Shown piece after piece: positions 1 to 55,976 of a stretch of DNA of 55,976 nt. The notes beneath the pieces are model-generated. The model worked only from the letters and a program-made list of their open reading frames with translations. It was not told where the DNA came from and did no database searches. Location: contig CAUYUJ010000120.1 of assembly GCA_963575745.1 (NCBI GenBank), forward strand, positions 62,001-117,976, in the 5' to 3' direction. The position numbers and the translations under genes are program-made. Each line of letters opens with the position of its first letter. The stretch's first letter is position 1. The DNA comes from Prorocentrum cordatum. Its lineage: Eukaryota.

Positions 1-2050
1 CCATGCCCTCGACAACTAACGACCCCGTAGTGCAAACCAATGGTGCAAGTAACGCATACTGAAGATAGACAAGAATATTGGCATGGCACATAGCTCTCTT
101 AGCGTTTTGAAGGCTGCAGTGGTCAAACGCTTGTTTGATATCGGCATTCGCAATATGGACCGTTTGATCCTTTCCCCAGACGTCCCCATGTTCAGCAAGA
201 GCCTTGAGGGCCCCCACAATTTCCACAGTCTTACGTCCCTCCTGGAAGCCGTAGATGCCCAGAGGTCCCATGAGCCCAGCCCGAGAGACAAATTGTTCGA
301 CCAAGATCACCACACAAGCATAGTACCAACGGCTGAGACTGTTTTGCAGACAGAGGTACCGTGCATCTGTCAATGATGTCAAGCTCGGCAGCTTGGGCAT
401 GAAGGCGATCAAAATCTGCCTCCAGTCCTGCGGAAACTGCCGTGTCAATCGAACTATCCCATCAAACATCCGAGCTACACTGCGCAAAGTCGCCCACGGC
501 AACACCTTGAGTAGTTCGCAAGGCAGCCTGTCGGGACCTGTGGCGCGCGTGGACTTGAGACGTGACCGTGCCTGGCACACCGCCGCCATTGTCAGTCCTT
601 CTGTGCAGTACCCATCACATAGGTTCTGTTGTGCATCCTTCCTCAACTCCTCCAACATCTCCACATCCCGTCCTCTGACCTCCTCCGAAGTAGATCTCTG
701 TCCGGTGTACGCTCTGATCTCCTCCGCCCACTCCTCCGTGTCCTCTGATATCCGTCCCTGCACAATAAGATGCTTGATGCTGTGACGTACTTTGCGCCTG
801 CAAGCTGGGGAGGACCACGCGGCCAACGCCGCGCGATATTCCCTCCGGTGTCTGTTGGCACGTCTGCGCAAAGTGGGTACGTCCACTGACACAGGCAAAG
901 GCTTCTGTCGCAGAGTCTCCTGGCAAGCCGTGAGCTCAGCAGGTCTATCTGGCGGTAGTCCCCGTCCCGCGGTGGCAGTCGTGAATCGGATTTCCTCCTG
1001 CTCTGTGCAAGCCCGAATAGTAGTCGACACAAGGTCCCCAGGAGAACAAGTAGTGTTGGCATCTCCTAAGACCCGATCGATTTCCTTTCGTGCCATGTTG
1101 AGGTCTCCCCAATTCACAGTCTTATAACCCACCAGACTCTTTTCACGAGCTGCCGTCGGGATGCTACGTTTGACCAGCTCATCGCCTGGATCACTAAAAG
1201 TCCCCTGAAGCAGGCCGTGGTCACTAAGACGACTACGATTTGTCTTTCCCCCATTATACATAATCGTTCCAACCGTCAACTTATCAATCACCCACGTCCT
1301 GGGAACAGAAATGTAGTCAAGAACCTTCTTACACGTCCCCCACCGAGATGTTTCGTAACTCTCCCATGTATGTAGTCGTCGTGGCAAGAAAAAATTGGCA
1401 GCCTTCATCCCCAGGCGCCCTAAAAAGCAAAGAACACGCTCGCGAAGTTGCTGTCGTACATCCCTCCTCTCCCGTTGTGCACCTCCCTCCTCGCAGGTCC
1501 TCCTCTCCTCCTTGGTAGCGCATCCCACCGCCTCATAGACTGTCCCAGTGCGTGAGCACTGCAGCTGGGTGGATGGAGGCAGCTCGACGTTGGCATCGAG
1601 CAGCACAGATACCGTCGCCCCTTTCCAGCGGCTGCGCAGAGTGAAAATGACTGACTCGAGTGTGTCCAAAACCCCACACTGCACATCTACAGCGTTCTCG
1701 ACGCCGGGGTCGGGAAGATACGCAGAGGCAACAATCACAGGAGCACTCCCACTACCGCAGACCACCACGCAGAACCGTTCGTACTGACACAGTGATTCAC
1801 GCACACATGTACTCCACTCTTTGTTACATAGTAACCCACACTTACCGTCACAACTCACGCGATATGATAGACCACGCCGTCTGATATATGCATCGAATTT
1901 GCCTCCGAAAAGATTCTGGCATTCCTGAACACCCCAGATGCTATCTCGCATATAGAGAGGCTCCTCAGGATCTCATTCCCCTTGAAATTAGCCGACCCCG
2001 CCCGATTGAGGTCCCAGCTGCCCAATCGGATCCCCTTGAACGGTGTACGG
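1..2050 (-). pseudogene. LINE ORF2 (AP endonuclease + reverse transcriptase), frameshifted
   Basis: Manual translation gives EN motifs IRLGSWDLN (~2005-2031), WGVQEC (~1919-1936), SAYLP (~1713-1727), LLDANVE (~1583-1603), HTW..VLDYI (~1310-1375) and SDH (1217-1225). RT motifs: ATGPDRLPCELLK (~505-545), W..ILIAFMPK, YGF (245-253), ADIKQAFD (122-145). Confidence 0.9.
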
Positions 2051-2061
2051 CGTCGTCGTCG

Positions 2062-3525
2062 TCACATCCTCCTGTTGACTTCCGTCTCGATATCAGCCTT
2101 CGTCTTAGTAAACGCAGGTATGAGCTGATGCAATCTGTCAACACTCTCACTCGATACCTCCCATGTCGCCCGTGTCGTGGTAAGCTCGGCCAGCAGCATA
2201 GGTCTCTGAGCAGCCGTAGTGGGTACCGTCCATATAGTAGATTTGGGCGGTCCCATTTCACCTCGCACAGCGATGGCCTCGATGCCAATCTGTGTGCACA
2301 TGCTCCGAAGCGTGCCGCAGAAGCGCCCGACTGTCTTGACATGGTCCCTCTTCCACGCAGGGCACTCGACACTGACTTTGAGCAGCTCAGGATTGATTTT
2401 CTGCTTCATATTCTCGATGAGGCACTGTGATGCTGCGATCTGGGTTCCTGGAGGAGGCGCGGGGCGTTTGGCGGGGGGTACCGTCACAAGGTCGATGCAT
2501 CGTTTAGCCCTCCATATGATATCCCTGTCCGTCCCTGGCTTGAATTTGATGTTGGCAGATCCGAACATGTAACGACCAGCATTGATCCGCTCTGTACCGT
2601 CAACACACATGCACACGATCATCCTCCGAAAGACAGTGGTTATTAATATTATCGATGAGCACCTTCACATCCTCCCACATGAGCATCTCCTGAGACCTAC
2701 GATGCCTGTCATTCCAGTCGGTGACCCATCCCTTGAGTTCGACATAGGAGGGAGAGAAGTAGGTAGCTCCAGAAGCCTGGTATGTGCCCGTCCTGGTATT
2801 ATCAGGCCTCGTCGAAGCGTCACTGGCCACAGAACCGCTCGAACCTGTCCCTGGAGTCCCTGGACAATCGTCTCAAGTTGGTTTTGTTTAGTCTCCAAGC
2901 TGGAAGTCGCGACACCCTGCTTCTGGACCTGGGCCTGAACGTTGTCGATTTTGGTTCCCTGAACTCCTATGGCATCCTGGATCCTTTCAGTGTTGTCATC
3001 CATTTTGTGCATCATCTGCAATAGTAAACTCTGCATGTCATCCTTCCACTCCAAGGCGGCCTCTCTCTCAGCCAGCACTTCCTCACGATTACACTTCACA
3101 GGGGGGGCACCACCATCCACCGACATGTTATCAGCATGCTCTGGCATTGCGTCGAGACACTGAGGACCGTATCCCCACGAGTGCAACCACTGTCGAGTCA
3201 CCGTACGTTCACTAAGAGGTACTGCAGGTTCACTGTCTGGAGTGGAGTCGGCAGTATGCAATGTCCCGTCCAATGGAAAGTCACCTGAAATCTTCTCAAT
3301 ATCCTCAAACTGTCTTTTCCGAGACGCCCTTTCGACAGCAGAGTCTGGCTTCTGTCCGTAATCCTGTGAGTACTGCAAATATGGTACTGTCGGGGAAATA
3401 TCCTCCAGTTGGAATCTTCTCGCAAGAACTGAAAAGTCGTATCCGTCCGTCTTCGCACACAAGCAATACGAGAAAACAAGCACAGCAAACAAAGCAGGCG
3501 GCCTAGCTGACCTCGCAGATGCCAT
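2062..3525 (-). pseudogene. LINE ORF1 (coiled coil + globular C-terminal region), split into three frames
   Basis: Overlapping ORFs 2665-3525, 2600-2830 and 2062-2622 read as one protein. Heptad-like coiled coil MQSLLLQMMHKMDDNTERIQ...LETIVQGLQ. It lies directly upstream of the EN-RT ORF. Confidence 0.75.
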
Positions 3526-3606
3526 ACTCGCTGATGGCAGCGATGGCTGCCGCGCCGTCTCCCCGCGGCGCCGACACCCCCTGAGCTCCTGTGGGATCCA
3601 GGAACC

Positions 3607-3642
3607 CTAGAGCCGAGATGTCTTGAGCCAAGATGGCTACGG
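3607..3642 (-). other. Tandem DinoSL relics at the LINE 5' end
   Basis: Reverse complement of 3622-3642 is CCGTAGCCATCTTGGCTCAAG (20/21 to DinoSL). It is followed directly by ACATCTCGGCTCTAG (3607-3621; 11/15 to CCATTTTGGCTCAAG). Confidence 0.9.
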
Positions 3643-4379
3643 GACCCTCGTAGAGCTTTCAAATGCGAGAGCTCGCAGACGATTTTATTTCGGAGTTGAT
3701 CTGCAATGTGTACGTACGATGGCGAGCGGGAAGAAGATCGAATATGAGGAGACACTTATTAGAGGTCTAGCGAGTTCTTGAATTTCGAGACATTGAGTTT
3801 AAACCGAGCAAACTTATGCAACACTTCCGTCGTTTTTGTTTTTTTTTTTTTTGTTTGTTTTTTTTGTTTTTTCTTCTTCTTCTTCTTCTTCTTCTTCTTT
3901 CTTATTCCTTCTTCTGCTTTCTCGAAATACCGATTCTCAAAACGAATTGTCAAATCTCACACAATGTTTACCCAACCGACCCAAAGTTCCCGCATTGTCC
4001 GCCCGGGCCGGGTGGTCGAACTAGCTCCACCCCGCGCCGGAATTCCTCTAGCTCATCGATGCCGACGAGCTCTACGAGGTACTGGCCCCCCAGCGCGCCG
4101 GAATTACTCTCTAGCTTCGCCGCTTCGCTCTTAGGGGAGCTCTACGAGTCACTGTGATCCCGCCGTATCTCAGCAGTCGTACCTCCTTCACGGGCAATAT
4201 GTGTCTCTGTATCCGCCCCCCCCGTTCCCCTCCCGATGCGCCCACTTCCAAGCATCCCTTCGTAATTCGGGACTCAAGGTATTGATCTGTTTGCTCATAT
4301 CATAAAGGCAGTTCTGTATGCTTTTGATGATGCGCTATATAGATATATATGTGTATGTATATATATATATATATATATA

Positions 4380-4560
4380 TCATTGTGGCAGCGGTATTTT
4401 CCATTCAGCTGACTGGCTACAATCTGGCTCCCACTTCTCATCTCCAAGCAGATGCCATCGGGGTTGAGTCGCCAGCGAGTCTCGTCTTCCTTCAGAGCGG
4501 CCAATCTACTTGCTGATCTATCCAGACCCTTCTGCAGCTGGTCTTCCGTCATCTCCTCTC
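4380..4560 (-). pseudogene. Degenerate RNase H fragment, probably retroelement-derived
   Basis: CLEMRSGSQIVASQLNGKYRCHN resembles the RNase HI motif v.i.sDSqlVv.QlnG.yrc, with the catalytic D read as G. Confidence 0.5.
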
Positions 4561-5084
4561 CCCGACCGCCCAGATATACCTTCCCGAAGTCGGATCACGC
4601 ATGAGACAATACTCCAAGACATAGACTAACTGGAGCTCTCTCAAAGTACGCCACCGTACTCCGTAAGGAATCTTTCCAAGCAATTTCTGTCCAGATCATA
4701 TCCTGAGTCCACAGGGGCCCCTTGGTGAGTTCGAGGAGTGACCTTCACGGCGTCAGCCCCTATAGTAGTTTCCCCACAGCGGGCCCTCGCAATAGCCCTG
4801 GCCTTCTGGGAACCGACGGATTTGCATAATACATCTCTTTGCTCCGTCCGAGCACCAGACGCATGCAACATGCAAAAGCAGCTCTGCATAGAAGCAGTCG
4901 GCCAGCCCCGACGACCCCGGCAACGCGCGCGTTTGGGAGCAGGCAGCACTCAGGGTTCAGGGGGTCAGATAGGCCCACAGCACGTCTCCTCATCCTGGTA
5001 GTCTCACGACGTCGGCTACACCGAGTCGCCCCAGGGCAGCCAGGATGAAGAGGATGTACTGGTAGCGGTGTGCCACGCGAGATA

Positions 5085-6637
5085 TGACTCGTAGAGCTTC
5101 GCTAAGGGCGAAGCGGCGAAGCTAGAGAGTAATTCTGGCGCGCTGGGCGGCCAGTACCTCGTAGAGCTCGTCGGCATCGATTTGTCGATGATTCAAACAG
5201 TTCGACGCAAGTTTTGCATGATTAAATTCGATTTTTCGGAATTCAACCATTTATTAGAGCTCTCGTATTTTTCATATTCGATCTTATTCCCGCTCGCCAT
5301 CTTAATCTCAGGTCGATCCGGTACATATTATTGTCAACAAGCATATGGGCGGGATTGGCTGTTTAGTGTCATCTTGACAGGTGCAGTCTGTTTTCTGAAC
5401 TGAACTCGAGCTGCAGGTGAGCTACAGAGCTGTTCGGCACAGCAATCGAAAGATAATCATCAGAAGCGCTAGTCTCAAGTATCTAGATGCCCGAACTCGG
5501 TCTGCTACCACAGCTGGGACCGAACAACTATTCGTACCTTTTTTTTTCCCCTTATCGAGAGATGAGGATGAGTTAATCGATGTAACTCAAGCTGCAGATG
5601 AGCTACAGAGCTGTTTGGCACAGCAATCGAGAGAAAATCACCCGGAGCGCTAGTCTCAAGTATCTAGATGCCCGAACTCGGTCTGCTACCAGGGCTGGGT
5701 TCGAACAACTTTTCATGCTCTTGTATTTTGTGGAGATGATGCTGAGGTTCTTGATGTAACTCGAGCTGCAGATGAGCCAAAGAGCTGTTTGGCACAGGAA
5801 CCGAAAAGCAATCATCAGAAGCGGTAGTCTGAAGTATCTAGATGCACCAACACGGTCTGCTACTAGAGCTGGGCCCGAAAACTATTTGTGCTCGGCTAAT
5901 TTTTCAGAGATGATGAGTTTCTCGAGATAGCTCGAGCTGCGGATGAGCTACAGGGCTGCTTGGCACAGCAACCGTAAGAAACTCATCATGAGCGCTAGTC
6001 CTGAGTATCTCGATGCCCAAACTCGGTCTGCTTTCAGAGTTGGAACCAAAAACGCTATTCGTACTCTACTTCTAATTTTTGCAGAGATGACGATGCCTTC
6101 CTTGATGTAGCTCGAGCTGCAGATGATGTTAGAGCTGTTCAGCACAGCAACTGGACGAATGTCATCAGGAGCGCGAGTTACAAGTATCGGCATGTTCGAA
6201 ATCGGTCTGCATCCAGAGCTGGAACCAAAATACTATTCGTACTCCTGTTCCTCCTCCTCTTCCTTCTCCTCCTCCTCCTTCATCTGCTCCTCCTCCTCTT
6301 TCTCCTCCTGTTCCTTCTCTTTCTCCTTCTTTCTCCTCATCTTCCTCCTTCATCATCGTCGTCGTCCTTCTTCTCCCCCTCCGCCCTCCCCGCTGCTTGT
6401 CATCCTCCTCTTCCTGCTGCCCCTCCTTTTCCTCCGCCCCTTCTCCTCCTCCTTCTTCCTTGGCCTCCTCCATCTCCTTCTCCTCCTCGCTCCTTCGTCT
6501 CCTCCGCGTCCTCCTCCATGAGGCCGCGCCCTCGCGCGCGCATAAGGCGAGATTGCCTCGCCCGCGTTCCATTCGTGTAGGTGGAGGAAGTTCTACGAGT
6601 TCCCGGCGGTAACCAAGGTTTACGGTTTACCGCCGGC
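5085..6637 (+). mobile_element. Apparently complete family A element
   Basis: 5' subTIR ACTCGTAGAGCTTC at 5087-5100 overlaps hairpin GCTTCGC-TAAGG-GCGAAGC (5096-5114). The 3' subTIR GAAGTTCTACGAGT at 6587-6600 (13/14) is followed by a 10-bp-stem hairpin at 6603-6636. Confidence 0.75.
5400..6243 (+). repeat. Tandem array of about five 171-181-bp units
   Basis: Anchor TAGTCTCAAGTATCTAGATG and its variants recur at 5470, 5651, 5825, 5996 and ~6175. Confidence 0.9.
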
Positions 6638-6639
6638 TA

Positions 6640-7070
6640 CCTGTCTATGTTCCTCAGCTCAGGGTCCGTCGAGATCCCCGAGCCCGTCACCTCAGTCCGC
6701 TCGTCAACATCACACGCTGTGCATGCAATCTGTTTTGCAAAACATCACTGCTCATATAACGTAAGTTGCGCAAGTGACGGGCGGCAGGAGCTGAGCAGTA
6801 GCGAACGTGCATGTCGAAATCGGGCTCTCCAATCTTCGGCCCAGTCCTCCGCAGGCCGCTTCCGTCGACAACGCATTGCCGGTAGAAATCCCCCCTTCCT
6901 CCGCATGTGTCATCAGCGACGCGTGTGCATCACGTGTTGCGCCCTCGATGCCGCACAACAAGCGACTGCGTGTGTTGCTATCATATTTCTGCAACTTCTT
7001 CGTTAACGAAATGGGTGACCTCGCATAGCAGGATCTGCCCATCCAAAAACTTTTCTTTGCCTCAGCCAAT
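6640..7070 (-). pseudogene. LINE ORF2 post-RT C-terminal fragment
   Basis: AKKSFWMGRSCYARSPISLTKKLQKYDSNTRSRLLCGIEG fits the RTE-like post-RT pattern A..aF......isl..Kl..y.s.V.s.LLyG.E. Confidence 0.6.
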
Positions 7071-7199
7071 CATGCAGGCGCGGAAATCTTGCATTCCGCG
7101 CGAGTGAGGCTGCTATTTCATGGAGGAGGACGTGGAGGAGAAGAATGAGTGAGGAGGAGGAGGAGGGGCTCGAATAACATAGAGAACTACGATGATCTC

Positions 7200-8170
7200 T
7201 TAAAAAGTTAGCAGAGTAGAAGTAGTTGTCAGGTTCCAGCTCTGGTGACAGACCGAGTTGATGCATCTAGATGCGTAATATTTTAGCGTTCCTGATGATT
7301 TCATGTCGATTGCTGTGCCGAACAGCTCTGTAGCTCATCTGCAGCTCGAGTTAAGTAGAGAAAATCATCATTAGCTCTTTACAAAGAATTGCAGAGTGCG
7401 GGTAGTTTTATGGTCAGAGCTCTGGTAGCTGACCCAGTTCGGGCATCTAGATACTTGAGAGTAGCGCTTCTGACGATTCCCTTTTGATTGCTGTACCGAA
7501 CAGCTCTGTTGCTAATCTGCGGCTCGAGTTAAGTTAAGCAAGTGATAATCATCTCTTTGTAACCGGCAGAACGCGAATAGTTTTTTGGCCTCGGCTCTGG
7601 TAGTAGACCGATTTGAGTTAAGAGAACTAGTTTTTATGTATGTGTATATATATATATATAGATATATAGAAAGCACAAGCAAAGAGTACGAATAGTTGTT
7701 TGGTGCCAGCTCTGGTAGCAGCCCGAGTTCGGGCATCTAGATACTTAAGACTAGCGCTCCTGATGATTCCCTTTCGATTGTTGGGCCGAGCCGTTCTGTA
7801 GATCTCGAGTTAAATAAAACAAATCAGCATCATCTCTTTAACCAATAGCCGAGTGCGAACAGCTTTTTGGTCCCAGCTCTGGTAGCATACCGAGTTCGGG
7901 CATCTAGATGCTTGAGACTAGCGCTCCTGGTCATTCCTGTTCGATTCCTGTACGAAACATCTCTGTAGCTCATCTGCAGCTCGAGTTAAATAGAGAAGAG
8001 CAGCATCATCTCTTTGAAAAATTAGCAGAGCACGAATAGTTTGTTGGGCCCAGCTCTGGAAGCGGACCGAGATCGGGCATCTAGATGCTTGAAACTAGCG
8101 CTCCTTGTCATTCCCTTTCGATTGCAGCGCCGAACAGCTCTGTAGCTCATCTGCAGCTCGAGTTAAGTTA
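7200..8170 (-). repeat. ~175-bp tandem array, inverted relative to 5400-6243
   Basis: Recurring CCAGCTCTGGTAGCA..CCGAGTTCGGGCATCTAGATACTTGAGACTAGCGCT and GCTCATCTGCAGCTCGAGTTAA. Confidence 0.9.
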
Positions 8171-8949
8171 AGAAACTGACAGCATCTGCCAAGATAACTT
8201 TGAACAGCCGATCCGTCCGAGTGCTTTCTGACCGTAATACTGGTCCGATCGACCTGATATTGAAATGCCGAGCAGAAAAAAGATCGAAGATGGGTAGGGA
8301 AAATATTAGAGCCCCAGCAAATGGTTGAATTTCGAGAAAATAGTTTTAAATTTGGCCGAGCAACAACAAAACTGGGGGTCCGCGTTGGTTACCGCCGGGA
8401 ACTCGTAGAGCTTCCTTGCGATGTGCATGAATGGCGCGCGGGCGCGGCAATCTCGCGTTCCCCGCGCGCGAGGGCGCGGTTTCATGGAGGAGGGCGTGGA
8501 TGAGAAGAGCGATCGAGGAGGGGGGGGGGGTGAGGAGGAGGAGGAGGAGAAGGCTGAGGAGCAGAAGCAGGGGGGGGGGAAGGAGCAGGAGAAGGAGAAA
8601 GAGGGGGGGAAGGAGAAAGAGGATGAGGATCACGAGCAGGAGGAGGGGGAATGGTGGAGGGGAGTAAGGAGATGATGGTACTAATGATGATGATGAGGAG
8701 GAGGAGGACGAGGAGGAGAAAGAGAAGTAGGAGGAAGATCAATAAAAAAGAAGCAGATGGAGAGGGAAGAGGAGGAGGAGAGGGGGGGGGAGGGGGAGGG
8801 GAGGGACAAGGAGGGGAAGGATAATGAGGAGGAGGGGCGGAGGAGGAAGAAGGGAAGTTCCTGTTCAGCGGTCTGCTCCCAAGCTCACTAGCTTGCCTGT
8901 AACTCCAACTATGTGATATCCAACGCCGTCTTTCATAAACATAGATAAC

Positions 8950-9740
8950 TGCAAATAACTATTTGGCTGCAGTTTTGGTAGCAGACCGATATCAGTCGTC
9001 TAGACAGTGTCGTTTGATGTGCATCTCAGCTCCTTAGCTGGCCTAGATCACGAATGTAATCAGGAAGCGCGCATCATCTCTCGTGCAATATTTACATTGC
9101 GAATAGTTTTCCAGTTGCATCGGCTGTTGCAGGCCAAATCCGACGCCTCGATGCCGCAGGCGACTGTGCCTGGTGACCTGCTTCTCAAAGTGCTGTTCTG
9201 CTCGCAGCCTACAGCTCAGATTCAGTAGAGAAAACTATCATCAGCTCTTAATAAAATAGCAGAGTGCGAATAGTTTTTTGGTTCCAGCTGTGGTGGCAGA
9301 CTGAGTTGAGGCACCTAGATACTTGACTAGTGCTGCTGATGATGATGCCCTTTCGAGTGGTGTGCCGAACAGATCTGTGGCTCATCTGCAGCTCGAGTTA
9401 TCTAAAGAAAAGTCATTATCGCTTAGTGAATGAGCAGATCACGAATAGCTTTTTGGTTCCAGCTCTGGTAGAAGATCGAATTCGGGCATCTAGATACTCA
9501 ATGCTAGCGCTCCTGATCCTCTTCTTTCGATGAATGTGCCGAACACTGCTCGGGGGCTCGAGTTAAGGTAAGAAAATTATCAAGATCGTAAGGAACTTAG
9601 CAGAGTACGACTAGTTTTTGGTTCCAGCTCTAGTAGCATACCGAGTCCGGGCATCTAGATGCTTCAGACTAGCGCGACACATGATTTTCTTTCGATTGCT
9701 GTGCCGAACAGCTCTGTAGCTCGTCTGTAGCTCGACTTCA
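8950..9740 (-). repeat. ~175-bp tandem array (first units strongly diverged)
   Basis: Same unit motifs as the array at 7200-8170. Confidence 0.85.
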
Positions 9741-10279
9741 GTTGAGAAAACCGACAGCACCTGCCAAGATAACATTCAACGGCCGATCCCGCCCACGTGC
9801 TTTTTGATGGAAATATCTACCCGATCGACCTCAAATCAAGATGGCGAGCGGGAATAAGATCGAATATGGGTAGAAATTAAATTAGAGCTCTAACGACTTG
9901 TTGAATTTCGAGACAATGATTTTAAATGGGCCAATCAAAGGCAAAACTTCCAACTAGCCCGCCGGCGCGCCGGAATTACTCTCTGGCTTCGCCGCTCCTC
10001 TTAGGGAAGCACTACGCGTCGCATCCGTCGAGATTTTTCCCCGGCGCGCCAGAATTATTGGAAGCCGGCGGTAAACCGTCAACCTTGGTTACCGCTGGGA
10101 ACTCGTAGAGCTTCCTTGCGATGTGCATGAAGTGCATGCAGGCGGGGCAATCTCGAATTTCGCGCGCCGCGCGAGGTGCAGTTTCATGGAAGAGGACGTG
10201 GAGAAGAAGAGTGATTGAGGAGAAGAAAGAGCTCGAATGAAATAGAGAAAATGTTCTTTTCTTTGGCTAGAAAATCGGA

Positions 10280-10935
10280 AAAAGCAGAGTGCGAATACTT
10301 TTTGGTTCCAGCTCTAATAGAAGACCGATGTGAGGCATCTGAGTACTTGATATTAGCGCTCCGGGTGATGCTCTTTCGATTGCTGAGCCGGACAGCTCTG
10401 TAGCTCATCCGCAGCTCGATTTGAGTTAAGAGAACTAGTTTTTTATGTATGTGTATATATATAGATATATAGAAAGCACAAGCAAAGAGTACGAATAGTT
10501 GTTTGGTGCCAGCTCTGGTAGCAGCCCGAGTTCGGGCATCTAGATACTTGGGACTAGCGCTCTTGATGATTCCCATGCTATTTATCTGCCACCAAACAGC
10601 TCTGTAGCCCATCTGCAGCTCGAGTTAAGTAAGTTGATAAGCTCATCATCATCTCAAAGAATCAGCAGCGCACGACTAGGTTTTTTTTATGCCAGCTCTG
10701 GTAGCATACCGAGTTCGGGCATTGAGACTAGCGCATCTGAAGATTGTCTTGCGATTTCGGTGCCGAACAGCTCTGTCGCTCATCTGCAGCTCGAGTATGC
10801 ATAGTTTTTTTGGGCTCCAGCTCTGGTAACATACCGAGTTCGGACATCTAGATACTTAAGACTAGCGCTTCTGATGATGCCTTTTCGATTGATGTGCCGA
10901 ACAGCTCTGTAGCTGATCTGCAGCTCGAGTTAAGT
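10280..10935 (-). repeat. ~175-bp tandem array
   Basis: Same unit motifs as the array at 7200-8170. Confidence 0.9.
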
Positions 10936-12369
10936 GGAGAAAACCGACAGCCTCAATATCGCACTCAACAGCCGATCCCGCCCACATGCATTTGGAGGGT
11001 AATATCTACCCGATCGACTTGATATTAAGATGGCCAGCGGGAATAAGATTGAATATTAGTAGGAGAATATTTATGCTCTGAATAACTGTCGAATTTTGAG
11101 AAATCGATTTTGGTTTTAAATGGGCAAACAACAAAACTTCCGTCGAGATTTTTTTGGCCAACTAGCCCTCCACCGCGCTGGAATTACTCTCTAGCTTCGC
11201 CGCTTCGCTCTTAGGGCGGCCCTACGAGTCGCTCTCTAGCCTTGCCCCTTCGCTCTTGGGGAAGCTCTGCGAGTCATTGTCCGCCCGGGCCGGGTGGGCG
11301 AACTAGCTCCACCCCGCGCCGGAATTCCTCTGGTTCATCGATGCCGAAGAGATCCACGAGGTACTACGAGGAGTCATGTTCACCCAGCCGGCCCAGATTT
11401 CCCACATTGTCCGCCCGGGCCCGGTGGGCCACCTGGGGGCAGGCGGTGAACCGTCAAGCAGGTTGCCGCCGGGACCCTCGTAGAGCTGTCAAGTAGGAGA
11501 ACAGAGCTTCCTTTAAATCAGCTGATAACTCGCAGTTTTTTTTTTTTTTTTTTTTTTTGTTCTCTCGGATTTGATCTGCAATTCGTTCCATCCAGTGTTA
11601 TAGCAGTGATACCGGAGGTGCCACGATCTGAGAACTTACGGGCAAACGCAGCATAACCCACTACACGTGCAAAAATTACTTCGTTCCGACCTGCTCAAGT
11701 TTAATGCAGAAAACAGCGAGGATGAAATACGCCTCTACGAATGTTCTCGAATCTATCTTCTGATAATCCTCGAGCCACAAGCTTCCGCTTATGTAGATAG
11801 ATGCTTCTTGGCGTGCTGAATCCATCGGTGCAAATCAGAACTATGTAGGTTGCTTTCTGCTTGGGTGCAGTTCACGAACATCTTGAAAAATGCACCCCGG
11901 CGGCAGACGGGTCCTCCACGTCTTTTCACAGTAGTAGTCGAGCTACAGACCTGAGAATTTGACAGGCGAGCGCGGCATAAACCACTACACGTTAGAAAAA
12001 CATTGGTTTTCAAAAACGAATCTTCAACTTTCGCGCAGTCTCCAAAAAACCGACTCCAGGTCGTCACATTGTCTGCCAGGGCCGGGTGGGCCAACTCGGA
12101 ACTGGCGGTAAACCGTCAACCAGGTTATCGCCAAGACCCTCGTAGAGCTCTTGAATCACGGAATAGTGCTCAGAATTTGACGAGAAAGCTCAATTCAATA
12201 TCAGCGTAAACACTCGAAAGGATTATTCTCTGATCATTATAGGAAGTTGATTCCGCTAAGTTTTGATGATAGTAATATTACAGCTGCGGACCTGAAGATT
12301 CAACAGATCGACGCGCGATAACCTGTTACGGGTGCATAGAGTATTGGAGCTGTGTAGGACCAGGACGGG

Positions 12370-14575
12370 ACGATCGATTACTGTGTCATCGACGTTCCCG
12401 AGGACCGAGGGTGGTTCACCAGCAGCCCTGTCCGTGATGCCCGAAGAGGCCGACAGCGACTTCTCCGGCGACATCGAGCAGGCGGTGTTGGCATAATGGC
12501 AGGAGGTCGAGGGCGCTGGGGATCTGACTCAGGAGCTTCAGCAGCTGGAGGGCCTCGACAGGTAGCAGATGGTCCACGCTGCTGTCGAGCACGCGGCCGC
12601 CAGCATAGACCGCCGACCGCGCGAGTGGCCCCGGCACCTGGGGACTCAGCATCAACGTCAGGACATCCACGCGCAGTGTCACTACTACTTGCGCGGTGGC
12701 GCCACTTGAGAGGACTGCGCCATGCTTGGCGAGGAGGACGAATGAGGAAACCATGTGAAGTTGTCTTAGCCCAGAAGTGCGAGAAACACTTCTCAGCTGC
12801 CACGAGGGCAAATATGTTGCTTGCTGGCCCGCCAGAGCGGTATTTTTGTTTTATGTCGCCGTCCCGATCGCGGTAAGCAAGCGCGACTCGGATCTCCTGG
12901 CCAGATGGGAGGTGTCACTCGGAGGTGTCGAGGCTTACCGAGGAGGTGGCCGCCGCCACTCTCGAGGAGCTTACGATCTGGGTGAAGTGCAAGTGTTTCG
13001 AGCCCCCCCCTCCCAAAGGCGCTCAGCACGCGTTCAAGTGGAAGCGCTGGCAGGTGTCGGACGGCCAAACCGTCAGGATCATTCGGTGCCGCGTGGCGGT
13101 GAAGGGCTTCCGCGATATGGGTGCTGGAGCCCTGGAGACGGTCACCTCAGCGGCGAAGCGAGCGTCTCAGCGCATTCTGTCCTCAGACGCGGCTTGTCGG
13201 CTGGAGTGGGTGTTCATCTCCGTGAACGTCGAGACTGCGTTCCTGTGGGGCATGACCTATGCCGAGATGCAGGAGTACGGCGAAGCACCAAGAGCGGTGA
13301 ATTTCACCCTGCCACCCAGGCTGCGAGTCCTTCGACATGGAGACCGAATGCCCGCGCTGCATCAAGCCGGGCACGGGCTGCAAGGATGCGCCAAGGGCTC
13401 TCTTCACGACGCTCGCTCGGGTCACGCTCTCGCCCGAGTGCAACGCTGGGCCGACTCGGTGGAGCCGGGAGCTTGAGGTCAATCACGAGTTGTCCAGCGC
13501 TGGTGGTGCTGACGTCGCAGAGTTGGTGCTCAGGCTGTCGGAGCACGTTGGCGATCTCAAGATCGCAGGACACAAGAAGCACGTCGACCGACTCCTCGGC
13601 CACGCCGATAGCGTCTCGGGCAAGATGACAGGTGATCACGATGACCTCACCAACTGCGGATTTCATCAACACCGCTGATCCCCATCGAGCACGTCGACCT
13701 GGTCAAGTCGAAGGCCCACGAGCCGGCAGGAGGTCCGCTCACGGACCTTTGTTCCCTCCTCGGAGCAGCCGATTATGCGCTGCTTGCGCAATGCCGCGTT
13801 GCCGTCTACATTGTCGCGCTCCAACGGACCAAGAAGAAGCTGCTCATCAGGCGCATTCTGCAGCTCAGTTCTGTTGTTCTGGCCATGCAGCAGACAAAAG
13901 CGTGCATCGTCTTCCCAGCAATTGAGTGCGCTGGCCAGATCTGTGTGCACAGCGACGGCTCGTTCAAGCGTGAGGGGGAGACAGGATGCGGCATGCGTGG
14001 CGCCGTGCGTGTGTGCCTGGGCAAGTGTCGCAGTACTGGCAAACAGATCTGCGATTTGCTGGACGCTGTGAGCCGATCACGCAAACTTGTGTAGATCCTG
14101 ATCTGGCTCCGAGCTGTGCGCTGCGTGTGGGCCAGCAGACGGTCGACGGGCGTGCCTACTCGCGCTCCTCGAGATGGTGTTCGGAGCCGCATCAGCAGAT
14201 GAGATCGGGGGGCTGAGGGAGTTGGAGGCTTGCGCTGTGCAGGCCGAGCTGGTTGTGGACGGCATGTCCGTCTCCTCCGCGCTGGCCATTGACCACGTGC
14301 GGCCGCCCTCAGAGAGCGGCATGGCAGGCCATCTGTGGTGGCTATCAGACCGGCTGCGCACATAACAGCTATCCGACATGCTGGTGTGCGACGCCCGTTG
14401 CATGAGGGCGGACCCCAAGACGAAGGGGAGCATCGGGCGGGAGCTCAAATTCGACAGCATGGCAGGGGAGCTCGACTACGTGCATCCCACGGTGAGGTTA
14501 AGCGAGGAGCGACTTAAGAAGACAGTGCCGAGCTGCAGCTACAGCGAATTGAACAAGGACAGCGATGGCGGGTGA
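12370..14575 (+). mobile_element. Decayed Ty1/copia pol remnant (RT + RNase H)
   Basis: RT: FKWK..RCRVAVKGFRD..ET.TSAAKRASQR..VNVETAFL, KPGTGCKDAPRA, HVGDL (13544-13558; YVDD equivalent). RNase H: HSDGSF, LLDAVSRSRKLV, LVVDGMS, MRADPKTKG. Multiple frameshifts and stops. Confidence 0.88.
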
Positions 14576-15289
14576 TCAACTTGGCGTCGCATGTCCAAGC
14601 TGTGTTCGTGAATGCGCCGACCGACGCTCATTTCGCGAACTGCTTTCGCGAATGCGACGCAGTTCTTCAGGGAGAGAAGAAGGAGGGGGACCCGCGTATC
14701 ACGCACAATGATCGCGAATGCGATGTAGTGGGTCACGCCCATGAGCGGCTGTCTCCATGCAATCTGTTCGTGGGGCAGCAGGCCCTTGCGCGTTGAGCAC
14801 TGATCATCTGCTCTATGCTCCGCCAATGCTTTGCTGTCAGCCTTTCCTGTCGGTCGCGCCCGCATTTTTTTATAATAAAAAATGAGCTTGGTTAGCAGAA
14901 GGCCCTCTGTGCAGGGCAACTTTCATGAGAGGGGTGGTTAGTAGAACCCCTTCCTTTTCCTGTTCCGCGCTGTATTGTTTTGCGTGGCCGGTCTGTCGGG
15001 TCTCGGTGGTGGCCTGGGCGGTTGGAGTCCAGGCTTCCGACGAGGTGTGTCGGACCTGATTGAGCACCAGGGTCGAACGGTCGGTCACCTCTTCCTCTGG
15101 TATGTCAGGAGTATAGCAGCATGTGTTCGCAGGTTAGACGTGTTGGTTCACCGCGGGCAGTTGGCCAAGGTGGCCACCTACCGCGCCCGCAAGAATATTC
15201 CCCGACCGCTCCTAGACACCGTTTTGCGTTGATTTTGCGCGGGCGTGTGCGATGAATGGACAGAGGTGGGAGAAGGACAGGCTGCGATG

Positions 15290-16100
15290 AGGTGAAGGAT
15301 GGAGACCTCTCCGTGGCAAGGGGGTCACGCGCAAAACAGGTCTAGTGAGGTACTTCAGCCGACCAAGTCTCGAGGCGCCCCTGTCTGTAGATCTGCGGCG
15401 TCCTTCAGTCACGCGGAGCGGCTTGGCAGCTTCTCGGGAAAGCGATCCTGGGTGGGTGGGGGGGGGCGTGGGGGGGGGCGCCTGACTCGGCCCTCGCAAG
15501 ACTGCGAGGCCAAAGTTGCGGAGCCCAGAACTGCCCGCCCCCCGCTTCCACAGGCCCGGCAGTTTTAGAAACGCGGACTCCTCAAATTACGAGTTCGCGT
15601 GTGCACTGAGCGGACAGATCGAGGATAATGCGAGGCGACGGGAAAGGAAAACATGGGGGCTCTTTCTGTGGCAATGCGGCCGCGCGCGCGCGAGGTCGGG
15701 GAGCTACCTCGCCCGACGGAGTCCTCGAGGCGTCCTGGGTTGTAGATCTAGGGCGCCCTTCATGTACGCGGAACGGCTTTTGTACCGTTCGGGAAAACGA
15801 AGGTGACGGGGTGGGCGCCTGACTCGACCCCCCCAAGACTGCGAGGCCAAGGTGGCGGAACCCGCAGCAGCCCCCCCCTGGCTTCCAGATGACCAGCAGT
15901 CTTAGACACGCAGATTCCATCAGCTAGGTGTACGAGTGTGCACTGAATGGACTGAGGACGGAGAATGCGGGGCCAGGGGGGGGGGGATGGAGGCTTCTCC
16001 GTGGCATGGCGGCCACGCGCGCTCAAGGTCGGGTTAGCTACCCGACGCGACCAAGTTCCCGATGCGCCCCGGCCTGTGTATCCAGGGCGCCCAGCAGACT
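15290..16100. repeat. Diverged tandem repeat, about 2.3 copies of ~335-355 bp
   Basis: ATGG..CTC(T)CCGTGGCA recurs at ~15299, ~15653 and ~15988. GGGCGCCTGACTCG..CAAGACTGCGAGGCCAA recurs at ~15476 and ~15813. Confidence 0.8.
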
Positions 16101-16431
16101 TCCCAGAGCTCCTTGCAAACGAAGCCGCGAAATCCACGTGCGCGCACATCCCGGAACCATGCCAAGCACGATCGTGTTGTACGCATCTGGTAGCACGCAC
16201 AAGCATTATCACTAGTCTTGCAGATATCTTTGGCGCGGGCTTGCAGAAACCAAAAGAATCCGTATGATTGTACCAATCTCGTCCAGAGCCCGCATGTTCA
16301 TAGCACCACGCGGTGCATCCGCGTTGATCCAGCATGCGCCCAGTGCGCGAATCCTTATCACAGATTACCTTGCGAGCCAAATGTGCGCGCAGCCGCGCGC
16401 GCGTGTCCATATCCTTCTGCAAACGCAACTG

Positions 16432-16471
<40 letters not shown>

Positions 16472-17479
16472 ATATCTCTCTTTTTCTCTTCCCATATATA
16501 TGTATATGTTTTTTTGTTTGTTTGTTTCTTTTTTTCCGTCTTATGTATATATATATACTCTTCTTCTGATTCTTTTTCACATCAAGCCACCCAGATTTAT
16601 TGAGCTGTTGCGCGCGCTTTCTCTTTGCCTTCAAGCATTGCCCCGTCGATCGTCTTCGTCAATCGGCGTCATTGCCGCCAACATCATCGTCATCACCACT
16701 AATCGTCATCATCACCGCTATCCTTATCATAACTATCTTCACCACAATCACCTTCACAACCGACACATGGACATCATCGTCATCGTGGCCAGTGCGTGCC
16801 AGTACGGCCTTGGAGACGGGTTGGGAACTTCCCATGGGTACGCCCCGTTGCAGCCGTATCAGTTGTGTCCAGCCAACTGGTCGCTCTGCACGTGACCGCG
16901 CGCGCCCGCGCGGCCGTAGAAACGTTGTGGCATGTTCCAATTGGGAATTGGGAGCGTGGCCGAATAAGTTCTGCCAAGCAGCCTGTGGGTGGTTAGGTGG
17001 GATGTTTGTGCGACCGGGGGGGTCAGCGACTTCAAGACTGCCGAACTGAATTGCGCCGTTCAACACATACCACATGCAGCATTCCACATATGCACCGCAT
17101 GCAGTGCGCGGCGACAATGCAATGACCCGCTGTTTGAGTTCCGGGCTGGAAATCATTGGCCAATTCAGGGCTTCTGGGGCTCCTCGTCGCCACGGCTTGC
17201 TCGTATTGTGCCCTCGAAGCGAAACGTGTTTTTCAGATGTCCAGGGGTCGGTTTTGACCCCCCCGAGCCCAGAAAACCCAACGTTTCGAACAAATCACAA
17301 CGGTCATAAGATGGCGATGTTGTTCTATTCCAGGGCCGCGCCCGCTCTTTTTGTTGTTCAGCCTTCCCTCTGGCTCGTGCTCGTCGTGGGTCGTCATTGC
17401 CGGCGTCCTGCTCTTGCCGCCGCTGCCAGCGCTGCTGTTGCCTGGTGCTGGTCCTCCTTCCGCCTCGCCTCGTCGTTCC

Positions 17480-17665
17480 CCTGGTTCTCCTCCTCATCCT
17501 TGTGTTGTCCCTCTGGTTTCTCCCTCTCCTGGTTTCTCCTCCTCCTGGTTTCTCCTCCTCCTCCTGGTTTTCCTTCTGGTTCTCCTCCTCCTCCTCCTGG
17601 TTCTCCTCCTCCTGGTTGTTTTCTCCTGATTGTCTCCTCCTCCTCCTCCTGGTTTCTCCTCCTCT
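17480..17665. repeat. (TCC)n-TGGTT compound minisatellite
   Basis: Repeated TCTCCTCCTCCTGGTT variants. Confidence 0.85.
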
Positions 17666-17873
17666 TGTCCCTGATCGTGTTGGCTTCCTTGAATTTGCCC
17701 CCGCGAAGCGGTTCCGCATGACGTCCCCCAGTCGCAAAGCAGTGGCACCAGGGGGTGACCCCCACCGTTTAAAGTGCAGGGTGCATGCTGTAAGTGAGGG
17801 GTATAACGAGGACGAATAGGAATGGGAAGACGAAGTTTAACAACATGGAAAGGAGGGGGAGGAGGAGGAGGTC

Positions 17874-18003
<130 letters not shown>

Positions 18004-18265
18004 AGGAGGAGGAGGAGCATGTGGAGGAGAAATATCAGGACGAGGATGTGGACGATTAGAATTATCACAGCAACGAAACCGCGATCACCGTCGTTATTTA
18101 CATCAGCATTATCTGCGAGCACCATTATCACCATTCATGTTTTTTCCCTACTTAGGCTCTGCCTAGAAGGGTTCTTACTCTGTTAGCTAAAGGGGCCGGG
18201 CAATGGAAACCGCCTCGGGCGGTTCCCCCAGTCCCCGCCCCGCGGTTCCCCCAGTCCCCTGGGAG

Positions 18266-19000
18266 CTTTAGCCTTAGCTTTAGCTTTAGCTTAGCTTTAG
18301 CTTTAGCTTTAGCTTTAGCTTTAGCTTTAGCTTGCTTTAGCTTTAGCTTAGCTTAGCTTTAGCTTAGCTTTAGCTTAGCTTTAGCTTAGCTTCAGCTTAG
18401 CTTAGCTTTAGCTTAGCTTTAGCTTAGCTTTAGCTTAGCATTAGCTTAGCTTCAACTTAGCTTTAGCTTAGCTTTAGCTTAGTGATAGCTTTAGCTTAGC
18501 TTAGCTTAGCTTTAGCTTAGCTTAGCTTTAGCTTAGCTTTAGCTTAGCTTCAGCTTAGTGTTAGCTTTAGCTTAGCTTTAGCTTAGCTTAGCTTAGCTTT
18601 AGCTTAGCTTTTTAGCTTAGAGCTTTAGCTTAGCTTTAGCTTAGCTTTAGCTTAGCTTTAGCTTAGCTTAGCTTAGCTTAGCTTTAGCTTAGCTTTAGCT
18701 TAGCTTTAGCTTAGCTTTAGCTTAGCTTCAGCTTAGTGTTAGCTTAGCTTTAGCTTAGTTTAGCTTAGCTTTAGCTTAGCTTTAGCTTAGCTTTAGCTTA
18801 GCTTTAGCTTAGCTTTAGCTTAGCTTAGCTTAGCTTTAGCTTAGCTTTAGCTTAGCTTTAGCTTAGCTTAGCTTAGCTTAGCTTTAGCTTAGCTAGCTTA
18901 GCTTAGCTTAGTTAGCTTAGCTTTAGCTTAGCTTTAGCTTAGCTTTAGCTTAGCTTTAGCTTAGCTTTAGCTTAGCTTTAGCTTAGCTAGTTTAGCTTTA
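18266..19000 (+). repeat. Mixed TTAGC/TTTAGC satellite (~735 bp)
   Basis: Seen directly; alternating 5-mer and 6-mer units. Confidence 0.97.
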
Positions 19001-19076
19001 CTGTTACTACTGATGCTGCTTTCCTAGGGGCTCCAACTCCTAGGTAGGGTCGCACTGGGATGATTATTTCCTTCAG

Positions 19077-19106
19077 CTTTGTTGGCTCAAGTTATTCTGG
19101 CTCAAG
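19077..19106 (+). promoter_or_regulatory. Two tandem 15-nt DinoSL relics behind a candidate trans-splice acceptor
   Basis: TTATTTCCTTCAG|CTTTGTTGGCTCAAG|TTATTCTGGCTCAAG; each relic matches CCATTTTGGCTCAAG at 12/15. Confidence 0.85.
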
Positions 19107-19211
19107 GTTAATTCTTTTTGTCCGGTGCCAATTTGCGTAGACTCCTGCGCCATCAGGTGAAAACGCCGTAACTTCACTCTTAGAGTCATTGTGCGACAGC
19201 TGTGTGCAGCA

Positions 19212-19937
19212 ATGGGATCGACAGGTTTAATGGCAGCATTCCTGCCAGTGGCTGGGCTCATTCGTTTTGCGGGGAGCGGGCCGAAGTTGTGGGGCCGGCT
19301 TGTAAGGCCTTTTGTGCTCGGCATGGTGGTATTGACGGCCGCCACCGCGGTCTTGATGATGATTACACTGCCGTTATTTTGGGCAGCTCCACTCTTGATC
19401 GGCGGCTACTTGCTAGCATGCGTTGTCCTCTTCGAGGCCATCAGTTTCTGCACCAGCATGCAAGAATTCATCATTCAGACAGCACTGGAGGATATTGGTG
19501 TGCTCGAAATTCTTCGCGCGGAGTATGGGCGCGATACGCTTCCTGTTTTGGCGCGGAGGGAGAAGTATAAACATAAGGTTTGGTTTCTGATCGCGCGTTG
19601 TGCTTTGATGGGGGCAACGCTCTTATTCGCGGCAGCGCCGGGGATAGGCCAGTTGTTCGTTGTCTTACTCAATGGCTGGCTCTATGCGTGGCACCTCGTT
19701 GACAAGCAGCTGGTTCTCATTGGCCTGAACAAGTTTGATCAACAGTTCGGACACGTCATACGTAATTTCTTAACGTACGTGGCCTATGGAACAATAGCGC
19801 TCAGCTTGCTAATGGTGCCTGGGATTAATATATTTTTCTTTGCTGGTAATGCGTACGGTGGGGCGTTGCTCTTCAAGGAGTTCGTTGACGCCGAAACACC
19901 TGAGCAGAGATCTCTCCGAGAAAGGTTCACTTCTTGA
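19212..19937 (+). CDS. EI24/CysZ-family multi-pass membrane protein; intronless retrogene
   Basis: Uninterrupted 241-aa ORF from the ATG at 19212. N-terminal P..G......PKLW...V.P and C-terminal PGIG....LNGW.YAW...D and YG......MVPGIN......AYGGA resemble EI24/CysZ patterns. Several hydrophobic segments; SL relics upstream. Confidence 0.78.
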   Translation: MGSTGLMAAFLPVAGLIRFAGSGPKLWGRLVRPFVLGMVVLTAATAVLMMITLPLFWAAPLLIGGYLLACVVLFEAISFCTSMQEFIIQTALEDIGVLEILRAEYGRDTLPVLARREKYKHKVWFLIARCALMGATLLFAAAPGIGQLFVVLLNGWLYAWHLVDKQLVLIGLNKFDQQFGHVIRNFLTYVAYGTIALSLLMVPGINIFFFAGNAYGGALLFKEFVDAETPEQRSLRERFTS

Positions 19938-20069
19938 AGTCTTCTGTGATGCTGCAAGTTGCGCAATGGTGTCGAGGCATCCGTGTCTTGATTCGCTATG
20001 GACATCTAATTTTTTGGAAACGTGATCATGTGAGTAGCATCAGGAATTGTAGCAGGAAGCGGCAAGACG

Positions 20070-20420
20070 TGAGGATGAGGAAGCAGAGGAGGAGGAGGAG
20101 GAGGAGGAGCAGGAGGAGGAGCAGCAGGAGGAGGAGGAAGATGAGGAGGGGGAGCAGGAGGAGGAGGAGGATGAGGAATAGGCGGAGGAGAATGAGTGAG
20201 AGGAGGATGATGTGGAGGAGGAGGAGGAGGCGGAGGAGAAGGTTTAGGATGATGACAATCCTGATGATGATGATGCTGATGATGATGATGATTATTATTA
20301 TTATTATGATGTCGATGCTGATGATGCTGATGATGATGATGCTGCTGCTGATGACGATGATGATGACGAGTCTGAAGAGGAGGATTAGGAGTAGGAAGAA
20401 GAGGGGGTGTAGGATGAGGA
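20070..20420 (+). repeat. (GGA)n/(GAT)n compound microsatellite
   Basis: Seen directly. Confidence 0.9.
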
Positions 20421-20439
20421 AAGCCAGAGTAACCCAACG

Positions 20440-21253
20440 AATTGTCAGCTCTGTTTGGATAAGTCCTCCAAGCGTCCTTTTCATAGGCCCCCACAAGGCT
20501 TCATTTCCGCTCACGGAAAAGGGCCCCGTTGGGGGACAACCGAATTTAAATCCTGAAGCGTGCCAAAGCGCCATTGTTTGGACTCCAACGCCACGAATCT
20601 TCCTGACTGTTGCGTCTTGACGGTCCCGAATCGTGCTAGAACACCATTTCTGGGGGTTCCGCACCGCGAATCAACGTAACTGCTGTGTTTCGACGATCCT
20701 GAATCATTCCAGTATTTAATGTTTTGTGCATTGGCCATGCACATCTGCGATACTCTTGCATGTATTTCAGACGAGTGTGCGCGGCGCTAAGGCGAGAACC
20801 ACGTTGGAAAGGAACTGCCCCCAATCCGTAAAACGCTTGCATACTTTTTGACGGCGAGTGTACGCGGCGCTAATGCGAGAGCCACAGTTTGAGAACGATC
20901 CGTTCACCTCCTTGTAATTATAAGCAACGTGTGTGCGCGGCGCAAAGTCGATAGCCACATTCTGAATATCAGCCGCCCTCAAGCCGTGACATTCTTGCTT
21001 TCAATAGTGTACGCGGCGCTAAGGCGGCAATTGCATTTTGAAAATGCCCTGTCCTACATCCGTGAAGCTCTTGCAAATTGTCAAGACGAGTGGGCTCGGT
21101 GCTATGGCGATAGCCACAGTTGAGAAACCACCCGCCCTCCATTTGTGAATCAGTTGCCAGCTCTTAAGCCTCAATGTCAAAAGTGGTAAGGAGATCTCAG
21201 GCGAACTGCTCGGCCTGCCCTTCCGACTGGCTTCGGGGTTCGACAGGGACGAG

Positions 21254-21255
<2 letters not shown>
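20440..21255 (+). repeat. Dispersed repeat family B, copy 1, with five ~75-85-bp internal units
   Basis: Colinear similarity to 32120-32935, including the shared CACCGCGAATCAACGTAACTG and the end TCTCAGGCGA..GGCTTCGGGG..CAGGGA. Internal unit GTGTGCGCGGCGCTAAGGCGAGAGCCAC. Confidence 0.85.
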
Positions 21256-21256
<1 letters not shown>

Positions 21257-21310
<54 letters not shown>

Positions 21311-21790
21311 ACTGATGATGCTGATGATGATGCATGATGATAATGCGGATGATCATGCTGCTGCTGAAGATGTTGATGATGAGGATGATGATGCTGATGA
21401 TGCTGATGACGATCATGATGATGATGATGCTGATCATGCTGATGATCCAGATGCGGCTGTTGCTGATGATTACGATGACGCTGATGATGATAATGATGAT
21501 GATGCCGATGCTGATGATATTGATGATGCTGATTTTAATGATGATGATAATGATGTTGCTGCTGCTGATGTTGACGATGTTGCTGCTGCTGATGATGATG
21601 ATGCTTATGATTATGCTGCTGAGGATGATGATGCTGCCGATGACGATGATGATGGTGATGATGATGCTGATGATGATGTTGATGATGCTGCTGATGATGA
21701 TGATCATGATGATGATGCTGATGATGATGCTGATGATTATGCTGCTGGTGATGATGATGCTGTCGATGACGATGATGATGATGATGATGA
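21257..21790 (+). repeat. Degenerate (GAT)n microsatellite
   Basis: Seen directly; runs into the gap. Confidence 0.95.
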
Positions 21791-21890
21791 NNNNNNNNNN
21801 NNNNNNNNNNNNNNNNNNNNNNNNNNNNNNNNNNNNNNNNNNNNNNNNNNNNNNNNNNNNNNNNNNNNNNNNNNNNNNNNNNNNNNNNNN
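21791..21890. other. Assembly gap (100 N)
   Basis: Run of N. Confidence 1.
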
Positions 21891-22139
21891 GGGGCAACAG
21901 GAGGTGTGAAAGGCTGTTTTTGTAGACCCAGGTAAGTTTATTTGCATGGCAGTTTCTCCCTTTCCCCCCCGCATGGCATCCCCTCCCCTCCCCTCCCCCC
22001 TCTCCGCCGCCTTTTCCAACAGCTCTGGGTCGAAAAGGCGTGCAAAGAAGTTCCATCCTACATGAAGTCCAAATTTCCTTTCGGGGGGCCTGCTTCCCCC
22101 CTCCATGCAAGTACGGTGGGTGCGCGTCGTGTCCTCAGG

Positions 22140-22295
22140 CGTTGACCCCGCCGACGGCGTTCCACGTTGAACGCCTCCGGCGACCCCGAATCTGTCGATG
22201 TTGAACGATGTGACGTTACGGAAACGGCCGATCGTTAAAGGTTGATCGATCCCCGCAGTGTCAGGAGCGACCGCTGGGGTCGACACGGCACGAAC
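22140..22295 (+). repeat. Dispersed repeat, paralogous to ~31465-31625
   Basis: Shared GGCGACCC..GTCGATGTTGAAC.AT.TGACG..CGGAA.CGGCCGATCGTT.AAGG..GTGTCAG..CACGAAC. Confidence 0.8.
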
Positions 22296-22439
22296 CTGCG
22301 GTAAGCTTGCCAGATTCTAAAGAAGATTTTCCTCCGGCGTGCCTCGAATCCTCCCTTTCCCCCGGAGGCGCGAGGCAGGGGCGGGGGCGTGCGCGGCCTC
22401 TCCTTCGGGGATCTCGGCACCGCTCCCATGAGGCCGCCC

Positions 22440-25400
22440 CACCTCGATCGTGCTTGCGTCGTCCTCCGTGCGTCCTGCCTGGAGAGCAGAACAAAGACGC
22501 CCTCGTGAGAACTACATCGTTACCCAGCGAAGGAGCCATCGAAGACCGAGACTTCATTTTGCGTCACCAGTGCTCGCCTCAGACCACAGCAAGCTGCAGC
22601 GCGCTCTGAAAGTGTGGCAGGCGGAGCTCGCCGAGCTTCGTGCCGCCGATTCGGAACCGTCCAAACACACTGAGCTGCGGTCTGTGCGCCAGCTGTTGAG
22701 TAACTCAGACGTCCTGCGAGTTCCACTTGAGATCGTGGAGATGTCCTCCCCGGACAACCCGGGTGCCGTTTTCAAAATGGCGGAGGCCAAAACAGGGCAT
22801 TGGGCTGTAGAGGCGACCTCTTCGCAACAGGTGTGGGTGCCAGCGAACGCAGTGCGCACCGACAGAAACGACACATGGAAATACAACGACAATAACAAAG
22901 ACAAACGCAAGACCAACAACGGCAAGGGCAAGGACCAGCAAGCTTTGATCCCATGTTCGTTTTACCTCAGCGGGTACTGCCGTTGGGGCAACAACTGCAA
23001 GTTCTACCGCACTGGCAACGACGAGAGCAAATCCCTACCAAAAGATGTGTGCCGCATCTGCCACCAGCCCAGACACTGGGGCAACGAATGCCCAAACAGA
23101 GGACTCCCTGGGGTGGGGCACGGGGCAGGAAAAAGAAAGGCTGGGGTGGGGCCCCGACCAAAAGGGGACGCCCAAACAAGTGGACAGACTCAGGAAAAGG
23201 ATGGGGCACCGACGCGCCCATGTCCGTGCCTCCAGGTCTCGAGACCGAGGAGAGCCGGAACCGCAGCCGGATCGGAGCCGGCGCGCTGGCTGGCGAGGCA
23301 GCCGGATCGGAACCGGCGCCAGCAACGCAGCAATCCACGGCAAGCATGGTAGCTTTCAAACAGATGGCACAGCAAATGGCGCACAGACAACCAACTACAA
23401 AGCAGTGGAGGATATTCTGGAGCGCGTTTCCAGGAACATGCTCCGAGTTTCCACTCCCAACGTCACCCTCGGGGTCAAGTGTGTCACTTCGGAGTCGCCT
23501 CTGGCGATGGCGGCGGATTCGGGTGCCGAAAAACACGTGCTGGCAGGTAGGGATTTCGGGCACGCCAAGGGCATCGGCCTCCTCGATTCGCCCCTCATCC
23601 TTGAGACGGCGAACGGCGAGACAGTCGTCACGCAGCAGCGCGACGTTGTGTGCGGAGGAGTTCTCCTTCAGGGCGTCTTGATGTACCAAACTGCTATATC
23701 TTCCCTCCTGGCAATCGTCCTGTTGACGGACGACAGCTCGCAGTATAGCCAGGTTCGCGCAGGCGCTGTGCTGACGGATTCCCGGGGACGTCGTTTTAGC
23801 CTGCGCAGGTCTGGCAACTTATTCATCCTCGTCGGTACAAGTATAACACCTACCCCTTCGCCATTACCATCATCTGCGTCACCGTCATCATTGGGAAGGG
23901 GAGAGGGAGGAGGAATAGGAGAGACGGGAACAGATCGCAACGCGGGTTCGGCTGGGTCGGCGTTTCGCAATCAGGGTTCCGCAGAAAAGGATGACAGTCG
24001 CGCCGCTGCGCCACGGCCGACTGGATTCCAGAGGACAGGCGGCGTGGCGGACAATCGTGCTGTTGAGCCACGGCTTACTGGAAACCCGTCGCCGCCCGTG
24101 GCTTCATCGGAGGGTCGCGGCGGGTCGTGGGCACCAAGCACGTTCGAGATGTACGCTGCCAGCGTGCGGGAAGAGCCCGTCCTGGTGGTGAATTCTCCAA
24201 GAAGGTTCTGCAGCAGTATCTTTAGTGCGGGGATCCTTCGAACATATTGGTGTACTCCCCAGAGCGCAAAAGCCTGCCGAGTGACATGGACCATGCGCTC
24301 CTTATCTTAGGAAAGGGCTACGCGGAACACGATCCGAATTGCGACATTTGCGTGCAAGCGAGGCTCCGTGCACGCCCGGCCCGGCGGGTGCACCAGGAGT
24401 CTTTTGGAGGGGAGGTTTCTTCAGACCTCGCTGGCTCCATGCCCGTTAGCCTGAACGGTGACAAGTACGCCCTCGGCATGGCTTCGTAAACCCCTTCCTT
24501 GCCCAACAAAAAGTCCCGAACCGTGCGAGAAGCGATGGTCGATTGCAAACTCGATCGCCGACGCTTCTGGCGATTCCACTCGGACGGCGGCGTGGAGGCT
24601 AAGGGGGAGGTGGACAGATGGCTCTGGGAGTGCGGTCTCGATCGCACCGACAAGAGTGAGTGTAGGTCGCAGGCCAGCGGCGTCGCCGAGAGGCGCATCC
24701 AGGAATTCTTCGATATCGTCCTTTTCCTCCAAGCGGCTGCTCCCAAACAGTTATGGGACGAGGCACTCGTGTACGCACGCGCCTTGTTCAACGACGCTCC
24801 CAGAAACTTACCAGGACACGAAGGTAACATTCTTCCACAACTACTCGGAACGAGTAAAAACGAAATTGTAAGCAAATGGCCACCTTGGGGGTGCAAGTGT
24901 TTTTGCCCGTTCCCCAAACCCGTGCGAACGGACAAACTCGAGGGTGTCGTTCGATTCGGCGTGTTCGTCGGTTGCGATTCGAAGACGGTCCATGGTGTGA
25001 GGGTTGCGCCGATCACATGTTGTGGGGGCGAATGGGTGGTCGAAAAACCGATTGTTTCAACCGCTGTTCGCAGTGTCGACGCCGATTGCCCCTGAAGGAC
25101 CGCAGTGGGAAAATTGACTCTCTTGACGGCGTTTTCGACGTCCCAGAGACGGATGCGCCCCTTTCCTACAATGACCCCGTGGCTGCGGAGACCGGCGCGG
25201 CCGCGCGGGGGGGGGGGTCCACATGCGGCGGCCGGGGGCAGTCGAGGTGTTGCGCCACGCCCGATTGGAGCCGCCGTTTCCGACGGACCCATAGCACAAA
25301 CACGACGTCCCACAAACAGTCGTTTCGCCACAGTCCAGGAGCAATGCGCTTATTGGCGCGAGCGTAAGCGGGAGCAGGCACGTAAACGCGTCCGGTCCAA

Positions 25401-28400
25401 CCTTCTGGCCGCGTCCGTGAAAAGCCACGTCCACTCAGGCGGCGGTGATTCTGACTGGGACAGCGTCAGTGCGTGTAGCAATCCTTCGTCTTTCGCGTCC
25501 GTTGCGTCTGACAGCGATGACGTCCAGCCAGATTTGTTTCGAGATAGCGTTGGCGACTGCTGCTCGCTCGCTCCAGCCAGTTTGTTTCGCAAATGCCGCT
25601 GCCGTTGCGACGGGGCCTGGCGATGATACCTTCCGCGTTCTCGCGAGCGTCATAACTGCGTAGGAACCCGTAGCCGAGAAAATGTACGTCTTGGGCCGCC
25701 AGGCGGCGCATGTCACGCAGCTGATAGACACGAAGCTGTATTTCCGACGCCTGGATGGCCGCGGAGCTCAGGCAGGGGCCGAGGAATTCGACCGTATGGC
25801 CGAGCACCCCGTGTGACATGCGCCACAAGAGTTGTCGATTCCGGAGGGTTCCCGAGTCGTCGGAAGGATACTCCTGATCTCAGAGAAACATTTGGAGCAA
25901 CCGCAGTCACTTCATGAATGCAGGGCCCGTGTCGTGCCATGGGCAACGTCTTGTTCGACGAGCGTTTGAAAGTAGTACGTTCGCTCTCCGAGTCGCTATG
26001 GGCACCCGTAGCTACCTTTACCGGCACTCGTTTCGTCCAGGCACGCTCTCTCGCAATGCGTCACGAGACGAAGACCATCGGTTCTTTTCACTGCGTATCT
26101 TCAGGTACAGCTTGGAGGAGAGGAGGTGTATTACATCATTATTCCGCCGAAGTCGTCGACATCGTGCCGCCGCACGTCCAACAGCAGCTCCGTTCTGTGT
26201 AGATTGGTCCGGGCATTGCGTGGTCTTCAGCGTTCCGGTTTGGAAGTCGTAACTGCATTCACCCAGTGGCTCCTTTGGAACAAGTGGCAGTTCATGGAAG
26301 AGGAGCTGGCTGTCGTCGACCTCTGGCACGGGAAGTCCGATCGTGAAACTATGCATCGCGCTGCCAAGCTGAAAGTGTGGATCGATACAGAGCACGCTGC
26401 TGGCAGGAATCCTTTCTCTGACGGCTCGCAGCCCAGCCGCGCGTCGTGGCTTGGCGTGTTCCTGCTGTCCTCGGCCTCGTCGCAGCGCCGTGTGCGGCGG
26501 AGTTCCAAGCAGTGCATCACTATGGCAACCTACGTCGGTCAGTGCGAGCTGGGCGCTGGCAGACGCCACCGTGCCCACGTCTGGGACGTCGTCAGAGTAG
26601 CCTTCAGCAGCAAGGCCCCGGAGGTGGTCCGCAAGTTCCTTGGCTGCTCGCGCAGCGTACTTCGCCAGATGAGTGTTGCTGATGGTCGGGCAGGAGTCGC
26701 CGTCGTGATGTCGCAGTCGGAGCACTGCCAGAGGATCGTCCGAGACTACGAGGCGGTCGTCGGGTACGGCGTGCGACCCGTCGCAACACCAGCGCAGTGA
26801 ACGACCCCTCCTGGACCAGGAGATCTGGCGCCATCAGAGGCTGAACCTGTCGCCGTAGAAATATGGGCGAGGCTTTCTGCGCAACTCGTTGGAGTAGGCC
26901 GGGCTTCTCGTTTGCAGTTGGCTGTCTCGCTCGGCATGCCGATAAATGGTGCGCTTGGGCAGAGGCAGAGCTTCATCACTTCGTCGGATGCGTCCTCTTC
27001 AGCCCGGAGTGCGGCCTCGTGATGTTATTTTCCGGAGATCCTTGGGGCGATTTGGGGCTTCATGCCTGGGGCGACGCAGATTTCTCTGCGCCCGAGGCGC
27101 CGCGGGCTCCTGCCTGGAACTGGCCAGCCCGAAGGGTTCCCAGCGCCCGCTGGCCCGGGGGGCTGCCATGCAAGACTGCGCGACAACTAGTGCTGGCGAG
27201 TCGGAAGCGCTCGCCTGGAGGAAAACGGCGAAACGAGGCATCAAGTTTGCAGCCGTGATCGAGTGCACGCGTGCCGCCCGGGTCGTCGTCTGTGGCCACC
27301 TCGGCAACCGAGCCGCTCAGGTCGCTTTCCAGAAAGGGCATGGCCGAAAATTAGGGCACCTCGAGAAACGCGCGGGGGTGAGCTTGCTAACCGGCGCGGG
27401 GTACTGCCAGAACGCACCAGAAAACATCGGCGATGAATTCGCGAAAGCACTCGGACACGACGTGTCGTTGTACCTCGTCGGTAGGCTGTTCGGTGTTCCT
27501 GTTGCCCAGTTTTCTGATGGTTCGGTGAATGCTGGGATGCTAAGGTTGGCCATGCCGGTTGCGTCTTCGCCATCATCGTTAGCGGCGCCTGGGGAGCGCG
27601 TGGAGATGTTCCCAGGGCAGAGGGTGGTCGAGCGCGCCGCTGGGGCCGTGACGTTGGACAACGCCCAGTGCTTGGGGCAGCTTTCCGGACAGTGCGACGC
27701 GAACCAGCCACTTCAGGCCGAGCGGCGCGAACAGCTGTTGGATCTCCAGGGTCAACAGATCTGGAAGGCCGACCGCCTTCGCGAGCGCATCTGGGCAGAC
27801 GCGGCCGGCGCGGCCGCCAGGGGGGCAGGTGGGGGTCGCGCTGCTGCGCCGCGGCCGACTGGATCCGCCGGGTAGCGCGCCGACGTATCCGCGAATGTAC
27901 CGAAGTGGGTCGCCAGCCACTAGGGGCACGAGCGCAATCGCGCCAGGGCAGACCCTCGCCCGGAGCTCGTCCCGGACGCGCCGCAGGGCGCCAGCCCGGA
28001 GCTGCGGGCGCGTGTCTTGCAGGTTGTGATCGACCAGTGCCTGCGCGACGACGTGTTCACGGCGCTGGTGAACAATCCGCTTAATCCGCTTGCTGGGGCA
28101 GAGGAGACGCAGTTCGGCATCCAGCGCGAGGCCTGTTGCTGCCAGTTGTGGGCGGAGGTCGGTCGCAGGGTCCCCGGTGCAATCGCAATGGCGTCGGAGA
28201 AGAGCGTTTCGTTGCTGCCTCTCCGCCCCCGCGAGGCCCCTGTAAACTCGCCCGCAAGCCTCCCGACGAGGCGCAAAAGGCCCGGATGCGGAGCAACTGG
28301 GCAGCGAACGGACGTGCGCCCAAGGACGCGCCCCAGCACGCCACGCCGAAAAGCAAGGCGGTCCCGAAAAGGTTCCCTGGTGCAACTTCCAAGGCTGCCG
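22440..28400 (+). mobile_element. Decayed Ty1/copia element, gag-PR-IN-RT-RH, 5'-truncated, with a C-terminal extension
   Basis: Gag knuckle CRICHQPRHWGNEC; protease ADSGAEKH and ETANG; integrase HDPNCDIC, SDLAG, HSDGG.E, SGVAERR, WGCKC; RT LWAPVA, AYLQ, LVRALRGLQRSG, YVGQ; RNase H WGDADF, QDCATTSAGESEA, NIGDEFAKAL. Domain order is copia-type. Confidence 0.92.
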
Positions 28401-28759
28401 GCGCTCCTCTGGCGTCCCGGTCTATTGAGCTGGGAGTTTACTGAGTGTCCGCATCTAGGCTCTGATGTGATAGTCCATGGAGAGAGTAGACGATATTTCC
28501 ATCCAGTTAGTTCTGTAGTCTGTTCTCCTTTCTACAAAGAGAATAGACTCTACCCCCCCGGCGTTATCCGCCCCCCTTTCGGGTATGTAGATCATATTTG
28601 ATTCTGACCACATGTCCATCCTAAATATGATTTTACACATTAAAAATGAATTTACACAATCCGAAGGGGGCCAGTATCGGCCCCCCAGAGGTTCCTTTCT
28701 AAAATTCGATGCGCGGGGGCATCTTTTGTTCAAACATAGCACTTCTTCACGAATCCCTG

Positions 28760-29200
28760 GCGACAAATGGGACGAAGTGCACGCGCGCGCGTCGTCGCGC
28801 GCGCGTGTGCCGAAATCCTCCAAAGACCTTCGGTGTCGGAAGGATTTCGCAGTCGAGTTTCCAAAAACATGCAAAACCACAGGGTTTCGCAACACTGATT
28901 TGCTTAAAAAAGCTTACCCGCGAGCTCTTGCGACATCTTAAGAAAACCATGAATATATACAGATTTTCACACAATGCTAACAAACGGGCTTCGCGCGCGC
29001 ATGTCGAAATCTGTCGAACGCCCTTGCGCATGTGCCGTCGCGAGAATATTTTGCAAAAGACGGGACGAAGTGCAGACGCGCGCGTCGTCGCGCGCGTATG
29101 CCGAAATCCTTCAAAACCCATCGGCCTTGGAAGGATTGCGACATCGCGTGTCCAAACAACCTACAAAAACACAAGGTTTCGCAACACGGGTATTCAACAA
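28760..29200 (+). repeat. Non-coding repeat with a ~125-bp direct duplication ~293 bp apart
   Basis: GGGACGAAGTGCA..CGCGCGTCGTCGCGCGCG..TGCCGAAATCCT..GGTTTCGCAACAC at ~28769-28895 and ~29062-29187. Confidence 0.8.
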
Positions 29201-29219
29201 AAGCGTGCGCGGGCGCTCT

Positions 29220-29456
29220 TGCGTTGTCGTTGTCGTCGTCGTCGCCGCCGTCCTCCTTCCTCCCGCGTCGTCGTCGTCGTCGTCGCCGCCTACGTCGTCC
29301 TCTGTCCTTCCTCGTCTTCGTCGTCGTCGTCGTCGTTCTCTTTCGCGTCGTGGTCGTTTCCGTCGTCGTTGTCGCCGTGGTCGTCCTTCCTCCTCCTCCC
29401 TCGTCGTCGTCGTCGTCCGTCGTCGGCGTCTCGTCGTCGTCCCTCCTATTTCGTCG

Positions 29457-29505
<49 letters not shown>

Positions 29506-29740
29506 TGTCGCCGTCGTCGCCGTCGTCGTCTTCTTTTCTCCCTCGTCGTTGTCGTCGTCGGCGTCGCCGTCCTTTCTCCTTCTTCGTCGTTCGCGTCGTC
29601 GCCGTCCTCCATCCTCCCTCGTCGTTGTCGTCGTTGTCGTCGTTGTCGCCGTCGTCGTCCTCCCTCCTCCCTCGTCGTCGTCTTCGTTGGCGACGTCGTC
29701 GTCGTCTTCGTCGTCGTTGGCGTCGGCGTCGTCGTCGTCT

Positions 29741-29785
<45 letters not shown>

Positions 29786-30062
29786 GCGTCGTTGACGTCG
29801 TCGTCGTCGTCGTTGTCGTCGTCGTCGGCGTCGTCATCGTCGTCGTCGTTGTCATAGTCGTCGTCGTCGTCGTCGGCGTCGGCGTAGGCGTCGGCGTCGT
29901 CGTCGTCGTCGGTGTCGTCGTCGTCGTTGTCGTCGTCGTCGTCGTCGTCGTCGTCGTTGTCGGCGTCGTCGAAGTCGTTGGAGACGTCGTTGGTGTCGTC
30001 GTAGTCGTTGTCGGCGGCGTCGTCGTCGTCGTTGTCGCTGTCGTCGTCGGCGTCGCTGTCGT
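29220..30062 (+). repeat. Degenerate (GTC)n microsatellite
   Basis: Seen directly. Confidence 0.95.
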
Positions 30063-30899
30063 TGCCAGGTGCCATTTTGTACCCACCGTCACGGGTTTAT
30101 GAGATTTTGCAAACCAAGTTGCGGGTGGGTGGGTGGGATGTTTGCGCGAGCAGTGGAGTGGACAACTCACTGCGAACAGAAATTTGTAGCCGACCCTTAG
30201 ACTTTGTAACATATCGCACTGTATTGGCATCGTTTGTAAACGTAGAGTTTTTAAGCCCGGCGCGTGTACTTTTTCTCTGCGGGTGCGCGTCAGATTCCCT
30301 CTCTCGTCGTCCTGCCCTCCATCAGTTGTGTTACCCAGCCCAGAGGAGAAGCCTTTGCAGAGCCGACCCCCCCCTGCGCGGTCGCCGCAGGCTCGCGGCG
30401 CGGCGAGGCGGCGTGCGGGGGGATTGCCGCGCCCTGTGCGTGGCCCACGGCCCCCCAAAAGGGCCGCCGCGCGCTCCCGCAGCTCCTCCTCCTCCTCGTC
30501 CTCCTCGTTCTTCTCTGGCGGCGGGGCAGAGGCGCTCGCCTTCCACGACGGCTTTCCAGAGCGGGGGCGTCCTCGCCAGGGCGCCGCTCGCCTCCCCGCT
30601 CTCGCGTCAGGCGGGGCGCCGTGGCAGGCCAGATCAGCCCTGCACCCGTGTGTTTTCCAGTATCGAGTTGTCAAGCGTCGCAAGCATCGTGCGCAGAACT
30701 CTCCGAACGCCCTTTCTCTGCTCCCTCCTCCTCGTGTCCTCCTCATCATCATCCTCGTCCGCTTCGTCCCCCTCCTTTCCCTCCTCCCAGTCGCCCTCCT
30801 ACTTCTCCCTCCCTTCCCCTCCTCCCCCCGCCCTGCGCCTTCCTTCAATCTCCCTTCCCCTCCCCCTTCTGCTGACCGCGCCGCGTGGTGAGTCAGTGG

Positions 30900-31200
30900 C
30901 GAGTCGGGGTCACCGTGCGCATGTGTGACTCGAGTCGTTCTCTGAGGATGTCTCGACCGACTGGGGCCTCAAGTTTCCCACCTCCGTGCGGTGATGGACC
31001 GCGCGGTGAAATCGTCGGGGATTCCGAGGTCACCGCGCGGTTGGGTCCCCAAAGATGCATCCTCCAGGGTCGCCTGCCTTCAGATAGTCCCGAAATATCC
31101 TCATCCCAAATTTCCCTCATCCTGCCTTTGTCTTGCACCGTGCGGTGTCGGGAACCAGTGCCGACGTCATCGTGGCGGGGACCCGCCGCACTTGTGGTCA
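30900..31200 (+). pseudogene. Possible highly degenerate RNase H fragment
   Basis: Across frameshifts: V*LES, EIVGDSEV, GWVPK, GN..ADVIVA, in RNase HI motif order. Confidence 0.3.
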
Positions 31201-31464
31201 GCCAGTTCAGTCAGTTCCCCAGATGCATACTCCAGACCCCGTCCGCCGCCACACGGTTGTGGGGCCTTGGAAGGTGGCACGAAATACGAAGGCAGTCTCG
31301 CTTCGCACGCCGCGGCCCTCCACCCGCCGCGGGCCCGCCCGATCACGGCTTCAAGCGGAAACCTGGTCCAGGGGAAGGGGTTGTGGTGTGGGACCCGTGT
31401 CTTTACAGGTGACGAACGGACAACACACGCCCATACGCATACGGCAGGCTTGCGCCATGTCGAC

Positions 31465-31625
31465 CGGCGGCGACCCCACCACCGGCGTTCAGCTTTGAAC
31501 TCCGCTGGCGACCCAGATTCGGTCGATGTTGAACAATCTGACGCTTCGGAAGCGGCCGATCGTTCAAGGCTGAAGGCTCCCCCTGGTGTCAGAAACTAGC
31601 AGCCGAAGTCGGCACGACACGAACA
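31465..31625 (+). repeat. Dispersed repeat, paralogous to 22140-22295
   Basis: See the 22140-22295 entry. Confidence 0.8.
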
Positions 31626-31651
31626 TAGCCAGTCCTCCTCCCTCCAATCTT

Positions 31652-31669
31652 GTTGTGTGTGTGTTTGTT

Positions 31670-31700
<31 letters not shown>

Positions 31701-31723
31701 TTGTGTGTGTATGTGTGTGCGTG

Positions 31724-31754
<31 letters not shown>
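31652..31754 (+). repeat. (GT)n microsatellite
   Basis: Seen directly. Confidence 0.95.
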
Positions 31755-32119
31755 CTTGTTCGTCTTTGGTGCCTGTCACAACCAGGCTCACTGCAGCGCG
31801 CATGCGGATCGCCTCTGCCGCGCTGCGACGTAAAAAATGTGTGCTGTTAGTTCGTCAAACGGAGTCTGGGCTTTACCCGAGATCCGATGTTGCAAAACAA
31901 ATGCAACATCGCAAACGGAACGGAGCCCCGGACCCCATCGCCCTGCACCATTCTTCGAACCGCATCGATCTATGTATGAGGGTCCTGGGGCCCGAGGCTG
32001 GGCGCAAACACCCGTTGAGGAAAATTTGCAACGCCAGGATCCCAATCCCTATGCCCGCGCCCCAAAGGACGAAGAGGAGAACGAGGAGGAGGAGGAGGAG
32101 GACCACTATAAACCCAAGA

Positions 32120-32935
32120 CCCATCAACGATGCTGGAATACACCCTCCCTCCAAGATCCCTCTTCGTAGGCCCCTACAAGGGGTCATTTCCTCCGAGGGA
32201 CTTGCCCGTTGGGTGACAACCGTGTGAACATCTTGGAACGTGCCAACACACCAGTCTCAGGACTTCAACGCCATAGGTTGACCTGACGGTTACGTTCTGG
32301 CGACCCTGAATCACGCCAAAACACCTTACGTTTAACTCGAACACCGCGAATCAACGTAACTGTTGTGCCCGGACAGTCCTGAATGGTTCCAGCACGCCGT
32401 TTTTGTGACGTTAACCATGACAAAGGTTTAAAGTTAATGTGCGCGGCGCTAAAGCGAGAGCCACATGTTGTAAACGAACCGCCCTCGACCCGTCAAGCCC
32501 TCGCAACTTTTCAAAAGAAACGAATGTGGGCGGCGCTCAGACGAGAGCCACATTTTAAAACACGACTCGCCCTCAATCCGTACAGCTTTTGCAAATCCTT
32601 GAAGCGAATGTAAGCAGCTGTAAGGCGAGAGCCACTATTTGAAAACCACCCGCCCTCAATCCGTAAAGCTCTTACACGTTTTTAGCAATAATGTGCGCGG
32701 CGCTAAGGCGAGAGCCACATTTTGAAAACGACCCGCCCTCAATCCGTGACGCTTTTGCAGTTTTTTTGAACGAATGTGCGCAGCGCTGAGGCAAAATCTA
32801 CAATTTAAAACCACCCGCCGTCCATGTCTGAATCTGTTGTCAACTTCGAAGCATTAAGGTCCTAAGTTGTGAGGAAGTCTCAGGCGACACGCCCAGGCCG
32901 CCCTTTCGACCGGCTTCGGGGCGCGGCAGGGAGAT
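32120..32935 (+). repeat. Dispersed repeat family B, copy 2
   Basis: Units at ~32437, 32524, 32608, 32691 and 32774 (~83-bp period); colinear with 20440-21255. Confidence 0.85.
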
Positions 32936-32949
32936 GTTATCTATAAGGG

Positions 32950-33348
32950 GGAGGAGGAGGAGGGGGAGGAGGAGGAGGCGGATGACGAGGAGGCTGAGGA
33001 GGAGGAGCAGGAGGAAAAGGAGGAAGAGGAGGAGGAGGAGGAGGAGGAGGAGGACCGATGAGGAGAGCCCGCGCCCTGGCAGAGCTCTTTTTTTTTCGCC
33101 GCCCGGGCGGCCTAGCCCGCCGACGATGCCGAAGTCGCCCGGCGGCCCGGCGCTGCCCGGAGGTGCCGGGCGGCCCGCCGCCAGGTGCGGCGGCGGCGCC
33201 GCCGTCGGCGCTTCCGCCGTCGTCGCCGCCGTCGGCGCTGCTGTCGTCGTCGTCGTCGCCGCCGCCGCTGCCGCCGCTGCCGCCACTGTCGCCGCCGCCG
33301 CCGCCGCCGCCGTCACCGTCGTCGCCACCGTCACCGTCGTGGTCGCCG

Positions 33349-33395
<47 letters not shown>

Positions 33396-33452
33396 GTCGT
33401 CGTCGTGGTCGTCGTCGTGGTCGTCGTCGTCGTCGTCGTCGTTGTCGTCGTC
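32950..33452 (+). repeat. (GGA)n then (GCC/GTC)n microsatellites
   Basis: Seen directly. Confidence 0.9.
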
Positions 33453-36422
33453 GGAGATCCGGGGGCGTTGCAATTTGCCCGTGCCCGGCGTTTTCGCCTG
33501 GTTTCGGGCCCCAGGACCATCTCGAAATCATCCAGCTCGACAAATGCCGCAGAAGGATGCTGGGCCTAGAACTGAGATCAATCAGTTCCAGAGCGTTTCC
33601 GAACGAGCGTTCCTGAACGATCTGAAACGGCCGCGGCGCCCAATGCATGCTGCAAGCGCGCAGAGTCTCATGTAGTTCTCATTCATACTGGTCCGATGTG
33701 GTCTCGATTCTGATTCCGTCTCATCTCGGGAGCCAGTCGTGATTTTGCACGACGTCGCACATGTCTCTCGGCCACGCACAGAGGGGGGCAGGGGGAGGGG
33801 GGAAGGCTTCTTAGAAGCGCCCCTTGCTTCTCAGAAGGCGTGGGCCTTATCTGTATCTGTAGGGCCGGCGCCTTCCAAGAAGCCTTCCCCCCGTTTTGTC
33901 CTCTGGAGGCCTCCGCCCTCCGGGAAGTTTTGCTCTCCCGGGGCCGGCCTGGGGGGACGAGGCCCTGGGCCTCGGGGCCCCACCCGTGCTGCCTGCCTCT
34001 CGCGCCCGTGCTCCCCTCCTCGGGCCTCCTGGGAGGCCCTCGTCGCTGCCGCGGGACTCGCCTACCCTGTCAGGTGGCAGCCCTGGGGAGGTCCTGGGAG
34101 TGGAGGGTTTCTCCGGAGGGCTTCGGCGACCCGTCCTCCTCCTCCTCCTCCTCCTCCTCGTCCTCCTCCTCCTTCTCCTCTTTTTCTCCTCCTCCTTCTC
34201 CTCTTTTTCTCCTCCTCCTCCTCCTCCTCCTTCTCCTCCCCCCCTCGTCGACCTCCCCTCCTCGGGTCGCCTACGGCCCCGGGGGAAGCCGTCCACCGAC
34301 GAGTACCAGATTCGGTGCCTCTCGGTTTCCCTGCCTGCGGCCCGGGGCCGCTCTCCTTCGGGGCAGTCCTCGGTCCCTGGCAGCAGGATGTGGTCCACTT
34401 CGGCTCGATCGATCCGAGTTCCGATCGGCTTCGGCCGGCCCGATCCGAGGCTCGGGCGCCGTTCCTGCTGCGCGTGGGCCTGCGCACCGCGCGCGCCCCC
34501 GCCCCAGGGGGAGCACTCGCCCTCCCTCCCCCCTGGCGGGAGGCCGCCCTGGCATGACGGGGCAGTGCCCCCACTTCCTCGCGCTGCGAAACAGAAGCAT
34601 CACGGCAGGGCTCTTGGCGACTGCTGGCCTCGGGGGGGCCCCACCAGGCCCTAGGACCGGCAGAAAGTGGCTCGGGATGCAAGTTGGCGGCGTGCGGAGG
34701 GGGATAGATGGAGCTGGGAAGGCTTCTCAGAAGCAGGGGTGCTTCCAGGAAACCTTCCCCCTACCCCTATGTGTGTGAACACATGTTCACTGGGAGACGT
34801 CCGGTGCGCCGTCAGAGACGGCGGCGAGCCTGCGGAGGGCTCGCACGATAAGTGATCTTCCAATATCTACACTTCCGCTTCCTTCTCCTGGTCTGATCGT
34901 CCTCAGCCTCCTCTCCCTCCCCAACCTCCTCTCTGTCTCTTATTCTCGTGCTCTGCCCCCTCCACAGCCTCCGCCCCCTCCTCTGGTGTCTTTGTCCTTC
35001 TTCTTTTCTCTACCCTTGTGGCTTCTTTGGCCACCTCCTCAGCCTCCTCTCTCTCCTCCTCCTCGCCCTCTACCTCCTCCACTACCTCCACCTCCTCCTC
35101 CTCCTCCTCCTCAGCGAAGACGGTTTTCGTCCTCCTGGGCCTCCTGTCCTGCGCGTGGCCGACCAGGACCGTCAACAAAACGGTTCGGCAGGAACAGCCG
35201 ATCCCTGAGGAAAGGTCTGGACCTCCTCCGGGGGAGCTCACGCTGTGACACAAGAGCGCAGCGCCGGAGCTCTGGTGGCTCGGGTGGGGCCAGAAGTCGA
35301 GTATGGGGATCGACTACAGGATTTGTTTACCCCAAAATTGTTTTTTTCGTGGAGTGTGCGAAAAATAAGTGGAGTGCTCGTAGATCCTTCACGACTCGTC
35401 GTTCATCAGACGAGAAAGTCCAGTCTGGGGTGAATCAGTTCCGTAGTCGGCCCCCTGCTCGAAGAGGGTCGAGCAGCATCGCTAATGCATCGGCGATCTC
35501 GGGCAGGGGAGAAGATCGGGATGCGGCTCGCGCCGCATCGCCGATATCCGAGCATGTTCCTTGGGTGGAGTGCGCAGGGTGAAATCTGAAATGCCGCTTC
35601 GATGGCTTTTCGAGGGAATCTGCAAAGGGCGAATCACGAGACGGATTGATCTTCGATGTGCAGACGCCCGTATGGATTTCACCCTGAACCCTCCACCCTG
35701 GGAACATGCTCGGGATATGCATCCAGAACCACCGCTGGCGCTGCGGCACGATCCCCAGGGCCCCGCCTGCCCTGGCCCCGATCTCGGGGACGGGCTGTAC
35801 CACCGGGTCCGCTCGAGCCCAGGCCGGCCAGGCCCGTGTCTCGAAGCCGGGCCGGCCGCAGAGTGCCCAGAGGCCTGGAAACGGGCACCAGTACCAACAC
35901 GTCAAGCAGTGGCGAAGCGTCCTGGCTAGCCTATAGAACGTTTCTGGGTTCTGAGAACATATCGTGGTAGGGTTATAGGAATGCCGGGACGGTCGGTCCC
36001 TGCTCAAACCCGGGCATGCCTCAACCGGGGGAAGATGATCCTAGAATTCGGTGTTCGTGGTAATACTTCGGCCGCCCGGGAAGCCAACGTCTTACCACCA
36101 CCACCACCGAGAACGGGAGAACCTTCCCTCGGTGGAGGCTCACCGCCGGTATCGGTGTTGGTGCCAATCTCTAGGCCTCCCAGAGTGGCTCCCACATCCG
36201 GGTCAGCAGGAGCGGAGGTGGGGGTCGGCTGCACGTGGCTCCCAAACTGGGCTCAGCCAGAGGGGAACTGACTGGACCGGCTGACCTCCCTTCGGGCTGA
36301 CCCCAGTGCGGCGGGTTCTCGCCACGATGACGTCGGCACTGGTTCATGTCCCTTTACAGGAGGAATATTCAGAAGTAGTACAAAAATAGTCTGGGGACGA
36401 TTTTAGATTCGTATATTTTTCC

Positions 36423-37431
36423 AATTCTTTACGCTTCGCGTATCCCCACCAGCCCATCTCACAACAGCAACTCTTGCGAAGCATGCCGACAGTCGTGTTT
36501 TTCAGGCGTGTGTCCGCTTGCCCCCGCATATCTCCCCTGTTCCTCCTTCCTCCCGCCTCCTTGTACATCCTCCTTGTGGGGGAGCGGGAGAAGGACGAGG
36601 CGGAGGAGGAGGGAGAGAAAAGCGCTCCTCGTGGTTTGAGTCGTTCGGGCTTCTCGTCCTGGTGTGAGTCGTTCGGGCCCTTCTTCCTGGTGTGAGTCGT
36701 TCGGGCTCTTCGTGGTGTGAGTCGTTCGGGCTCTTCGTCCTGGTGTGAGTCGTTCGGGCTTCTCGTGGTGTGAGTTGTTCGGGCCCCTCGTCCTGGTGTG
36801 AGTCGTTCGGGCCCCTCCTCCTGCCCGTCCAGAAACGACGCCCAGGCGAGTAGAGGGTCGTCCTGATGGGCTTTTCGGCGTCTTGGGTGCCTCGGGGGGG
36901 CCTCTTTGGGCCGTTTGGGATCCTCTTGGGGGCCTCCTGGGGGCCTCTTGGGGCCATCTTGGGGCCTCTTGGTGCCTCCTGGGCGCTTCTTGGGGCCATC
37001 TTGGAGGAAATCGATCAAAGAAGAGGGGAGCTTTAATTAGCGCTGCCCCCTCAGAAGGCCAAAATGGGGCCCAAACCTTAGTAAAATCAATGATTGTGGC
37101 TTGAAAGAAGAGGGGAGCTTTAATTAGCGCTGCCCCCTCAGAAGGCCAAAATGGGGCCCAAACCGTAGTAAAATCAATGATTTTGGCTTCAAAGATGAGG
37201 CGAGCATTTCCGTCAGTCCCCCCGTCGGGGACACGATCCTCGTGAGGGGTGTCGAATTTTAGCCCTCCCAGGGGTCGGAAAAGGACCCTCCAACCACCCG
37301 CGAAAGGCACCCTCCAGGTCCAGGGGGAGGGGGTAGGGGGAGGGGTAAACCCCTCCCCGAAGGGGAAGAAGGGGGTTGAGAACAGAAAGAGCTCGCTAAA
37401 CCACTCACGCCCAAAGGGCTGGTGGGATTTT
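36423..37431 (-). mobile_element. Family C non-autonomous element with Helentron/HINE-like ends
   Basis: SubTIR ATCCCCACCAGCCC (36442-36455) pairs with GGGCTGGTGGGAT (37416-37428). Terminal hairpin TACGC-TTC-GCGTA (36430-36442). Interior has ~7 units of 25-28 bp (36638-36815), GGGCCTCTTGG repeats and an 88-bp duplication (37017-37195). Confidence 0.75.
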
Positions 37432-38289
37432 CGTCCAAAATCCGCCTGTAGGAGGGCATGCCCGACCTATTTTTCCCTTCCTGCATCCACCCCAGAATCC
37501 CCCGACGCCATGATTTTTCGTGTCGTGGACACCCCTGGAGCTCTCGACCCCTTCCCAGGCACTTGGTGCTGCACCTCGAGTCGTCTTTTTTTGACTGCCT
37601 GGGCCTGGGGACGGCCCCCAGGGGCCAGGGAGGCTGGCGAAGACCTCCTGCGTCGTGTCTTGTCGCGCTCCGCGGGGGTTTGGGTGCATCCTTGCCTCTT
37701 GCAATTTCGCCGCCCACGACGGCCCCCCCCTGAGATCCGACGTTGCGAACATTTTTTTGCGTCGGCGGCGACGCAGAGGGGGACTGCGCTGACGATGGGA
37801 GTCTTAAACTTAGAGCGAACTGTGCCGCCATATGCAAGAGGAGGAGGGGGAAGGACGCGGCGACGCTGCGAAAACATGCAACATCGCTCTTGGAAAAATC
37901 ACGACCAGAGCCCAAGACCCCATCTTTCTGCGGGCCCCAGGCCCCGCCTTTCAGCGGCACTGCTCGAGCCAGCTCGGTCCGCGACGGTCCAGAGAGCCGA
38001 AACCCTGGCGCGAACGCCCGGCGTGAGGATCTCTTGGGCCCCTCCACCTCGCCGCGCGCCGCGTGCCACCCTCCCCGCCGCCGCCGGCCGCCGCAGCATG
38101 CGCCTGAGCCTCCAGCTGCTCGACCTGCTGCACGCGAAAGGGTGCGACGTGCCCGAGGGCGAGCAGCTATTCGCCGAGGCCTCCCCCCCTCCCCCGCCGC
38201 CCCTTCGCCGCCGCCCTCGCCCGTCGCCCGGGCGGGCTGCTGCGGATCCTTCCCCTTGAGGGGGGGGGGCGGAGCTTTTGGCACGCAGA

Positions 38290-38420
38290 GCAAAGCCACG
38301 CAATGCCACGCAGTGCTAACCAGGGCCAATCAATGCCAAGCAAGTGCCAAACAATTCCAATCAACGCCAAGCAATCTAGAGCACTGCGAAGCAATGCCAA
38401 GCAATGCGCCCATGCAATAG
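38290..38420 (+). repeat. Degenerate GCAAT/GCCAA pentamer repeat
   Basis: GCAATGCCAA variants. Confidence 0.7.
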
Positions 38421-38699
38421 GAAGTTATCCCCTAGTTGGGGTCGCGCCGGGTTCATTTTTTGGCAGGTTCTGGGGGAACCCAAACCCTACTCCCCTGCAG
38501 AAACTCCCTTTGAGGGGGGTGGGTGGGTGGTGCACAGGGGTTCCCCTAAGCGGTGACACCTAGCGCCGCTAAGGGATTGCCGCCTGGCGATGTAATTTTT
38601 CCACAGCGGGCGACTTTGTCGTGCTACTGGCCGGGGGCCATCGCAGATCCATCTGGCCTGGACACGTGCAGCAGGACGGTGGGGTCCACGGTCCTGGTG

Positions 38700-38880
38700 G
38701 TGATTGTATACGATGCTGCAGTTTTTTCCCCAGACCCTCTCGCGTCATCAAGAAATCGTCACAGACTATTTCTGAACTTTTTCGGCCTCTGTGGGTCCTC
38801 GCCGGGCCCCGGGACCGTCAAACAGCGACTTGGGATGAAAAAACTGTCCTTGGGAAGGGGTCCAGAGTTCTGGGGGTCCA
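38700..38880 (+). repeat. Dispersed repeat, paralogous to ~49575-49750
   Basis: Shared CTCGCGTC..AAGAAATC..CAGAC..CGGCCTCT..GACCGTCAAACA.CGA..GATGAAA..GGGTC. Confidence 0.7.
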
Positions 38881-38889
38881 CGTCATGAG

Positions 38890-39420
38890 AGAAGTCATGA
38901 CGTCGAGGGTCTGGGTTCGGTACGTTCGAAATGGTCACAGAAAGAAGCTAGGTAATGACGACGACCAACAGGGCTTCCTGTTGCTTTTGAACAGGAGTCG
39001 CTGTCGGTGTCGCCGCGGACCTTGCCCATTCGAGACAGAAGGCAGCCAGCCCAACCGTGGCCGCTGTCGTTTTTGGATAATTGCTGTTGGGCATCACATT
39101 CATTTTTTATGTGCACATTTCGGTTGGCTACGTCCGCATATATTCTGTTTCAGCAAGTGCACCTGTGTGGGGAGGAATTTCAGGTCCGGAGGCCTTGCAT
39201 TGGGTTCTACGTTCATATTCGTTCTGACGACTTTGATGTTCAGTGTGCAACTGGCGAGAACTGTAGATCGTATTTTTTTTTCAGTCAGACTTTGTTATAA
39301 GGCGGGTCTGACAGAGGAGCCTCACACGCCAGACTGGCTCAGCCGAAGGACGGCCGAACAGATATGAGATCGTTGGGACAGTGTCTGCTGGACGGCGCCC
39401 AGGACCGTCTCAAGATCTAA
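38890..39420 (-). pseudogene. Possible degenerate LINE ORF2 C-terminal fragment
   Basis: Across frames: VWRVRLLCQT, QSRQNEYERR and GWAGCLLSRMG (compare the WaGHv.Rm motif of RTE-like LINEs). Confidence 0.4.
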
Positions 39421-39794
39421 GGCAACATTTGATCAATGCCAGGAGTTTTTGTGACCTAGTGACAGTTTCTTTCCCATTATCGGTGCGAGACCACAGGGCA
39501 CAATGACGATGCAAAGGATGAGAGGAGAAGGTGAACGAGGATGATGAGTATTGGATCGTGGGCTTCTTCATCACAAAACACGGCCAGCGCCAGCTCTCAT
39601 TGGCTCCCGCACCATTGTCCCCAGCTTGGGAGACCAGGCCCCCTGGGACAGGGCACGTGCATGGCAAGTGCCCGCGATCGTACCTCCAGGAATTCTGGGG
39701 TCTTGTCGATCATCGTGCATGATGTCCGCTCCTTGCCGGGAGTGTCGGCGCCAATGTCCTATCTGGGCTTGCAGACCAGAGCCAGCACAGGAGG

Positions 39795-42173
<2,379 letters not shown>

Positions 42174-43564
42174 AGATACCTACGTGGCGGTTGCGTCAGG
42201 GGACGCGCTGTGTAGGGCTCTTTTATTCCCTTTTTTTTAGCTTACATTCTGGCTTGAATTAATTTTTTAGAGCCATTTTTGTGCAATTTTGCTTTGTATA
42301 TTAATTGGCTTTCTTTCCTCCCATTTTTGTTCCCCCCGATGCCGCGCATCGACGCGGAGCTCCGTGCGGCGCAATGGGGGGCTAGGGATGAAAGGAAAGC
42401 TGCGGCGAAGGTGGACAAGATGATTTCGGCGGGGCGTCCATTTGTGGAAGGGATCCGAGCTCACATGAGCACGCAGCGCTTTCGCCAAGAGCTCGATGAG
42501 TTTATCAACTCCCAGGGCGTCGGCGATATGGCCTTCATGTCCGGTCTTCACGACGAAGACCGGCATGAAGAGCTGCTTTCGCTCGTGCTGGTGCTGAAAT
42601 TCGGTGTGAGGCGGCACAGCAAGGAGAAGGCGCCGAGCCAGCCGGCGCTTGGCCTGGACGCCCCCACTCGGATGCTGGGGCAAACGTATTCCAAACACGA
42701 GCTGGAGGAAATGTGGGATACCAATCTCACTAGCCTGAAGATGCAGGCCCTCTCGACTTTTTTGGGTATCGACACGGTTGCGCCGACCCCCCGTGTGGAG
42801 GCGCAGTCGTCGGCAAGTGCATGGCTGGATGGCTCCATGCCGGTTGGCGGCAAGGGGGACGGCACCGCTCGCGATGGCAAGTCCGGCGGCAAGGGCGACG
42901 GCAAGCCTGGCGTTAAGGGCGACGGCAAGCTCGGCGGCAAGGGCGATGGCAAGCCCAGCAGCAAGGGCTACGGCAAGCCCGGCGGCAAGGGCGGCAAGAC
43001 CGCGAGGGGGAAGCGTGGCGAGAGGTTCCGCCCGAGGCTCTTTTCCGACGGCGAGAGTCCGGAGGACTCTAGCGAGGAGGAGCTGTTTGCGGGGACCGCC
43101 GATGTCGCGCCGAGCGGCGGCCCTGTCGTCCCGGGTGGTGATGTGGGGGCCAATGCGGGGCAGGACGTTCCTGCTGCGCCTTCCGCGGGCGCAGGGACCG
43201 GTTCGGGACAGGGTGCTGCTACTGTGCTGCCCGCGTGTCCAGATGCCGACGCGGGGCAGGGTGCTGGTGATGTGCTGGTCGCAGTTGCGGGGGCTAACAC
43301 GGGGCAGGATGTTCCGGCGGTTCTCCCTTCAGGCGAGGAGAACTCTGGAGGAGCTCTCCGCCTGAGGCACCACCTGGGTATGTGGCTCAGCTGCCCTAAC
43401 TTGCGGCCGCGTGAGCTCACCCGCAGGGTTTTAGACCCGGGAGCTTCTCTCCCGAAGGGTGCCCGCCCGGACTCACAGCCCGCGTCTTGCGCGCCAATCG
43501 TGGTGCTGTAGTTTGCGGGCTGGCACCGCGCAGTTCCCGAACGCCCCACTTCTCAAACGAAAAA
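42174..43564 (+). mobile_element. Retroposed insert with a 19-bp TSD and A-rich tail
   Basis: GTAGTCGTAGTCGTAGCCG is identical at 42155-42173 and 43565-43583. The insert ends ...CTCAAACGAAAAA. Confidence 0.75.
42339..43511 (+). CDS. Hypothetical 390-aa protein: helical N-terminus, GKGDGKx repeats, acidic patch, AGQ repeats
   Basis: Uninterrupted ORF from the ATG at 42339, behind a T-rich leader. About five 21-nt repeats encode GKGDGK(P/L/S). The C-terminal ~50 aa may be out of the original frame. Confidence 0.55.
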   Translation: MPRIDAELRAAQWGARDERKAAAKVDKMISAGRPFVEGIRAHMSTQRFRQELDEFINSQGVGDMAFMSGLHDEDRHEELLSLVLVLKFGVRRHSKEKAPSQPALGLDAPTRMLGQTYSKHELEEMWDTNLTSLKMQALSTFLGIDTVAPTPRVEAQSSASAWLDGSMPVGGKGDGTARDGKSGGKGDGKPGVKGDGKLGGKGDGKPSSKGYGKPGGKGGKTARGKRGERFRPRLFSDGESPEDSSEEELFAGTADVAPSGGPVVPGGDVGANAGQDVPAAPSAGAGTGSGQGAATVLPACPDADAGQGAGDVLVAVAGANTGQDVPAVLPSGEENSGGALRLRHHLGMWLSCPNLRPRELTRRVLDPGASLPKGARPDSQPASCAPIVVL

Positions 43565-44451
<887 letters not shown>

Positions 44452-46765
44452 GCGCCGCGCTGGCAGGTGGCGCGTGTCAAGTTCGGCCCGGTGCAGAGCG
44501 GTCCAGCCGCTGCGAGCGGTAGGGGCGCCAGCGCCGCGGCAGACGCCTGCTCGCAACTCCTGCGCGGCGAGACGGTCGAGCAGGTTCATGTCGACATGCG
44601 CGAACGGCTGAAGGAGGTCATCCTCGGCGAGCTGCCGTGCTCGGTCTGGCCGGGGAGCGCCGAGGTGGATGCGCTGGCGACGGAGATCAGGCGTCTGCGG
44701 GCCGAGCGAGGCTTGGCCAACCCCTTCGTCTTTTTCGAGCTGCGCCAGTTGGCCCCGGCGGCAGCCGCGGGCGCCGCAGAGGCCGAGCCCGCGGGGGCGG
44801 GGAGCGCCGCGGGCGCTAAGCAGCAGCTGTCCTGGACGCAGTGGCACTTGGCGTTCGACGGGTGACAGCTGCAATTGGCGCAGCCCATGTGCGCGCGCGC
44901 GAGCGCTGGGCGTGGCGCGACGGCGGCCGGGCGCGCCGTCGCGGCCGCGGTGACCCAGCAGCTGAACTGCACTTCGGCGTTGTGCCATAAAGCGGCCTGC
45001 CTGCAGGCCTGGCCGCCCGCTTGACTCGCAGCGCAGCGCGGCGCGCAGAGAGGTCGCCCAGGGTGCGGCGCTGAAAGATGGGCGCGCGAGTCTCGGCCTG
45101 TTCTACGACGAGACGGCGCGCCGCGCGTGGTCGGGGCGTGCTGCGGCGGGAGTCGCCGGCTTTGAGGCGCGCGCGCCTTTGCGCGCGGCCTGGGTCCGTT
45201 GTCGTCGGGCTGCCGCGCGCCAGGTGGGCGGCGCAGCGCGCGCCTTCAGCGAGGGTGCTCTCCGCGCCGCAGAGGCGGGGTATGACCGGTGTGGCGCGCT
45301 GGTAATTGCGCTGGCGGCGAGGGCGCGCCCGCGCGCGCTGCCCTCAGGTTCTCCGGGCAGTCGAGCAGGGCCGCGGCTTCAGCGCAGCCGAGCGCGGCCG
45401 AGAATGCGCGGGGGCGCGAGACGGCCAGCGGCGGGGGCCAGTGGGGCTCCTCCTGGGGAGGGCACTCGCGCGGCAGCCGCGGTGGCGCCAGCGGGGGCAA
45501 GCGCAAGGCCGATCGCTCTTGGCAGCGCCGTCGCTGAGGGGGCGCGCGAGCACATTTGATGAAACATGGGGCGCCCAAATTCGCGTTGGGCGCGGCGCGC
45601 GCTGCCTGGCCAGCGCCGATTCTAGCCCTCGCCTGCTCTAGCCCCGCAGTCCCAGCGTGGCGTGCCAAGCCTCCGCCGCCGGGGAGGCGCGGCGGGCGCG
45701 CGCGCCCACGATAGCGCAGCGTCGCATTCGCGCGTGTGTGCGCAGTTGCGCAGTGGGCGCGAGAGCTGGGGAAGCGAGCCGAGAGTTCGCGCGATGAAGC
45801 GGGCGCGGTCCCCGCTGGCGCCGCCGCCGCCCCCGCGGCGGGGGTGCAAGCGCGATGACAGGCGCAGATGTGTTCTCATGTCTGCTGCGCGTGAAGAGGG
45901 CGCGGAGGCATTTGTTGAGCCCTCCAAGCTGCGCCCGGAGGTCGCCGAGGCCATCGGGCGTGGCGGATTACAAGCGCTGCATATCAGAGCAGCAACGGCT
46001 GCAGGGGGCGCGAAAGGGCAGCTGCGCCGTGCGCAAGCGCGCGCGGCGATGCGCATGCCGCCGAGCTGCGCGCGCCGGCCGCGGCGGATGCGGCGCCCGG
46101 GCGCGCGGCTGCGCCCGTGCCAGCGAGCTCCGAGGGCGGCGAGGGGCAGGTGCTGATCTCGCGCTCCGCTGTGGTTCAGGGTTGCAAGGCCGACGGCACT
46201 TCTCGGGCGCGGTCGATGAGCGACTGCGCGGCATCCCTGGTCAACCGCGGGGCGCAGCCGCAAGAGAAGATGAGGCGCAGCGCCTTGGATGCTCTCTCTG
46301 AGGTCGCCAAACGCGCCTCTCGGGCTCGGGGCAGCGCGCGCCTGCAGCAGCGCCGCGAGTGCGCAGCGCGGGCGCTGGGCGGTGCCCTGCGCCGTTTCTC
46401 GCTGTAGGCCCATGCCGCATAGGGCCTCCCGCGCCGCGCTTCTGGGGTCGGGCGGTGCTGGGGTGGCCCCGTGTGCTGCGCGTCCTGTGCTGTGTTGGGT
46501 CTGGCCCGTCTCGATGCGCCTTGGCGGTCGTGCCTGGGGCGCGTGGTACTGGGCAGCTCCGTGTGCCATTTGTCATGTGGCTGTTCTGAGCCGGGTGCGT
46601 CCTGAAGGGCCGGGGCCGCGACGCTGCAGCTTCGTCAATCCGCGGCGCCTGCCCCGCCTGTCATCGCATCCCACTTGGCGTGCGTCTCGTTGTAGGGTAA
46701 TGGGGCAGCCACGAGACGCTCGCCCCGACGTGGTCGAGCCGTGGTGATGTGGTGCACGTGGCCGC

Positions 46766-46766
<1 letters not shown>
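44452..46766 (+). mobile_element. Decayed DIRS-like retrotransposon remnant (gag-like region + start of RT)
   Basis: Gag-like WTQWHLAFD..AAAVTQQL..ALCHKAACL..LFYDETARRAW. RT N-terminus-like SRSAVVQGCKADGTSRARSMSDCAASLVN..QEKM...LD (compare RF.V.QG.K..R.IDD..S.vN...EK). No tyrosine recombinase recognised. Confidence 0.5.
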
Positions 46767-46808
<42 letters not shown>

Positions 46809-46824
46809 CGTAGTAGTCGTAGTC

Positions 46825-46862
<38 letters not shown>

Positions 46863-47004
46863 CGTAGTGGTCGCAGTAATGTTAGCAGTAGTCGTATTAG
46901 TAGTAGTAGTCGTAGTAGTAGTAGTAGTAGTAGTTGTAGTAGTAGTAGTAGTTCTAGTATTAGTAATGGTTGTAGTAGTCGTGGCAACAATCGTAGTAGT
47001 AGCC

Positions 47005-47038
<34 letters not shown>

Positions 47039-47061
47039 TTGTGGTAGTGGTAGTGGTAGTG

Positions 47062-47094
<33 letters not shown>

Positions 47095-47277
47095 ATAGTA
47101 GTAGTAGTAGTAGTAGTAGTTGTAGTTGTAGTGGTAGTAGTAGTAGTAGTAGTAGAAGTAGTAGTAGTAGTAGTAGTAGTGACAGTAGTAGAATTAGTCA
47201 TAGTAGTCGTAGTAGTAGTAGTAGTCGTAGTAGTAGTAGCAGTGGCAGTATCAGTCGTAGTATTAGTAGTCGTAGTC

Positions 47278-47313
<36 letters not shown>

Positions 47314-47390
47314 TTATTAGTAGTAGTAGTAGTAGTAGTAGTAGTACTACTAGTAGTAGTCGTAGTAGTAGTCGTAGTAGTCGTAGTAGT

Positions 47391-47427
<37 letters not shown>

Positions 47428-48212
47428 TAGTAGTAGTAGTAGTAGTATTATAGTAGTGTAATAGTATAGTAGTAGTAAGTAGTGGTAGTAGTAGTTAGTA
47501 GTAGTAGTAGTAGTCGTAGTAGTAGTAGTAGTATAGTAGTAGTATGATGAGGAGTATTAGTATTAGTAGTAATTAAGGCGTAGTATTAGTCATAGTCGTA
47601 GTCGTAGTCGTAAGAGCAGTATTATTAGTATAGTAGTCGTAAAAAAAAAATAGTAAGTAGTAGTAACTAGTGAAGTAGAGTAGTAGGTCGATTAGTAGTA
47701 GTAGTATAGTAGTAGTAGTAGTAGTATAGAGTAGTAGTAAGTAAGTAGTAGTAAGTAATATTAGTAGTAGCAGTAGTTGTCCTGCGTCGTAGTATGTAGT
47801 TGTGGTAGTAGTAGTCAGTAGAGTCGTGGACAGTCGTCGTAGTAGGAGTCGTAGTAGGTGAGTAGTAGTCGTAGCGTATTAGTCGTACTAGTCAATCGTA
47901 TACTAGTGTGCGTATAATACATCGTAGTAGTAGTAGTAGTAGTAGTTAAAGTAGTAGTAGTATGTAGTAGTAGTATAGTAGTAGGAGTCGGTAGTAGTGT
48001 CAGTAAGTAGTAGTCTTAGTATTAGTAGTAGTAGTAAGTAGTAGTCGTCGGTAGTAGTAGTAGTAGTAGTAGTATAGTAGTAATAGTAGTGAGGTCGTAG
48101 TGCTGAGTAGGAAAGTAGTAGAAGTAACCCAAGTAGTCCGTAGTATAGTAATAGTAGTAAGTAGTATAAAGTAGTAGTAGTAAGTAGTAGTAGTAATAGG
48201 AGTATAGTACTC

Positions 48213-48294
<82 letters not shown>

Positions 48295-48350
48295 AGTAGT
48301 AGTAGTAGTATAGGTAGTGCTAGTAATGGTCGTAGGAGTAGTTGTAGTAG
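46767..48350 (+). repeat. (GTA)n microsatellite, indel-rich from ~47400
   Basis: Seen directly. Confidence 0.97.
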
Positions 48351-49879
48351 TATGTGTAGGAGGAGGAAGCGGAGGAGGAGGTGGGGGAAGGGGGGGGAGG
48401 AGGAGACAGATGAGGAGGAGGAGGAGGAGGACGATGGTGAGGATACGGGGCAGGAGAAGAGGAGGGAAGAGGAGGATGAGCGAAGTTGGAGGAGGTATGG
48501 CCACGCGACCAATGCGGATGAATATGAAACGCAGGAACCAGGGTGAGTAGGGTGAGTGGGAAAATGAGGAAAATAATCTGGAACAGCAGAGGAGAAGTGC
48601 GTGATAGGGGGCGAGGGGCAAAGAAGATGAGAAGAGTCGGGCGGAGGTTTGATCCTTTGCTCCCGTGCCTCCTTCCACTCTTATCTTTCCGATCGGCTTG
48701 GTGTCTGGCTTGGGTTTGGAGCGGCGTCCTACTTGCTGCTTCTTCTTTCCCTCGCCCCCCTTCCGTTCCCACCTTTCTCTCTCTTTCTCTTTCTCTTTCT
48801 TTCCTATCCCCCTACGCCCTATCTCTTCATTCTCATCTGTTTCTCGCGCGCCTCCTCCTTCCCCCGCCGTTTCGCCCCCCCCCCCCCTCCCCGCGTTCGA
48901 CGCTCTCCTCCTGCCTTCTTCTTCTCTCCCTCCCTCCCTCCCTTCCCCCGGGGCCCCTTCCCTCCTTTCTTCCTGTGCCCCCCTTTCCCCCCTGCCCCCC
49001 CCCCTCTTCCGCCCAGCGTTGTTCCCTTCCCTCCGTCCCCCCCCCTGTTCTCCCTTATTCCCCCTTCCCTTCTTCCCTACACCCCCACCCTTCCCTCCCC
49101 CTTCGCTTTCCCCCACCTCCCCCCCTCTCCTCCCCCTTTCCTCCCTCTCCTCCTGACCTTCCCTCCCGCTGGGGCAGCCTCATTGCGCAGGCCTCCTTGG
49201 GAACGCGCACGGTGCGCTCGGCGACCGTGGCCTCATCGGGCAGCAGCACGGATCGCCGGGGGAGGGCGGCCGAGGAGGAGGGGAGGGTTGGGGGCGGCCA
49301 AGAGGGCGGTGATGACGAGGGGGGGTTGAATATCATGGTGTGGGCCATGATATTTCCTCAGATTTCATGGCGCCTCTCCTTATTTCATTAGGTCCTTGGC
49401 CCCCCCCGGGCCATGATTTGCGCCCCCCCTTCCTGGGCCCCCCCCTCTTGGCCACCCCCGATCACAGGAGGACAAGATACTGATACCGCTGCTCGTCCAG
49501 AGTTTTTGTCGCCGCGGCTTGATTCTCCCCGAATTTCTGGTGAGAACGCGCCCGGGGACAGGTTCATGGAGTACCGGTGCCGGTATTGTTTTGTTTCCGG
49601 GCCCGGACATGCTCGCGTCGGAAGAAATCTCGCCAGACGCTTTTTTTCGGTTTCCGGCCTCTCGGGGCCCTCGCTTTGCCCTGTGACCGTCAAACAACGA
49701 ATCGTGATGAAACGCTAGCCCTGGGGAAAGGGTCGGGACTTCGTGGGACCCTGTATTGGACAAATCAAGACGTCGGATCTTTGGGGAGAGAGGTGGAGAG
49801 TGCGCGGGTGTGGAGGAGGTGGAGGAGGAGGCGGAGAGAAATGGCGGGAGAAGCAGGAGGAGGACGGGAAGTCGGTAAT

Positions 49880-49906
49880 TATGATGATGAAGAAGAAGAA
49901 AAAGAA

Positions 49907-49972
<66 letters not shown>

Positions 49973-50020
49973 GGTGTTGATGACGATGATGATAATGAAC
50001 ATAAGGCTGATGATGCTGAC

Positions 50021-50078
<58 letters not shown>

Positions 50079-50646
50079 ATGTGGTTGTTTTTTTCGTTGA
50101 TCGTGACGATGATGATCTTGACAGTGATTGACCTTGACCGTGATGGTGATGATGATGATGGTGGTGGTGATGATGATGAACATCAGGCTGATGATGACGA
50201 TGATGATGAAGATTATGATGATGTGGTTGTTGTTTTCGTTGATCGTTGATGATGATTTTGACCGTGTTGATTATGATGATGGTGGCTATGACAATGAGGA
50301 CGATGTTGATGATGATTATTATGATCATGATCGTGATGATCGTGATGATTATGCTGATGATGATAATGCTGCTGCTGATGATTATGATGATGATGATGGT
50401 GATGTTGACGGTTGTGATGCTGCTGCTGTTGTGGCTGATGATGGTGTTGTCTATTTTGACGATATAATTCGTGGCGATGTTTGTGATTCTGATGATGTTG
50501 ATGATGATGGTGATGATGCTGATTGCACAAATGATGATATTGATGATGATGATGATCATGCCGATGATGATGCTGATGATGATGAGGATACTGGCTATGA
50601 TGATGATGATGCTGATGGCGATGATGATGCTGATGATGATGATGCC

Positions 50647-50683
<37 letters not shown>

Positions 50684-50887
50684 CTGATGATGTAATAATT
50701 TCCACGACGATGACGATGATGATGACGATGATGATGATGATCATGATGATGATGATGATGATGATGATGATTATGATTATGATGATGATGGTGGTGGTGG
50801 TGGTGATGATAATGGTAATGATGATGATGATGATGCTGATTCTTATGATGATGCTGATGATGATGATGCTGATTATGATGATCATTC

Positions 50888-50934
<47 letters not shown>

Positions 50935-51024
50935 CTTATTATTATTATTATTATTATTAGCATGATTATTATTATTATTATTGTGATTATGATTATTATT
51001 ATTATCATTATTATAATTCGTATA

Positions 51025-51087
<63 letters not shown>

Positions 51088-51118
51088 CTGATGCTGATGC
51101 TGATGCTGATGATGATGC

Positions 51119-51150
<32 letters not shown>

Positions 51151-51167
51151 CATGATGATGATGATGG

Positions 51168-51240
<73 letters not shown>

Positions 51241-51600
51241 AATGACGATTATGGACATGACGGAAATTATGGTTGCTATGCTGGTAATGAGGCTGCTGCT
51301 GCCTCTGATGATGGTGTTGTCAATGCTGCTGCTGATGCTGATGACAGCGATGCGGAGGAGGTGACGATGATGACGGGGATTCTACTGCAGCTGATGATGC
51401 TAATACTGATGCATGCTGATGCTGATGCAGATGCTTCAGTTAATAAGGATGGTGCTGCTTCTGATGTCGAGGGTGGATGATGTATAATAGGGAATCACCA
51501 TCATCATTATTGATGGTGGCGGTGGCGATATCATGGTGATGGTGAAGGTGTTGATAATGGTGATGATGGTGAGGATGGTGGGGAAGATGATGAGGGTGGA
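49880..51600 (+). repeat. Degenerate (GAT)n/(ATT)n microsatellite
   Basis: Seen directly. Confidence 0.97.
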
Positions 51601-51639
51601 GGATGCTTTGCAATATTCCCTTCCATGTCAGCAATGAGC

Positions 51640-54600
51640 AGTCGCGTGCAGCTTCTCGGCCACAGTGGGCCCGCTCGTTGCCCCGCGTCCGCTCGCGGCC
51701 GCCTTGGCGCGCGCCAGGGGGCTGCCATCAGGCGGGCGTCGCGAATGCCACCCTGGACTTCTACGCAGCCACCGCCTTCTCCAACTTCGCCTCGCGTGGG
51801 TGCAGGTTCGCGCGTGGCGGCGCCTGCGCCCCGCCCTTCTTGATTCGGCGTTGGGATCGAGTTTCCGCCGCAGGTGGACGGTCGTTTTGAGAAGGGGGCC
51901 CCGCCCTCTGTCGATGATCCTCAGCACGTGTGTCAGCCCAAAGTGTGTTAAACCCGTTCGGCCTGCGTCGGCCATCGTTGCGCCACGTGCGTCGTATTGA
52001 AGGGCCTCGATGGACCAGCGCACGTTGGCTCTAACACACTTTCTGAGGATCGTCGATTCTGGTGCGGGTGGTCGCTACCACAGTCGCGGCGGCGATCATT
52101 TGGGAGCTGGGCTCTGCGAGCCGTGGCTCCTCTGGCCCCGCCTGCAGCCGCTCGCTTCCGGCTGGGGAGTGGGGTCGTCGCTTTTGCCGCCCTTTTCACT
52201 CGAGCGGGCCTGCCCGCTTGCGGAGCGCTGCCGCGCGCTTCGGCGTGTCTGCCGCCCCCTTGTGGAGGCCCATCTCGCTCTGTGGAGCGTCGCTGGCCCC
52301 CGGGCCCATTCGTCTAGGCTTGTCGGCCAATTCTACCTCTTTCTCGCTGCTGCCGGACTCCCCTCGCTTTCGTGGCCCCTCGCCGATGGACGTCGGGGCG
52401 CCCGAGCTAGAGGCTGTCTCTCGAAGGAGCGTGGGGGGGCGAGGACAAGGAGCTCGCGCGCCAATGCTCCACGCCCTGCGCGGTGGCGCAGGGCCGCTCC
52501 CCCTTGACCTTCGGGCGCAGCCGCTCAGCGGAGGGGCGCCCTTTGCGGCGCAGCCGTCCCCTGCCGCCTGCTTTCGCGCGACAACTTCCGCTGGCGCTCG
52601 CGTGGCTGCGGGCAAAGAGGCCGCCGGCACAAAGGCAACTGCGCTCGGGATGGAGGAGTCGGAGTTGGTGGACCGTTCGTAGTTTCTTGTTCTTACCACT
52701 CCTTCCACTCCCGTCGCCGCTTCGCCCTGGCTCAACTGCCTTGCTGGGCAGCGTAGCGCGTGGTTGCCGCTGGGCGCGAGTCCCCCGCCTCGGGCTCCAG
52801 GGGTGCTGGAGGCGCGCCCTCCAGCGTCGACTGCCTCGTGAGGCCTCGGCCCCCGACGCAGCGGCGGGCCTCGGGCTGCGGCCCATGATTGGGGCCACGT
52901 CGCCGTCGGCGTCTCAAGACAGGCGCCGCCCTGGGGGATCGCCTCCCTCCTGGCCTTTCGCTGGCTGGGGCGGGGGCTGTTGGGCGGGGCGGGGCCCTGC
53001 TCGTTCGGCGGCCTCCGACGAGTTGCTTCGCGCGGTGCCTCCTCCGCCAGCTCTGCTGGCGGACGTTGCGGCTCCTGGCGGTGTCGGGTTGGTTGGCGTG
53101 CGCCCCTCCAGCAATGTTGCGGCCCCGCAGGAAACTTTCGTGCCGCTCCCTCAAGTGCCGCAGTGGCTCGCAAGCTTGGCGCCCCGCCGCGGATCAGTCC
53201 AGGGGCCGCGTCGCCTTCGCGCGCTGGCTTCCGGCCCCCTCCAGGGTTGGAGCCGCGTCCGCTGCCGCGCGCCTGGCGGACCAGCCCGCCGCGGGGCCCT
53301 GATGCTCCGGCGGCGCTGCCCGCGCAATCGATGCATGTCGGAACGATGTGTGGGCCGCAGCTGTCATTGGCACAGGGCGCTAGGGGGGCCCCGCTTCTGC
53401 GGACCCTGCCTCCGGCGCCTAGCCGCGGGGTTGCCGACGAACCCGAACAGCAGTGGGCGGCGGTCTCGGGCGTCGCGTTGCCCGTCCGCGCCTCCAGGGG
53501 GGCCGCCGGCGAGCGGTGCCATCGGCATGGCTCGTGTGAGCCCTCGCGACCTGCCGCGGTCACTCGGGTTCTGCGGGGTCACCCTCGATTCCCTGTCGGG
53601 CCTAGGGCCTAGTGATCCCGACGAGCTCTCGTCGCCAAGTGGTTTCGGGGGCGGTGTCGGCGCGCCGGCTGCTGGTGGGCCATCACCGCGCGGCGGGGGC
53701 GCTCAGGTGCTGGGTGGGCCCTCGAGGCCCCGCCTGCCCGCCAGCGGCGACATTTGCGGCTGATCCGCCTCGCGCCCCTTTCCACGCCGCTCGCGAAGCG
53801 CGCGCGGCGGATGAGCCGCCCCAGGCCGCGCAGGCCCAGGCGAAACGTCGCCTGAGGCAAGCCAGGCAAGCGCCCGGCGCCGCCTGCCCAGGCGGGCTCG
53901 GGACTCGCCCAGGATCTCCAGCCCCTGGCAGCAGTCGGGCACTTTCCTCGGCGCGCTCGCGTGGTCTCGCGCCCCGGGGCTTCGCATTTCCTGCCCGCGA
54001 CCGCGACGTTGGCTCAGCCAGCGGCGCCATTTGCTCAGGCCCTCGCGAACTGGTTGGATCGCTCGGCCCAAGTGGGGACTCCCTGCGCCACGCCGCGCTC
54101 GGTGTCGGCGGTGCCAGCGGGCGCTGCCTGTGGGGCCGACGGGTCTGACGGAGGGTCGAGGCGAGCCCCTTCTCGCCCCTCCGAGCGAGCCCCCGCTTTT
54201 CCTTGTCAGGCGTTGGGTCGGCAGCCCAGGGGGCCCAGCGTCGACGTTGGAGGAGGTATTGCCGGGCCCAGCCATGCCGCGCATTCTGCTTCCAGGCCTC
54301 GACGAGTTCGTCGGGTCAGCCCTCGGCGTGGAGGGCGGTGGGGTCGTCGGGCCGCCGACGGCAGCTGCCGTGCCGCTGACCTTTCAGCCTTCGCTGGTGC
54401 TGCTGCCTCGCCTACGGATGCCCTCTCCCGCGCGGCGTCGGCGGTGGCTCCTGGGCCCCCCTCCCCGGAGATCCGCCGCTCGCGCTTCATTTGGGTCGCG
54501 CGCGAGAAGGCGGCGGCCCTGCCGCGCTGTGAGAGCGCCCCGCTCGCCTCGGTGCCTCCTGCGGTTTGAGCTGCGAACTCTGGTCGTAGGCCCCCCGTCT

Positions 54601-55910
54601 CGGCCTTCGGCTTCCGCCGAGGCTGCCGCGTCTGGCTGGGCGCTCGGGGCGGGGGCAGCCGTGCCCGCCGGCCCAGTCTCTCCTGCCGTCGCTGGCCGCC
54701 CCGAGGTCGAGCGAGGGAGCGTTGGCGGATCTGGCGCGCCGCGCGCGCGCTGGCCCGGCATGCCGTCGCTGCTGTCAATTGGCTCGCGCTGGGCCATCCG
54801 AGTCGTGCCCCCCGCGCGGCTCGCGCGCGCAGATGTCGGTCCTTGCCGGGGAGGGGTCTTCGCTGTCGCCTCGGGCGTCTGCGTCGGATCGCAGTTCGCC
54901 CTGCCCGCGGGGGCAGTGGCGACCTCGGACGGGCCTTTGCCAATTTTGACTCCACCGAAGTCTCGCTCTATGGCCTCGCCTCCCATGTTGCAGCTCTTGA
55001 AGCTTCTCTCGCCTCCTCGTCCCCTGTGCCCACCCCCGTGCGGGGACTTCGTCGCTGCGTCGCCCCTCGCGACGTCCTCGGCGGCCGCGGCGGGCCGGGG
55101 CCCCGCCCGGGCCGGTCTTTCGAGTCCTGGGTGAGGCCTTCGCGTGTCGAGTTGGATCATTTGCCGACGTTCGACCCCCCCGCGCTTCCTCACCCATCCC
55201 GAGGTCCGCGCTGCGTTGCGCGATTCCGAGGCGCTGCGGCCGCCTCGAGAAGGAGTGGCCATCCGAGATGTCAGGAGCGCGGGTCCGCATGGACAGATCC
55301 GAGTCATGGGAAATCATTGCTAAACTGAGCTCCCGCGGCGCGCATTACCTCGCCCCCGCCTCGGACTTCAATTGGGGCGAGGCGTGCGGGGCCTGCAGGG
55401 CCCCAGAGGACGAGGCGCGCGATTGCCTCGCCTCAACCCAGAGGTGATGAACACCATCGCTGTCGGAGCATTCTGGCTAGCACGCAGCGCAGCGCCTCGG
55501 GCAGGATTTCCTCCTCTGCCATCTTGGCCTGGCCCTGGGAGAGTGACTGGTCGTCTCGTTCTTCGATTTGCGCGAGGTCTACTGCTCCTTGAAAGCGCTG
55601 CCGGCCCGTGCGAAGCGGAGCGCTCCGCGCGTGCGGCTTCCCAGCTCGCGCCTCGAGCGTCTCCGTGCGTGGAGGCCCGAGCTGGAAGGCTCGGAGGTTT
55701 CTTCCTGTCTGATTGCTCTGGCCCTGGGATTGCATGTTGCCGACGACATTGCCGATTTTTTTCCTGCTGCAGAGCTTCGGAGCGTTGCTGGTTGCCGTGC
55801 AAGCTGTGCGCCGCGCGCCATTCCCCCGCAGGTCGCTCGCCGATTGGCCGAACATCGACGATCGCGGGCCTCCGGAAACTCTCTGGGAGAGGCGGTGCCC
55901 CCAGGCCCGA
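51640..55910 (-). pseudogene. Very GC-rich decayed coding-like region, possibly LINE ORF1 plus the start of an endonuclease
   Basis: Only weak traces across frames: EQETT (~52676-52690), TRID (~52051-52062), EDHR (~51911-51922), and helical FQGAVDLAQIEERDD..KMAEEEIL near 55500-55590. Confidence 0.25.
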
Positions 55911-55976
55911 CGACCCCGGAGGAAGGAGGAGGAGGAGGAGGAAGGAGGAGGAGGAGGAGGAGGAGGAGGAGGAAAG

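What the first reader, a model, noticed from the sequence alone, without database searches (positions are those of the whole stretch)
3526..3660. LINE whose 5' end is a stack of spliced leaders: a self-renewing, trans-splicing-based 5' end
Seen: the LINE begins exactly with a 20/21 DinoSL, followed by an older 15-nt relic (11/15), ~80 nt of further UTR and the ORF1 ATG. Known: dinoflagellate mRNAs receive DinoSL, and re-integrated cDNAs are re-spliced at the SL-internal AG (CCGTAG|CCAT), leaving tandem 15-nt relics. Inference: this LINE has gone through at least two trans-splice/retrotransposition cycles. Each full-length insertion would carry its own splice acceptor, so the element could be cut out of host read-through transcripts and capped without an internal promoter.
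Basis: partly seen in the sequence, partly recalled or inferred. Interest (0 to 1): 0.85.

Follow-up and report, generated by a model that had tools for sequence, protein, structure and literature searches.

The report
LINE copy starting with spliced leader
A broken copy of a dinoflagellate jumping gene (a LINE) starts exactly with the short leader that these cells splice onto their mRNAs, so it was copied from a fully processed mRNA; this extends a known retrogene signature to the mobile element itself.

Summary
A 20/21 DinoSL lies at 3642..3622. A decayed 15-nt relic (11/15) follows at 3621..3607, then 81 nt of UTR and the ORF1 ATG at 3525.

The 18 nt upstream of the SL belong to a repeat. 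Two other copies of that repeat in the window run on uninterrupted. Homology breaks exactly where the SL begins, so the SL is the 5' end of the inserted DNA.

The element is a divergent LINE. ORF1 has a coiled coil. ORF2 is colinear with a 1429-aa protein that carries RVT_1. This copy is defective, with two frameshifts in ORF1, and it runs off the window.

I could not reach other copies of the family or any RNA data. An unrelated, intact 8.9-kb LINE (L142) shows the same architecture with both ends visible: microsatellite, perfect SL, ORF1, EEP-RT-RNaseH ORF2, short A tail, microsatellite.

Best reading: LINE mRNAs are SL trans-spliced and copied almost to their 5' end. The relic implies at least two such rounds, with transcription starting upstream of the element. 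"Promoter-free self-renewal" is a reasonable inference but is not shown.

Precedents exist: dinoflagellate retrogenes, and SL-tagged LTR/LINE loci in flatworms. I rate it a new member of a known kind.

The parts
3643..3660 (-). 5' flank: the first 18 nt of a dispersed repeat (AGCTCTACGAGGGTCCCG, 3657..3640). Its last 3 nt (CCG) overlap SL positions 2-4.
   Evidence: The same 18-mer occurs at 11487..11470 (0 mismatches) and 12149..12132 (2 mismatches); expected by chance 0.05. Those two copies continue together, while this one continues into the SL (alignment A2).
3622..3642 (-). DNA-encoded DinoSL, 20/21 (T>C at SL core position 11). The internal AG acceptor is intact.
   Evidence: the only match in the window; 0 of 100 shuffles gave a match.
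3607..3621 (-). Decayed SL relic, 11/15, in the exact 15-nt register after the SL.
   Evidence: base rate 1.2e-4 per position; 0 of 134 control sites reach even 9/15.
3526..3606 (-). 81-nt 5' UTR without ATG.
2062..3525 (-). ORF1 (about 490 aa when intact, with a coiled-coil middle). Here it is split over three frames, with breaks near 2834 and 2602. The first frame stops at 2665.
   Evidence: Alignment A1 to the 472-aa relative P0002 gives 76/90/92% identity for the three pieces. X1 contigs carry +C after 2834 and +AC after 2602 (table 4).
2..1972 (-). ORF2: 657 aa, with an endonuclease-like N-terminus and the first RT motifs. It is cut by the window's left end.
   Evidence: BLASTP to P0001 (1429 aa): 28% identity over 654 aa, E 2e-57, colinear. 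P0001 has RVT_1 (E 7e-9), and its best PDB matches are human LINE-1 ORF2p. Pfam finds nothing in the window's own ORF2.
11470..11487 (-). Uninterrupted copy of the flanking repeat, used as the empty-site comparator.
12132..12149 (-). Second uninterrupted copy of the flanking repeat.

Best explanation
This is a defective, probably full-length copy of a multi-copy, highly divergent dinoflagellate LINE. It was inserted into an abundant repeat.

Its template was a mature LINE mRNA that carried the trans-spliced DinoSL at its 5' end. The element's reverse transcriptase copied that RNA to within 1-4 nt of the 5' end, so the SL became the first bases of the new DNA copy.

The decayed 15-nt relic behind the SL records an earlier round. 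An ancestral copy that already began with an SL was transcribed from flanking DNA upstream of it. It was trans-spliced at the AG inside its own SL, received a fresh SL, and was retrotransposed again.

Shown: the SL, the relic and their register; the SL as the boundary of the insertion; LINE identity; and the same architecture in an unrelated, complete LINE.

Inferred: the order of events; that transcription depends on read-through from upstream; and that the SL's AG is reused as a portable acceptor, which would make an internal promoter unnecessary.
For: - SL 20/21, unique in the window.
- Relic 11/15 in a register fixed in advance, p about 1e-4, with 0 of 134 control sites reaching 9/15.
- Homology to two uninterrupted copies of the flanking repeat ends exactly at the SL, with 3 nt of ambiguity.
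- No ATG lies between the SL and ORF1. The leader is 117 nt.
- ORF1 has relatives: 86% identity to P0002, and a partial match to a protein that NCBI names from Prorocentrum cordatum.
- ORF2 is colinear with the RT-bearing protein P0001.
- Contigs of run X1, 80-100% alike, cover the whole element. Summed word depth is 255-767 per bin, against 4.5-10 in bins 4273-5073. Depth is not a copy number.
- Independent case L142 (G001:C12, 9096 nt): (AGAGAC)n, perfect SL at 117-137, 93-nt UTR, ORF1 231-1343, ORF2 1907-8968 with Exo_endo_phos, RVT_1 and RNase_H, 32-nt 3' UTR, AAAAAA, (AG)n. It has no BLASTP similarity to P0001.
- The recycling model is described in passages of PMC3229502, PMC7245778 and PMC12014239.
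- The same window holds a host retrogene-like unit with two relics upstream of an EI24-family ORF.
Against: - Only one copy of this family could be examined at the DNA level. Whether the 81-nt UTR, relic and SL are shared by other copies is unknown.
- The 3' end, tail and target-site duplication of the window copy lie outside the window.
- The shared flank is only 18 nt, and upstream of it the three repeat copies differ.
- The contrast between SL and relic mismatches (1/21 vs 4/15) is only suggestive. My own Fisher arithmetic gives one-sided p about 0.08.
- L142 has no relic, so it shows one round only.
- Pfam finds no endonuclease or RT in the window's own ORF2.
- Of 15 SL sites in contaminant or MAG contigs that are not SL RNA genes, only 1 heads a LINE.
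Confidence: 0.72

Rival explanations
1. Chimeric 5' end. The SL, the relic and part of the UTR come from the 5' end of an unrelated host mRNA. They were joined to a 5'-truncated LINE cDNA by template switching during reverse transcription, so the LINE's own RNA need not have been trans-spliced.
For: No other copy of the family could be checked for the 81-nt UTR (searches found nothing). Template-switch chimeras are known for other LINEs (recalled, not from a call).
Against: The junction lies upstream of an intact ORF1 start, with an ATG-free leader. The unrelated LINE L142 has the same SL-UTR-ORF1 layout with intact ORFs. Two independent chimeras that each preserve a complete ORF1 are less likely than ordinary trans-splicing of LINE mRNA.
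Confidence: 0.08
2. The integrated SL acts as a promoter. Its T-rich core (TTTT/TTTG) serves as the element's own core promoter, as proposed for retrogenes. The LINE would then carry a promoter and would not depend on read-through.
For: The hypothesis is stated in passages of PMC6050394 and PMC5585692.
Against: Transcription starting at or after the SL's T-run would leave neither the AG nor upstream sequence for splicing, and would not produce an SL+relic stack. The relic here shows that an ancestor's RNA included its old SL from at least the AG onward. In this copy both T-runs are disrupted (TCTT, TCTC), but the copy is dead anyway.
Confidence: 0.1
3. SL captured once and then inherited. An ancestor acquired the SL and relic, and all descendants copy them as ordinary element sequence without renewed trans-splicing.
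For: One copy cannot distinguish renewal from inheritance. The mismatch contrast between SL and relic is not significant.
Against: Without trans-splicing, RNA would have to start precisely at SL nucleotide 1-2 in every generation. Upstream starts would carry flanking DNA along, yet in both LINEs the homology or flank ends exactly at the SL. The outer SL is better preserved than the relic (20/21 vs 11/15).
Confidence: 0.08
4. Not a retrotransposed SL at all. It could be a chance match, a fragment of an SL RNA gene, or a LINE that targets SL RNA genes (SLACS/CZAR type).
For: None beyond the presence of an SL next to a LINE.
Against: 0 of 100 shuffles give a match. The SL exon is complete to its 3' end and is followed by a relic and a UTR. 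It is not followed by the GTAC... intron seen in 7 SL-RNA-gene-like sites. The flank is an unrelated repeat. Rfam finds no RNA gene in the window.
Confidence: 0.02

Closest known systems
DinoSL-tagged retrogenes ('mRNA recycling', Slamovits & Keeling 2008; seen only as described in passages of PMC3229502, PMC7245778, PMC12014239, PMC6050394)
   Same: A DNA-encoded SL at the 5' end, followed by AG-truncated 15-nt relics that decay towards the 3' side. The implication is the same: reverse transcription of trans-spliced mRNA, followed by re-expression from upstream.
   Different: Here the tagged unit is the retrotransposon itself, not a host gene copied in trans. Song et al. 2017 (PMC5585692, passages) reported the GO term 'RNA-dependent DNA replication' enriched among relic-bearing genes, which implies such cases. 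I found no explicit description of a LINE 5' end made of SL in searches.
SL-bearing LTR/LINE loci in parasitic flatworms (PMC12582326, passage read)
   Same: The authors set aside 597 loci with partial leader sequences, mainly in LTR and LINE elements. [quoted passage not shown]
   Different: This is a different phylum and a different SL. It was noted in passing, without element boundaries, relic stacks or a proposed role in 5'-end formation.
LINEs processed out of host co-transcripts (R2 with its 5' ribozyme; recalled, not from a call)
   Same: Works alike if the inference holds: no promoter of its own, transcribed by read-through, with the 5' end made by RNA processing.
   Different: The processing here would be host trans-splicing, which also supplies a cap and leader. 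It would not be a self-cleaving ribozyme, and there is no fixed target gene.
Trypanosomatid LINEs: L1Tc/ingi with the Pr77 internal promoter (abstracts of PMC1874656 and PMC8190864 in listing), and SLACS/CZAR in SL RNA genes (listing, plus recall)
   Same: LINEs living in genomes where mRNAs are SL trans-spliced.
   Different: L1Tc uses an internal promoter and gives unspliced transcripts. SLACS/CZAR insert into SL RNA genes. The element here does neither.

Membership tests
DinoSL-tagged retrocopy (mRNA recycling) | DNA-encoded DinoSL at the 5' end of the unit | tested here: met
   20/21 at 3642..3622; unique in the window; 0 of 100 shuffles match.
DinoSL-tagged retrocopy (mRNA recycling) | Relic = SL truncated at its internal AG, directly 3' of the SL in a 15-nt register | tested here: met
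   11/15 at 3621..3607; base rate 1.2e-4; 0 of 134 control sites reach 9/15.
DinoSL-tagged retrocopy (mRNA recycling) | SL marks the boundary of the inserted DNA | tested here: met
   The flanking repeat is uninterrupted at 11487.. and 12149.. and is broken at the SL here. The boundary is ambiguous by 3 nt (CCG).
DinoSL-tagged retrocopy (mRNA recycling) | 3' A-tail and target duplication | not testable with these tools
   The 3' end lies beyond the window's left edge. In the second case, L142, an A6 run and the same microsatellite on both sides are seen.
DinoSL-tagged retrocopy (mRNA recycling) | Transcripts with a new SL joined at the relic AG | not testable with these tools
   No RNA run was listed.
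APE-type LINE (non-LTR retrotransposon) | Reverse transcriptase domain in ORF2 | tested here: inconclusive
   The window holds only the start of the RT, and Pfam finds nothing. ORF2 is colinear (E 2e-57) with P0001, which has RVT_1 at 505-724 and matches L1 ORF2p in PDB.
APE-type LINE (non-LTR retrotransposon) | Exo/endo/phosphatase-fold endonuclease N-terminal to the RT | tested here: inconclusive
   There is no Pfam hit. The AlphaFold model of residues 1-270 had mean pLDDT 39.7 and was not searched. Motif-like matches were seen by eye only (QECQ, DANVE, SDH).
APE-type LINE (non-LTR retrotransposon) | ORF1 upstream of ORF2; dispersed multi-copy family | tested here: met
   ORF layout. ORF1 has relatives. 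Many X1 contigs, 80-99% alike, lie across the element.
SL-RNA-gene-specific LINEs (SLACS/CZAR/CRE type) | Inserted inside an SL RNA gene, interrupting the SL exon | tested here: not met
   The SL exon is complete and joined to a relic and UTR. The flank is an unrelated repeat. No SL intron (GTAC...) follows, unlike the 7 gene-like sites.
Small-RNA/LINE template-switch chimera (U6-L1 type) | Whole small RNA, including its non-exon part, fused to a truncated LINE | tested here: not met
   Only the SL exon is present. It ends at the splice junction and is followed by a relic in register.

The most novel reading that the evidence does not exclude
Dinoflagellate LINEs as a class have given up internal promoters. 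They are transcribed as passengers of the long unidirectional host transcription units. They are cut out and capped by SL trans-splicing at an acceptor that every new copy carries in its own SL. The SL is re-made in each cycle, so the 5' end is repaired every generation. The same machinery, copying SL-capped and A-tailed RNAs end to end, would be the long-sought engine of the massive host-gene retroposition in dinoflagellates, rather than LTR elements.
Probability: 0.35. Interest if true: 0.7.

Novelty: new member of a known kind. Interest (0 to 1): 0.48.

Why it matters
Three points give it value.

First, it shows directly that a LINE's own mRNA is trans-spliced and is reverse-transcribed almost to its capped end. 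That makes LINEs concrete candidates for the reverse transcriptase behind dinoflagellate 'mRNA recycling'. The papers I read (passages only) leave this open or lean towards Ty1/copia (PMC6050394, PMC5585692, PMC3942190).

Second, the relic shows that at least one ancestor was expressed from outside its own 5' end. This is the key premise for a promoter-less LINE life style in a genome with little transcriptional regulation.

Third, SL plus relics at element 5' ends offers a simple marker for full-length LINE insertions, and a per-lineage generation count, in genomes where repeats are otherwise hard to annotate.

It is not surprising in principle. Dinoflagellate mRNAs are generally described as SL-capped, though DinoSL was recovered on only a minority of transcripts in two of the data sets read (PMC7245778, PMC10666404). 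A similar remark exists for flatworm retrotransposons.

Tried and rejected
- Whole genome of the window: not held.
- Other copies of the family:
  - ORF1 and P0002 scans of viral contigs, metagenome contigs (twice) and genome contigs found no relative.
  - A search with the alternative frame that reads through the SL found nothing.
  - The representative search gave 4 partial hits, none covering the N-terminus.
  - Earlier-findings look-ups by sequence and place were empty.
- Sequencing runs: no RNA holder was listed. Only one DNA holder was found (X1, share 0.21).
- Laying X1: bins of 267 nt and truncated tables (867 loose-end rows not shown) did not resolve whether other copies end at 3643. 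The lower depth in bin 3472-3738 cannot be interpreted.
- Structure of the ORF2 N-terminus: mean pLDDT 39.7, unusable, so no fold search was made.
- Screens for more SL-headed LINEs:
  - tblastn with five LINE proteins against 139 loci plus the window gave no hit except the window itself.
  - RVT_1 search of five more contaminated MAGs gave LINE-like ORF2 fragments (L153 with Exo_endo_phos, L154 with RVT_1) but no 5' ends.
  - An SL pattern search with up to 3 mismatches in those MAGs added one site on a 1.2-kb contig, not followed up.
  - A scan of viral contigs with the L142 ORF2 segment found nothing.
- A third relic (9/15 at offset 27) was rejected as chance.
- The tblastx hints of a second LINE at 30-36 kb were not confirmed by tblastn with P0001.
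- Supplements of the papers were not opened. Lists of relic-bearing genes in the supplements of PMC5585692 and PMC8045281 may already contain RT or LINE entries.

Full report
**What is there.** The feature lies on the minus strand. Read 5' to 3' on that strand, the order is as follows:
- a flank ending ...AGCTCTACGAGGGTC;
- CCGTAGCCATCTTGGCTCAAG (3642..3622);
- ACATCTCGGCTCTAG (3621..3607);
- 81 nt without any ATG (3606..3526);
- an ATG that opens ORF1 (3525).

The 21-mer matches the DinoSL core at 20/21. The core is quoted in PMC8045281 and PMC7245778. It is the only match with up to 3 mismatches in 56 kb, and none of 100 shuffles produced one.

The next 15-mer matches the AG-truncated relic at 11/15. 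In the window, 13 of 111,924 15-mers reach that level. These include the SL's own core and two relics at 19.1 kb. A composition model gives 1.0e-4. None of 134 15-mers that directly follow an exact SL in unrelated loci exceeded 8/15. Because the register was fixed beforehand, the relic is real in the statistical sense. The stated span also contains 18 nt of flank.

**Is the SL the end of the element?** The 18 nt AGCTCTACGAGGGTCCCG, whose last CCG doubles as SL positions 2-4, recur at 11487..11470 (exact) and 12149..12132 (2 mismatches). The chance expectation is 0.05.

In those two places the sequence continues as GCG(GC/AT)AACCTG(C/G)TTGACGGTT(C/T)ACCGCC... and the two copies stay alike. At 3640 the continuation is the SL instead (alignment A2). 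The LINE therefore interrupts a copy of a dispersed repeat, and the break coincides with the SL's 5' end to within the 3 shared bases. SL position 1 is not represented.

There are two limits to this argument. The shared flank is short, and the three copies differ further upstream. The other half of the interrupted repeat should lie beyond the element's 3' end, outside the window.

**Is it a LINE?** ORF1 (3525 onward) has three relatives among 5.8 billion proteins:
- P0002, 472 aa, 86% identical;
- a partial match to a protein that NCBI names from Prorocentrum cordatum;
- a short protein from a eukaryote protein collection.

Aligned to P0002, the window's ORF1 falls into three frames, with breaks near 2834 and 2602 (A1). 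Contigs of run X1 carry an extra C and an extra AC at exactly those places (table 4). This copy is therefore defective, or the assembly has two indel errors.

ORF2 (1972..2, open at the window edge) gets no Pfam hit. It is colinear over 654 residues with P0001 (28% identity, E 2e-57). P0001 carries RVT_1, and its best solved relatives are human LINE-1 ORF2p (5 sequences, E 1e-4 to 4e-4).

The endonuclease fold of the N-terminus could not be confirmed. The model had pLDDT 39.7.

Run X1 is DNA contigs holding 0.21 of the words. It laid 6211 records on the first 8 kb, 80-100% alike. Summed word depth was 255-767 in the LINE bins, against 4.5-10 in bins 4273-5073. This shows a multi-copy family in a related organism. 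It does not give a copy number, and it did not resolve the family's 5' boundary.

**Other copies and RNA.** I could not obtain DNA of any other copy of this family. The genome is not held. Four collection scans were blank. Two protein-level tricks were blank. No RNA run was available.

**An independent second case.** An exact-SL scan of prokaryotic genome contigs returned 20 stretches with 22 distinct SL sites.
- Seven sites are followed by GTAC... and look like SL RNA genes.
- Fifteen are not. One of these (L133, extended to the whole 9096-nt contig as L142) heads a complete LINE.

The layout of L142 is as follows:
- (AGAGAC)n up to base 116;
- perfect SL at 117-137;
- 93-nt UTR;
- ORF1 231-1343, with a RanBP-type zinc ribbon;
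- ORF2 1907-8968 (2353 aa), with Exo_endo_phos at 1010-1183, RVT_1 at 1496-1710 and RNase_H at 2059-2198;
- 32-nt 3' UTR;
- AAAAAA at 9001-9006;
- (AG)n.

Both ORFs are intact. There is no relic. ORF2 shows no BLASTP similarity to P0001.

Both ends are visible here. The element runs from the SL to a short A-tail inside one microsatellite, as expected for target-primed reverse transcription of a trans-spliced, polyadenylated mRNA. As in the window, the base before CCG is C and fits the flank.

Further screens found LINE ORF2 fragments without 5' ends, but no more SL-headed LINEs.

**How it most likely works.** Shown:
- The LINE DNA starts with an SL.
- A relic follows in register.
- The same start occurs in an unrelated LINE.

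Follows from the published recycling model (passages):
- The template RNA was trans-spliced.
- The SL+relic stack needs two rounds.
- In the second round the pre-mRNA must have contained the old SL's AG plus upstream sequence for the splice. Transcription therefore began in flanking DNA, not inside the element.

Inferred:
- Every SL-headed copy can be rescued from read-through transcripts, because it brings its own acceptor.
- No internal promoter is needed.
- The 5' end is renewed each cycle.

The better preservation of the outer SL (1/21 against 4/15 mismatches) fits renewal but is not significant. My own arithmetic gives one-sided p about 0.08.

Rivals are listed with their tests: a chimeric 5' end by template switching, the SL as a promoter, a once-captured and inherited SL, and chance or SL-gene targeting.

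**Comparison with what is known.** The signature is the one that defines dinoflagellate retrogenes.
- Song et al. 2017 found 'RNA-dependent DNA replication' enriched among relic-bearing genes. This implies that RT-coding units with relics were already in their lists.
- De Mendoza et al. 2018 describe Symbiodinium LINEs with conserved 5' UTRs and target duplications. The term search over the text found no 'spliced leader' or 'DinoSL', and the one 'trans-splic' hit concerns dinoflagellate genomes in general.
- A 2025 flatworm study set aside 597 leader-bearing loci, mainly in LTR and LINE elements. It suggested integration of trans-spliced retrotransposon transcripts.
- In six full-text searches I found no explicit description of a dinoflagellate LINE whose 5' end is the SL, nor of trans-splicing as a LINE's way of making its 5' end. 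Supplements were not read.
- Trypanosomatid LINEs solve the same problem differently. L1Tc uses the Pr77 internal promoter and gives unspliced transcripts (abstracts). Others insert into SL genes (recalled).
- The functional analogy to R2, which is cut out of a host co-transcript by its ribozyme, is recalled and not tested.

**Verdict.** The reading that the LINE was trans-spliced and retrotransposed at least twice is well supported. The 'self-renewing, promoter-free' reading is plausible and partly backed by the logic of relic retention, but it is untested. Novelty is modest: a new member of a known kind. The useful angle is that LINEs, rather than LTR elements, may drive dinoflagellate retroposition.

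Noticed in passing
window 19077-19106 (+), ORF 19212-19934 (+): Two tandem SL relics (12/15 each: CTTTGTTGGCTCAAG, TTATTCTGGCTCAAG) are preceded by a degenerate CCTTCAG. About 105 nt downstream, an ORF matches Pfam EI24/CysZ (E 8e-9). This looks like a host retrogene with the same SL signature as the LINE.
   Followed up: partly
loci L001-L119 (IMG/VR contigs, mostly giant-virus MAG bins): The exact 21-nt DinoSL occurs in 119 stretches. Of 132 distinct sites with 25 nt of upstream sequence, 126 are preceded by A (a full 22-nt SL). 112 have at least 80% A+T in the 25 nt upstream, with recurring motifs such as ...AAATATAAATTTTA or ...ACTAAACCA. 101 have an ATG within 150 nt (median 49) that opens an ORF of at least 100 aa. 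These are genome-encoded 'promoter + DinoSL' cassettes in front of many genes of putative dinoflagellate giant viruses. One literature search showed no obvious report in its listing.
   Followed up: partly
loci L120-L139 (prokaryotic MAG contigs): Several bacterial MAGs contain short, often GC-rich contigs with dinoflagellate hallmarks. There are SL RNA gene-like units (SL followed by GTAC...; L125/L139, L126, L132, L138). There are SL-headed ORFs at contig starts (L120, L130, L134, L135). L131 has an SL plus two perfect relics. This points to eukaryotic contamination of the bins.
   Followed up: partly
L128 (209-kb contig of a bacterial MAG), SL at 6001-6021 (-): An exact DinoSL sits between two copies of a 19-nt direct repeat (TTTTGCTTGCAGGCGTGAG), inside what looks like a genuine long bacterial contig. 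It is unexplained.
   Followed up: no
window 3739-4272, 5074-5607, 6409-6675, 7210-7476: The region upstream of the LINE is a mosaic of repeats. In run X1 these reach summed word depths of about 1e4 to 7e4. Several modules (GAGCTCTACGAG...) occur in both orientations. A tandem repeat of about 175 nt lies at 5403-6244, and A-rich tracts lie at 3830-3900 and 11535-11561 on the LINE's strand.
   Followed up: partly
L153 (G003:C78, 7111 nt) and L154 (G002:C59, 4067 nt): These contigs are open in one frame from end to end (2369 and 1355 aa). L153 has Exo_endo_phos; L154 has a weak RVT_1 match below Pfam's curated cut-off (24.6 vs 29.6 bits). They are internal pieces of very long LINE ORF2s, like that of L142, in other contaminated MAGs.
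   Followed up: partly
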